A stretch of 64,000 nt of DNA, taken from positions 2,604,001-2,668,000 of the forward strand of contig NW_026889796.1 in assembly GCF_033153115.1 (NCBI RefSeq), in the 5' to 3' direction. The stretch comes from Saccostrea echinata. Lineage: Eukaryota. The first letter of the stretch is position 1; each line of letters starts with the position of its first letter. Of this stretch, positions 1-64,000 are shown one piece after another. The translations under genes and the position numbers were made by a program. The notes under the pieces were generated by a model. That model was not told where the DNA came from. It ran no database searches and was given only the letters and a program-made list of their open reading frames with translations.

Positions 1-105
1 CAGCACAAAGAAAAGGACGTCAATTACTTCGTCTACGGTCTGGAGAGCAGAGTCCATGCTCCGGAGTATCCCGATCAATGCTGCTGGGGATGCACTATAC
101 TTTAA
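1..105 (+). CDS. SSUH2: 3' end of the last coding exon of an SSUH2 homolog (partial; gene starts left of the window)
   Basis: Frame 1 reads QHKEKDVNYFVYGLESRVHAPEYPDQCCWGCTIL* (TAA 103-105). This matches the recalled SSUH2 C-terminal pattern (Y/F-x-YG....V.A..YP...CCxxCTI[LV]*). It is too short to appear in the ORF track. Confidence 0.75.
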   Translation, partial: QHKEKDVNYFVYGLESRVHAPEYPDQCCWGCTIL

Positions 106-1483
106 TTACTGGAGGTCAAAATACTTTCTTGGACACGTGTACAAAAATTCAGTATTATAAATACAGATGTATATTTTTTAGGTCAATTTTGAAGCATTTC
201 AAACTTGTGCTATTTTTAAATACACATGTATTTTTAAAAGTGTTTCCGCTCATAGTGCACTTAAATATTTTAAAGAACACCTCGCAAGTGCATGCTGATC
301 AGGTGGAGCTTTTGTAATTTTATATCGAAGACTTTGAATGGAAAGATTTCTCTTATGATAAATATACACAGAAATAGTGTCTATTTTTATAAATTTGGTT
401 TTGGTTTTGTTATGATGATCAAATAGTTTTCTTATGTAATAATTTGCGAAAAGGAGGAAAGAATTTATACATAAAATTATAACGTGAGTAAACTACTAGT
501 ATTTGATCATCGTCATAACACCCCACCCCTCCAGAAAAAAAGAGAAAGCTATTCATTTATACATACATTTTTACCTGATCCCTTACTTCAATGAATAAGA
601 AAATTAAATACTTAAGTAAAATTTATTCGATTATTCAATAATTCGAAATCGGAGTCTACAAACCCCGCCCAGTGTATTACTATGCCACATACGGGGGAAA
701 AGCAGTTCCGTCATGTGACGAGCAGATGACTTTATGAAGATATAAAGCTATTTCCTTTGTAGTTTTATCTCGGACAAAGATATTTGAAAAAGAAATATAT
801 GTTTGCATATGAAAATTTGACTATAATGGCTGTACCGGTCCTAAATTGACGAAATGGAAGCACACTGACGAATTTAAAATCAAATACATTTGTTTATCAA
901 TTTATAAAATTGTTTTTATACATTTATACTTTATACAACTCTAAGTTTTGACGATGGCAGACTTATTTTGTCAGAATGGAATTCTAGCGAGTTGACACAA
1001 GAATAAAAAAATAATATTTTTTATTTGTTATATACAAGAAATCTATATTTCTGTGATATTGTTTTTCAATCAAGTGTTCTTTCATGTATACAACTTTTAT
1101 ATTTATTCAAATGCTCAAATTCACTTTAACAAAATTTTGTTGATGCACAGTGTTACTAAATTTAAGATAAGTTAGATAACATTCTCAAATTCTTCAGTAC
1201 TTGGATTCAGCTGTAATTTTGATCCAGGACATTTGAATTCCGTTTACATGTATTTGGCAAAGAGACCAAAAGTGCTGTTTTTGTACGCGGCTTTTTATAG
1301 GGCAATTAATTTTTAGTTCCTTACATGACTCTACAAGTACTGGATCTCTGTCTATAATGCATATAAAACAAGACTGTGTGAAAAAGAGTGTTTTATCGTT
1401 TTCTAATTATTTCTGTATAATCTACTTTGTCTCGGATAATAACCGTCCGACTTTTACATGGATATTTATTGGCGTTTTGTTTT

Positions 1484-1763
1484 ATTTTACACATTTTTAA
1501 TTATTCATTATGTCTGTTTTATAAAAATATTTTATTTTTCCTCTGAATATTATTTTACATATTTTTAATTATTCATTATGTCTGTTTTATAATAACATTT
1601 TACATTTTATTTTTCCTCTGAATATTATTTTTACACATTTTTAATTATTCATTATGTCTGTTTTATAATAATATTTTATTTTTCCTCTGAATATTATTTT
1701 ACATATTTTTAATTATTCGTTATGTCTGTTTTATAATAACAATTTATTTTTCCTCTGAATATT
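1484..1763. repeat. AT-rich minisatellite, about 4 copies of a ~65-70 bp unit
   Basis: The unit attttacacatttttaattattcattatgtctgttttataa...tttttcctctgaatatt is repeated four times. Confidence 0.9.
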
Positions 1764-2283
1764 GTGTGAAAAATTCATGCATAAAATTTGTCTTTACTTA
1801 CTCTGTTTTCTATTAATAGTATTTTAAAAGATATAGTCTTACATTCTATTAAAAGTTTGCTGCACCATTATCTGAACAAAACGTCATATAAATACATGTA
1901 TATATATACATGTATCAAATTTTTGATTAGTTATGACTTTGCAGAATGAATATGTAAATGATGAAATGATCCTCACATTACATCTAGTATATACTATGGT
2001 TTCATGAATTGGGATCAAATTTTGTGATTTTGGCAAAAAAATACAATTTTGTTGACCAATCACATCTTCTCGGGTCTTTGCAGCAAGCTCGCAAAAACAC
2101 CTCGAATGTATAACCGGACGTTTTAAAACAAGTTATACGAAAATATATCCTATATATCAAAGTACTGAATAGACAGTTGTGTGTCCCTCTTTAGTATATT
2201 TTAGGTAATATTTTTACATTCATTGAAATTAAGCTCCAGAATTTACAGATAAGAGGTCGCCCTACATTTGAAGGGGGTTATCA

Positions 2284-2623
2284 TGTATAGCGGGAGAGGA
2301 GAAAAATGCAACGGACCAGATCGGGATTCGAATCCGGGCCCCCTGAATCTCCAGTCGTGCTCTACCACCTGAGCTATCTGGCCACTGGCGATCGGACCTG
2401 TCTGACCTGTTCCTCCCTCCTTAAAGGTCTTCGGCCCCACTCAGGCTCTTTCCTGGCATGTCTTGCACCTGTCAATTCCATGGCACGGCACCAACGGGAG
2501 AGGAGAAAATGCGACGGACCAGACCGGGATTCGAACCCGGACCCCCTGAATCTCCAGTCAGGTGCTCCACCAACGCTACGGTCCTACCTGGCCACCGGCG
2601 ATCGAACCCGTCTGACTGTCATA
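2284..2623 (-). mobile_element. Non-autonomous LTR mini-retrotransposon (TRIM) with tRNA-like LTRs (Helenus-like)
   Basis: Minus-strand order: LTR ~2623-2495; PBS TGGTGCCGTG 2493-2484; ~60 bp internal region; PPT AAGGAGGGAGGAA 2422-2410; LTR ~2409-2284 ending in CA. Each LTR holds a tRNA-like cassette (2593-2516 and 2383-2313). No clear TSD. Confidence 0.7.
2313..2383 (-). pseudogene. tRNA-like sequence (A-box/B-box) inside the TRIM LTR; not a functional tRNA gene
   Basis: Reverse complement GGCCAGATAGCTCAGGTGGTAGAGCACGACTGGAGATTCAGGGGGCCCGGATTCGAATCCCGATCTGGTCC; the anticodon stem carries a deletion. Confidence 0.7.
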
Positions 2624-3520
2624 TTGTAAATTTTGAATTTACCGTGTGACAGTAAATTCAAAATTTACAACATGACATGACCGCCACACATATGCAGGCC
2701 TTCGTGCCCCCCCCCCCCCCCCCCAGGTCAGAAAGGCCCGAGAGGTAGCGATTAATTGTTCGCTGAAATGTAACTTCGTGAAAATCAGTAATTCGTCCTA
2801 TTAATGTGTAGTTCGATCCTTGATGGTTTTCCGGGTCAACCACAAATTAAAACAACGAAAATTGGTTCAGCGAAAAATAATGAAACCACGAGCATTTGCA
2901 AAAAGGTAAATTGTCGAAAGACAGTAAACTTGCTTTATTGGGTATGGGTCCATAGTGGTGTTGGATATACTAGTACGTACTACTAAAAAATAAAATTAAA
3001 TTAAAATTCACTCGTAATCTCACATTTGGTAAAGAGCTAAATAATGGCCATTTGAAGAAGCTTATGCATTGTTGTATGGGTCAAAAGATCAAGTAAATCA
3101 CATTTTACAATGTAATGGATACCACATAAATTCAGTCCTTTGCTAGAGATGTTGTGTTGCTTTGCTAGAAACTTCGCTAATTTGGTTAAGGTCTCAAGGT
3201 CATATAAAATGTTTCTTCGAAAGAGTGCTGACACAATTTAAGAGTCCATTCTGGAGCCCCAAGGGCAAGTAAATGTAAAAGTAAATGGAAACATTGCTGG
3301 CAAAGATACTTGGATTAGTACGTATTGAATGTATATTCATTGCTAGAAAATCTGTGCTTTTGAAACATTTCAACTCAGAAAGTTTTGACTCTCCTTACCA
3401 TGCCGTTATAACACTGTAACAAAGGTAGGGTACGGGTATTCCTAATGACACTCAAACTAATGTATTCGAGGATTTGAAATTGGCAGGGGCGATAAATGAA
3501 AACAGGAAAACAAAAACAAC

Positions 3521-3526
3521 TTTATT
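3521..3526 (-). promoter_or_regulatory. Candidate polyadenylation signal of the MOGAT/DGAT2-like gene
   Basis: AATAAA on the minus strand ~230 nt past the stop codon at 3759. Confidence 0.45.
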
Positions 3527-3758
3527 AACCTAAATATAAACAAGATGCAGCGGAAGACCAGGCCCATGGCAGCCGCTTTGATCAACGCATATAAAAATAG
3601 TTAACGCTATAATGCCACGTTACATATATTATATATCAATAACACATTTTGCGTAAATATTAAAACATACGTATCGATTAAATCTGCATGTGGTGGGAAA
3701 ATCCTTAGCGAAAATCAGTATATTGTAGTATTTGTCCTAATCAAGGTCATCGTAGAAA

Positions 3759-5478
3759 TTACTCTATAAAATGCAAATGCTTGTCTTCAGGAACACCATA
3801 CTTTAATTTGTGCGTTTCAAATAGTTTTTCTAATTCTTCTAAGTACTTTTTATGGAGTGCATCAATTTTCTCCTGAGAGGGATCCTCGTCTTTTTCGACT
3901 TGTATTGGAGCACCGACTGCATAAAAAATATAAAATATAAATCACAATACATATCTACGAGGGCTATTCATAAAATTATGACACTAAATGTATTCCATTT
4001 AAGGTTTTCAATCGCTAATATCATCAGATTCAATGAAATTGACCTAGATCTAATGGAGTCCATTAGATTTTATATATACAGCTTTTACATGTATCATTTA
4101 TATCTAAGTAATTACAGGGTATATCTAGCTTTCATTCATGTAGCATTTTGCTTTCATTATAATGTCTATCTAAAAGAAATCTAATTAAAATCATACTGAA
4201 ATTTGAAGAAGAAGAAAAAATTCGGCATATCTCTACGAATGAAAAATTTGATAGAAATCACCTTTTACCTTGGAATTGTTTTTGAGAGTACTAGTAATAC
4301 AATACTGTAGTCATTTATCCAGTTAGAGTTATCTCTCTTATCCAAGGGTCAATGAACCTTAATTGCAACTGGCATTCTGAAAGCAGAGTAATGCAGGTAA
4401 AAATAGTTTTGAGTTATTACCAACTGTGTAGACAGGAATTCTGTATGGAACTAGACCGAACGTGTAGTTGAACATTCCTCGTCCGTGAAAAACAGGGGGA
4501 GAGAACCCAGTGTATTTTGTCAACCAGTTTTGGAGGTTTCTCAGTCGGGATCCCTCAGGATTCTCTGCTTGTACAAACAATTCGTGCTCACCAAAAGAGA
4601 ACATCGGAACTAAACATGCCCTGAGTATGACAAAATTATTTGTTTAAATTTTTGTAATTTTTGTGAAAACCAATAAGTGTTTAATTTAATGTATCTTACC
4701 CCGTCCGAAGTGCCACTTTGATAAAACCTTTCTTCTTTGCGAGTTTCAAATTAAACTTTCCCGGAAATGCCTCTAATGCTTCTAAAGCTCCGCCCACTAC
4801 TAGACCAAGAGCATTTCCTGTCCCATGCCTCGTCAAAAGGAATTTCATACTTTTTGCTGTAGCTTCAACTGCCCCTGGAAAATAAAAAAAAAATCATGAC
4901 CTATTAGTTTTTGCACTCAAAATTATACGTACGAGTTACTTTCTTCTGTGCAGCATTGGAAGTTCTTTTTCTAAGGTTATGAACTTACCACCTGCCATGA
5001 AGTAATCCCTATATACAGGAAATTGGAAATGGCCCGGAAGTACCAGTAAGTATGGCGTAATGCCCGGAAATGTTTTGCTCCAGCCAGAACCTTCAGTAGC
5101 AAAGTGGCAGAAAGCACTAACACTGAGTATTCCATGAGGATGAAAACCCATTATATAGTTCTTATTAGGATCCAGATCCACTGTTTTTATCAAAGTTATA
5201 GGAAAGTATCGCTGAAAATATCTCCACACAGCCCATTCTCGTATCCATTGACATCGTCGTCCACCTTGAGCTGACTTCTTTCTATCGTAAACGTAGAAGG
5301 CCATGTATAATAGTGGGATCCAGTAAAAGGATGTAAATAGTAAATAAATCATGAAAAATAAACATCCAAATCCCAGGAACAAAAAGGACAGCGTCCATTG
5401 CTGAACTGCTAATGTCTGGAGTCGACGCTCCATCGGTATGTGGAGAGGCGCGAAATCTATTCCTAAGATTTTTGTCAT
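3759..5478 (-). CDS. DGAT2/MOGAT-family acyltransferase (2-acylglycerol O-acyltransferase-like), 340 aa, 4 coding exons
   Basis: Exons 5478-4989, 4874-4700, 4620-4421 and 3916-3759, all GT-AG and frame-consistent (1023 nt). Family motifs: [70 protein letters not shown]. An acceptor just before the ATG (5481-5483) implies an upstream 5'UTR exon; candidate donor at 7094-7089. Confidence 0.93.
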
Positions 5479-8400
5479 CTCTGTAAAAATATTAGACATA
5501 AAATGGAAAGTATTAATACGGAAACTCTTTTTTAATTTTAGAATCGTCTAAAAAACAGTTTTGATATAATATGCATGTAAAATGTTTTGTTGAAAGATTT
5601 ATTTATTCATCAACCTCTCAAAAGAGAAATACAAGTACCAGGCCCTTAGGAACCGGGGCCAACCGGGGCCAATAATTTTGCCTATATAAAGTTTGCTATA
5701 GAAAACGAAGCTACTTTTACATGATTGTTAAGGAATTTCTGTTTGGTTTGTGCTCCCCCCCCCAACTGAAAATGTTTGGTTGCCCCCCCCCCCAAAAAAA
5801 AATAAAAAATGAAATTACTTCCTAGAGTGTACGAATTTGATGGAAAATGATTTTTGAACAATTTAAGTTAGCGTAGATTTTCTTAATGTTCAGTTCTTGT
5901 GCAAGACTTTTACGTTGTATACTTGAATTAGCGGAAGTTGCCTTTTTGATATTTTGATAAGTTTACAGTAATATATATGTTATATGTATATGCAGTACTC
6001 CAAACTTGTGATTTAGTGCTTTATCACCTTTAAGGGAAGAAATGATAAGTCTAGCTTTATGAACTTAATTTATGATATTAAACTCATATTAACTATACAA
6101 GTATTGCGAGTTTCTGCTAATATCATTTAACTTTTTTAAGAAGTTTGCGCCCTCACCTAACTCTATCATGGATCCGTCCCTGCTGTATACATTCCCATGG
6201 ACCTATATAGTTTTTTTAATTACTCTGAAAAAACATGTATATTCCAGTGTCCAAGGAGTCAGTTAAATTTAAACATATATACATTAGACAAGGAAACCCT
6301 TCCCCCATTTCCTCCTTCCAATACTATCCCCCTTCCACTCCTTCTTCCACCTCTCTCTCTCTCTTTCTCCTTCCACAGCATACTGTATGTGTACTAAAAA
6401 AGCGGGCTTCATATTTTAGCGACTTTGGAGCGGACAACACAGTGCGCTAATTCATGAATACATCTTTAATAAATCATTCTTGAATACAAGTGTGTACATC
6501 GCTAATTCCTGGTTGCGCCAAGCACTAAATACCCAGAAGTTGCGCTAAATTTTGAATACGTCAATTTCTGCACACGTACAATATTCTTATAATGAAGCAT
6601 TAATGGATATAATTAATCCTTGAATCGCCAGTAACTATTTTTGCTATTAGGGATACTCGTCTGATATGTCGCGGTACTTTGAAAGGGCGTAATAATTTCA
6701 AACGATTTTTTTTTAAAAACCTTGACATTGATGTTATACTGTTTACAACATATTACATACGTGTGAGCACACTGATCGATCTGAAGGTCATGCATGCACA
6801 TTTAAAACAGAATGGTTTATATAATCACTATTTTCCAAAAAAGGACGAGAAAGGGGGATAAATGCGCGATTCAAGAGGTTTTTTCTTCAAGTTTCAGATA
6901 GCCCATATTGCATCGTGCATTGACTGATTGTACACTATATATAGATGCTGCCCCTTTGGGTGCCCCATTTCATGATTTTTCTCTGCTCTACGATAACTCA
7001 CTAATTTTCAGGTATAGCGGAAATACCTGTGCTAATATATTAACTTTTTTTTATCCCACTGAATGAGCAAATGTACATGCAAACTTTTACTTACTTATGT
7101 TTCTTGTCCGAACCGAGGAAGTGTGACACTTATAGCCTGAGATCAAGTCCAAGGAACACACAACACAGAGATAAAGTGCATGCGGGGGCGGATCAAGGTT
7201 TTAAATTCCTGCTTGAATTCATTGTGCTTTATCATATGCCAACCGATCACCAGCAACATGACACAACGCTGTCAATCTTTTCAAAAGGAGGAAAAAAGCA
7301 CAGGAAATGCCTTATTTTAGACGTTTACGTTTTTGTTTAATGAATGTTATATTTGTCAAAAAATGCTTATATAATATTTAGAAAGTTAATTTCCAAAAAG
7401 TAAATTTAAAAAAATACTTTTTTAGGAATAACAAAGTATGTATTTTTTGGTAGTTGGGTTAATTTAATTATCGACGTGCGGTTCTTGAAACTTTACGCGC
7501 ATATGGTAGTCAAGGGGCTATGAAATAATCAAAGTTACAGATTCATTTAAGATTTCTATCTACATCATCAATATACTCAGTATTATCTTTTTTATTATTA
7601 TTATTGTGGACTTGTTGTTAGGTGTACATGTAGGGGCGGATGCAGGATTTGTTGTCAAGGAGGGGGGGGGGGAGGGGTCCACATCAACGGTAACAAATGT
7701 CAGACTCGGAAATTATTTTGATGAGCAAAAAAATATTTTTAAAATATCTAAACTTGCCAAAACCTAAAAAAATTTATTTCATGGAGGTGGGACACTTTCC
7801 TCAGTCAATTTTCTTCTGATAGACTTTTAATGGGTTCGTGTTTCCTAAGGGGAGGGAGTCCAAGGTGTGTGTGTGTGTGTGTTTGTTTTGTTTTGGTTTT
7901 TTTTTTTTTACTTTTACATAGGAATTTAATAACTCCATCTGGAAAATTCAGAGGGGGGATCTCCTCGGCTCCACCCATGAGGTGTATCATGTATTTTGGA
8001 GATATCTTTAATTGTCCAATGTTTGCTGAATTTTGCGTTTCAGTCACAAACGTCATAAATAAGATAACCAAATATTTCAAACACGTGCCCTTGGTACTTT
8101 ATCACAATAAGCATATATAATCTAAATGTAATTATTTTGTATAATGCATAAATTTATTGATGTTTTTAATTTTGTATGATATCAATTGATGCTTAAATGT
8201 ATTACATTTATGTAATTGTTGATAATTGAAACATACTTTACCAATTCTCATATCAATGCGTAGAGAAACAGGCACAAAGCCTTATATTTTAACTTATTAA
8301 CAAACTCTGGAAAAAAATTGACGGGAATTAAATTTGTTTTAACGATCTGTTGTTACGGATATTGACACTTTAGAATTAGACTCATTAGATTCACACTATT

Positions 8401-9469
8401 TCATGGGCGGGTGGGGTGGGGTGGGGTGGAGTGGGTGGCCTGATTTTTAGGACATTTTTCACTCTGCATCGGAATTCATTTAAATGAGAAGCATCAGACT
8501 ACATTCGTTAGAAAGAACCATGCTCCTCTTATGGGTTTCTCAGGATATCCTCATTTAATCCTAATTAATCAACAGATGTATGATATCATATTGTATGTGA
8601 ACAAGAACCTGAAGAGTTGTCAATCCAGAGAAATGAAACAAAATGTTGTTTTAAACGTCTCATACTTAATCAACGGACAGACCTGAATTTTACAAATGTG
8701 CATGATATGAAATACATGTAAGGTGCAAAGGTCACGGCACCCATCTCCGAGGTTTTGCCAGCTCGGAATATGTAGTTGATGTAGCGTCATAATTCATTAT
8801 GATGTCATATTCAGTAAAGGTATAGTTCAGAGAAGTGGATGTACATATGATGACAGTAAAATTAGACAATTATGAGTAACCGTTATCTTACCAACTGAAG
8901 GCTGCATGGTCAACGTTGTTAGTCTTTCGTTGTTAGTCCACGATAGTGGGGGTATTCTTTTCTATAAATAGACTTCAGCCAGCTCTCTTTGACAGTATAT
9001 GCGGACACATTTATATATGCTATTTATACATGCCAGTGAAAGTTATTATCGAAAAAAAATATAATTATAAATTTAAGACTTTTGATGTTGACCTTCGACC
9101 TGCGATCTCTTAACGCACTCGAAACTTCTTGGACCTTCTGGAAAAGTGGTCAATTCTATAAGAATCAACCGATTGCTCTCAAATTGTCTTTTATTGTTGG
9201 CCGGTAATTTCATTCACGATTCATCCAAAATAGTAATTTCTATATGCGTAATTGTATTATAGTATAAGGTATATCGAATTGTAAAATTTTGGTAGACGTG
9301 CATGTGAAACGGAAATGGTTTTTGTCATTTAGTTTCGTATAAAACGTTGGAAAACGTTGGGCGTACGTTTTTATTTAATATCTTAAACACTAAAAGTTAT
9401 TAATTCTGCGATCATATAAATAGGTCGAAACTGCGGAGGTAGGAAAGACTGCATAGAATTAATACACGC

Positions 9470-9740
9470 TGTAATATAGGGCTGATGGGACTTCTCTGAT
9501 TGTTAAACCTTGTTAAACCTTGGCTGTTTAACCTCTTAAACATTGTGATAAGACCTGAGTAAGGCACACAGTTGCGGGGGATAGGCAGTAAAGGTTATAT
9601 CATTAGCTAACACGTAAGACCTGTATAAGGCAGTAGGTTAGCAAGGAGAGAGGTGGCATACCACAGAAGTGGGGGAAGTGCCAAGGAGCAGCAGTACCTG
9701 TGGAGTTGCAGGACCAGAGAAAGAATGAATCCTCATAACA
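9470..9740 (+). mobile_element. Possible solo LTR (~270 bp)
   Basis: Begins TGTAATA and ends CATAACA (TG...CA with an imperfect terminal inverted repeat); GC-richer than the flanks, with an internal TATAA. No exact TSD. Confidence 0.35.
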
Positions 9741-12522
9741 CTGCTTTCTCGCCCCTTTTTAAATGCAGAATTTTACATTTTCAAATCAGAACATTGTTAT
9801 ATTATAGCTAAAGTCTTCAAGCATAGTCTGTATAGATACTCATAAAAGATTTTTTGGGGAAAGACACTTTCAATATATACATTATATCGATTAAATAAAA
9901 TCTTATACTTCACGGTTTCGCCATTACAGCTAGAGGTAGGTCATTGTATTATTTGAATGAGAAGGCGGAGCGTCTCTCAAGCGTGCGATTAGTATGAATA
10001 CATTAGCGTGTGTTCCAAGTGTACTAAGTTTTATGATTAACTGACACCTAAAAAACCTTTTCTCATGCTAGAGACCGACAAAATATAAGCATACATTTTT
10101 AATTTGGATGGCTTAACTTTGATTTCTCTTCTGCTTAACTTACGAGTCGTATTTGAAATGATTTACTAGAAATTCGTTAAATTATTTAAATATTAAATAC
10201 ACAATGGAATTTGGAAATAGAACGTAAAATGAAGGATACACTATTTTTCACACTTTAAAGAAACCCCCCTTTTTTAAAAAAAGAAATAATTATAATCCAT
10301 TTAAGCTTATTACGTACATAATTAGAAATTGTTCATACATATATAATTTTGCAAAATCCGAGTGCTACAACAAACACACGTAGGCGGTTGAATTACGATA
10401 CAAAACTACACTCGGTGTATAAAAAATATATAGTTAAGAAAGTGAAAATTTAGACGTCAATTAAACGTCAGTTTAACGTCAGTATCATCGCTGGTGGATA
10501 AAGAAACATCCGTGTCAGTGTACTTTGTACAGTCCAAATTGCATTGCTTCAAAAAATCCTGTTTATTCATGCCAGACAAGTTAATATGATCTTCCTCATT
10601 TCGGAATTCATTAATTGTCGAAATCCACTCCTGTACTTCTTGATTTTAACAAACTCTCTCACTGTAGTAAGATAAATAATAAATCACTCCGAGGTATTTT
10701 TAACGCCCTTTTTCATTCGACTAATTTTTTTTTTTTTTTACTTATATCTATAGCTAGATCGGACATGTGAAAGGGTCATACAAATGCATGTTCTTGCTTT
10801 TAAACATTATGCTTTAAAAATACCTGCGAACATGGACTTTCTTTTACATGATCTAAAAAAAAAATTGTGAAATTAATTTTGTGCCGAAGTAAAAAGTTAT
10901 ACCATATTCTTCAGATTAAACCTGAAGCTTTCTTCGATTCAAATTAGGGGTGCTTTTTGTGCAAATGTATTCATCAAGTGACTTTTCATCCGATACACAG
11001 GTTTTTCGAGCGCTCCGTACTTCAATTTCTTTCCATGAAGGTTTCTTCTATTGGAAGTATGCATTTGTGCACTTTTAACAAACAATTAATTTTTCTAAAG
11101 ATATGATGAATAGTGTGGTGTTGGTTTTTTTTTCAAATAACGGACTATAAAATTAATGACAGTTTTAACTGAAAAAAATCTTTCATATCTTCCAAGGCAA
11201 TGAATGGAGCACCGATGTACATTTTCAGGAACAAGGGCAAATGAATCAAATATACCTACAGTAATTTAAATTTTAAAGTTCTGTATTTATGAGACACAAG
11301 CAGTAAGTGCAAACTATATGCTACAGGACTTCAATATAAATTGATATATACCAAAAAAAAAAAATCAAACAAAATCGAATGAAAATATTAACACATCTTA
11401 ATCACAATAAAGTTTTCTCCCAGAATTTTAATTACCCATTTGAAATATGATTTGACCATCAATAGCTCGCAGACACTAGACACAATATGTCGCGTAGGTG
11501 TGCTCAAAGCGTGGAAATGAATAGATTTGAGTCACGTGTTCAGTGCATTGTTATTCATGAGGTCAAAGACGGGTTGATATTTGTAAATAAGGTGCCTTTA
11601 CTATGGAGACAAGCACCCGTGATTTTGCACCTTTTTGGAAAATAACAAATGAGCGCAAGACTGTTTCAATTTCTTTCATGAATGTAAATGACTATTGTAT
11701 CATGGCTGTGGTGTTTTTCCTTTGAAGTCAAGTGTACAATAACTGGAGATACACCGATGGGCGGAGCCAGCAAAAACTGTGCCGTGTAAATAAATTATTG
11801 AACACCAAGACGATTTCAACATTTTAAATTACATGTATATTGAAGTACCACTGAATTAAATGGACTTTGTTATATACAAAGACAAAATTTCTGCCAATGA
11901 AAAAAGGTCTTTCACATAAATTACAGTGCACACGTATCCCAAAATACGAAATATTTTTACGGAACTCTGCAAATATTCGATCCACCGCATCGAGAAATCA
12001 GGTTCTTGACATGAATTCCACAAATAAATATCTTAAAATATCACACCTATTGTAATAGAGCCTTTTAGCAGGATATACCATCTTTGCTGTTTTCTTTGCT
12101 CAACTAGAATAAAGTTCAGCTGTACTGCATCCACAGATGAAGAGTTATTAACACAGCGTTTTTGTTCATGCCACAGCTCTCGAATATGTCAAATGATCAA
12201 CGGGTATAATTTTTTCTTAATTTTCGATTAACACCTGAATTTCCCTTCTTCGCCTTCGAATTTTTCATCCTTGATATTCAAAGGTTTTCTTATGAATTTC
12301 ATTAACAATCCGTTTTTATATTACGTTGTCCAGAGAGCTGCGCAATCCGACGTCCTTTCTCATGAACACACACACACACACACACAAATACTGGCGGGAA
12401 GTAGAGAATATCCATGCGGTCACCTGACAAAAACTATATTTTTTATTGGTGTAATTAAAAATCATGCTGGAAAATTTGGGACATAACAATTATTGAGGTT
12501 TTGATTAGCCATGATACAAGAA

Positions 12523-12650
12523 AGTTATTGAATATTTATTATGGTGTATCCTGATTTATTTGGACGAAGGGGCGGAGACTCGTGCTTCGCACTCGTCACC
12601 GCCCTTCGTCCAAATAAATCAGGATACACCATAATAAATATACAATAACT
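12523..12650. mobile_element. Near-perfect palindromic (hairpin) element
   Basis: Arms of ~60 bp, agttattg...ggcggagac / gtcaccgcc...caataact, with apex tc-gtgc-ttc-gcac-tc. Confidence 0.8.
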
Positions 12651-14239
12651 ATTACGTATAACTCTTTACATTTGACCGTATTTACGACAACTTGAAACAT
12701 CCATGCGCTCATATAAAAAATGGGCTTGCAAAATGGGGGTGTGGCCTAAAGTCTATGAGAAATCGATGTAAACAACATACCCCTGCTATATTAATCACAT
12801 AAATACCTAATTACAGCGCAAGGAAGTAAAAATTGAAATAATAAACTACAATGTTTGATGGAAAGATTGAGGCAAAAATATTTAGAAAATCTTAATTTAA
12901 TTTTTTGTAAATTATCGGGGGGGGGGGGCAGATTTGGACGTTTAAACGATTCATCCTTTGCTTGCGGGTGATACCCGTTGACCACAGTTAGTGGTCATCC
13001 AATCAAAAGGAAACCCTGTTTATTTGTTTTAATTGTATTAAAGTTTGTAAAGACATTGTATTTGGTCAACAAAAACCTGAGTTAACAGGTTAACGAACCT
13101 GAGTGTAACGCCTCGGTGATACAGACCAGCTCGGCCGCGTTGCACGTTACACATGCACTATATGTCACCCAAGTTAATCGAACACTCTTACAGAAACTAC
13201 ATGGAAGCAAATTAACATGTTCGACGCAATATCTTGACTTAGCTTTGAGTTATAGCTATTTCATCATATTTGTTTTTTTTAATTGTGCAAATCTTTCAGC
13301 ATGCCAAAAATGTGATAGTTTTGAACATCGTAAAGCAGTCGATTTGTGTCCAAACAGTAATTACTTCTTGGATGAAATAATAAGAAAGGCCAAGGTTGAT
13401 AAGGCTTTAAATGGCAATGATTCAGTTCCATGTGAAGAGCCTATCCATGTCCCAGTGCACACAACGGCGGTAAAAAGTTACTTTTGTTTAAAGGTGTTCA
13501 AAAGCAGTAATGTTTAAACTATCTCTGATATGGGTTACCTTTCTTTTTGGGTATTATGGGTATTTTATCAAACGGCCTGGCGCAATAAATCGTTTCTGTA
13601 AAGGTATACACTAGCTACTTACAATGTATACATTGCTATCTTCTGTCCCATATGTATTTTCTTTCCTTACAACTGTACAGGCATTTACTTGTATATTGTA
13701 CATTTAAATAGGAATTTGGAATGGTAAACTAACTTTAAATTCTAATATATACTATATTTTTGCCAGAATGAAAACATTCCTTTCTGTTTCTCAAATTTAC
13801 TACAGAATAATGAATTAATTTAACATTTTAAAACAGCTGATATATCGAAGGCAGAAAAGAATTTTCTGACGCATGTGAAATTAATGATTAAGGACTTAGA
13901 TTTATAATTTATTAAATTCTGATTTTCCAAACAAACTTCAATCCTTCTCAAACATCTAAATATAATAACTAATCGCTCCCATCATGGGGACATCTTCCTG
14001 TGAGGAAGGTAAGTTTATAATTATGAAATGTAATACTGACAAATTGTCATTTAGATGCTGCTCCCCCCCCCCCAACTTTTTCTTGCTCTAAGGTCGAGCA
14101 ATGGCAAATTCCAGGATTTGGACGATTAATTAGGTTTTTGTCTTTTTTGCTCTTGTCAGAATATTTTTGGAAGTTCCCCCTTCCCCCATTTTTTTTTTTT
14201 TTTTTTTTTGCTTGTCAGATTTTTTTTGATAACGAACAG

Positions 14240-15031
14240 TATTCAAGCTCCAAAAAACATTAAAACAATATAAATCAGGAGCAGAGCAAACATGAACCTC
14301 TAAAACATCAGAGGCGGGATCAGGTGCCATGGAGGAGCATCCCCTGCCGACCGGTGTACCCACCGTGTGCTCCTTGTCATGATTAGGAAAAAAACCGGAA
14401 AAATCCGTTGACAATTCAGTGTGTAAATAATGGCCTACATGTAACAATTAGTACGAAAAACACCAGTCAGCATTTGACTTAATGATAGATTGTATGTGCT
14501 AACAAGGTCATTGTATTAACCATAGAACTTGCGAAATGATGACTTTAAACGAGACTAGTGATATTCTTTCTTCGTCAATCTGTTTGTCAATAGCTTGCCT
14601 CGTTTTAGAAATTGTTCATACGAAGAGTGTATCGAATCAACTGAGAGACATAAACCCCATATGCAGGCGATAAGGGTATATTGCATAAGTGAGGGATCAA
14701 AGTTGTCGATTGAAAAGTTGAAGTCATCATGTTTATCATAAAGCTTGGTTGTAAGGTTACCATTAACATCTTTTTCTATAGTAAAATATCTAAATATGAA
14801 ACAGATGTGTCAGACTCTGTGGTATCTTTTATTTCAAGCTCGCTGGAATATATCGAGACGTCATATGAATGGAAGTAACTATTGTAAAGTGATAATACGT
14901 CGTCGATATATCTAAATGTGGAGCTGACGGGCATAGCATAGGTTTTCCTCTTCTCAAGTATATGATTTTGATAAAGTCTGCTTCATATGAATACAAAAAA
15001 GTCTGCTTATAACGGGGCGCAATTGGTACCC
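14240..15031 (-). mobile_element. Degenerate Penelope-like retroelement, reverse-transcriptase fragment
   Basis: Minus-strand frames give GTNCAP, FLYSYEADFI, FRYIDD, ELEIKDTTESDTSVSYLDIL, KLYDK.DDFNFSI and SQLIRY, broken by stops and frameshifts. The downstream (left) boundary is approximate. Confidence 0.75.
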
Positions 15032-17038
15032 TTGAGAATTCCGACAGATTGTTGGAAGACCTGGTCTCCAAAAATTACATAGATATTGTCAATCAGAAAC
15101 TCGACCATCTTTTCAATGTCAACTTCAGAGTACGTGTGTGTACAATCAGAATGTTTTCTGACAAAATAATTTTGCAAATGACCAATGACAAAGTAACTAA
15201 ATTTACGAGTTTCATTTTTATTGAAAAAGCAGCTGTCAATGATGTCAAATAGCCTGGACTTTAATTTATCGTGGGGAATGGTTGTATTAAGCGCTGAAAA
15301 GTCGTACGTTTTGATGTTATTGATTTTGGTAAAATTTTGTGATTTTAAATTAAATTAAAAGTTCCTTGGAATTTTTAAGTATCCACATCTGATTTACACC
15401 AATTCTCGAAAATATATTGTTGTGCAGTACTCCTGAAGTTTTTCCTTTACTGCTGTTAAAATATTTAGCGGAAATTGATAAGCAGAGATTTGCTTTAGCG
15501 CTTTCTGAACGAGCTAGATATAAATATATACATACCAGCCATTTAGCAATGTACTTGATTCAGCGGAAGTTGCTTTTCTCCAAAGGCGCTCAATAGAGTA
15601 CACCACCAAATTTATTACGTTTACAGTATCTCAGACGATAAGAATTTTATAATGAAGAAGCAATTCCCCCTCCCCGATCCTCTAAGAAATGTTTTAGACA
15701 CGTAAACGTAGCAAAAATACAGGAATCCTTGGCAACCTTACCTGAAGTCTGACATTTGATATCATTTCCGATTCTTTAATGTGAAATAAAATCTTCAACA
15801 TGACTATTTTAAAAAATATATGTCAGAAAGGACTAAGCTTACGAGATTACCTCTCTATCGATATATAAAAAATTCTAGTATTTTTAGATTAGAAAATTCT
15901 CCGGGGTGGGGGAGTAGGGGGCTACAACATCCATACGTCAGGTGCCTGTGCAACTGTACATAAGAAAAGTTTCCCATGCAAGTACATGTACAGTACTAAA
16001 TATCACGATTTCCTTACATTGAATTCATGTCGGTACTGTATTTTCTTGTTCATAGTTATTGAAATTTTACAAGAAACACATCATTGAAGTATGAATCAAG
16101 ATTATTTTGGTGTTTAGTAAACTAGTGTCGTTTACTGATTTTTATTTGAAAATTAAAATAAGTCGTGTACTTAATTTTCAAATAAATATCATTAAACGAC
16201 ACTGGTACCCCAGGTGTTTATGGGTGATTCATACAATTTCAAATATAGCCTGTTTATTAAGTTTATTATTGGAAGTGCTGAGTTGAATGGAGGGGTGACA
16301 AATATGGTAAACAACCCGGGAGATGATATGAGGATTGAAAGAAGGCGGGTCATTTAAGATATTGACAAAATAATGACTGTCAAAAATCGTTAGGGTCAGT
16401 GATAAATCTCTCAGGGGTCTGGAAAAGCCTTTTGTTTTCAATGATATGGAGAAATGGCTCCTGCTGATAAGTGAATGATCTGGCAACAAATTGTGAAATC
16501 TTTCAAACTCTATCTCCTAAACCATTTATCTCTATAACTGATATGCAATATCATTCTAACCTCTATAGTTAAGTATGGTAAGGCGAAATCGTTTCCTAAA
16601 ATTTACGAGACTTGTATTATTACGAGGGTTTTTCACTAATACCGGGGGCCGACGTGTTTTTTATTTGGTGGTTGATACAAGGACATAAATCTGTTCCTAT
16701 CAAGTCCAGACTTCGGGGTTGTTTTTAACTGTTTAATGCAGTTTGGCTATCCTCTTTTATACCCAGGATCGCAAATCATTTTCTTGTTAGAAGAGCCAGT
16801 CAGTTGTATACAAATCACTAGCCAAGTTCGTACCAATTAATCTTTAGCTTCTAAATAAAAAGCAATTAACATTTTCTTAATTTAGAAGTCTACAGTGAAT
16901 AACTGGGAACTCTCCCTTAATCATTTGTATGTTTATTTTGGCTTTATGAATTCAAGGCTTAACAAACACTTAGGGTATTGTTATCAACCCCCAAGACAAA
17001 CCCTGAATCGCGATTGGATGGAACAAAAGGTTAGAGAT

Positions 17039-17044
17039 TATAAA
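17039..17044 (+). promoter_or_regulatory. TATA box of the BRICHOS-protein gene
   Basis: TATAAA ~60 nt upstream of the ATG at 17101 that opens a signal-peptide exon. Confidence 0.5.
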
Positions 17045-17100
17045 TAAACTTGCTAACTAGAACTAAGCGGAAATTTCAAAAAAGTTTCAGCTTTAAGACA

Positions 17101-20100
17101 ATGGATTTCTTGTACATTGTGACTTTTGTAGGAGCTTTATTGGTAAGATTTCAGTGAAAAAAAAGGATATAACATTTCTCTTATTAAATACATTAAAACC
17201 ATATCTATTAATAGTATATAGATTGATAGATATAGCCTATACTGAAAAAAAAAAACATTTAAGAAAATGATAGTCTTAAATTTCTTTCTTTCTTTTTTAA
17301 ATCACTCTTTGTTACTTTCGTATAGATCTGGATTTGGACTGAATCGTCAATTCCTAGTTTTGATTTATTTATTGATAAAAAAAAATATCTTTTTTAAATT
17401 TGAAAAGTAACTACTAGTATCTTATTAAATGCTAAACTGGTCCATATTTTAGTCTTAATAAGATGCACCACATTCAAAGCAAAATTTCAAATTAGGAAAT
17501 TCAAAGTTAATATGTAGAGACGGCAGACATTGGACAAAAAATTTAAATCTGTCCAATATTCTTTCTTATTTGTCAGATTCCAAATCTTTTCAGTAATGTT
17601 ATTTCAGTCTAAGTTCAAACTCGGAGTGTTCTTAGAACTTTCGCAATATTGCAAGAGTTTTTGATCACCTTAACTGCTAAAATTTCTTCAGTAATTGGAC
17701 ATTTTTTCTCCATTTCCTTTTTCTTTTTTTTTTTAATTAGAATTTTTTTTAAAATGATTTTTTAAAAATAATACTGTATATAATTTTGTTATTGTAATTT
17801 TTTTTTTTGGTCGAGAAAAAAACCAGACTGATCTTTTTTTGTTTTTCAGTATTGCGAGGGCCGGTATTTCCGACCGTTTCCGATTTCTTCCGAGCCTCAG
17901 TCTGTGTTTGATGCCATTGAGAGGAATACAGATTTACATTACAACGATAAAGATAACGTAGGTGTTATGAAATATACATACTTATCAGAAGTAAAAAGAA
18001 AAAAGGTGCTTGAATCGGCAAATGAAAAATGTCGCGTTATCCAAAGATGTATGATATTTAAAAAAAAACAGTTTCTTTAAGAATCTACAGATCATATGCA
18101 TGTGCATAGTCTAAAATTTCTGATGATAATCATTTTTACCTCAAGCAGAAAAAAACTGCAGAAATTGTTGAATTCATAGATTAAACAGTGAATTTGTATG
18201 GACAAGCTTTACAAGGATAAATAATCTGCCATAGTATTAAGCGCTGAAGCCCTTGGATCTCAGAATATGAATGGTTTGCGATATTACTGTCCTAAGAAGT
18301 TAAAAATTGTGCTTTACTTAAGCAAGTATATAATATACCTTCCTAAAATAAAATATTCGAAATTTGTTACAATGTTATACCTTTAATGTAAGTTTATTAG
18401 GAATTTATGTCAAAATGTATGTCGATAGGTCTACCGGTATATGCTAAGCTTAGTTGTCTTCAAAATTACAGATATTGTAACATGTGTAGGCACACTTGTA
18501 CATCTATGAACGCAAGACAAAACTGAACAGGACACCTGGGCATATACGTTTAGAAAACAAATATATATTTTATAGCTATTTGTTCAAAATTTTTTTGCGA
18601 ACCAGATGACGAAGATGGTCTGTATCGTGTGAATTTATTGCGTAACAAGACCCGTAGAAATTGCCTTTCTGGGTGCGACACTGTTCGAATGACATAATTT
18701 CATCAAATCGTACTTTATTACAATAGTCGGAAGACAAACAGATAACCCATATCTCATATATGACAATCCATTCTGACCAGAAGGAAAAAGTTCCTGGATA
18801 CCGGATTATTTGTTCCTGATGATAAACAGATTCCAAGACAACCGCTCGCTTACATCTGAATTCTATTGTAACTACTGATAGAATATTTAGCATATTTTAA
18901 AATTCTTTCTACTTTGATGATTCTAAGAGGTCATTCTGACCGATTCCGAATTGAAAATAAATTAATTCGGGTTAAATAAAGGTCTGTAAGAAGACAATTC
19001 GCGGATTTCAAGCAAGAGTGCATTTGATTTTCTATTTTTACCTTTCCACGCTTAGATACTAGTTATGGGTTAAATAGGGAAAACGATTATAATAGCTTTT
19101 TTTTTATCTTTCTCCAACAGAAGTTGTTGTGACATGTACGCTGGTGATCATGTTTTACAAAAGAACTCGAAATCAAGCGAATATGAATCGCTTATGAATT
19201 AGCTCAGATTTGTAGCTCGCTGGTCTGAAAAAAAAAATTGGAATGGAACTGCAGATCTGTAGCTCTTTGGTCTGAAAAACTTGGGAGGGAGGACCTTTTT
19301 TTCGGAGAGCTACTGTTCTGCAGCTGCATATTAATATGACCTCAATCAATACAAAAATGTCTACGATTTTAAGAATATCCATGTCAGGACTTCTTTTCCT
19401 TCTAGGCTTATAATATTCGACATGCCTGCATGATCATAACGTAATATTAATCATCATGACCTTGACGTCTGGGGTCCTCATACTCAAGTATTTAGTTTTG
19501 ACATTAGTCTCCATAACAGTCCTTTAATCCGTATTCTCTCTGATCTAAGCGCAACATTTTATGTGTTATCAATTTCATGCTGTAATGTGTATATGATATG
19601 TTTCCAAATTCGGTATGCAACTGTAGTATTGTAGCAACTAGATCCATTTTCATGATCTTGCTTTTAATTTAAAATTAAACCATTTGCCGACCTTTTTTTC
19701 TTCTACAGAAAAATGATAGTTAACTTATTATTCGATTATATCATATTTTAAGGGAATAACAGTTATTCGAGATGTTGACTTCCGGTCCTGTTATATCACA
19801 GACTACGACCCGGAATGGAGGTTGGACCAGGACAGTAAGATTGCCGTTATGGCGGCTGTGGTAAGTTGTGTATTTTTATCGTTTTGACGAATGAGTGCGA
19901 AAGCCGGATAGGCTCATTTTTGAGAAAACTAAGAGAAACCTCTTTATAACTTACTATCTTGTAATATGAAGTTAAATATCTCGTTATAACGATTTCGTAT
20001 CTAGTAATAATGAGTTAGGATTCAGAGTCGCCGGGTAAAACGAATTACCGGGTAGTTACTAGTATCCGTTATAACGAGGTAGTTTTCTCATTATTACGAG

Positions 20101-21616
20101 ATAATAGAAATTGATCATAAGAGTTGAAATCTCTAATTAGATTTCTTTACTCATCAAAATATGATTATCGATAGCAACTTTACCGTAATTCAACCCTAGA
20201 GATAAATAGTTTCAACCATTTAATCAATTGACTTCAAGTTAAATTCGACTGATAATCATTAATTCAAAATCGATTAAAAACTACTGGGTCCAAACTACTG
20301 CAATTTTCATTCCTAAATTGCTATTATATTTTCTCGAAAGAACAAACAACTATCTCGTTATATCGAGATATATCGTTATCTCCTTCTAACGAGAAAGCTG
20401 TATGATCTCCTTATAATGAGATTATAATAACTCTTTATAATGAGATACTGTACTGACTCGTTATTACGACATATTAACTCCTTATAACTAAATTACTAAC
20501 TTGTTATAACGAGGTAACTAACTCGTTATAACGAGATAACCATCTCGTTTTAACGAGATAACTAACTTGTTATAACGAGATTCTAACTCGGTATATGTGC
20601 CAGCGGGCACGAAGTGGATATAGTTGAGGTGAGGTAACACGTTATAACTCGAGATAATCATCTCATTGTAACAAAAAACTAACTTAATATTATAACAAGA
20701 TAATTAACTAGTTAGAACAAGATCCTAACTCGTTATAACGAATTCAATATTTTTATATGCCTTCTCAGAAATGAACCTTTACGGCTTCCGTACAAGAGGA
20801 ACGTTGGCTTTGATGAAAAAGTTTGTGTTCATATTTTCTCTCCAAAAACGATGTCTTAAAATTCATGTACAGTATAATTCATTTAGCTCTCTCTTTTTAA
20901 TCTAAACAATTTAAGGTTCATTGATACTCTGATAAGAGAGATAACTCTTAACGACATAAATGTCTATTATTCCTTTATAAAATTTTTCAAGTTGAAATGT
21001 TTTTATTGTCCAAATTTGCCCCGCAAGCCATGATGCAATTGTTTTTATTTTACTTATAAAATACATATCTTTTGGAAAATCATAAGCGTTAAAGCAACAT
21101 TTTGTATGAGTGAACAGAGGGTTTATGAACCTTAATATCTTATTATATTTTATTCAGACGCCAAAAATAATGAGGAACGAGGACTTACTCAGTCAGTTCA
21201 TTAATCATGTTGGTCCAATTGTTGGCAAACTCTGCAGAACAAGTAAAATATACGAAGTTAAATCTACAGACATAGACCAACACATCGACGAGTCGCCAGT
21301 TTCTGAAACACCACCCGTGCCACGTGTTCCATCACCTCGGAAAATATATTACGACAGCGGAGAACCCGAGGTTCCAAGGCCATTCAGAATCCCCACCAAA
21401 AAACCCGAGTTCCAGAAACACAATGAGCATGAAGAAATTAGATTCCCCACAAAAAGACCAGAATTCAGCGGTTTCCAACACCGACCGTTTGCGCATGAGC
21501 AACATGCTCATCAAGTTCCTGCAAGACATGACGCTGGACAATTTGTGGTTCCCAGACCTTTTCAGCAGGCTGTTCCCCAGCTGAAACACCGTGGTCACGG
21601 ACACTTCCGAAAATAA
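17101..21616 (+). CDS. Secreted BRICHOS-domain precursor with a Pro/Arg/His/Phe-rich C-terminal extension (one middle exon unresolved)
   Basis: Phase-0 exons: 17101-17142 (MDFLYIVTFVGALL); 17850-17957 (YCEG|RYFRPF...DKDN); probable 18576-18617 (LFVQNFFANQMTKM); an unresolved exon; 19753-19860 (GITVIRDVDFRSCYITDYDPE...); 21158-21616 (TPKIM...HVGPIVGKLCRTSKIYEV...HGHFRK*). The G.T.IRD....CYI and G..V..LC....Y motifs are the two-cysteine BRICHOS signature. Confidence 0.65.
19201..19325. mobile_element. Small TIR element (AGCT(G)CAGA...TCTGCAGCT)
   Basis: Short inverted termini; a related copy lies in opposite orientation at ~60006-60092. Confidence 0.55.
19895..20793. mobile_element. TIR DNA element carrying a degenerate ~22-bp palindromic tandem array
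   Basis: Imperfect TIRs of ~32 bp (gtgcgaaagccggataggctcatttttgagaa / ttctcagaaatgaacctttacggcttccgtac) and internal repeats of ctaactcgttataacgagataa. Confidence 0.7.
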
Positions 21617-22111
21617 AGCAAAAAAGATGAAGTCGTTGTTCCTGTTCCTTTGCGGCAGGGGACATCTTAGAGACAAAAGTAGATTTAAGAGAAGAGAGAT
21701 CCACAATTCACGCACAGTTTATTTTCTTTTTGGCAACTTTCACGAGTCTCCTAAGTTGTGCTGTATTGTTCTATCGTAATTTATCGTCATTATATTTCTT
21801 TTCAAAATAAATTATATATTATACATTCTGAATACATGCATGTATATATCATAAGAGATAGTGTTCATATTCGTTTATTTCTTTCGAAACTTTTCAGAGA
21901 ACTAGTAAAATGCATGCACTTAATTTTCTTCAATTTTGGGCATAATGGTCTATTCCCGTCATAATTAGTCGAATAAAAGATATTCCAGCTTTCTTGGAGG
22001 ACATGATCCCAACTTTAAGTCTCTTCTTAACCACAGAGATAAATGTTAGTACAGACTTCATATTTACACTACACGACGGTGCTTTCATTTAAAGGTACAT
22101 CCATCTAGTAA

Positions 22112-22219
22112 CAATCTGATTAAAATCAGATCCTTTGATCCGCTCACATAGATCGCTACACAATGCCTTGTGTAGCGATCTATGTGAGCGGATCAAAGGA
22201 TCTGATTTTAATCAGATTG
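22112..22219. mobile_element. Perfect 108-bp palindrome (52-bp arms, 4-nt loop) with a 9-bp TSD; Mutator-like mini-element
   Basis: The arms are exact reverse complements; flanks atctagtaa / atctaataa match at 8 of 9 positions. Confidence 0.8.
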
Positions 22220-22317
22220 ATCTAATAAAATATGGTAGTGCTTCAATGTCGATGTACCTTAGTTCTTGGGGAAATATATATATTGTTCCACTGCATTTGT
22301 CGGTATAATATATGCAC

Positions 22318-22581
22318 CATGGCCGTAGGAACCGGGGGGGGGGGGGGGCGTGCCCCCCCCCCAATAATTTTGCCGATATATAGATTACTATAGAAAACAG
22401 AGCTACTATATGCTTGTGCCCCCTCAATAAAAACGTCTGATGACCTCTTTTTATTTATTTTTTTTTTTTTGCTTGTCAAGGAATTTTTGGTTCATAGTGC
22501 CCCCTCAACTGAAAACTGAAAATGTATAGCTGTGCCCCCCCCCCCCCAAAAAAAAAACTGAAATTGCTTCCTACGGGCCTG
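22318..22581. mobile_element. MITE with G/C tracts
   Basis: TIR catggccgtagga / tcctacgggcctg, flanked by direct repeat tgcac; a related partial copy lies at ~5639-5825. Confidence 0.7.
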
Positions 22582-22663
22582 TGCACGACTTTGGACTTCA
22601 ATGTTCACTGTCTTAGCTTCAAAAAACGTGGCTCTGAATGAAGACAAGTAAAACACTTATAAA

Positions 22664-23030
22664 AAACAAGATGTGTTTGTGAAAATGCAAGTCAAACTCA
22701 AAGGTCAAGTTCAAGAGATTAAAAATATTGGTACCCCAAGAAAAGGTCTTGTCACAAGGAATACACATTTGAAATATGAAAGTCGTGGCACAAACTGTTC
22801 AAAAGTTATGGCCAAGGTTAAAGTTTTACAAAAGTCGTTCAAACTCCAAGGTCAAGGTCAAAGGGTCAAAATTATTGGTACCCAAAATGAAAGGCTTGTC
22901 ACAAGGAACACACATGTATAATATGAAGCCCTAGCTCCAACCATTCAAAAGTTATGGTCAAGGTTATAATGTTTTTGGCGGACAGACAGACAGACGAACA
23001 GAGCAAAAACTATATGCCCCCGAATCTTTA
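22664..23030. mobile_element. Helentron-associated-type non-autonomous element with internal repeats and a GACA microsatellite
   Basis: aacaag start, two copies of an aggtcaa..ggtaccc..cttgtcacaaggaa unit, and (gaca)n near the right end. Confidence 0.6.
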
Positions 23031-23725
23031 ATTTTTCCATTTTTAAACTGATTGTACCAAACTAAAGACATGCGCAAGGGACTGATGGAAACCATATATA
23101 CACTTGCGTAATTTGCAAAATTTGAAGAAAAAAAATCTGAAGCGATTGTGATTCCCGTGCTGTACAAAAAACATTCGTGTAAGTTGTACCATTTTTAACC
23201 ACCTGCATGGTTCTCGAGAAATCAAAAACATATATACTTGGTACACAAATGCACTCCTATTCTTCTTCTTGGTCAATGGTATTGTGATTCAGATGATTAC
23301 AAATAAAAAACTTAAAACCTCAAATCTGACTGCAATTATTCGCTACATTGACAACTCTAATCTACATATTTCATCAAATAATACCTGGGCAGCATATTTT
23401 ATGTTTACATTTGGTAATGAATAGAATTTAAAACTGTTATGAAGTTACACTTTTCAAGAGCATGAATTGGTTGTTCAGCAAGTTTCATACATTTCAATGT
23501 CCCTATCAATGAAATCTAAAACGAGAAAGCCATTTTTTAAACATACGTGTCATATACATATATTGGTAAACTTCAATCGCAGACTTCAGCAAATTAATAT
23601 TGCATACTAATACCTCGAAAGAATTTTTAAAACAGAAACAGGTGCATTAAGTGCTGGAACAAAGTTGTGTGGTAACTACAGATTCTATAGAATATTAAAC
23701 TCTCATTTCATGTTCTATCATTTCC

Positions 23726-23920
23726 TTAAGGTACGACCATTTGATTATGAAAGGGGAGGGGGATGGCAAATGTTGTTGAGTTAGATTATTTTTATTTGCA
23801 GGACAGAATATCTATTTCCAAGATGACCAGAGACAGGTTATTAATTTTCTTCCACTTTGTGGACAGATCGACAGATAATCTGCCCCCCCCCCCTTCAGAA
23901 TCAAATGGTCGTCCCCTTAT
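23726..23920. mobile_element. MITE at a TTAA-like site (Kolobok-type termini)
   Basis: TIR ttaaggtacgaccatttgatt / aatcaaatggtcgtcccctta. Confidence 0.6.
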
Positions 23921-24171
23921 TATTTATTGCAGGAAATATAGCCTTATATAATGTAATGTCTAAAGTAAAATTCCAAAAGGGAAAAAAATAGCTTTTTGAA
24001 TTTTATGAGTTCATTTGGCATGGTTATCCCAAATAAACTGATATTGAAATATTTGAAGTACGAGTTACTAATTTTTCTTCAAACACTTTTAAGACTACGA
24101 CAATTTTCAAGCATCAAACTGATTTACACGTTCTAGACACGCCAAAACAAGACAATACTTTAAAAATAAGT

Positions 24172-27100
24172 ATGTCTGGTGATAATGAACGAAAGTTTAC
24201 TTTTCAGTATTTAGATGGAAGAAAATTCCCTTCTCTCGAAAGCAAGGAGAATAAGGAATTATTGATGAAGTGGTTAGTATAGCTTTGTTGCATGTTGCTA
24301 GAGACGCTGTGTATCACTGTATGATGACTCTCGGTGATCTTACCGTAGTCCGAAATATCTGACGTTTTCCAGGCTTTTTTCACGATTTTGATATTTTACG
24401 TGCAAGGAAAACGTCAGAACCGGCGCCATTACGAAAACTGGAAATTCGCCGCCTCCAACTGGAGGCGGCATTCTCGGGTTGATTTTCGATATTTGCGAAC
24501 CGAATTAAATGCTGAATTCACAACCTATTAATAGTACAATGCCTTTAGTACTCGCCAACATCGTTTTTATGGGTTTGTTTATGAAATATAGTTTGGTGAA
24601 AACATTTTATCAAACGGTCGACTTTTCTTTTCATTTCGTGCATTTTAAAATCTTGCAAGATCTGTATCGAAATGTGGAGTGGTATTTTCTTTTCATCGAT
24701 ATTGGTGAGTACTAAAAGCATTGTGCTACTGATAAATTGTAAGTTCGACATTTAATTCAGTTCGCAAGTATCGAAAATCAAATCCGGTTGGAGACGGTGA
24801 AATTTCCAGTTTTTGTAATGGCGCCGGTTCTGACGTTTTCCTGGCACGTAAAATATCAAAATCTTGAAAAAAGCCTGGAAAACGTCAGATGTTTCGGACT
24901 AATCTTACCGGTGCATTGATTCTCTGCATTGTTAATAGAGTTTGATGAAAAAAGAATATGAATTAACTATGAACTAGAGTCTTTTGTAGGTCAATGAAAG
25001 GAAGAATTTGTGCCCAGATGTTTAGTTTTGACCAACCTTTTCAGTCGTATCAAAAGGATGACTTTGCAAAGGTAAAAAATAAAAAAAAAGATCAGCGAAT
25101 CATATAGATTATGATGTTGTGATAAACAATGATAAACAATACGCAAGTTTCGAGATTATCTCCCTTGGTGTGCTCTTTTGTTACGGAGGGGAGTTAAATT
25201 TTGTTTCTGTGTAAGCAGGCAGGTGGGACAGTTATTTATATATTGGATATAATTACATCATCTATATACCATTATAACTGATTGTCGGGATGAACTTTTC
25301 AAATCGAAAATTACCGAATTAAAGTAAAGGCGTCAATTTTTTTCCTATGAGCAAAATATTGGAACAAAAGAAAATAAAAATCGGAACAAAATAAAGTATC
25401 AGTGGATAAGAACTTATCAAATGAGGGAAGATATATGACAATCTCTAATAAATACACATGCATGTGATCATTGTACGTCAGCATTCTGAATGACTTTTTC
25501 CCTTATAATAACTTCAAAGAGCCCAATAACCTTTTAGAAAAGGTTTGTACAATCAAAGAATTATTTTTCTTATAAAGGCTATGACGGTTCTTTCGTTTTC
25601 AAGTATCCTAATTAAAAGTAAATTTTGTAAATATGTATAGTAGAGCTTTATAAAACCATCAAAATGTTCAAATGTTTCTCTCTAAAACATTAAATGAATT
25701 GTAAAAGCCATAGCCATTGTTCATTTATTTATGCACATTTGTATACATTAACAACCTGTCCCACTTCCATGCTGATATGGATACTTTTTGCGCCTCTATC
25801 ATAGGAGAGTTACAATTTCGAAACTCGCATATTATGTTATTAAATACATGCTGCTGTTGCAAAGTATGTCATTTAAATTATCATTGCATACCACATATGA
25901 CCATATTACTCATTTTATTTATGAATGAACGATCTTATCACATCTTCATTTACTTAGTGACATCTTTATGTCTTTGGGCTTTGACATAACAAACACACTC
26001 ATGATTAAATAGAATGTTCTATCATTAAAATGATACTGTTATAAAATGTGGATGCAGTTAAATGATAAAATTCATTCAGTGTGTTGGCAATGTAGCAAAT
26101 TAAACAGGGGCAGATAATTCAAATCTATGCTTATACTAGCGAACAATGCAGATAGTTCCAAAGGTCAATATGGTGTGCAAATTTGAAGCGAGAAATAAAA
26201 AGTTACATAATTATGTTGATTTTTAGCTCACCTCGACAAAGTCGAGATGAGCTTATGCTATACCCCCGGCGTCAGCGTCGGCATTAGCGTCGGCGTCCCA
26301 TTTAGAGTTTTAGGAGAAAGTCCCATTCCCAAGTAACTATTAGCCCTACCTGGACCAAACTTGCATGGATGATGCATCCAAAGGATGGACACTACCACAC
26401 TTGCTTCGGATGCTGGATCTGACCTAGATTTTCCAGATGAGCAGATGAGCAGGTCCATTCCCAAGTAACTATAAGCCGTACCTGGACCAAACTTTCATTG
26501 ATGATGCATCTAGGGATGGACACTAACCAACCTGCTTCGGATGCTGGATCTGACTTAGATTTTCAACATGAGTGAATTTCAGCCATATTTTAACCAAATT
26601 AGCATGGATGATGTATCTAGGGATGGACACTACCAGGCTTGCTTTGGATTCTGAATCTGACCTACATTATCCAGATGAATGACCAGGGTAATTATTTTGG
26701 TGTAGCTATATAATATTATGGCCTGTTATGATTAAACTTGCATAGATGGTGCATCTAAGGATGAAAACTTCCAGACTTGCTTTGGATGTTGGAACTGACC
26801 AAAATTTTCTTGATTACTTAACAGGTTAAAAGTTTTTTTAGCAGGTCTATTTCCAAGTAACTACAAGTCCTAATTAAACCAAACTTGTAAGGATATTGAT
26901 CTTGGGATGTTCCCTAACTAGAAAAAAAATATGATGTGAAATTTGCCTTACTTATAGATAACATTCGTTGAGGTGAGCTTCGTAATCTTTGATTACCTAT
27001 GTTTTTCTTTATATTGATTATTATTTTGGGTAGAAGACACATATATAAGCTAAAAAATGCTTGCTGTGATTACTTTACTAGAACTGCTTTCAGTGCAGCT

Positions 27101-30100
27101 TCATTTTTATTCTCCAAAGCCATGCCTTAGCAATGATTAATTGTTTTTTTTTTCAGGATTTTATGAAGGATCCAAATGTAATTTCAAATTTACGCATGAT
27201 ATCAGGGGACAAGTGGACAGTTGTAGGTAAATGCATTTTTAAATTTCTCTTGTAAAATATCTACACATCAATCATTTGTCAAATATAAAATCTTTTTATT
27301 GAAAAAATTGGATACATATTTTGGAAGAAAACAAACCAGGGTCGAAGTTTTACATATAAATTGACAGGAAAAATGTTTAAAATCTTCCCAAGAACAGAAA
27401 GATATTAATTGCAGAGCTGCCAACCCTTACGATTTTGGCATAAGGCTTATGGTTTGAGCATTGAAAATATGCCTTACAATTATTCTATTTATCCTTACAA
27501 TACCCGTTTATGTCCGTTAAAAATTTGGAATACCGGTATTCTCCATCTTCTCAAGTCAAGGGTTTCTGATTCACTTCACTCCACATAATATGCAGAAACG
27601 TTTATGATAACGTTTATGTGGAGTGGATCAGAAACCTTTGACTTGGGAAGATGGGTATTCTCAAGTTTGTCCACCTTCAGTTTTCATTATTTAAGTAAAA
27701 ATAATCATAGTCCTTACAGCACTTACTTGTATTGTCATTGTCCATTTTAATGAGAACAAAATGGAAAAATATCCAGCGACCGGGGGTCCAATTGGCGGGT
27801 CAACTTAGTCTTACGTTTTTTAATTTTATAAAGTTGGCAGCTCTGTAATTGGTAATTTTTATGTACTACAACTGACAATCCATGTAGATTCATTTACCTT
27901 GTCCAAATCATTGGCCACAATAGGAGTCAAACTTAAATAAAGGAATCAGATTAGCATGATGGCCCTTGGGCTTAATTCTTATTACATGTACTGCTATTAA
28001 TTGGCTTTCTTCATCAAACTCCCTTTACTATAAATTTGTAATTTTTTGGATTTTCTCCCAGGAATTGCGGCTACCAGTGTAACTGCTGAGGTTGTACCAT
28101 GCTCTGTCCTGTCCATGACTCTCTTTGACAGACTCACAGACAAAGGTGTAGTGAGGGAGTCAGGACACATCAGCAAATGTTTTGATGAGTTTTATGGAGA
28201 GTTCCAGATCTCAGATGAATTAAGAAAAGTAAGTAAATATTATTTAAAAAATAATCTTATTTATAATACAGTTGAACCTGGGTATCTCAAACACTGATAT
28301 CTCAAATACCACGGATATGTGGAAGTGATTTGGAAGTCCCAAACACTTGTTCTTTAAGTATTTTACCCTGGATAATGGATATCTCGAATCCTTGGTTATC
28401 TCAAACTTTTTTCTCGGTCCCATTGAGTTCAAGATAACTTGGATGACTGTGTTGTCAAATTCTGCCTCAAGAAACTGTTTGTGAAAAGTAATGATATGAT
28501 GTTTTTCCAAATTAAATTGACTCAAGTTTTGTTTTGAAGTACATGTAACTCAAAATTTTCGTTTTGTGTATAGGAATATAATGCACCAATGTTCTTCAGA
28601 ATCTTTTAATCTAGATGATTAATAGAGTTGCAATGTAAGCAATTTACATTAAGCATTGATCTGCATTGCTGAAGTAGTTTGCTGCTTAATGTATTCATCT
28701 TTTACGTCTTGTTTGGATGACATTTAGCAGGATGATGGCAAACAAAGCCAAAATATTGTTCCTTAATATTCATGGTAGAATCATATACTACTATATCAAA
28801 AGTCTTTTACATACAAATTATGTTTTAAGTCTTTTTGATTGGCTCCTTTTTTCTACCTTAGTTTACATACCTATTTAAAATCGTCATTTTAATCGCTTTA
28901 TTTCAGATGCTGTTAATTGATGATTCTGATAACTATTGTCTGTACAGTGATTCAGAGAGAGATGAATTTTTATTCCGAATATTTTTCCATCTTTGCCTGG
29001 GGGGTAGGTTTAATCAATTTGAAGATGAAATACAACCTTACTTGGATGTCACCAAACAGATCTACAAGGATTTGATCAGGTATCCTTTATTATTAGATCT
29101 TTGTTTACCCACTTTCCCTGTATTGAGTACGTACAGGCTAGTATAATGCATAATATGTCAATCATGAATGTATAAGTCAAAATTAATGAAAATTTTCTCA
29201 AAGTAATTTTCTATACTATACTAATCACATTTTGAAGAAAAACAAGCTAATTTACTGAAAGAAAGATTATTTTAGATATAATCCACAACAATTATAACAA
29301 TATACAAGTTTGTGAACCTTGACCGTTGTCCCTTTCACCTGACCTTAAAATCAATATGGATATTGAAGTGAATCTGAAAACCATTTCATACAGTTGATAA
29401 ACTTGTGACCTTCACCTTTCCCCATTGGCCTCAAAATCAATTATAATTTAATCTTTTTTTTAAAGTTAGAGAGATTGTTTACCTTAAATTTCATTGCAAA
29501 AGTTAAAAGAGAACAAAGTTATTATCTGGAATCCATTTTAAGCAATATTTGAATTTCTGTTCTTGGCCTTTGACCTTTTGACCTCAAAATCAATTGGGTT
29601 CATTTTAAGTCTTAGGAAGTAATGATATAAAATTCCTTTGCAAAAACTACAGAACTTTAAGAAATATGCAGAAACTAAAGTGACATTGAAATGACAGATT
29701 GACAGATGGGCCCAAATTAATATCCCTGCCTTTAGCCAAATTGGGGGACAACAATCTATGCTAGTGACATTTCTGTGAGATTGCTGTTTGTTCTAGAGAT
29801 TTTACATGGAGTACAATTGATGCTCACTGATACATTAAAGAAAATCCCAACAAGAGGCCCAAGGGCCTTGAATCGCTCTTCTGATAAATTGTACAACCTA
29901 TCACTTCTATTTGAAGCCTTTAAGTATCCTGCATGTATATTTAGATAAAGCCTTGAAATTCCAAATGTAGGTCATCATGACCTACATTTTAGGTAAAACA
30001 TTCTGAGAACCTAAGATGATTCTAAACCAATTAGTACCTGAGAGTAGGTCATGGTGACCTATTTATCAGTTGTCATTCTCTGAGGACCCAAGATGCATCA

Positions 30101-31373
30101 ACTAAGTTTGATGACTCTAAGCCAAATAGTAACTGAAATATTTATATAAAGCCATAAAATTTCATAAAGTAGGTCATTTTGACCGACTTTTCAGTTGACA
30201 TACTCCAAGGACCCAAGACGCAACAACTGACAAAGTTTGATGATTCTAAACCAATTAATACCTGAAATAATATTTAGTCAGGTCACAGTGACCTACTTTT
30301 CAGTCAATGTACTCCAAGCACCCAAGATGCATCAACCAACAAAGTTTGATGACTCTAAGCAAATTAGTACCAAAAAATATTTAAATATAGCCATAAAATT
30401 CCAAAAGTAGGTCAGAGTGACCTACATTTAAGTCAACATACTCCGAGGACCAAGGAATAAAGCCATAAAATTTCAAAAATAGGTCACAGTGACCTACTTT
30501 TCAGTTGACTAACTATACGGACCCAAGATGCAACAACTGACAAAGTTTGATGATTCTAAGCCAATTAATACCTGAAATAATAATTAATCAGGTCACAGTG
30601 ACCTACTTTTCAGTAGATGTACTCCGAGGACCCAAGATGCATCCACTGACAAAGTTTGATGATTCTAAGCCAAATAGTACCCAAAATATTTAAATATAGC
30701 CATAAAAATTCAAAAGTAGGTCATGGTGACCTACTTTTCAGTTGAAGATTTTTTGAGGACCCAAGATGCATCAACTTACAAAGGTTTTATCGGTAGGGGA
30801 CAAATAACATCTTGTTAGTACCCTTATCCACATAGAATTAAGAAATTTTGTTTACTTAAAGTTAAAGCATGCTTATGGCCAATTGCAGGTGCAGTGCACA
30901 AGTAGACACTGATTTTCTTCATAATTGATTATAATTATTCAATTTTCTTTTAAAAGTGTTCAAAAGAATCCAGATACCAAAGATCTCAGTATTGTCTCCT
31001 GTGTGTTCAAGCTCATAGCAAAAGTGAGTGTTTAGAGACAATATAATAAAGAACTTCCTATCAATTAAGTACATTTGAATTTGCTTTAGTTATGGATAAA
31101 TTAAAATTCTACAGGATTTTTGAAAGGGTTATCCTAGATAATGATTCATAAATACATGTATTAGAGTGGTATTTCATTTCCAAACTTACTCTGAACATTA
31201 CATTAGTGAAACATGCCTTGGATTTATTTTCAATCTCCTTTCAGGATGGTGAAGAAATGTTTTACCCTGCAAAAGTGGACCACGAAAACACATTTTCATA
31301 TCTTGTGGTTGACCCAATTAAAAGAACAGCAGCAGTGTTATATCACAACTTTGGTGCTAGTGAATTTGAGTGA
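24172..31373 (+). CDS. CFAP300: Cilia- and flagella-associated protein 300 (C11orf70/DNAAF17 homolog), 262 aa, 7 exons
   Basis: Exons 24172-24272, 24990-25071, 27157-27226, 28062-28228, 28907-29079, 30957-31023 and 31245-31373 (789 nt, GT-AG, frame-consistent). Motifs: LLMKWSMKGRI..FSFDQ, VPCSVLSMTLFDRL, ISDELRKMLL..DS, EFLFRIFFHLCLGG..NQFED, YKDLISVQK, FSYLVVDP..R...LYH. Confidence 0.92.
24346..24901. mobile_element. Foldback/Mutator-like non-autonomous DNA transposon in CFAP300 intron 1
   Basis: TIRs longer than 200 bp (tagtccgaaa...tttcggacta) and a perfect 9-bp TSD atcttaccg (24337-24345 and 24902-24910). Confidence 0.9.
26222..27003. mobile_element. Helentron-type non-autonomous element with degenerate tandem units; same family as 44932-46373
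   Basis: Terminal hairpin agctcacctcgacaaagtcgagatgagct, units ccaaacttgcatggatgatgcatc...gatgctggatctgacc, and other end gaggtgagct...gattacctatgttt. Confidence 0.75.
27412..27845. mobile_element. MITE (TIR CAGAGCTGCCAAC) containing a nested 110-bp foldback element at 27544-27653
   Basis: The outer element is flanked by direct repeat taattg. The inner element has TIR catcttctcaagtcaagggtttctgat / atcagaaacctttgacttgggaagatg and a perfect 9-bp TSD ggtattctc. Confidence 0.8.
28269..28449. mobile_element. Tc1/mariner(pogo)-type MITE (TA|CAGT...ACTG)
   Basis: Family copies at ~55062-55213, ~32352-34133 (split by an insertion), ~44208-44275 and ~54426-54490 (partial). Confidence 0.7.
29849..30806. 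mobile_element. Helentron-type non-autonomous element with a complex tandem array
   Basis: aacaagaggccc start; the unit ggtcacagtgacctacttttcagt...gacccaagatgca...aagtttgatgattctaagcc repeats at alternating ~110 and ~128 bp spacing. Confidence 0.7.
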
Positions 31374-31631
31374 TATCTTAATTAAATTTACAACACAGGT
31401 GTCACACCTGATACCCATTCAAAGCAGCGGGAATCTCTCCATGTTCAGTGTGTCAAGGGAAATAACTTTGCTCTTTTTTTCAAATTGGTGTACAAGAGCT
31501 TAATCTGGAGTTAATATTCCTTCCTCTGATTAAGAACCTACACTCTAAGCCTCTATCTATAAAGGAAGACTGATGTTCTGCTTCTTAATAATGTCAACAA
31601 AAAATGTTTACAATCTGATGGTTGATAATAA

Positions 31632-31645
31632 TTTATTGAAATAAA
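31632..31645. promoter_or_regulatory. Back-to-back polyadenylation signals for LIPT2 (-) and CFAP300 (+)
   Basis: TTTATT at 31632-31637 and AATAAA at 31640-31645, between the convergent stop codons at 31373 and 31656. Confidence 0.55.
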
Positions 31646-31655
31646 GCACAAAACC

Positions 31656-33923
31656 CTACACATGTATATGATTCTTCTTTCTTATTGCTGATTCTAAAAT
31701 CATTTGTTTACATTTCTTTTCACTTTCTTCTATGAGTGAAAGGTCTTGTTTTGAGAGATGTTCAAATGACAGATCACAATTAAACTGTCCCTTAAAGCTC
31801 TCCAAAAATGGCCATAAAATATCTTGAACTTTGACCTCCAATCCGACTTCCTCAGTGATGGATGTGACCCCCTTGTCTTCTATTCCACAAGGTACAATAT
31901 GTTTATACCAGTCTAAGTCTGTGTTACAGTTCAAAGATATCCCATGAGTTGTCACATAACGACTTCCATGTATTCCTGAAAAGAGGAAAAACAAATAATA
32001 GTAAATATTGCATTAGACATATTCTGCCTTTGTAACAGCAGTCCTAATATATTTGCTGAAGGACTGAGTAGTTTAAGTTGCAATCAGAACTTTGTTCAGC
32101 ATTCAAAAATCACAAAGATGGAAGTGATTTTGATGAACCTTGCAATAGATCAGTCACTGAGAGTCAGGGATGAGACTAAAATCCATAATACTGAAAATGA
32201 TGGATTTTTGTCATTTTTACAAACTATATGTTTTCATCATTTTTGTTCATATTTTGAGTTTTGCATTTAATTGTAGAAGATGAGTGTTTGCACAAAATTT
32301 ATTTCATCCGGGTCACTAATTGCTGCTACATTGTGTACTAGAATTTTAAGACAGTCAAACCTCGTTATCTTAAACTCAATCGAGAATGGGACTGAGAAAC
32401 AAGAGGCCCATGGGCCACAGCGCTCACCTAAGTAACTTTGGCCTTGCTGTTTTTCACCTGATTTCTCCCCCCCCCCCCCCCCGGTAGTACTTATTGTGAC
32501 CCCGCCCTATCCCCAGGGGTCATGATTTGAACAATTTAGAATCTACACTACCCCAGAATGCTTCCACATACGTTTCAGCTTTTCTGGCCCAGTGGTTCTT
32601 GAGAAGAAGATTTTTAAAGATTTTTCCTATATATTTCAATGTAAAACTTGGATTCCCTATTGTGGCCCCGCCCTATCCCGGGGGGTCATGATTTGAACAA
32701 TTTAGAATCTACACTACCCCAGTTTCAGCTTTTCTGGCCTAGTGGTTCTTGAGAAGAAGATTTTTAAAGATTTTTCCTATATATTTCAATGTAAAACTTG
32801 GATTCCCTATTGTGGCCCCGCCCTACCCCTGGGGGTCATGATTTGAACAATTTAGAATCTACACTACCCCAGCATGCTTCCAGATACGTTTCAGCTTTTC
32901 TGGCCTAGTGGTTCTTGAGAAGAAGATTTTTAAAGATTTTTCCTATATATTTCAATGTAAAACTTGGATTCCCTATTGTGGCCCCGCCCTACCACCGGGG
33001 GTCATGATTTTAAGAATTTAGAATCTACACTACCCCAGCATGCTTCCACATAAGTTTCAGCTTATCTGGAACAGTGGTTCTTGAGAAGAAGATTTTTAAA
33101 GATTTTTCCTATATATTTCAATGTAAAACTTGGATTCCCTATTGTGGCCTTGCCCTATCCCGGGGGGTCATGATTTGAACAATTTAGAATCTACACTACC
33201 CCAGCATGCTTCCACATAAGTTTCAGCTTTTCCGGCCCAGTGGTTCTTAAGAAGAAGATTTTTAAAGATTTTTCCTATATATTTCAATGTAAAATTTGGA
33301 TTCCCTATTGTGGCCCCGCCCTACCCCCGGGGGTCATGATTTGAACAATTTAGAATCTACACTACCCCAGCATGCTTCCACATAAGTTTCAGCTTTTCTG
33401 GCCTAGTGGTTCTTGAGAAGAAGTTTTTTAAAGATTTTTCCAATATATTTCAATGTAAAACTTGGATTCCCTATTGTGGCCCTGCCCTATCCCCGGGGGT
33501 CATGATTTGAACAATTTAGAATCTACACTACCCCAGCATGCTTCCACATAAGTTTCAGCTTTTCTGGCCCAGTGGTTCTTAAGAAGAAGATTTTTAAAGA
33601 TTTTTCCTATATATTTCAATGTAAAACTTGGATTCCCTATTGTGGCCCCGCCCTACCCCCGGGGGTCATGATTTGAACAATTTAGAATCTACACTACCTT
33701 AGGATGCTTCCAGATAAGTTTCAGCTTTCCTGGCCCAGTGGTTCTTGAGAAGAAGATTTTTTAATGATCCCACCCAATTTTTGTATTTTCTTAATTATCT
33801 CCCCTTTGAAGGGGACTTGGCCCTTCATTTTAACAATTTAAACTCCCCTTCACCCAAGGATGCTTTGTACCAAGTTTGGTCAAAATTGGCCCGGTGGTTC
33901 TTGAGAAGAAGTCAAAAATGTGA

Positions 33924-33956
<33 letters not shown>

Positions 33957-33977
33957 GGACGGACGACGGACAAAATG

Positions 33978-34023
<46 letters not shown>

Positions 34024-35237
34024 CAGAGAGATATCCAAAGATTCAAGATATCAAGAGTAAAATACTTAAAGAATAAATGGTTGGGACTTGCAAATTACTT
34101 CATCATATCCATGGTATTTAAGAAGTTCAACTGTATAGTTATTTTATCTGTAAAATATCCAATTTTTTTTAGATCGAACTGATGCACTAGTTTTCATGCT
34201 GTTTACCACAATAATAAGATATAGTACAATGTCTTGCAACAGACCTAAGTTCTGAGAATATCTTGACAAATAATTATAACAACAATGCCCTGCAAAACAA
34301 GTGAGATATTTCAATCTGCACAAACTCTCATTCTGTTAAAAAAGAGAAATATAGTAATACTCATCTTTAGAGGTTAGGTAGCTCCAAATTTTTATGACTG
34401 TTTTTCATAATTTTCTTTAAAAATAATTACTTTTAGTCGTATAACAAAAATTAATTCTATGACTAGTACATGTAATAATCATTATCAGAAATGATGAATT
34501 TCAGTCTCCCCCAAATGTAGACGGTATTGATTATTGATGTTTTCACCTGATAGTTGCTTTGTGTAGTGACCATCAGAATTTCAAAGCAAATCAAAGATCT
34601 GTTTTAATCATGTTACTCAGATTGGCTTTACATATACATGTTCATTTACATAGTTTGAAACATTCATGCATTTTGCTTTAAATAGAACTGCATATTGTCG
34701 GTCTTCTCTTTCATTTTTAAATTAATAAATTACAGTACCTAATAAACAATCGATAGCTCTTTTTTTCGACCTACCTATTGCTCCTATTTTTCTATCTTCA
34801 ATCCACACGCCTGTTTCTTGATCAGCATTTGCCTTTAAACCAAATTTTTTACAGGTATCAATCATGGTTTTCTCCAATGCACACACATACCACTTCATGC
34901 TAGGTTTAAAATGTTTTAAGTTTATAACTGGATAAGCAACCAATTGTCCAGGCCCATGGAATGTTATAAGTCCACCTCTGTCTGTTCGGACAAAGTCTGC
35001 TCCAGTGCAGAGTAATTTTTCCTCAATTTCTTCATCATAGTTTTTGCTTCTGATTCCTATCGTATACACAGGATCATGCTCAACTAACAACAAAGTATTA
35101 TCTGCAGATGGTGTTCTTCCATGGAAAAAATCAAAATGTTTCTGTTTGTATTTGTTCTGGACCTGCTCTGCAGCTCTGAATCCCATACGACCAAGATTGA
35201 CAACCTGGATGAGTCGTGATGCTCCATCCATGTTCAT
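31656..35237 (-). CDS. LIPT2: Octanoyl-[ACP]:protein N-octanoyltransferase (lipoyltransferase 2, LipB family), ~260 aa; start codon uncertain
   Basis: Exons 35237-34775 and 31975-31656. Motifs: LLLVEHDPVYTIG, TDRGGLITFHGPGQLVAYP, TGVW...RKIGAIGIH..RYVTTHGISLN, IVPCGI..KGVTS. An acceptor at 35268-35266 shows that at least one upstream exon exists. Confidence 0.93.
32398..34021. mobile_element. Helentron-associated non-autonomous element carrying ~7.5 copies of a 166-bp satellite monomer (Cg170/HindIII-like oyster satellite), in the LIPT2 intron
   Basis: Monomer anchor ccctattgtgg at 32655, 32805, 32971, 33137, 33303, 33469 and 33635 (period 166, one 16-nt deletion); aacaagaggcccatgggcc start; (gaca)n tract; terminal hairpin agctcacttgagccttcggctcaggtgagct. 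Confidence 0.85.
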
Positions 35238-35400
35238 GGGCTGACTCCAGAACAATCCTTTGAACCTGAATCAAGAGGATGTTTAAATTTGATACATCAG
35301 ATTTTAAATCCAAGGTCAAGAGGAAAGGAATAAGATATAAGTATTTACTAGCTTGTAAATTTCAGTACAGAAATCACAGTCATGATTATCTTTTACACTC

Positions 35401-35714
35401 TTAAGGACATATACAACATACCTTACCTAGATCTTCGTATAACTTATGTTCGTAGACAAAAAATCAGCATGCATTACCAGGGGTTTTAAAAAGATATCAA
35501 TTGATTAAAATTCTTGTATAGTTTAAAGAAAAATATACAAAAATTACTAAACATATATTCTAGATGTTTTGTTCATCCAAACTTTTTTTACAAGTGTACA
35601 ACAGCATATATATATAGACATTAAAATGTAGCACACAGTTCCTAGAAGTATCGGAACTCTTCAACTCCATGGAAAAAGACAATATAGTTCAAACTACGTA
35701 GCATATGTCCTTAA
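35401..35714. mobile_element. MITE with TTAA target site (Kolobok-like)
   Basis: ttaa|ggacatat ... atatgtcc|ttaa. Confidence 0.65.
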
Positions 35715-36014
35715 AGAATGTGAAATAAAGCTATTTACAAGTAACTTAGTAAGTTTTCTTTCTTGTTGTAGTGAAGTTAAAACGAAAATGAAAGTAGTAG
35801 GTAGTTAATTCAAGCTAACTCGTTCAATGAAATATAATTCAGGGTTGTTATTTTTCAAATATTGTTTAATCATATCCAATAATTTTTTTGTCTACCATTA
35901 TTTCTTTTAAAAAGTAGATATAAAAAAATTAATCGTTTAAATGCCAGCAGTATTGTGTTATAATTATCGACGTTTGATACTTTTGAGTACGAGTTAGTTT
36001 TCTGAGAGAAACTG

Positions 36015-36062
36015 AACAGCCAATCAAAATCATCGTACGATTTAAACAGCGCCATTTTCGAA
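36015..36062. promoter_or_regulatory. Bidirectional LIPT2/ECT2 promoter core: CCAAT box, CHR-like TTTAAA, YY1-like GCCATTTT
   Basis: CCAAT 36020-36024 (agCCAATca), TTTAAA 36041-36046 and gcGCCATTTTc 36049-36059, directly upstream of the ECT2 ATG at 36078. Confidence 0.55.
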
Positions 36063-36077
36063 GGAATATAGCCGACA

Positions 36078-37905
36078 ATGGCGACAGATTCCAAGCCTCT
36101 TGAGGCTTCAAAGAAAGAAGACGGTAGAACAATTAATCTGATTTTGTATTGTTTTATATATTTTGATGTTTGCATGTAAATGAAACAAAAATCTTAAATC
36201 GTCTCCTGCTGTAATATTGTCACAAAATGATGTTCTCTGCATCATTACATGTATGTGTTTTAACTTTTAGGTCTAGGCCTATCTTTTTATAAAAGTCATT
36301 TGTATGTCAATGTATGATTTTATGACCTTAATATTTTGGCATTTATCAGGTATCAAATGGTCACTGTCAGACTAGCTGATACATATATATTTAATTTTGG
36401 AGTGTTTGATATGAGAAATTAATCTGGACACCTTAAGTTGAATCTCTTTGCATTGAAGTGAACTTTTACTTCATAAAAAAACACCAAACAGATATCCTTG
36501 GAGAGTTTCAGGCAATGTTACTATGTCATTTTACCTGCTTCCCATGAGTTATTTTTTTATCGTTCTTTTATAGTATATAAAATTGGGGCAACTCGTGTAC
36601 TTCAATTAAAGCACTCACCGATGACAAAAATGTCATACTACAAACATTTTATGAGGGGTATGTCATCTGCAAAATGTAGCAGAGCATATACATTATATCA
36701 TGATAATTTAGTAAACTATATATTATAACATGTCTGGATACATCATCTTTTAGATTTTGAGGGATATATATGCTTGCATTTTAGTCCGTACTCTGTAATA
36801 CTAATTATATTAATCATATGCTAATATTTATCGTATATGTATTTTAAATACCACACATATTTGAACCAAAAAATATCATAATATGGTGCATATTTATAGA
36901 TCTGTCATTCTTTTATAATTAAGTGTGCTAGAGGAGTGCATGTTGCATCTAATCAGACACTAACGCTAAACAGAATGATTAAACATTACTGAAATTTATT
37001 TATTCTGTACTATCTGAGTGTTATTATATTCATTCACATTTTCCCAAGAATTGTAATTTACTACCTTAAAATATGGCTGTTAACCTTGTGATAATTTTGT
37101 ATAAGGTCAGTTCAGGACTTACTACTTGGTAATTAAAACTCATAAATTCAGTAAGATTTAAAAGTACACATTCCAAACTTTACAACAAGTTAGTGATTGT
37201 TTCTATATCACTTGAAAAAGATTTTTTTATTATTATAGAGGATAGACCCATGCAGGTAGTTTTAGTAGGGGAAGCGACTCAAGAAAATGAAGATCTGCGA
37301 CAAGCTCTCAAGGTGAAATTTTTGAAGCACATTCTGAAATGTGTTGGAAAATCATCTCTTTTCACGATTTTTTGTTTATTACCATTATGTAATAATGTTT
37401 ATCCATATTCATGAGATCAATATTTGAGATTCTTATCCTTCTACCTCAAAATGAAAATAAGAGAGTTGAATCTTAATAATTAATTTGTTTTTAATTTGTA
37501 ATTTGTTAAATGTTATAAATGTCATAAAATGTTGAAAATATATATAAAGAAAAGATCATGCATAGAGGATGTATGCAAGATGTCAAATAGGACCAGATCA
37601 TGTTTTATATTTAATGTTGAATTCTTTTTCCTTCTTGTCAGTACATTGCTCATGTTAACTTTTTTTGTAGACTTTGGGTGTTAAGACCCGTTTATCTGAA
37701 ACAGGGATGGACTTCATTCACATGGCTTCTGAAATTGAGACAGTGTTTGTTTTGTCTGAGTTTGGGGGAGATGTTTTTCACAATCTCTATAAAGCTGAGG
37801 CAAACATTGTGGGCCCCCCTGTGATACTGCTCTGTGCCAAAGAAAACAAGGTGACCAAAAAAAAAACCCCCACCTTTTGCTAGCCTTGTTTTACTTTAAA
37901 ACTTA

Positions 37906-37953
<48 letters not shown>

Positions 37954-40900
37954 CGTTGTCTGTCGTCCATCCGTCTGTAAACTTTTCACATTTTCAACTA
38001 CTTCTCAAGAAGCACTGGTCCAATTTTAACCGAGATTAGTACAAAGAATCCTTGGGTGAAGGGGAGTTTAAATTGTTAAAATAAAGGGCCAAGCCCCCTT
38101 CCAAGGGGAGATAATCAGGAAAAGACAAAAATAGGGTGGGTCATTAAAAAATGTTCTTCTCAAGAACCACTTCGCCAGAAAAGCTGAAACTTAAGTGGAA
38201 GCATCCTGGGGTAGTGTAGATTCTAAATTGTTCAAATCATGACCCCTGGGAGTAGGGCGGGGCCACAATAGGGAATCCAAGTTTTACATTGAAATATATT
38301 AATATAGGAAAAATCTTCTTCTTAAGAACCACTGAACCAGAAAAGCTGAAACTTATGTGGAAGCATCATGGTATAGTGTAGATTTTAAATTGTTCAAATC
38401 ATGGGTAGGGTGGGGCCACAATAGGTACAGTGCCCACTGTGCAATCCGACAACTGTGCAATCCGGCACACTGGACTTTCCGACCTAATATTTTATTCCCA
38501 AAATTTTCTTTATAATTTATATAGAATAAAACACTGTATATTCCGACCACTGTACATTCCGAATTCCGGCGCTTTTTTGTCAACAGAACTAGATAATTAC
38601 TTTATGATTTCACCTGAGTAATCCGACATAATTACACTGTACCGTAATTAGCCGCTGGCCAGGTAACGTGAATGTCTCGTTTGGTCACAAGATTGGTCTA
38701 CTTAGAGAGTAGTTAATTACACGTACGAGTTTGAAAGTGTTTATGTAAGCAATTATAAACGAATAGTTTTTGAATTAAAAATTAGGCAATCATTTCTCTG
38801 TTGTTATATATATGTCCCTGTTGTTATCAATTTTATTCTCGCACTGAAAAAATAGCATCCACGCGACAGAAAATAAAAAAGTACGTGATGTTTAGATCGC
38901 CTTTACCTTACAGAATAAATAAGATTTTCAGCTTGAAATTAAAATCAAATATGCATTCACGGTCCTTCGTAGAACCATGTTATGAAAAAAAAAATGAGTA
39001 CGTCGAACTACTGTGTAACACAATACACAATTTGAAAGGCAGCATCTTGTCGTATAGAAAACGCTTCATTTCCGGATTAATATACACTGAATCAAGCGAG
39101 GCTGTGTACATAAAAGATTCACCGAAAGCAAAAAATACCGTCTTCAGTTGCCCATTAAATTTAAAATATTACGTCTGTTTGATTAAAATTCAATCGCAAT
39201 CACAGTTTTAGAGCTACGTCCCGTTTGTATGAAAAGTCGCGTGACGGTATTAATAGCACAGTCTATGTTGAGAAATAAACAATGGCAAAAATCTGTAGAA
39301 AAAAATAATACCACTGTGTAGAGAAGGTAGACGAAATATTTACTTTAATATCGACTGTCAGTAAGTAAAAATTAAACTGCAACATCTCGAAGCAATCAGC
39401 AGTTCCATGTTTTGGCCATTAAAAAAAAAAGAAAAACATCGTATATTACTACAAAGTACAGAGTTTACTAATGCTATATCACAAACGCTGTTTCTCAAAG
39501 AAATGCTAATCAGATTTATTTTATACAGCAAAGAAACACACAATTATGCAAACACTTTGACAATTAAATATAAGTGTATTCTTAACCTAACGAAAAATGA
39601 TTTTTTTTTTTGTATGAAGTCGTCTGACACATATGATAATGCTCAGAAATATTCAACACTGGGTAATCCGACACACTGCCTAATCCGACATTGATTTTAT
39701 TTCCCGCAGCATGTCGGATAAGACAGGTTTCACTGTATTACAAGGGGGAAATCAGATGAATAACAGCAGGGCCAAAGTTACTCAGGTGAGGGTTGTGGCC
39801 CATGGGCCTCTTGTTTACTTTTAAATTGATACATAGTGATAAGAAGTTAAGAATCACAAAGAATATTAATGAATATACAGTCAAACCTTGTTATTTCAAA
39901 CTTGTCATTTTGATGTTTATTTTCTGTGGCCACTTTTGCAGGAGATACCATGTCATTCCAGACCCTTATACTGTACAGCTATGGAGGGAGTTATATTGTG
40001 CTTTACTGGGTTGGATAAACAAGAGGCTGTATGTATAATATTAAAGACAATACTCTTTTAGAAAAATATAGTTTGAATAATATGTCATTTCACGCAGTAG
40101 GTATTGAATGGTACACAATGCACTGTCATTGATAGTTAGAAAAAAAAAATTGGAAATTAAATTAATTGGAAAGCTTTTATAACTGAAGCAAGTAGTGTAT
40201 AACTTAAGATCTACAAATTGGATTACTTTTCCAGAGGCCTTTAGCAGAAATAGTGCACCACATGGGAGGAAGTGTACGTAGAGATGTTTCCTCCAAAGTT
40301 ACCCACCTCATTGCAGACTGCACAGATGGTCCTAAATATAGGGTGAGTACTTGTAATGTTGAGAAGACAATCTAATAATAATATTGAATTACAGGCAACC
40401 GCTGCAGGTTTTGTGATTCTGTTTATTTGTCTATACCATCAATTAAGTCCTGCATATATTGTGATTTTATATTTACAACTTGAGCTGCTAATTTTTCATG
40501 AAAATTGTCAACTACATAAATTACTTGTTCCTAAGTGTAGAATTTGAAAGAAAGAAAGCCCTCAGATTGAATCGAGTAGTGAGCATTTCTTTATCTCATT
40601 GTATGACATAGATGTAATTGTAAGAAAACATTTTCTATGTTTTAGCTTGCCAGTAGTTTAGAAATTCCCATTGTGAAAACAGACTGGATCTACAAAGTAT
40701 GGGCAGACAGGGATGTCATTGGAATGAAGGCAGATGAAAAAATGGTATATTGATAAAGATATTAATCACTCATGTTTAATAACTTGATAACTTGAAAACT
40801 CTTTGTAGCAAATATTCAGGTAAAGGACTTGTCTTGATACTAATTAAAGTAAGTAAATTAAGTAAAAATTAAATTTTGATGGTGAATTAGGTGGAAAAAA

Positions 40901-43900
40901 ATGGTAAGTCCTCAAAATCTGGAACATGTCAGGGGTAAAAAATATTTCAAATACAGTGGCTTCCATTTTATCGGATAGCGGTTTAACGAATATTTCGGCT
41001 ATTTCAATATAATATCAGAGCACAAAACCATTTCTTATATATTTATTAATAATTTCACCTGATATTCTGATGAGAAAATATTGGAATTTCGTTTTATCCG
41101 ATACAAAAATTTGGACTATCATAGTGTTTTTTGATAATCAGCACCTTGTTCACACCTCCAACTTCGTATGTGAAGCCTTTGTTTACACAGTTTGACACCA
41201 ATTACCTTGACTGGCTTGAGTACGACAATGAGGGGATTAGTTACGCCTGGACGCACACAGGCACCTGTCAATAGTGGGCATAGTAAATAGATAAGTTTTG
41301 ATTACAGTTTGTGGTGATCAGCTTGGGTTCAATGATGCACATGTTAATTATGACAATTATTTGCAATTTTTTCGGCGTGAAATTTTAATTATTGAACTGA
41401 TTAGCTTGTGTATGACAATTTGCTTGGATAATGAAATAAACCTATTCAATCGTTTAACTTGGTCAATTGGCTTAATATTTATTCACTTTTCAGTGCAAAA
41501 TTTATGGTAAAAATCACAAATGGTCCGTTCTATAAAAATACGTCTCAAAATTCATACCATCTTTCTCCACATGGCTCTCAAAATCTCTCTTCAGCAGACA
41601 AGAACGAGACTGGTAAACTCACACACAGTATAAAATACGTAACCGTATTAAAGAAACAAATAAAAACGAAATAATTACATATATTTAATATTTTTGTTTA
41701 TTTTTAATTTACAATCTATCCAGGGAAAAATAGTTTACGGTTATTAGTCAAGCATTTAGTCTACTTCCGTTTCCAAAATGGCGACCATCGAAGAAGGAAT
41801 GTAAACGTGCTGAAGAAAGATGGCAATAACTATCAAAGAATATATTCTATACGTCAATTTATTTGAAAAAAAATTTCATATTAAATTCATAAGTAAGTGA
41901 AATAAATTATTTTTAGTAAAGTCATTAAGTAAACATGTCAAAAGAAAACGAAAGTGCAAGTTTGAAATTTGCTACGATGTATTATCAATACATGTAGCTC
42001 TATACATCTATCTTTGGACTCGGTATGGAGCAATCGGCTATTCTAATTTTCGGCTATTTGGATAAAACTAGGCTGACAACTTGACTATTCGAAAAAACGG
42101 GAACCACTGTATCAGAGTTTGAAATATTCAAGGGGTATTTCAAATTCCATAATATAAGAGGTTTAAATATCTGCCTTTCTTCGATATACATGTACATATC
42201 CAACAATAAAATATTTCAGATAAGAAAGTTATCGTACATGTATAATAATCGTATACACATCAACCAGGTGTATTGTTCTTACAGGTGCAGCACAGGGTTC
42301 CTCCATTCTACAAATGCTGCTTGTGTTTTTATGGTTTTAGTGAAGAGGATAAAAAGCATATGGAAGAAGTCACTGCAGGAAATGGTTTGTAAACCTGTCA
42401 TGTTCAAATAGAGAATATGTGCATATTTAGTTAGAAATCAGTTTAATCAGCTATCCCCAAAATATGACTTTCTTACAGATACTTAAGTTATTAAACATGG
42501 TCAAATGAAATCTCCATTTGATGCGTTCCTGACTTTTGCATGATGTGTTATTTTATTGTGGTCTTTTAGGTGGAATATTTGCTGAGATTGGTGATGAAGA
42601 CTGTACCCATTTAGTTGTGGATGACCAGCAAACACCAGAGCTTCCTAAAGATATAGTGCTACCACATTTTATTGTCAGAGCAGAGGTAAGTCTTCAACTG
42701 CAATCTGGAGAAAAATGTTCCTTTGGGAAAAATATAACATGACAGTTATCAAGCTTACTCAGTTTTGTGAGTAGAATTTTAATTTACCTATTCATTTTTT
42801 AAAATTCTGTTCATTGTTTTATATTTATAGTGGTTTTGGGGGAGTATACAAATTGAGGCATGTTCTGATGAAAGATTTTATGAATATCAGAAGGTAAATT
42901 GGTAGTTCTTTTGTTGTTTTTATAATGTACATTAAAAATAATTCCTTTACAACTTATTAGTAATTCTTTTTAAATACAGAATATCCATCACATACATATA
43001 CCTGTAGCAAAATCTTTTAGATGATGAACAGGGATGAGCACTTGTTATTGCAGTAAATATTTCATTTGATTATAATTGCTTTCAAGATAAAATATGTCAT
43101 ATGTGTATTTTACTTGTTTTTGATCTGCTCCACTACTCACAAACCCTTGGCCTATCTTGCTATCAAAAGTCAAGATTTTTGCCTCATATTTGTGTTAACA
43201 TGTACTTATGGGTTGCATCATTGACCAAAATAAAGAGCATCGTAAAACAGAACTGTTCAAAGAATGTTCAATAAGCAGGCATCAAGTGATGTTTATTTTT
43301 TAGGATGCTAGTCTATATATCAAATTATATTTGAAAGTCAACTTAAAATTTGATGACGCTTAATTATTTATCATCTTTTGGATCATTGCTTACACGAGCA
43401 TTTCACTCCCCATACCATAAAGGCATGTGAAATCTTAGACCATAGAAATTAAATATACTGACTTATTGGTCAATGGATATCTATAGTTTTGAATTGCAAC
43501 TTAAGGAATAATCCCCATATTATGATAAACCAAAGTTTTAAGGAGAATGAAGCAGATCAGAAGAACTTGGCTAGCAAAGATGCATTTGAATTTTTGTTTC
43601 CATTTGAAAAGGAAACAAATGCTGAGTCAGTATTTACTCCTGGCCGATCTATATCTGGATCAAAATCACGGAAAAGAAAGAGGTTAAAGGAGAATATTGC
43701 ACAGCTAGCTGCAGAGGGAGAGCTGGACTCCCCATTGTACAAACGACGGTCCAGCAGTGAATATAGTCGTATATCCATGAGTCCAAGTTCATTTCTGGAT
43801 GCCTCACATACTCCAGACAAGTCAGATGCTATAGCTGGTAAGTTGTCAAACAGTTAATTTATTGGCATATGCAGTATGAAAAAAGTGATTAAAAATGTTT

Positions 43901-46900
43901 GTGAAAATGCTGCTCTGGGTTGTCCCTAAGATCCGGGGGCCAGGGAATTTCCCGCCTATAATGATGTTATCCGCCAACTACTCTAGTATTCCACCTCAAC
44001 CCTTGTTAGGGGAGGAACCCCAGACCCCCTTCTACTTTTTTTAATGTCCCCTCCTATTTCAATTCTTAGGGACAACCCTGGCTGCTAGACTTTGAGGTTT
44101 GGAAAAATGTGTTCTGCTAACCTGACTTACCCAATTTGATTTGCCGAGTCTGTTCCAGAACCATGTTTTTAAAACCCTAAATGCATGTAACTCAGTTTTG
44201 ATATGTACAGTTGAACTTCGTTATCTCAAAGTTCCATATCTTGAATACCATGGACATGTCGATGTGAGTTAAAAGAATACATTTTAACTACATAGATTAT
44301 TCTTGCCTATTGCGCAAAAAAAAGAAAAAAGATCATTAGCTAATAAAACATTATAATTGAATTTTATTGCAAATAATGAAAATACGACCAATAAGTTCCC
44401 TTCCAAAAATTTCATCATGTTCATTGGACCAATCTCTTAAAATTTTTTCTTATATGACTGTAAAAAAAAAACTCCACATGGATGTAGATTTTTCTACTTC
44501 AAGGACTCATATACTAGCCTTTACAAGATAAAGGGAAAAACCCAGACTAAACATAACAAAACACACACAATTCTTACTTGATATGTGAATTCCTATGCCA
44601 TTTGAATACATATGTAAATCAACAAATATGATTAAATCTTATATGAAGGTTTGTATTATTGCCTCAATCTATAATTTGTATATCTTAGTCTCAATTCTAA
44701 TTTCTTGTATATCATTTTAACATGGTTGTTAATTTTCTCTTTATATAAAGAAACAGCTGAAAATGAAGAAAAATCCAAAGTTATGCCATCTAAGTTATCA
44801 CCTAGACAACAGGTTGTCATGGAATTACTCCAAACAGAAAAGAACTACGTTGGCATCTTGCACACCATTTTAAATGTAAGAATTGTTTTATTTGATATAA
44901 TTTAAAAAAAAAAAATGTAGTGAAGCGTAATTTTTAGCTCACCTCAACGAAGTTGGGGGAGCTGATGTAATACCCTCGGCGTCCCAGGTTAAGGTTTCTG
45001 GAGCAGTTTTCTTTTCAAGTACTTCTATGGCCTATATTAGTCAGAGATGCATGGAGGATGCTTCTAGTGTGTTTCATTGTACCAGTCAAGGTTTCAGATG
45101 CTGCAATTTCAGCTATAGAATGACCAGGTTAATGTTTTTGGAGCAGGTTAAAGTTTTTGGAGCGGGTTAAAGTTTTTGGAGCAGGTCTCATTTCCAAGTA
45201 ACTATAAGCCCTATATTGACCAAACTTGCATGGATGATACATCTAAGGATGCACACTACTGAACTTGCTTCGGATGCTGGATCTGACCTACATTTTCAGG
45301 ATGAGTGACTAGGTGAAGGTTTTTGGAGTAGATCTCATTTCCAAGTAACTATAAGCCCTATATTGACCAAACTTGCATGGATGATACATCTAAGGATGCA
45401 CACTACTGGACTTGCTTCAGATGCTGGATCTGACCTATATTTTCCGGATGAGTGACCAGGTTAAGATTTTTGGAGCAGATCTCATTTCCAAGTAACTAAA
45501 AGCCCTATATTGACCAAACTTGCATGGATGATACATTTAAGGATGCACACTACTGGACTTGCTACAGATGCTGAATCTGACCTATGTTTTCCGGATGAGT
45601 GACCAGGTTAAAGTTTTTGGAGCAGATGTCATTTCCAAGTATCTATAAACCCTATATTGACCAAACTTGCATGGATGATACATATAAGGATGTTCACTAC
45701 TGGACTTGCTACAGATGCTGAATCTGACCTATATTTTCCGGATGAGTGACCAGGTTAAGGTTTTTGGAGCAGATGTCATTTCCAAGTAACTATAAGCCCT
45801 ATATTGACTAAACTTGCATGGATGATAGATCTAAGGATGCACACTACTGGACTTGCTTCGGATGCTGAATCTGACCTATATTTTCTGGATGAGTGACCAG
45901 GTTAAAGTTTTTGGTGCAGATGTCATTTCCAAGTATCTATAAACCCTATATTGACCAAACTTGCATGGATGATACATCTAAGGATTTACACTACTGGACT
46001 TACTTCGGATGCTGGATCTGACCTACATTTTCTGGATGAGTAACCAGATTAAAGTTTTTGGAGCAGATCTCATTTCCAAGTAACTATAAGGTCTATCTGA
46101 ACCAAACTTGCATGGATGATGCATCAAGGGACGAACAATCTCAAAACTTGCTTCGGATGCTGGATTTGACTTACATTTTCTGAATGAGTGACTAGTTTTA
46201 AGTTTTCAGATAAGTCCATTCCCAAGTAACTGCAAGCCCTATCAGACCAAAATTGCATATAAAATGTTGCATCTAGGGATGCACACTCCTAGATTATTAG
46301 TTTAGTGTGGGACTTTGCCTTACTTAAAGACAACATTTGTTGAGGTGAGCTCTGTAATCTCTGATTACCTATGTTTTGAAATTTATAATAATAGAATAGA
46401 CTATGACAGAACCTTTACCTGACTAGACTATATTGTACATGTATCCTGAGTCATGATCCATGTAATTGCAGGTTTTTAAATCAGAAATAGAAAAACCCAA
46501 TCAATACCATGGTGCTATTCTGGCCCCACAAGATATCAAGCTGATATTTGGCAACATTCCCCCTATCTACAAAGTTCACTGTGAAATCAAAGAGGAGCTG
46601 ACAGCTATGATGGAGAACTGGACAGAAGAATGCTTAGTGGGTCAGGTCATATCAAAACATGTAAGTAGGCCAGATTATCTCAAGAGGTCAGAGTTCAAAG
46701 TGTAATAAAATATGTTAATACCCAGCAAACATTGGGGAAAAGATCCTCTATTGGTTTTTATTTGAATGCTTTTGTTTTTCTGTCTTTGAATTCATGACTT
46801 GCAAAGTTGCAATTCAAATAGGGATGCTTGGAAATGACTTTTATACATGTAGATACAATGTTGTACTTTGCAGGCTGAAGCAATGCTGAAGGCATATCCT

Positions 46901-49900
46901 CCGTTTGTGAATTACTTCGAACAAACAAAAGAAACCATAGCTAAATGTGATAAAACAAACACAAGATTTCATGCTTTCCTCAAAGTAAGTAAAATTCAAA
47001 CATAAACATACTGACTGGTAATATTTAAGTGATTCATTTATCATTGAATTTCTGTATTTGAAAATACTTCTCTCCCTGGGAGAGAACATTTATAGATTTA
47101 GCTTTCTGTTTGATCCTTTTCATTTTTAATGAAATATTAATTGAATTTAATTAAATGATTTCTGTTTATAACTGTTTGTTATGATAATTTGGTGCAGGGT
47201 ACATGTACAAAACTCAATTAACCAGATTTTCTAAATTCAATTTGTATTAACTAACCATTCCTTTTAAAGTTTTCTTGTAAAGTTGAATGTTTCTGGGAAC
47301 CTGTTAAATGGAATTTCATATCTTTATTGGTGCCAGTACATGTGAATTTTTATTTCCTCACTTCTTGGTCATCAGTAAGTTTGTCCTATACTGTAGGTGT
47401 GTCGGAGTAAACCCGAGTGTGGTCGTCAGAGTCTGACAGAGCTGTTGATTCGGCCTGTACAGAGACTACCCAGTGTTTCACTGCTGCTTGGAGGTAAGTC
47501 TGACTTGGCACATAATTACTGAACATTTAATTTGCAGCTAAAAATTCTGTTTGATACATGAATAAAGTTTTACATGTAAACATAAGTATGAGGATATTGA
47601 ATTGTTAAAAAGAAAGCTACAGGGAACTTATACTGCCCATTATTTCTGTATACAAACTTTGATAGAAGGAAAAAAAGTCAAAATTTTGAACATTTTCCAA
47701 TATGCCCCTGGTTTGGAAATAGGATAGAGCAAACACTCTTCAAACCTTTTTTGGATAAATGGGATTAAAAAGGGTCATTTACATTGAATATTTACATGTA
47801 TACTGGTTCCACAGAAATTGGCTGGATTAGACAACATTCTAGATTATATAACATTTAAACAATGAAATTTACTAAAAGGGACTAAAAGATTTCATCATGA
47901 TAGCCTAGATTCCAAATACACAACATCCAGATTAGACAAATTTTAATGCACAGTAAAACATGCTTATAATGAAGTGCCAGGGATGGGCAATTTTGCTTCA
48001 TTATAAGCGTAATTCGTTATACATGTATGTACGTAGTGTTTGATATATTTTAAAGTCAAGGGGAATGAAAATCACTTCGCTATAAGCATCAATTCATTTT
48101 AAGCGTGTTGGATATAAGCGTGTTTTACTGTATATGCATTAAATTATAACTAGAAGAGATTTTTTTCCTTCCTTGATTTACATGTACATTAATGAAAAAT
48201 TGGTGTTTTTTTTTTGAAAAGTGCTAAAAATATCCTTCACAGTACACTTGAGGGAATACCTATTAATAAGTGAAGAAGATGACTTTTAAATAAGATAAAT
48301 ATGATGTTGTTGTGAACTACTTCTTTAGATATAATAAAGAAAACCAGCAAAGATAATCCTGATTATGAGAGACTAGAAAATGCCATAGACCTTGTTAAAG
48401 AAATTATGACGTAAGTTAATTTTGTTCTTCAAAAATCATCTACAAACAGCTTATAACGTATTAACATATCATTGCTGTAGAAACAGACAGAAGTTTGTTT
48501 TTGTATGAAAACTAGTAAAATCTCTTCTTCTTTTTTATTTTCAGACATATCAATGAAGATAAAAGAAAAACAGAGAACCAGGTTGTGATGTTTGATATTA
48601 TGAATGAAATCGATAACTGTCCTGTAAGTATCATATTGTGGAATTATGTACATGTGATGTATATCATAAAGTAAAAACAAACCTGCATAGCAGAAGGGGT
48701 AAGGGGGTGGATATGAATTACTGTAAAATTTGGTCTGCTTGTACCGTAAGTAGGTTGTATTTTTTTAAGGTTATGTATTGCAGGTTTTTTTTAGGACTTA
48801 AAATCAAGGGCCTGGGCCTTTCCATTTGGGAAAAAATAGTGTCATTTAGTTAAAATTGGGAAAAATATCATAATTCACATTTTTCGAGATAAATTCAAAT
48901 AGGAGCCATTTCTTTATTTGCAAGGCATTTATTGACTTATTTACATTCAATAAATCTTTATTGAAAATCAGCTTAACTTAATTGTTTGCTGTTCTGATGT
49001 TTTATTTAATTTAAGTTTAATTTTTTCCTATTATATTTAGAATAATTGACATTAATGTCATGTTTTGAATTGTCTTTTGGGAATTTTCTTTGATGAAATT
49101 GGGAAAAACACACACTTTTTACCATTGGGAATGGGGCCTATTACAGGCCCCCTATGACCCCTAAAAAACCCTGTATTGTCAGAGGGATTTGTCATTGACC
49201 CTTTTATAAGTGGGTACAAATTTTAGGCAGAATCAGTTGTCAGATCAATGCTCTAATGCTTTTACCTGTGTTTTCACAATTCAGTTTTACCAATAAATGA
49301 TAGATTTTTACAGTAAATCTAGTTTATTGACAGCATGAGATATATAAATAATTTAAAAAATAAATAATAAACTTTTGTCAGATAACTGTCGGAGTTGTTA
49401 AAAAAAAAATACATTTCGCCATCCAGAAAATTATCAACGTTTCTTTAACTGGCCTGTAAGTCAGACAGATTTTTGACCTATATAGGCGGGTATATAGGGT
49501 ATCTTTAAAAGTCTGAGTGACCATTTTTCTGCTGTCACAGCTTGTGGATGACAGTTGTACCTATAGGTTCCTTTGTCGCATTTACACATAATAATCGCAT
49601 GTTTTGTTGCAATCGTTTATGTACCAATCCCTTAATAGAGTCATATCTGAGCAAAATTTTAATACTCAAAAAACCAGCACACATATTTTTTGTTCTGAGA
49701 AGGTCAATTTTCTTTCTTTCGATGCAAACATAGGAATAATCAACAAATTACTGAAATAATGTCATAGACTTGCAGTTTCTACATCAGCTGATTTTGATTG
49801 CAGGCTACTCTTCTTTCCTCCCATCGTAGTTTTGTGAGCAAGGCTGATGTGATAGAACTTTCAGATGAACTATGTGGACGAAGTCTCCCCCTCTCTTTGT

Positions 49901-52407
49901 TCCTCTTTACAGATACTCTGGAGGTCTGTGGGCATTAATTTTCAATATCAGCAAGATATGAAAAAATGTAATGCTGATAACATTAAAATTTCCTGGCAGT
50001 ACTTGTTACCTTTATAGTAGGGTAAAGTTTACTGATGATAGGTGAAACTGGATAAATTTTCAAAATGTTTAATTTCTCTATGAGAAATGAAAAAGTTTAC
50101 ACAATATCTTTGATTTTTTAAGACAAACCTATAACTCTTGTATGGGACTTTTTGTTAGATCTGTAAGCGTAGAACCAAATATGGCAGTACAGCAAAGAGC
50201 CCCGCCCTTCGGAGGAGTCCCCAGAAGCCATACAAACATCTGGGTCTTCTACAGCTGAAGTCAGTCAAACGGGTTATTAACTATAGGGAATCAGAAGGTA
50301 ATGAACTGTCATGGTTACATTTATCTGAAATTTTCTTCGATATTGGCTCAAAAATATTTAAAAGTGACTTGATATTTAGTTGCTTTGTGAGTGACACAAG
50401 AAAATTTCCATATTGCTGACTGGGATACAAAAATTTGTTTCGTTTCGTGTGAAAATTTAACTATAATTAAACATGTATAAGAATCCTGTTCATTGCATGC
50501 ATCATAATGATCTCTTAACATTGAAATAAAATTTAATTCACGTGAAAAGTTTTAATGATCCAAACACCTACAGTATATCAGCAAACCACTCTACATACAT
50601 GTACATGTATATTGTTTTCTGGTACATGTAGAGTTGTATATATAAAAAGATTTACTTGTCATACTTTATACTTTTGTAGAATTCTTACAGCTTCAATCTG
50701 TGTAAAGGAAGCTGGTGTCTTTCATTTCAGATTGTCAGAACAGTTTTGGGATCATCTGTAGGTCTCATACAGATGACAAGGACAAGTTATACAGCTTCAT
50801 GATTGACGAGACAGACTTCAATAAATTCCACTTTCTGACCTCATTAGCCAGGTCTATTGCCCAGACCAGGTGTCTGGCTGATCATGTAAGTTTTCTAAGC
50901 AATCACAGGGCTCTGTATTTGTATTGTTTAAAATTGTAAGGATATTTCAAAAGAGAGGCAAGACAATCTACAGTTTAGTATTATGAATCTTTGTTATTTT
51001 ACCAGAACTTTTTTTTTCAGAGTAAAGCAATGGTTGTAAATCACAACAAATATTTGCTCTGACTTCCTTTTACAAAGACTGTTTATTGCCATTATTTTTT
51101 TGCTGACTTTTGGGATTAAATTATTATGAAACCTGTCTAATCCAACATGCACTGGGACACAAATTTTGTGCTTGAATAGACAGGATGTCAAACTGAATAG
51201 TGTAAAGAAATGGGGAAAAAGTAAAGTGGGAAAGAAATTTTAGGTTGGAATTTATGGGAGACAGGTTGCAAAGGTGTTGGATTAGATACATGTAGTTCCT
51301 TCTGTCATACAGAAATTTACTGTTTTATTTAAAAAAAAAGAGAGATTAAATATGATTACCTAAAATCTATCCTGATTCAACATTCTGTTTAAAACAGGAA
51401 GGTTTGATAGCCACAGTGGAGGGAAGAGATCTACAAATCAATACCAGTGTTCTGGGTAGGAGCACTTTCAGCAGGGCTGCTAAGTGAGTTTCTTAAAATA
51501 TATGAATATATATAGATTAGAGAAAATTAGAACAGTATAGTATAAATTTAGCAATTAAATTATAATCTAGCCTTTAAAACTGTGTAATAATGGTGCAAAA
51601 TTGAAATATTGATGGAGAAAAATGAATTTAAAAAGCACACCAATGTTGCTTTGCAACAGGCAGTTAAAACAAGGGAACATACTTAAGAAAATATGATTTC
51701 AAAATAGAAATTCTTTTCCCTCCAAAAAATCAACATTTGAATGTTATATTCAACAGACTGGGCAAGAGAGTGAGTAGGGCATTTTCCTTCAACAAAACAC
51801 CGAGTCGATTAAAGCGAGCAGTGTCCACTGTTCTCAGTCCATTCTCCCATGAAAACAACCACAACACAATTAATGTGATGGGAACACCACGTCGTGGTGG
51901 TGATCTCTTCAACCGCAGACAGGCCAGCTGTATGGACCTCACGGTGAGTACTTGTAAATGAAGAGAGCGTAAGCAAAGCAGTTTATTGTGGAATCATAAT
52001 TGTTTTTGAGGGACTAATTTATGTGGGTCACCCTTAACCAAAAAATGTCATCAATATAAACAGTAACTTTGTTGACATATTAGTTTTATGGAATCTTCTG
52101 TTTATACAAGCTACTCATGAAATTAAGAAGAAACCATCAAATTTTGATTGCTTATAAAGATTGATCCCCAGGTATTAAAATGATTCCATAGTAATTATAT
52201 ATGATGAATGACCTTTGATTGATATTAATTTAATGAGTGTTTTTTCTGTGACAGGACTCTATATCACTGTTGAGCAGTTACCCCAGTGCTACTACACTTT
52301 ATCATGAGGATGACACAGTCAGTCTCGGGGCATTCTCCCTCCAAACCCCCATGGAACATTCCAGTGTGAACGACCACAACAGTAAACTCATGAAGCCTCC
52401 CAGTTAG
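36078..52407 (+). CDS. ECT2: Protein ECT2 (RhoGEF; BRCT0-BRCT1-BRCT2, NLS, DH, PH, polybasic tail), 873 aa, 22 exons
   Basis: Exons 36078-36123, 37239-37312, 37671-37850, 39942-40028, 40235-40342, 40646-40744, 42285-42384, 42570-42685, 42831-42893, 43612-43837, 44751-44875, 46472-46660, 46874-46984, 47397-47493, 48329-48410, 48545-48623, 49804-49923, 50159-50297, 50731-50885, 51398-51483, 51757-51943 and 52255-52407 (2622 nt, frame-consistent). Motifs: RPLYCTAM, VHHMGG, EWFWGSIQ, RKRKRLKE, ELLQTEKNYV, YPPFVNYFE, ELLIRPVQRLPSV, HINEDKRKTE, RVSRAFSFNKTP. Confidence 0.95.
37909..39813. mobile_element. 166-bp-satellite Helentron-type element (opposite orientation to 32398-34021), interrupted by a TA-flanked transposon
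   Basis: Starts with hairpin agctcacctgagctgaaagctcaagtgagct and ends gtggcccatgggcctcttgtt. Confidence 0.8.
38428..39735. mobile_element. Non-autonomous Tc1/mariner(pogo)-type DNA transposon, ~1.3 kb
   Basis: TA|CAGTG...CACTG|TA termini with subterminal aatccgaca repeats; no transposase motif in the internal ORFs. Confidence 0.75.
40954..42109. mobile_element. Non-autonomous Tc1/mariner(pogo)-type DNA transposon, ~1.15 kb
   Basis: TA|cagtggcttccattttatcgga ... cgaaaaaacgggaaccactg|TA. Confidence 0.7.
43915..44080. mobile_element. MITE
   Basis: TIR ctgggttgtccctaaga / tcttagggacaaccctg, flanked by direct repeat gctgct. Confidence 0.7.
44932..46373. mobile_element. Helentron-type non-autonomous element with ~8 copies of a 147-bp monomer, in an ECT2 intron
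   Basis: Anchor ccaagta at 45194, 45341, 45488, 45635, 45782, 45929 and 46076 (period 147); termini shared with 26222-27003. Confidence 0.85.
48781..49173. mobile_element. MITE
   Basis: TIR caggttttttttagg / cctaaaaaaccctg, flanked by direct repeat tattg. Confidence 0.65.
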
Positions 52408-55400
52408 GAGGCAGTGAAGATAATTCTCAGTGCCTAAAGTGTACAATCTTGACTCAAATGCAGAAAGTATTATATCAAAATTCCATTGTGATTTTAGAAG
52501 GGTACACATACACATTTCAAACCACTATTTAAAAAGGATAGCTGTCTAGTCTTTATCTACATATATATTGTAGTACCGGAATCAATAGGAATATATTTCA
52601 ACTTTTCATACAAAGGAATTGTTTCTTTGATACATGACTGTAAGTACATGTGAAGTGTTTTCCAGAGGAATGTGATCTTAAACTAAAAGTGCTATTTATA
52701 ATGTACATATGCACTGGGTGCTGTCGTGTAAAGAAGACAGTAAGAAGATGGAAAGAATTTGAAGTGTCTGCTTTTATGCATAATTCAATGAAAGCTTTAC
52801 TCTTTCTCATATAGATCTGATTAAAATGTTTGTGTTTTAGTTTTAATGGGGCAAACAAAATACTTTATTTGAATTTTACTTTTGATATTTATTGTTATTT
52901 ATACCTTTTTTCTCCTAATTGTATTAGATATTAGCTAGATGACATAAAAATATTTCACTATCCAAACTTCCTGTAAAACTTGGTATTTAACACCCTAAAT
53001 ATTCTAGTATTTCTTTTTTACTTTTCTCACTTTACAAATATAAGGTTACATGAACTTTTACCATTGGATTATGAACAGTCGCATGAAAATACTTAAGTAC
53101 AAATGTTGTACTTGTGTAAGGAGCATTTGAAAGCAGGCATCCTAAAAGTTCAAGTTTTCCACAGTGTTGAGAAAATATGTTGTACTTCATAGTTTGACAA
53201 AAAGTTAGAATTTCTTTTAGCATCAAGAATACAAAATATGAAAGAAGTGTAATTTAACCAGTACTTAACTGAATGTCGGATAGGAAAGTAAATTTGTGTG
53301 TTCTTTGGTGCAGGTGTCTTGGTATATTGTACTGTTTCAGTTATTCCATTTTTACAGAAATGAAATTCTTTAGTCTGGGGTTCTAAGTTTTGTCTTATTT
53401 TTATTTTTTACTTAAGAAGAGTATCTTACACCTTACACTACCTTTTTTTGTTCATTCTTTCATAGAATTCATTCTCCTTTAAGGAAGCTCTAACACTGCA
53501 CACTAAAGAGTTCTACTTGTGGGGTAGTTTTATGCAGTTAGAGTGATCTGCCCTTAGAAGTAAGGAAGAAAAAATGATTATTTACTGTTAATTGCACAAT
53601 TTGTAATAGATTAAGATATTCTTAGCATTATATTAGATCAAGAATAAGTAATTGAAATCATTATTTCCATTAACTTTCCCGATCTGAGGAAACAACAGAA
53701 TTTCTGTTCACGAATAGTCCATTGTCTTTGAACATTTTTCCTGCAAAAATAAGGCAGGTACCCTCTGCTGAAAATGAACTAAATAATCTCAATATGCACA
53801 CTTATATATGATAGATTTTTCTCCAAGTCCAAAAAAGCACTTTTAGTAAGCGTTTAGAGCTTCCTTAATTGGTCCAGCATACATAGAGGATGGTTACTCC
53901 TAACATTTAAACCCAGATGCCTTTGATTTTAAAATACATGTGATATCGATCAATTTTTACCCTCCATGATACCATATTTAGTTTTTTTTTTGTATATTGT
54001 ATGATACTTGTAAATTATGTATAAACATAAGTGTGTGTAGTCAACAAGTAGTATTACAGAGAAGGTTGTGTATAATCAGTGTAGTGCCATAGCACACCGT
54101 ACTGAAATTAAAATGTGCGAAAATGCCTCTTCATTAGTTTATTCTTAATTTACTGCATGCCATAATAAATTCATATATACCCCGTAATCATAGCTAATAT
54201 TAAATCAACCGTAACTGACTATTTTTGCAGCATGCTTTTGTCATAGGTTTGTTGCCCAAGTAACGGCATTATTTAACTTTGATTATAATTATGCCCTGCT
54301 ATGATAAAAGGGAGCATATTGGTTTGCACATGTTGGTCAGTCAATAAACCAAGTGTTCTTGAAAAGTCTTTGCTTGACAGACATAAAACTTCATACCCCC
54401 CCCCCCCCCCCCCCAAAGTATGATACAGTTAAACCTCAGTGTCTCGTACTTGAGGGGGCCAAGATTAAACTTCGAGATATCCGAGGATTCAAGAAAAAAA
54501 AAAACAGAAAAAAAGTAGTTTGGGCTGCCACAGTGCCATATGAAGGTCAACTATAGTTAATTTTTGCATAATAATAATTTAATTTTATTATGTACATACC
54601 GTACCCATCAGCACAATATCCTTGTTGTATGTTGTGCTTCTTGGTAAACTGCATCCTTTTATTTTATTTAGATGATCGAAAGTTGTTGATAACTGTACAT
54701 TTATAATTTTATCGCTCTTGACCATGAAAAGAAACAGTTACACAGCAATTTCAAGCTTTTGTAGCCTTTTACTCCGACAGCAAATCGTATTTAAAACATT
54801 TGCATTATTTCTTGTCATGTATGTTTCGGTTTTACATAATTTCTTTATGTTTCTTGATCAGTTATAACGGTGAATTCTTATTAAGAGATAATTCAGTGTT
54901 GAATATACTAATGTTAATTTCATTTTCTGGAACATCAAACACATCAAATGAATATTTCATGATTAAGTTTTAATTCAGTCAAACTTGTTAAATTAAGTGC
55001 TCCAAAATGCTTTTCGGTAATGAACGGATGATAAAGTCTATCGATTTGCCGATCAAATGTACAGTTGAACTTCGGTGTCTTGAATACCATGGATATGTCG
55101 AAGTGATTCGGAAGTCCCAACTACTCATTCTTTAAGTATTTTACACTCAATATCTCGGATATCTCGAAGTTTTTTTTCGGTCCCATCGAGTTCGAGATAA
55201 CGAGATTTGACTGTACTTTCAATACAGGAGTCACAAGTCCAATCTAAAATGTCAGGAAAGTTGGACGGTACAGAGCTGATACTCCAGTAGTTGTTCTGAC
55301 ATGGCCAATACATCCAAATGTGTAAATAAAAAAATAGGTCAAATTTTCCTGATTTCTTATGGGACTAGGGCTGTGTCCTCGCAAAAGTAGACCATGCTGA

Positions 55401-56866
55401 TGACCTACTTTTTGAATATCGTCAAATCTTTTCATCTCGGACACTCTCTGACACCTAGGGTCATCAAACCTCAGCTGATGCTTGTATGTGTTGAGGTTTC
55501 AATGTGACAATCTATAAAATATAAACATTATTCAAATTAAGAATTTTATGGCAACATACACTGTATGTACATTGTATGTTGTGTCTTCAATCATCAAAAC
55601 TTAATCCAGTTAATGTAGCTTAAGATAAAAATTCATTGCGACCCAAAAGTAGGTCACGATAGTTTCAGTTTGTAACTTTTTGACTTGCTTAATACGATTA
55701 AGTATGATACCCATCTTCTAAATTATAAGGTCTAGGTTCACTAGGTGAACCTTGATAGTTAATCTTCCTTGGAACCTGTACCTATTTTGAGATATTCACA
55801 ATGATTGTTGAAGGGATTTGTGATTTTGTTGTATGTTCTTAGATTTACCCGTAATAAAGTATAGCATTTCTTATCCCCGGGGCCCATTCTTTTATTGAAG
55901 GTTGGCAGGAGAGATGGAAGCCACATAGAACTGGCATTGCTAACATCAAGAATATTTTAAGGGTTTGGCAAATTCAAACAGAATAAACACTTAAGCTACG
56001 GAGATTCCCAAAGTTACAGTTTGTATTATTGCATTATTAAAACCGATCTACTCTCTTTGGTAACCGGCTAAGGTAGGTACATGTACTTTTGTTTTCTAAC
56101 ACGTTCGTAATAGTAGTTTTGTTTCGTGAAAATGCTCCAAAGTAAAGCATTAACCAAACATGCGTTCAGGGTGCATGTTATAATATTTCGTCAGAAGTAG
56201 ACAATGTACCGGTTCTAGCTGATAAAGAACTTTAGTACATGAATACCCCGTTACAATTGTATAGAATACACGTATCCAAAAGGCTTACAAGAGGGAGGGG
56301 AACCTCGTAAGAAAGCAATTCCTGAAAATTCATCATAATACACGTATTTGTGTTTGAAGAATTTACATTCTTATTTTTTATTACTTAAATAAGACAAAGA
56401 AAAACCATGAACCCTATCATTTGTTAAGATTGTTTGTGTCAACAAGGCTTTAAGTTATGTGGGATTATGATAGACTAATAAAAAGAACATTTATTATGCA
56501 AAATGTAATTTTTACCTCACCTGAGCCAAAGGCTTTAGTGAATGTCCGGCGTCCGTGTGTCATGTGTTGTAAACTTTCCACATTTTCATCTTCCTCAGAA
56601 CCACTAGCTGAGCCAATTTCAACCAAACTTGCCACAAAACATCCTTGGGTAAAGGAGATTCAAGTTCGTTCAAATTAAGGGCCATCGCCCTCTTTCAAAG
56701 GGAGATAATCAATAATAAGTGAAAATTTAATGATATCTTTTAAAGATCTTAAGAACCATTGGGCCCAGTATGTAATACATAGTGTAGATATAAGCTTGTT
56801 CAAATCCTAACCCTGAGGGTAGGGTTAGACCACAATGGGCGATCAAAGTTTTTCATTTCAGGAATA

Positions 56867-57307
56867 TGTAACAGGAAAGGAAAAAATGCGACTGACCAGA
56901 ACTTGATTGAACCCGGGGCCCCGAATTTCCAGTCAGATGTTCTGGCAGGTCTTTTAACCTGTCACTTCCAGGACATGGAAGGGCACCAAATGCAAACAGA
57001 AAAGGAGAAAAATGCGATGGACCAGACCCGGATTTGAACCCAGACCCCCTGAATCTCTAGTCAGGTGCTCTACCAACTGAGCTATCTGGCCATGGGGAAC
57101 GAACCAGTCTGATCGCAGCATTCCTCCCTCCCTAAAGGTCTTTGGCCCCAAAGACATCAACCCAAGGTCTTCCCTGGAAGGTCTTTCACTGTCACTTCTA
57201 GGGTATGGCACGGCACCAAATGTAACAGGAGAGGAGAAAATGCGACGTACCAAACCGCAGTTCGAACCCCGGTCTGGTCCGTCGCATTTTTCTCCTCTCC
57301 TGTTACA
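56867..57307 (-). mobile_element. Tandem, partly inverted array of tRNA-LTR TRIMs (Helenus-like)
   Basis: Minus strand: LTR end TGTTACA (to 57221), TT, PBS TGGTGCCGTG (57218-57209), internal region, PPT AGGGAGGGAGGAA (57133-57121), full LTR TG(57120)...CA(56991), degenerate PBS TGGTGCCC, then a truncated LTR to 56867. 57221-57307 is a foldback. Confidence 0.75.
57019..57091 (-). pseudogene. 73-nt tRNA-like cloverleaf inside the TRIM LTR (nominal AGA anticodon)
   Basis: Reverse complement GGCCAGA TA GCTC AGTTGGTA GAGC A CCTGA CTAGAGAT TCAGG GGGT CTGGG TTCAAAT CCGGG TCTGGTC C. Acceptor and D stems are intact, the anticodon loop is 8 nt, and the T stem has a mismatch. Confidence 0.7.
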
Positions 57308-57836
57308 AACAAACATTGCATAGGGAAAATCTTTAAGAATCTTCCGGTTCAAGAACAGCAAAGGCACGATTAGTCATTTTTATATGACAGCATCCTCAGG
57401 TAGTGTAGATTCAAGTTTGTACAAATCATGACTTCCGGGGAAGGGTTTTGGCATCAATACATGTATGTGATCTAAGTTTTATATAGGAATAAATAGGGAA
57501 AAATCTGATGAAGAACAACATGGTCACTGACTCAGGTGAACGAATTGGCCAATGGACGTCTTGTTTTCGAAAGGGCGAATGCCACAGAATTTTACAATCA
57601 TCATCAGATAAAACACGCTATTTCGGATTTTGAGTATCACTTAAAGCGTTGTCAGTGATGACATCTACTTTTTCGTTATTCGGCGGGAAAAATTGATCAA
57701 GAAAGTACGGTTGCTGTCCCTGTCCGTCTGTCTGTCATATCACTACATGTATCTTCTTTCTCAAACTAACATTTTACACAGGAGCCTTTCAACGTTTGGA
57801 ATATGAGATGTCCCATAATAGATGTGCAATAAGGTT

Positions 57837-58426
57837 TGAAAGAGCTAGGTTCACTTTATGCATAAAATGGCCCTGTAGATATACCAATTTATTGACTAAC
57901 AATTTATGTTCCATTTTAAACATCAAGATAAAGTAGAGACTTGGTGCTTTCATTTCCTATTAAAATTTTTCTCCTTAAAGTCCAGGTCTTGGAAAACAAG
58001 CTTAATGGAATAGCAATGTTCTTGAATTTTAAGGAAAACATGTATATTTAAGTGCTTTCAGAGAAGAAAAATAATATGAGCGCACCCTCTGATCTAAAAA
58101 ATAAAATATGTTTTGTAATCCTCAGAAACGGTTCTATCAGTAAATAATTGCATATTTTAGATCAGAGATTGCGCTCTATATTAAATATCGAAAAATAGCT
58201 TTAAAAATTGGCTGTTTTTGTAGAATTGTTCAGGATATGAGAAAAATGACGTATTTCATGACGTCATAATGCATTGACTAGCCAGAAAATTACGTCATTT
58301 TTCGTGGATTCGCAATCGCCAAATGTTTAAATGAAATTTAATGCATTGTCAACTAAAACTAAGCAGTTTCAGTTTTTCAGAAATTCACAGGGCCAAAAAA
58401 GGCCCTAAGTGAACCTTGTTCTTTCA
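57837..58426. mobile_element. MITE with an internal inverted repeat
   Basis: TIR tgaaagagctaggttcactt / aagtgaaccttgttctttca; inner inverted repeat at ~58074-58182. Confidence 0.65.
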
Positions 58427-59847
58427 TTTTCATATGGGTACCAATAAGGAGCTAAAGATTGAAAACACCTTTCTTTAAACTCTTGTCGTGCTTTGTCATT
58501 AAGTTTGAGTTTCAGTGCTGATCACGGCATGAGTCTTTTCTTTTCTGAATATTGAAAATTCCAAATCTTTTTTAAAAATATGCTGGTATTTTACAAACCG
58601 AAACTTTGTAATCCCTGATTACACATTGGTTGAATGTACAAGAACTCCTTTTATACACAATTTATGATTAATTAAATTCTTTAACTATACTTTCACTTTC
58701 TAAAGAAAGTACGTGGATATTGTTGGTTTCCTGGTCCGTCTGACAGTTACACTTTCTTCTTCCTCAATCACCTAATTCTTGCTGTAGCCAATATTCATCT
58801 TTTGGAATATCATTGGTGGTGTCCTGTAGATGTGCAGTAAGGTTTTGGAATTTTCATTTTCACCTTGGAAGTCGAAAAATGACTTTTTCCACAAAAATCC
58901 TGATTCCCCAAACTCCTCATATATTTTACACAGTATCCAAATTGACTGGTGTTCGGTAGATGTGAAGCAAGATTTTGGAATTCCTGTATATGTGCAGTAA
59001 GGTTTGGAATTTCAAAATTCTCCCTCAGGGACATTTGGGGATCGAAAAACATTTTTTCTACTAAAACTATGTTTCCAGAACTTCTTTTACATTTCATGCA
59101 ATAACCAAATCATCTTTAAGAATATTGTTATGATTTCATTTTCATGCAGGAGACCAATAATGGGGGGGGGGGGGTTGTTAAAAACTTGACAAAACTCCTT
59201 TTTAATCAGAATTTATGCTTCTTTAAATTCGTTATTTTCGTTTTAATTTCATTTTGGTAATAATTTATCATATGAAATACTAACATAAGGAGCACATCAT
59301 TATTTATGCCATAATGATTCCAAACTTTAATGATCTTTCTGTGTATTCTTAGAGACCTGAGAAGGAATCAAATCGGTATATTTTTTTAACATTCCAGGTT
59401 TTTCAAAAACCACCAAGACAGTAAAACGAGACATCAACGAACTCAGGAGTTCATATGTACACAAATACTGAGCAGCATCCTCGAGACCTGTAATGAATGA
59501 ATTCTTTAACAGTTTCTTAGCATGAAGAGTCTTATTTCAGCACTATTTTATTGTCAAGACCAAAGTTAATTAAAGGTGTACATTTACATTGACCTTGGTA
59601 TCTTTTCACAATTCTTGTTTACTCCGAAACATCAGCATAGGCAATCTATCGACTCGTACCGGGATTCATAGTAAAAAAAATGAAGTGATAATTTTTGCAT
59701 TTCCCCCCGTAGTTTGACTTTACTACATCAATGTAACAAAGTGTTTCTCTTCAGACTTTACAAGTTCGTATATGCTGAAATTTATATGGAATGTTAATAT
59801 CTTGAAAAAATATATACTAGTATACATTTTTTAGCACAGTATGCAGA

Positions 59848-60001
59848 NNNNNNNNNNNNNNNNNNNNNNNNNNNNNNNNNNNNNNNNNNNNNNNNNNNNN
59901 NNNNNNNNNNNNNNNNNNNNNNNNNNNNNNNNNNNNNNNNNNNNNNNNNNNNNNNNNNNNNNNNNNNNNNNNNNNNNNNNNNNNNNNNNNNNNNNNNNNN
60001 N
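59848..60001. other. Assembly gap (154 N)
   Basis: Run of N. Confidence 1.
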
Positions 60002-60811
60002 ACATACCTGCAGAACTACATAGCTCTCCGAAAAAAATATATTGACAGATCATCCCATTTTTTTTCAGACCAGCAAGCTACAGATCTGCATCTACATTTT
60101 ACATAAGTCAATATATATGTGCATTGATAGAAAAATTATGAACAGTCATTGCGGTTAAGGGGTGGGATGGGGTATATAAAGGTGTTTATTATATGATTGA
60201 ATAATTCCCATCTCTCTGATTGGCTGAGATCCGACAATGTTAGAAAAATACTACGTTATATTGACCTGCACGTGACCTTCCAGGTCAATATAAGGAATTA
60301 TTTATTCTTCACTGGACCAAAAATAGATAGGGAAATTCCAAATTGATGCACATAGTTTTGGAAAGTTATTTCACTTGCACCAGACTTCCTCTCATATGAA
60401 CATAACATTAACCCTCTCCCCACCTTTTGAGAATGTAAAGTTTTAATTTAAATTTTAAGGATAAAAAATTTCAATGAAAGCCCCCCCCCCATCCCCTCGT
60501 TTATGGACCTTTACATCCCATCAAATAAAATTTTGAGTTTGGAGAATTCTTTTCCTTTTTGGGGGGGTGTCATTTTTTTCCTTTTACTGCCCCCTTTTTT
60601 CAAAATCAATCCTATATAAGTGCCTGACATTTATTTTTTCTACATTGCACCTAAACTAGAATTAAAAATTCTAAAATAATACAACTGGTTTTTTTTTAAC
60701 CCCGTTTCTCTCATTATGTTCGGCTAGTACTTCAGTAGATGTGAACAAGTAAGATGGCATGGATTGCCTTTAATGAGTGTGTGTCATTTAATCATTGAAT
60801 GATATAATAAA

Positions 60812-60955
60812 ACAATTATTGCTGTTTTTTCGGTCAATACGATGATTTAGCCACCTTCGAAGTACAATATTCACCTCGCCCTTCGGGCTCGGTGAATATT
60901 GTACTCCTCAGGTGTCTAAATCATCGTATTGACCTCAAAAACCAGCAATAACTGT
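60812..60955. mobile_element. Palindromic (hairpin) element with the same apex architecture as 12523-12650
   Basis: Arms acaattattgctg...aatattcacc / ggtgaatatt...cagcaataactgt with apex tc-gccc-ttc-gggc-tc. Confidence 0.75.
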
Positions 60956-61981
60956 ATATGAGATATGACTAAGTAGATTTTCCCTTTGCTTCATTTTCCG
61001 GATAATAGGGGGGAGGGGGTATATTTCTTAAATGCCGAGGCTCCTTATATAACCGTAATTTGAAAACATATAAGCAAAGCCACAACTCAAGTTTCCAATG
61101 GACCTGGGTAAGCTAATGATCAAAAACATTTTAAACAAAGGTGAGTGGCCGTGTACGGGACAAACAATGGGGATGGGAAGCACAAATGTATAAAGCCAAA
61201 TGATACAAGTAGAAAGAATATTACTTTCTCAGCGTGTCGTAAACTAAGGCTATATCAAGATGATCAGCATGCGGTGTTTATTGTAAATACTGGTATAAAC
61301 CAGAAAATTGACTCGTTCGCAAATAATGTGAGAGTTTATACATTTGAAACCTCAAAAACAGAGTCCCTATCAATCGTATAGATCTGGGACAAAGACAAGT
61401 CCTCAATATCGAAAGATGAGGGCTCTCTCTCTACCTCATCTCCCCTTTATCTACACCTTTGACGATGCATATACCTGTACTCGTATATCCTGTCATTGTA
61501 TGCATGAATGTTACATCTTCTCCTTGAAGAATGAATTAAAAAAATACAATGATATATTTGCTAAGTATAGAACTTTCTTCTGAGTGTCTGATGAAAGGTT
61601 TTATCATATGAAACGTAAAGTTTTCCGAAGGTTGTAACTTCATTTTACGTTCCGTCAGTTGTCATTTTGTTTGATGGATTTGTTTGACATATTCCTAAAT
61701 TCTTCTGACAGCATCATTGAAAATATTGCTTTTATTTTTTCTGAAGACATGAGAAACAAGTGTATTGACCTTGGTAAACCACACCAATTGCTTTCCAATA
61801 GAATTCCTCGGATTCTACAAGTATCTGATGTGTCTAATGGAAAATTCCAAAGATTAAAAGTTTCAGAAAAATAAGCATTTTGTAAAGTCATTGAGTCATT
61901 TTGTCAAGTGTCTCATTAAGAATGCCCTGAAATTACCTTTTAAAGTTTTGAAAACTTAGTAATCTTTAATTGTTATATTTT

Positions 61982-62970
61982 TGGTCTCCCGGTTTTATAG
62001 AAAAGGGGGATATTAATTTGGGTCTGTCTGTTCGTCCGTCCGTTTGTCTGTGTGTAATACTTTCGTTTCCGAACGATATCCCAAAAGGCCTTTGAGCTTT
62101 TGCAATAAAGTGTTGTAGCCTAAGAAAGACTCCTATTGATTTTGAGGTCAAAAGATCAAAGGCCAAGTTCATAAATTCATACATTGCAAATAACAGTTTC
62201 CAGAAAACTTTAGTTTTTTTTGAGTTTTTCTCAATAAAATTTAATATCACTACATCCGATGGCCTTAAAAAGACCATTTCTAATTTGAGGTGAAAAGGTC
62301 AAAGGTCAAGGTAAGAAACTTATACATTTTGTCTGTGTGTAACACTTTCGTTTCCGGACGATGTTTTAAATGTATTTGAGATTGTGCAATGAAATTTCAC
62401 ATCACAACTTCTTATGGCATAAAAAGATCCCTTTTGATTATGAGGTCAAAAGGTGAAAGATCAAGGTCAGAAATTCATATATTGCAAAAAATGTTTTCCA
62501 GATGATAACTTAGTTCTCCTTGAATTTTTTTTCAATGAAGTTATACGTCATAACTCTTTGTAAATTAAAGGACACCCCTTTTGATTTTAGGTCAAAAGGT
62601 CAGGTCAAGGTCAGAAATTCATACAATCCAAAAACGGTTTCCAGATGATAACTTTAGTTTTCCTCAAGCTTCTTCTATGAAATTTTATATCACAACTCCC
62701 AATAACTTTAACCTCTTTTGATTTATAGGTCAAAAGGTCAAGGCAAAAAATTCATAGCTTGCATAAAATGCTTTCCTGTAATAACTAGTTTTTTGAGGTT
62801 TACAATTATTTTTATGCATTAGTCAATATAGCATAAGAAAAAGAATCCTATTAATTTTGAGGTGAAAAGGTCAAAGACCAAGGTCAGAAATTTATATACT
62901 GCAAACACGCATTTCATGGGATCACTTAAGTTCTCTCTAAGCTTTTGCAAAGAAACTTAAGTCATAAATT
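61982..62970. mobile_element. Old Helentron-type element with degenerate tandem units (gattttgaggtcaaaaggtcaaggtca)
   Basis: (gtct/gtcc)n near the left end and at least 5 diverged units; a related inverted remnant lies at ~29300-29750. Confidence 0.6.

Positions 62971-64000: not shown

Follow-up and report, generated by a model that had tools for sequence, protein, structure and literature searches.

Helenus elements are TRIMs with tRNA-like LTRs; in animals they are flanked by target duplications (TSDs) of 4 bp, 51 families have been described from bivalves, and tRNA-His is among their primers (Kojima 2024, PMC10886601). One of these families, Helenus-1_SaGl, is listed in the supplement of that paper with an LTR of 129 bp, an internal region of 103 bp, a full length of 361 bp and a TSD of 4 bp. 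The same paper links His-primed bivalve Helenus elements to Gypsy-39_CGi through the PBS only and calls the basis of the dependence unknown; its accessible text names no partner for the genome of Helenus-1_SaGl.

We analysed a window of 64,000 nucleotides of Saccostrea echinata DNA (contig NW_026889796.1, positions 2,604,001 to 2,668,000). A first-pass annotation had described at 2284..2623 a complete mini-retrotransposon, read on the minus strand as LTR, PBS, short internal stretch, PPT and second LTR, both LTRs being built around a tRNA-like cassette. We delimited the following features, given in positions of the window.

2689..2692, minus strand: 5' copy of the TSD, TATG on the minus strand, one mismatch against 2282-2285
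2494..2688, minus strand: 5' LTR with TG start (family length 130 bp), nested insertion inside, terminal bases gone
2617..2677, no strand: nested palindromic insertion of 61 bp, TG..CA ends, 29-bp arms, GTCA duplication
2516..2593, minus strand: tRNA-like cassette of the 5' LTR, intact box B at 2537-2527, then T4 at 2509-2506
2484..2493, minus strand: PBS, TGGTGCCGTG, a 10-nt complement of the mature tRNA-His(GTG) end with its CCA
2423..2483, minus strand: internal region, non-coding, with small deletions relative to other family copies
2410..2422, minus strand: PPT, a purine tract adjoining the second repeat
2286..2409, minus strand: 3' LTR, first bases missing, terminal CA mutated to TA
2313..2383, minus strand: tRNA-like cassette in the 3' LTR, scored as tRNA by Rfam at 35.4 bits, then T5 at 2306-2302
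2282..2285, minus strand: 3' copy of the TSD, CATG on the minus strand
56867..57307, minus strand: second, older copy of the family, flanks TGTT/TATT, inverted U5 end

The proposed order on the minus strand held: the direct repeats align over 123 bases (E 3.6e-30, compared against the window), the tRNA-His PBS lies at 2493-2484 between the first repeat and the short internal region, and the purine tract at 2422-2410 abuts the second LTR as described. Each LTR has its tRNA-like cassette: that of the second repeat was recognized as tRNA by Rfam RF00005 (cut-off 29 bits); that of the first did not reach E 0.01 against the same model. The bounds and the word complete had to be given up. In comparison with other copies, the family LTR start was found at 2688-2678, and the copy extends over 2286-2688, its 5' end lying at 2688 rather than 2623 and its 3' end at 2286. 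Both inner LTR ends are lost, box A of the 5' LTR is interrupted by a 5-base insertion, and the same LTR is split by the 61-bp insertion. The terminal dinucleotides are TG..TA, the TSD carries one mismatch (TATG/CATG), and no strict box A was left in either LTR in a motif scan. Minus the nested insertion, the copy measures 338 bp. Its identity to 15 other copies is 90.6-93.4%, against 94-97% among those 15 themselves; its two LTRs are 88% identical, compared to 92-100% in the 15. The window copy is old, decayed and not complete. It is likely inactive, because the ends and the promoter motif needed are lost and a later insertion has been taken. An 18-base inverted match at 2724-2741 was dismissed as chance (E 0.74).

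To place the family, we compared copy L002 by eye with the published Helenus-1_SaGl consensus. Identical bases amounted to 126 of 130 in the LTR and 99 of 103 in the internal region (~96-97%), above the 75% clustering threshold of PMC10886601. L002 departs from the consensus by three substitutions and a single T within the LTR and by four substitutions in the internal region, seven substitutions altogether, with T5 rather than T4 behind the cassette. Family copies had LTRs of 130 bp (129 bp in Helenus-1_SaGl), internal regions of 95-103 bp (103) and full lengths of 355-363 bp (361); the 4-bp TSD, the His PBS and the PPT were identical in kind, and the PBS is the one listed for Helenus-1_SaGl. 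The window copy differs from it by its decay and by the insertion nested inside. Judged from these comparisons, the window element belongs, as a decayed copy, to Helenus-1_SaGl, a family already known. The first-pass annotation was right in seeing a TRIM of the Helenus kind, as the cassettes within LTRs, the TRIM layout and the 4-bp TSD testify; its suggestion that the family may be new fails, the family having been described in 2024, and as a family it offers nothing new.

A search of the genome (923 Mb) gave 1191 candidates, the best 40 of which were scored and 30 loci fetched. After removal of six same-locus and three same-flank duplicates, 21 insertions remained, with both ends located in 17 and not locatable in four. 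The family is non-coding, with LTRs of 125-131 bp among 15 copies that measure 355-363 bp; the PBS lies directly 3' of the 5' LTR and the PPT directly 5' of the 3' LTR, as defines a TRIM. TG was present at 17/17 and CA at 16/17 located insertions, counts that are partly by construction because the ends were located with motifs containing those letters. A 4-bp TSD was exact at 13 of the 17 and had at most one mismatch at 16; one copy showed no TSD, and none showed a TSD of 3, 5 or 6 bp. In a control, non-self pairings of flanks matched in 2 of 272 cases.

Because the first set consisted of top matches, further insertions were selected with nothing but the LTR start as criterion. The exact LTR-start pattern occurred at 147 genomic sites (the reversed pattern at none), of which 30 were fetched; 21 were new, the end was located in 19, and the TSD was exact in 10 of these. 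Five were solo LTRs: two with an exact TSD (L159 and L162), two with one mismatch and one with its end lost. Three-LTR tandem arrays, in which LTR and internal region repeat, were common. At L005 and L011/L013, identical flanks and target duplication were seen on two contigs, with two LTRs in the former and three in the latter; this difference reflects array expansion or contraction after insertion.

The tRNA-His PBS was corroborated by the genome itself, being the complement of the 3' end of its tRNA-His(GTG) plus a CCA that is not encoded. There are at least eight tRNA-His(GTG) genes (four were submitted to ARAGORN and all four called His), and 0/8 encode CCA. Since the PBS requires the CCA that the genes do not encode, the primer is mature tRNA-His. 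In retroviruses, plus-strand synthesis copies the primer tRNA as far as the modified A58. Exact 18-nt complements of tRNA-His occurred at 92 genomic sites, and Helenus-type sequence was found at 9 of the 30 examined; 18-nt complements at such sites are as expected from plus-strand copying of the primer up to modified A58. Longer pieces were also found: antisense tRNA joined to Helenus accounted for 6 of 14 genomic tRNA-His matches, representing four distinct events. In L009/L056, a whole antisense tRNA-His lies between two inverted LTR ends (L009:1188-1259); in L065 and L068/L069 (two events), tRNA read-throughs are located behind LTR and PBS; in L066/L067, the 5' part of a true tRNA-His is joined at the T-loop to the LTR U5, in place of part of the cassette. 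L027 and L117 carry shorter read-throughs past the 18-nt stop. The G at -1 of the tRNA copy in L009/L056 (A in the genes) would fit copying of mature tRNA, but it was rejected as evidence, as a fold-back junction explains it equally. Priming by tRNA-His and insertion by a Gypsy-type integrase are both well supported.

The first-pass annotation had also proposed mobilization in trans by a tRNA-His-primed LTR retrotransposon, for which the LTR-type ends, the TSD and the solo LTRs speak, and had suggested a search for autonomous elements with the same PBS and termini; this search yielded a candidate. One family held 7 of the 30 examined 18-nt His PBS sites. Ten His-PBS regions were fetched, three of them (L121-L123) from that family, picked for open ORFs. 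In these three, gag is 446 aa and pol 1307-1310 aa with YxDD, no further sense ORF of at least 200 aa was present, and the LTRs of 1190-1248 bp are 99.2-99.8% alike within pairs and flanked by 4-bp TSDs (exact in 2/3). In L122, the one copy scanned with Pfam, pol shows protease, RT, RNase H and integrase in Gypsy order. The remaining seven regions had pol broken or absent. L126, also His-primed, has LTRs of 547 bp that are 99.6% alike and retains gag and protease, with its RT cut short; it is likely a young, internally deleted Gypsy. As compared at the PBS region alone, the 18-nt His PBS of L121-L123 is identical to that of Gypsy-39_CGi, which is likewise His-primed (PMC10886601).

The PPT and LTR start of L121 were identical to those of Helenus at 20 of 21 bases, and the LTR end is also common to both; beyond PBS, PPT and LTR ends, no longer stretch in common was found between Helenus and the Gypsy body. 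The exact PPT+TGT motif of the L121-L123 family occurred 32 times in the genome. Among 30 occurrences examined, 22 were the family's own, one was a chimera, three were Helenus by BLAST and one Helenus-like by eye, and three were from another family. The latter three (L181, L189 and L193) represent another LTR family with an identical PPT+TGT motif.

At 13 junctions of the Gypsy LTR end with a His PBS, the sequence ran into the Gypsy body in 12 and into Helenus in one, L199 (G000:C30:7688552-7689331; L199:6552-7331). This chimera consists of the 3' half of the Gypsy LTR followed by the Helenus internal region, PPT and LTR; its Gypsy part is ~540 bp with a best match of 90%, its left end is cut, and it is without target duplication. 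Such a structure is the expected product if Gypsy plus-strand strong-stop DNA were transferred to the Helenus minus strand at the PBS, i.e., of co-packaging. As a separate observation, the PPT of L199 carries the Gypsy-type G, a single base present at 0/43 other family junctions.

On this evidence, the enzymes of Helenus are probably supplied by the Gypsy family of L121-L123 via co-packaging. Alternatively, the partner may be another His-primed Gypsy family or several, with L199 formed by deletion between neighbouring insertions via the 10-base PBS. Several families are indeed represented among the 30 examined of the 92 exact PBS sites, the Gypsy link is made through short motifs and one chimera (1/13 junctions, truncated and without TSD), and another family has the PPT motif at 3/30 sites. 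However, open gag and pol were found only in the L121-L123 family among the ten fetched regions, that family owns 22/30 of the examined exact PPT+TGT sites, the PPTs read in two other Gypsy families are unlike that of Helenus, and L199 keeps the Gypsy spacer up to the PBS, as second-strand transfer would. We consider this alternative rather unlikely. What is new here is modest: a His-primed Gypsy with open gag and pol that shares PBS, PPT and LTR ends with Helenus, and the chimera L199.

How the RNA template is made was approached through the LTR itself. With strict box A and box B motifs, box A was found in 56, box B in 47 and both in 37 of 72 whole LTRs; family LTRs scored 62-63 bits as tRNA by Rfam. 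A T5 run lies behind the cassette and ahead of the PBS in 57 of 62 LTR contexts. As both LTRs are alike, a genome-length Pol III RNA would need to read through the first T5 and stop at the second. The predicted transcript of one family copy folds with a z of -2.5, a value taken as uninformative. In RNA-seq contigs from four runs, family pieces cover LTR, PBS and internal region (e.g., 168 bases at a depth of 71); they show neither strand nor transcript ends, are possibly of host-intron or DNA origin, and speak neither for nor against Pol III. From the motifs, Pol III probably starts transcription at the 5' LTR cassette, with the first T5 acting as a leaky terminator; short RNAs should then be abundant and long ones scarce.

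The same TRIM might instead obtain its genome-length RNA from host transcripts that Pol II extends through the element, with the cassette either a SINE relic or of use only as R homology. In favour of such an origin, a T5 in 57/62 LTRs would end most Pol III transcripts before the PBS, some of the family pieces in ordinary RNA-seq contigs exceed the element in length, and the role of Pol III was also inferred, without experimental test, in the accessible text of PMC10886601. Against it, box A and box B persist in 56 and 47 of the 72 LTRs and are conserved across Helenus (PMC10886601), and a U3 of only ~30 bp would leave too little room for an ordinary Pol II promoter. We regard Pol II read-through as unlikely.

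Two tandem tRNA-derived SINE heads or two tRNA pseudogenes, for which the Rfam scores of the cassettes and an ARAGORN call in the second window copy might be cited, have a negligible chance of being correct: the TSD and terminus counts refute them, the ends are fixed as TG..CA with a constant 4-bp TSD, PBS and PPT stand at set places, solo LTRs and LTR-internal arrays occur, the anticodon loop is non-standard, and the SINE hallmarks named by the first-pass annotation as refuting its LTR-element reading (one head only, a variable 3' tail and long, variable TSDs) were absent among family copies.

For intact family members, the following cycle is proposed. Initiating at the 5' LTR cassette, Pol III would at times read past its T5 and stop at the T5 of the 3' LTR, in a layout with U3 of ~30 bp, the cassette as R and U5 of ~20 bp. 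Mature tRNA-His primes at the PBS, a step supported by the 18-nt complements and antisense read-throughs as its fossils, and an LTR-type integrase inserts the DNA, as the pattern of TG..CA ends, 4-bp duplications and solo LTRs shows. The enzymes would be provided by the L121-L123 Gypsy family through co-packaging of Helenus RNA with it. The window copy has lost needed ends and a promoter motif and took a later insertion. Taken jointly, the best explanation of the locus is, with high confidence, a decayed Helenus-1_SaGl copy whose intact relatives likely rely on Pol III for transcription and likely on a His-primed Gypsy of the same genome for copying and insertion.

The second window copy belongs to a class of rearranged insertions. 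It reads, from 57307 to 56867, inverted U5 end (a fold-back at the T-arm), PBS, internal region, PPT, LTR, PBS, partial internal region and partial LTR. An inverted U5 start was found in ten insertions (L003, L016, L024, L119, L120, L165-L168 and this copy), with an exact 4-bp duplication in six, one mismatch in three and an unreadable one in the remaining insertion; they show that cDNA carrying U5 on both sides was used by an integrase. The pivot lies in the T-arm of the cassette in 8 of the 10, but six of these eight were found with patterns built for the pivot, so a T-arm hotspot is suggested rather than measured. The two-U5 copies likely arose when nascent DNA folded back on the T-arm hairpin. 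L166 is an inverted dimer of the whole element with a T-arm pivot and an exact 4-bp duplication. The main text of PMC10886601, as far as accessible, does not speak of copies that are inverted or palindromic, and for animal Helenus we found in the open literature neither partner chimeras, nor fold-back products, nor later work beyond that paper.

Within the second copy lies a false ARAGORN tRNA call (57019-57091), its anticodon read as '???'. Helenus LTRs are thus miscalled as tRNA genes, in one case within this window. Elsewhere in the window, an AT-rich tandem repeat occupies 1482-1763 (68-bp unit, four copies).

These side results address the question left by PMC10886601, which autonomous element moves animal Helenus and how the dependence persists; the Gypsy family, the chimera and the fold-back products together make a concrete, testable partner pair. 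A wider reading would combine them into a record, kept in this genome, of how an animal Helenus replicates: L199 names a recently active His-primed Gypsy as the partner by co-packaging, the T-arm is a hotspot of RT fold-back that gives rise to two-U5 elements, and captured tRNA recombines into the cassette. We hold the case for this combination to be evenly balanced. If it is true, primer-tRNA capture would be a route by which tRNA cassettes enter LTRs without SINE insertion.

The insertion nested in the 5' LTR, whose GTCA duplication lies at 2678-2681 and 2613-2616, belongs to a different repeat family spread across the genome; its search gave 801 candidates, of which 40 were scored. Among 40 distinct loci, a 4-bp duplication was exact at 17 and had at most one mismatch at 29. 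The family comprises 61-bp palindromes and longer head-to-head forms with TG..CA ends; it is abundant (L032-L055, L070-L088), and head-to-head forms of 102-129 bp often lie within one duplication. A solo LTR of a PBS-bearing element was considered and rejected, since the 19 matches to its end plus TGG were mostly target duplications or chance. Ginger DNA transposons have TGTNR termini and target CCGG/CCGT (Ginger1) or RTATAY (Ginger2) (PMC2836005). The TGTCA ends of the palindrome family agree with TGTNR, but neither CCGG nor CCGT is seen among its 4-bp duplications, most of which do not resemble TATA either.

Among other described systems, Helenus-2C_CGi and other His-primed bivalve Helenus elements (PMC10886601) have the layout and the His PBS in common with the family studied here, and their cassette and PPT are related, whereas the LTR and internal sequences are less similar. 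Helenus-2-type LTRs are present in this genome too and form chimeras with the Helenus-1-type family (L024): by eye, L024/L153, L028 and L147 join a Helenus-2-type U3 to a Helenus-1-type cassette and U5, which, as read from these sequences, is recombination between two His-primed families. Cassandra and Ajax are TRIMs whose LTRs likewise harbour a cassette of Pol III type, and they form tandem arrays (PMC7215508), but their cassette is derived from 5S rather than tRNA, and hosts and primers differ. biv-TRIM (Satovic 2019, PMC6934838) is another TRIM from bivalves and also occurs as solo repeats and in tandem; with terminal repeats of 202-218 bp, a PPT of 7 bp and no canonical PBS, it is a different family.

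What the first reader, a model, noticed from the sequence alone, without database searches (positions are those of the whole stretch)
17101..21616. Secreted BRICHOS precursor with a Pro/Arg/His-rich repeated tail: candidate undescribed bivalve host-defence or processed-peptide system
Seen: TATA box, a signal peptide split over two exons (MDFLYIVTFVGALL/YCEG), the BRICHOS cysteine motifs (GITVIRDVDFRSCYI ... VGPIVGKLCRTSKIY), an acidic linker, then a ~100-aa Cys-free tail. The tail has repeated motifs (VPRVP, VPRPF x2, HRPF; RIPTKKPEF/RFPTKRPEF), basic pairs (RK, KK, KR) and a His-rich end (HEQHAHQ, KHRGHGHFRK). Known: in polychaetes BRICHOS is the pro-domain chaperone of antimicrobial peptides such as arenicin and alvinellacin, and PRP motifs typify proline-rich AMPs (apidaecin/oncocin/Bac7 type). 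Inference: the tail may be cut into cationic Pro-rich or metal-binding His-rich peptides, i.e. a BRICHOS-chaperoned peptide precursor in a mollusc. The ORF track shows only the last exon.
Basis: partly seen in the sequence, partly recalled or inferred. Interest (0 to 1): 0.8.

Follow-up and report, generated by a model that had tools for sequence, protein, structure and literature searches.

The report
Oyster BRICHOS-like protein with proline-rich tail
This is a real, expressed oyster gene for a secreted protein that joins a very divergent BRICHOS chaperone-type domain to a floppy, proline/histidine-rich basic tail. It belongs to a small mollusc-only family that nobody has named, and nothing yet shows that the tail is cut into antimicrobial peptides.

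Summary
Four exons (17101-17142, 17850-17957, 19753-19860, 21158-21616) encode 238 aa. This equals NCBI's 'uncharacterized protein LOC133202742' of Saccostrea echinata. Spliced contigs from two studies confirm all three GT..AG introns.

The BRICHOS call is probably right but sub-threshold. Pfam PF04089 is the top hit at only 14.4 bits (cut-off 25). However, the family keeps the BRICHOS signature of one Asp and two Cys. AlphaFold models of two members have proSP-C BRICHOS (2YAD) as their best PDB match, with modest scores. ESM Atlas neighbours are gastrokine, proSP-C and ITM2 clusters.

An exhaustive search of 1.84 billion representatives found 12 relatives, fragments included; every one that carries a species name is a mollusc (oysters, scallop, Solemya, abalone, Babylonia). 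The full-length members share a signal peptide, an acidic BRICHOS-like domain and a Cys-free, basic, Pro-rich tail that differs between lineages.

The peptide-precursor/AMP reading is not supported. The tail's charge density is low (+4 over 119 aa). Its KK/KR pairs are followed by Pro. No processing site is conserved after the domain. The gene is single-copy.

I read it as a new mollusc BRICHOS subfamily whose tail most likely acts intact. Tissue and function are untested. The scan noted other BRICHOS-like genes elsewhere in this genome.

The parts
17039..17046 (+). TATAAATA, candidate TATA box 55 nt upstream of the ATG
   Evidence: Sequence. The octamer is not enriched in the window (15 found, 10.7 expected). 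The transcription start is not mapped.
17101..17142 (+). Exon 1 coding part: residues 1-14, first part of the signal peptide. The ATG is in an A(-3)/G(+4) context and is the first ATG after an in-frame stop.
   Evidence: Joint 17141/2>17849/50 in a spliced contig of run X3.
17850..17957 (+). Exon 2: residues 15-50. It holds the end of the signal peptide (YCEG), the highly conserved segment RYFRPFPISSEPQSVFDAIERN, and the start of the BRICHOS-like domain with the invariant Asp47.
19753..19860 (+). Exon 3: residues 51-86, BRICHOS-like strands with the first invariant Cys (C63) and helix 1.
21158..21259 (+). Exon 4, first part: residues 87-120, BRICHOS-like helix 2, the second invariant Cys (C112) and the last strand.
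21260..21337 (+). Acidic linker, residues 121-146 (the wider stretch 119-146 has pI 4.3). It is the least conserved part among oysters (35-50% identity).
21338..21616 (+). Basic Cys-free Pro/His-rich tail, residues 147-238, plus the TAA stop. It holds two degenerate repeats (FRIPTKKPEF / IRFPTKRPEF) and the His-rich end LKHRGHGHFRK. It is predicted disordered.
   Evidence: (pLDDT under 50).
21617..21670 (+). Relic of a lost C-terminal extension. After the stop the same frame reads SKKDEVVVPVPLRQGTS, matching the extension that other oysters still translate.
21806..21811 (+). AATAAA polyadenylation signal. The transcript contigs end at 21838-21852.

Best explanation
The locus is a single-copy, expressed four-exon gene of Saccostrea echinata. 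It encodes a 238-aa secreted protein with four parts: a cleavable signal peptide; a short, strongly conserved N-terminal segment; an acidic, highly divergent BRICHOS-type domain of about 80 aa (invariant Asp47, Cys63, Cys112); and a disordered, Cys-free, net-basic Pro/His/Gln-rich tail.

It belongs to a small, so far unnamed family seen only in molluscs (bivalves and gastropods). In that family the BRICHOS-like domain is conserved. The tail is a lineage-specific array of short Pro-rich basic repeats with a hydrophobic-[KR]-x-P-[PT] core.

Inferred mechanism: as in other BRICHOS proproteins, the acidic domain acts as an intramolecular chaperone and charge-masking pro-part. It escorts the sticky basic polyproline-type tail through the secretory pathway. 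Outside the cell the tail is the working part. It most likely acts largely intact, as a multivalent binder of polyanionic surfaces or metals (mucus, matrix, mineral or microbial surfaces), rather than being diced at dibasic sites into small peptides.

Shown: the gene model, splicing, family, domain signature, fold similarity, and tail composition and disorder. Inferred: secretion, the chaperone role, an intact tail, and its binding function.
For: Gene and transcript. Single copy.

Family: 12 hits among 1.84e9 representatives, several of them fragments. Every hit with a species name is a mollusc, and all named ones are 'uncharacterized' or 'hypothetical'. A word search with the wider profile added no new species or full-length member.

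BRICHOS:
- PF04089 is the top Pfam hit in 7 of the 8 full-length members scanned. The best is 17.8 bits, E 0.004, covering HMM positions 10-91.
- D47, C63 and C112 are invariant in 9 sequences. One Asp and two Cys are the only strictly conserved BRICHOS residues (bioRxiv 10.1101/2021.12.01.470723).
- The AF2 domain has pLDDT about 90.
- For the Haliotis member's model, the seven best Foldseek hits are all BRICHOS entries, E 0.015-0.8.
- ESM Atlas: the top feature and structure neighbours are gastrokine-2, proSP-C and ITM2 clusters carrying PF04089.

Tail:
- pLDDT is under 50.
- There is no Cys; Pro is 15-29%; net charge is positive in 8 of 9 members and 0 in the ninth.
- The repeat core recurs in 8 of 9 members.
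- Oyster tails are 59-82% identical, with invariant motifs.
- No dibasic site is conserved between the domain and the tail.

Against: Both AF2 models rest on the same shallow 9-sequence alignment. No signal-peptide predictor was available. There are no tissue, protein or processing data. BRICHOS clients are usually beta-prone segments, which a Pro-rich tail is not. The repeat core motif was defined post hoc on the same sequences.
Confidence: 0.5

Rival explanations
1. One reading: a BRICHOS-chaperoned precursor whose basic tail is released and cut into cationic Pro-rich and/or His-rich metal-binding host-defence peptides. This would be a mollusc counterpart of the polychaete BRICHOS-AMP precursors, a cathelicidin-like platform with a conserved pro-domain and a variable effector.
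For: The layout matches: signal peptide, acidic BRICHOS pro-part (pI 5.3), basic C-terminal part (pI 10.3, net +7 over 92 aa). The total size of 238 aa compares with 239 aa for pre-pro-nicomicin (PMC6265681). Polychaete C-terminal parts range from 18 to 91 aa and can be linear and Cys-free (PMC10745061). The tail is hypervariable between mollusc lineages while the domain is conserved. Crassostrea-like orthologs have a KR site before a last 24-aa peptide. Solemya has KRK about 17 residues after the second Cys.
Against: Oysters, scallop and gastropods have no K/R-R site after the domain. KK/KR are followed by Pro, which by general knowledge disfavours convertase cleavage. RK148 is not conserved (HK or PK in other oysters). 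Charge density is low: net +4 over 119 aa, at most +3 in any 25-aa window, and net 0 in P0003. Arg is 9% and Pro 15%, far from Bac7/oncocin-type peptides. The gene is single-copy, whereas bivalve AMP genes are typically multi-copy by general knowledge. Tail motifs are invariant across oyster genera. The peptide after the Crassostrea KR site is not cationic, and Saccostrea has lost it.
Confidence: 0.2
2. The BRICHOS-like domain itself, together with the ultra-conserved N-terminal segment 19-40, is the functional unit: a secreted gastrokine-like chaperone or signalling protein. On this view the tail is a fast-evolving low-complexity appendage with little sequence-specific function.
For: Residues 19-40 are 95.5% identical between oyster genera, against 71-77% for the domain and 59-63% for the tail. 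Tails differ completely in length (83-561 aa) and repeat type between lineages. The nearest ESM cluster is gastrokine-2. Saccostrea lost the last about 24 residues through a stop codon without the gene decaying.
Against: Every full-length family member keeps a Cys-free, Pro-rich tail that is net basic (net 0 in one), which argues for selection on the tail. Oysters keep invariant tail motifs such as KIY[YF]DSGE, RPF[RK]IPTK and IPQLK. Residues 19-40 are not conserved outside oysters, apart from R19 and P25.
Confidence: 0.2
3. The domain is not a BRICHOS homologue. It would be an unrelated small alpha/beta domain that converges on a similar arrangement and a similar Cys pattern.
Confidence: 0.1

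Closest known systems
BRICHOS domain superfamily (Pfam PF04089; proSP-C, Bri2/ITM2, gastrokines, chondromodulin/tenomodulin, BRICD5, groups I/II, AMP group)
   Same: About 80-90 aa alpha/beta domain with the conserved Asp and two Cys. Proprotein layout with an N-terminal hydrophobic segment, a linker, BRICHOS and a C-terminal region. The best structural match is 2YAD.
   Different: Sequence is below Pfam's threshold in every member. The Cys-Cys spacing is short (49 residues). The C-terminal region is a long Pro-rich disordered repeat rather than a beta-prone or Cys-rich segment. The family is restricted to molluscs and not annotated as BRICHOS in any database record seen.
Polychaete BRICHOS-related AMP precursors (arenicins, alvinellacin, capitellacin, nicomicins, HfBRI peptides)
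   Same: Signal peptide, acidic BRICHOS pro-part, then a basic, highly variable C-terminal part. Similar overall length. Both are lophotrochozoan.
   Different: There is no dibasic cleavage motif after BRICHOS. The tail is longer (83-561 aa), proline-rich, repetitive and of low charge density. No amphipathic helix or disulfide hairpin is present. No activity data exist. Reviews state that BRICHOS-AMPs are known only from polychaetes (PMC9756803).
Gastrokines (GKN1-3)
   Same: Secreted through a cleavable signal peptide rather than a type II membrane anchor. Small single-BRICHOS proteins. The nearest ESM Atlas cluster by features is gastrokine-2 (score 0.88).
   Different: Gastrokines are vertebrate stomach proteins without a Pro-rich repeat tail. 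No detectable sequence similarity was found by HMMER.
Proline-rich AMPs (apidaecin, oncocin, Bac7; in oysters Cg-Prp), from general knowledge
   Same: PRP-type motifs (VPRPF x2, HRPF). Cys-free, extended, not amphipathic.
   Different: Those peptides are short and strongly cationic, with Arg-rich repeats. Here Arg is 9%, acidic residues are interspersed, and no window of 25 aa exceeds +3.

Membership tests
BRICHOS (PF04089) | Match to the Pfam HMM at or above the gathering score (25 bits) | tested here: not met
   P0001 scores 14.4 bits, E 0.046, HMM positions 10-39. The best family member, P0012, scores 17.8 bits, E 0.004, HMM 10-91. BRICHOS is the top hit in 7 of 8 full-length members scanned. 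Single exons give no hit. The genome scan with PF04089 does not flag this locus.
BRICHOS (PF04089) | One strictly conserved Asp and two conserved Cys (disulfide), the only residues conserved across the superfamily (bioRxiv 10.1101/2021.12.01.470723) | tested here: met
   D47, C63 and C112 are invariant in 9 sequences from bivalves and gastropods. The Pfam match starts at D47. The 2YAD alignment offsets place D47 on Asp105. The disulfide itself was not tested.
BRICHOS (PF04089) | BRICHOS fold (central beta-sheet flanked by two helices), conserved secondary-structure order | tested here: met
BRICHOS (PF04089) | Proprotein with an N-terminal signal or membrane segment, a linker, BRICHOS and a C-terminal region | tested here: met
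   Hydrophobic residues 3-15 with CEG at -3..-1. Other members have classical signal peptides. No SignalP was available.
BRICHOS (PF04089) | A beta-prone or aggregation-prone client segment in the same proprotein | not tested
   No aggregation predictor was run. The tail is Pro-rich and predicted disordered, so it is an atypical client.
Polychaete BRICHOS-AMP precursors | Dibasic (K/R-R, KK) propeptide cleavage motif between BRICHOS and the C-terminal peptide (PMC6265681, PMC10745061) | tested here: not met
   No such site follows the domain in oysters, scallop or gastropods; only Solemya has KRK. In the window's protein, KK and KR precede Pro, and RK148 is not conserved.
Polychaete BRICHOS-AMP precursors | C-terminal part of 18-91 aa enriched in positive charge | tested here: inconclusive
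   The tail has pI 9.6-10.3 but only +4 over 119 aa (+7 over the last 92). It is net 0 in P0003 and +65 over 561 aa in Solemya.
Polychaete BRICHOS-AMP precursors | Antimicrobial activity of the released peptide | not testable with these tools
   Needs synthesis and MIC assays.
Proline-rich AMPs (Bac7/apidaecin/oncocin type) | Short, strongly cationic peptide with a high Pro and Arg share and repeated PRP-type motifs | tested here: not met
   Pro 15%, Arg 9%, Asp+Glu 12.6%. The maximum net charge is +3 in any 25-aa window. Only three RP[F] motifs are present.

The most novel reading that the evidence does not exclude
Molluscs have a BRICHOS-based effector platform of their own. A conserved acidic BRICHOS pro-domain would carry fast-evolving, basic, proline-rich tails that are released extracellularly as host-defence or surface-active peptides. 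That would be the first BRICHOS-linked defence family outside annelids, built on polyproline repeats instead of hairpins or helices.
Probability: 0.2. Interest if true: 0.75.

Novelty: new variant of a known kind. Interest (0 to 1): 0.45.

Why it matters
BRICHOS is studied as an anti-amyloid chaperone domain, and in annelids as the pro-domain of antimicrobial peptides. A mollusc-wide subfamily that escapes Pfam and carries non-amyloidogenic, proline-rich basic tails would widen the known range of BRICHOS clients. It would also give a testable case of what the domain does for a disordered polycationic cargo. For oyster biology it flags a conserved, expressed, secreted gene with no assigned function, and a candidate mucosal, matrix or defence component. 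The AMP idea remains a testable minority reading, not a result.

Tried and rejected
- Exon-by-exon Pfam scan at E up to 10: no hits, because the exons are too short.
The full-length protein came from the database as P0001.
- PF04089 scan of the whole genome found one canonical BRICHOS exon elsewhere (C8, L001) but not this locus.
- Family profile against the own genome: only this gene, no paralogs.
- PDB sequence-profile searches with A1 and A3: only chance hits (mitoribosomal protein, nanobodies).
- Word-based search with the wider profile added no new species or full-length members, only one more fragment cluster, P0038.
- ESM Atlas on the tail alone: nothing.
- Literature: no paper holds the LOC or XP identifiers or a conserved peptide string. 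One broad literature query was badly framed and uninformative.
So I obtained no sample or tissue information and no ortholog DNA for dN/dS.
- The bacterial promoter/terminator scan is irrelevant here.
- Run kinds and tissues were coded, so the expression site is unknown.
- I considered a shell-matrix or adhesive role from composition alone. I did not adopt it as a separate claim because there is no expression or proteome evidence.
- OAF-type domain (an ESM neighbour): no Pfam OAF hit, so rejected.
Full report
**Observation**

The region holds a four-exon gene on the + strand.
- Exon 1, 17101-17142, reads MDFLYIVTFVGALL.
- Exon 2, 17850-17957, starts YCEG.
- Exon 3, 19753-19860, starts GITVIRDVDFRSCYI.
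- Exon 4, 21158-21616, holds VGPIVGKLCRTSKIY, an acidic linker and a Cys-free tail of about 100 aa, then TAA.

All introns are GT..AG and phase 0. The mechanical ORF list shows only the last exon. The word search with exon 4 returned a 238-aa database protein (P0001, NCBI 'uncharacterized protein LOC133202742 [Saccostrea echinata]'). Its sequence is exactly the four exon translations in order.

**Transcript evidence**

Contigs of four public runs (three samples, two studies) were laid on 16900-21900. They skip 17142>17850 (one run), 17957>19753 (three runs) and 19860>21158 (four runs), each with GT..AG ends. One 876-nt contig has no mismatch.

The runs' kind is only guessed as RNA. However, the genome holds no intronless copy: only these exons match P0001. 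The spliced contigs must therefore derive from mRNA. The contigs end at 21838-21852, 27-41 nt after AATAAA (21806-21811).

TATAAATA lies at 17039-17046. The octamer is not enriched in this AT-rich window (15 found, 10.7 expected), so it is only positionally suggestive. Tissue and expression level cannot be read from contigs.

**Is the domain BRICHOS?**

Pfam gives nothing for single exons. A genome scan with PF04089 does not flag the locus. On the full database proteins, BRICHOS is the top Pfam hit but below the 25-bit cut-off:
- 14.4 bits for P0001.
- 13-15 bits for three oyster orthologs.
- 12.5-17.8 bits, now covering HMM positions 10-91, for scallop, Solemya and Babylonia relatives.

The alignment of nine family members keeps only 16 invariant positions. 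Among them are D47, C63 and C112. One Asp and two disulfide-forming Cys are the only residues conserved across the BRICHOS superfamily (bioRxiv 10.1101/2021.12.01.470723).

The AlphaFold model built on this alignment has a confident domain (residues 33-127, pLDDT about 90) with the order strand-strand-strand-helix-helix-strand, and an unstructured tail. The structural searches gave these results:
- Foldseek against 350,542 PDB chains puts the proSP-C BRICHOS structure 2YAD first, with a weak score (E 0.37).
- A second model, of the Haliotis member, has BRICHOS entries as its seven best Foldseek hits (E 0.015-0.8).
- The ESM Atlas neighbours of residues 28-130 are clusters named gastrokine-2, proSP-C-like and ITM2 that carry PF04089. 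This holds both by features (0.86-0.88) and by structure (TM 0.56-0.58).

In the 2YAD alignment (model 39-120 to chain 97-197), the linear offset places D47 on proSP-C Asp105. From my own knowledge, unverified here, it also places C63 and C112 on Cys121 and Cys189.

Each line of evidence is weak. They are partly independent, all point to BRICHOS, and nothing else comes close. I rate BRICHOS homology at about 85-90%. It still fails Pfam's formal threshold.

**The family**

A profile of the four oyster sequences was scored against all 1.84 billion representatives. It found 12 proteins at E below 0.001, several of them fragments. Every hit that carries a species name is a mollusc:
- Saccostrea cucullata.
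- Two unnamed clusters closest to the oyster sequences, known only from public run assemblies and here called Crassostrea-like. One has 191 member sequences.
- Ostrea edulis (LOC125658830).
- The scallop Ylistrum balloti.
- The protobranch Solemya velum (694 aa).
- Haliotis asinina.
- Babylonia areolata.

All records with a name are labelled 'uncharacterized' or 'hypothetical', and none has a precomputed Pfam domain. A word search with the wider profile added no new species or full-length member.

The full-length members share a signal peptide, the BRICHOS-like domain and a Cys-free, Pro-rich (15-29%) tail that is net basic in eight of nine members. Tail length (83-561 aa) and repeat unit differ between lineages. 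A short core of hydrophobic-[KR]-x-P-[PT] recurs in eight of nine tails, for example FRIPTKKPE, FRTPPRPFP, IRTPPPLH and VKTPPSANH. I defined this motif post hoc.

The gene is single-copy in this genome. Its neighbours look like unrelated housekeeping genes, judged by eye from two ORF translations only (a DGAT2-like and a LIPT2-like exon).

**The tail and the peptide-precursor idea**

In favour:
- The pro-part is acidic (pI 5.3), the linker more so (pI 4.3), and the last 92 residues are basic (pI 10.3, net +7).
- This mirrors polychaete BRICHOS-AMP precursors. Those are of similar size, and their C-terminal parts can be linear, Cys-free and up to 91 aa long (PMC6265681; PMC10745061).

Against:
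- Polychaete precursors have a dibasic motif right after BRICHOS. Oysters, scallop and gastropods have none.
- The KK and KR of the window's protein sit in PTKKPEF and PTKRPEF, before Pro. By general knowledge this is a poor convertase context.
- RK148 is HK or PK in other oysters.
- The tail carries only +4 over 119 residues, and no 25-residue window exceeds +3. One Crassostrea-like ortholog has net 0.
- Arg is 9%, unlike Pro/Arg-rich AMPs.
- Oyster tails keep invariant motifs across genera, such as KIY[YF]DSGE, RPF[RK]IPTK and IPQLK. The gene is single-copy. Both facts fit a binding module under purifying selection better than an arms-race effector.

The precursor reading is therefore possible but unsupported, at about 0.2.

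**Most likely mechanism**

By analogy with other BRICHOS proproteins, the acidic domain probably chaperones and charge-masks the basic polyproline-type tail during secretion. The tail then acts extracellularly, and largely intact, as a multivalent binder of polyanionic surfaces or metals. Candidates are mucus, matrix, mineral or microbes.

These steps are inferred, not shown. A rival is that the domain plus the ultra-conserved segment 19-40 is the functional unit and the tail is a variable appendage. That segment is 95.5% identical between oyster genera, more than the domain itself.

**Comparison and novelty**

The closest known relatives by architecture are the annelid BRICHOS-AMP precursors and the vertebrate gastrokines. 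Reviews state that BRICHOS-AMPs are known only from polychaetes (PMC9756803). No paper in the library mentions these mollusc genes.

This is best described as a new, mollusc-restricted variant of the BRICHOS proprotein theme, distinguished by a proline-rich repeat tail. Earlier notes of this scan list other divergent BRICHOS-like secreted genes on other pieces of the same genome. I could not relate them to this gene: profile searches of the genome hit only this locus.

**Limits**

- No signal-peptide or aggregation predictor was available.
- Both structure models rest on the same shallow alignment.

Noticed in passing
window 21614-21670: Right after the TAA stop the same frame reads SKKDEVVVPVPLRQGTS. 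This matches the C-terminal extension that Crassostrea-like (KR|SDNSQEVAVPVPMRQETPHLRQP) and Ostrea (RK|SVVPVPIRQEAS) orthologs still translate. Both Saccostrea species end at RK, so the genus lost the last peptide through a stop exactly at the dibasic site. The family profile aligns through the stop.
   Followed up: partly
window 17862-17927 (residues 19-40): The segment RYFRPFPISSEPQSVFDAIERN, directly after the signal peptide, is the most conserved part among oysters: 95.5% identical against 71-77% for the BRICHOS-like core. In gastropod relatives an R-x-K-R motif sits at the equivalent place. The mature N-terminus may matter functionally.
   Followed up: partly
window 20407-20595 and 20690-20739: Intron 3 holds a tandem array of a 22-bp unit with a palindromic core (CTCGTTATAACGAGATAACTAA, 8.4 copies, 75% matches). 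Related copies occur nearby.
   Followed up: no
window about 20910-21138: A dispersed repeat just upstream of exon 4 is matched at 90-95% by many unrelated contigs of the RNA-like runs, which have loose ends on both sides. It is probably a SINE/MITE-type element that is transcribed within other genes.
   Followed up: no
L001 (G000:C8:11189230-11189349, minus strand): This exon passes Pfam's BRICHOS cut-off (30.9 bits). It reads ...YTAIVDYDKRSCYIMKLD..., close to the window's DVDFRSCYITDYD. It is a canonical BRICHOS gene elsewhere in the genome.
   Followed up: no
window 4936-5499 (-) and 34722-35255 (-): Flanking ORFs look like exons of a DGAT2/MOGAT-type acyltransferase and a lipoyl(octanoyl) transferase (LIPT2-like). 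This is judged by eye from the translations only.
   Followed up: no
window 21533 and 21493: Run-specific differences in the tail coding region. G>A at 21533 would change Ala212 to Thr (run X3). G>T at 21493 is synonymous (run X4). Overall diversity among the four runs is low.
   Followed up: no
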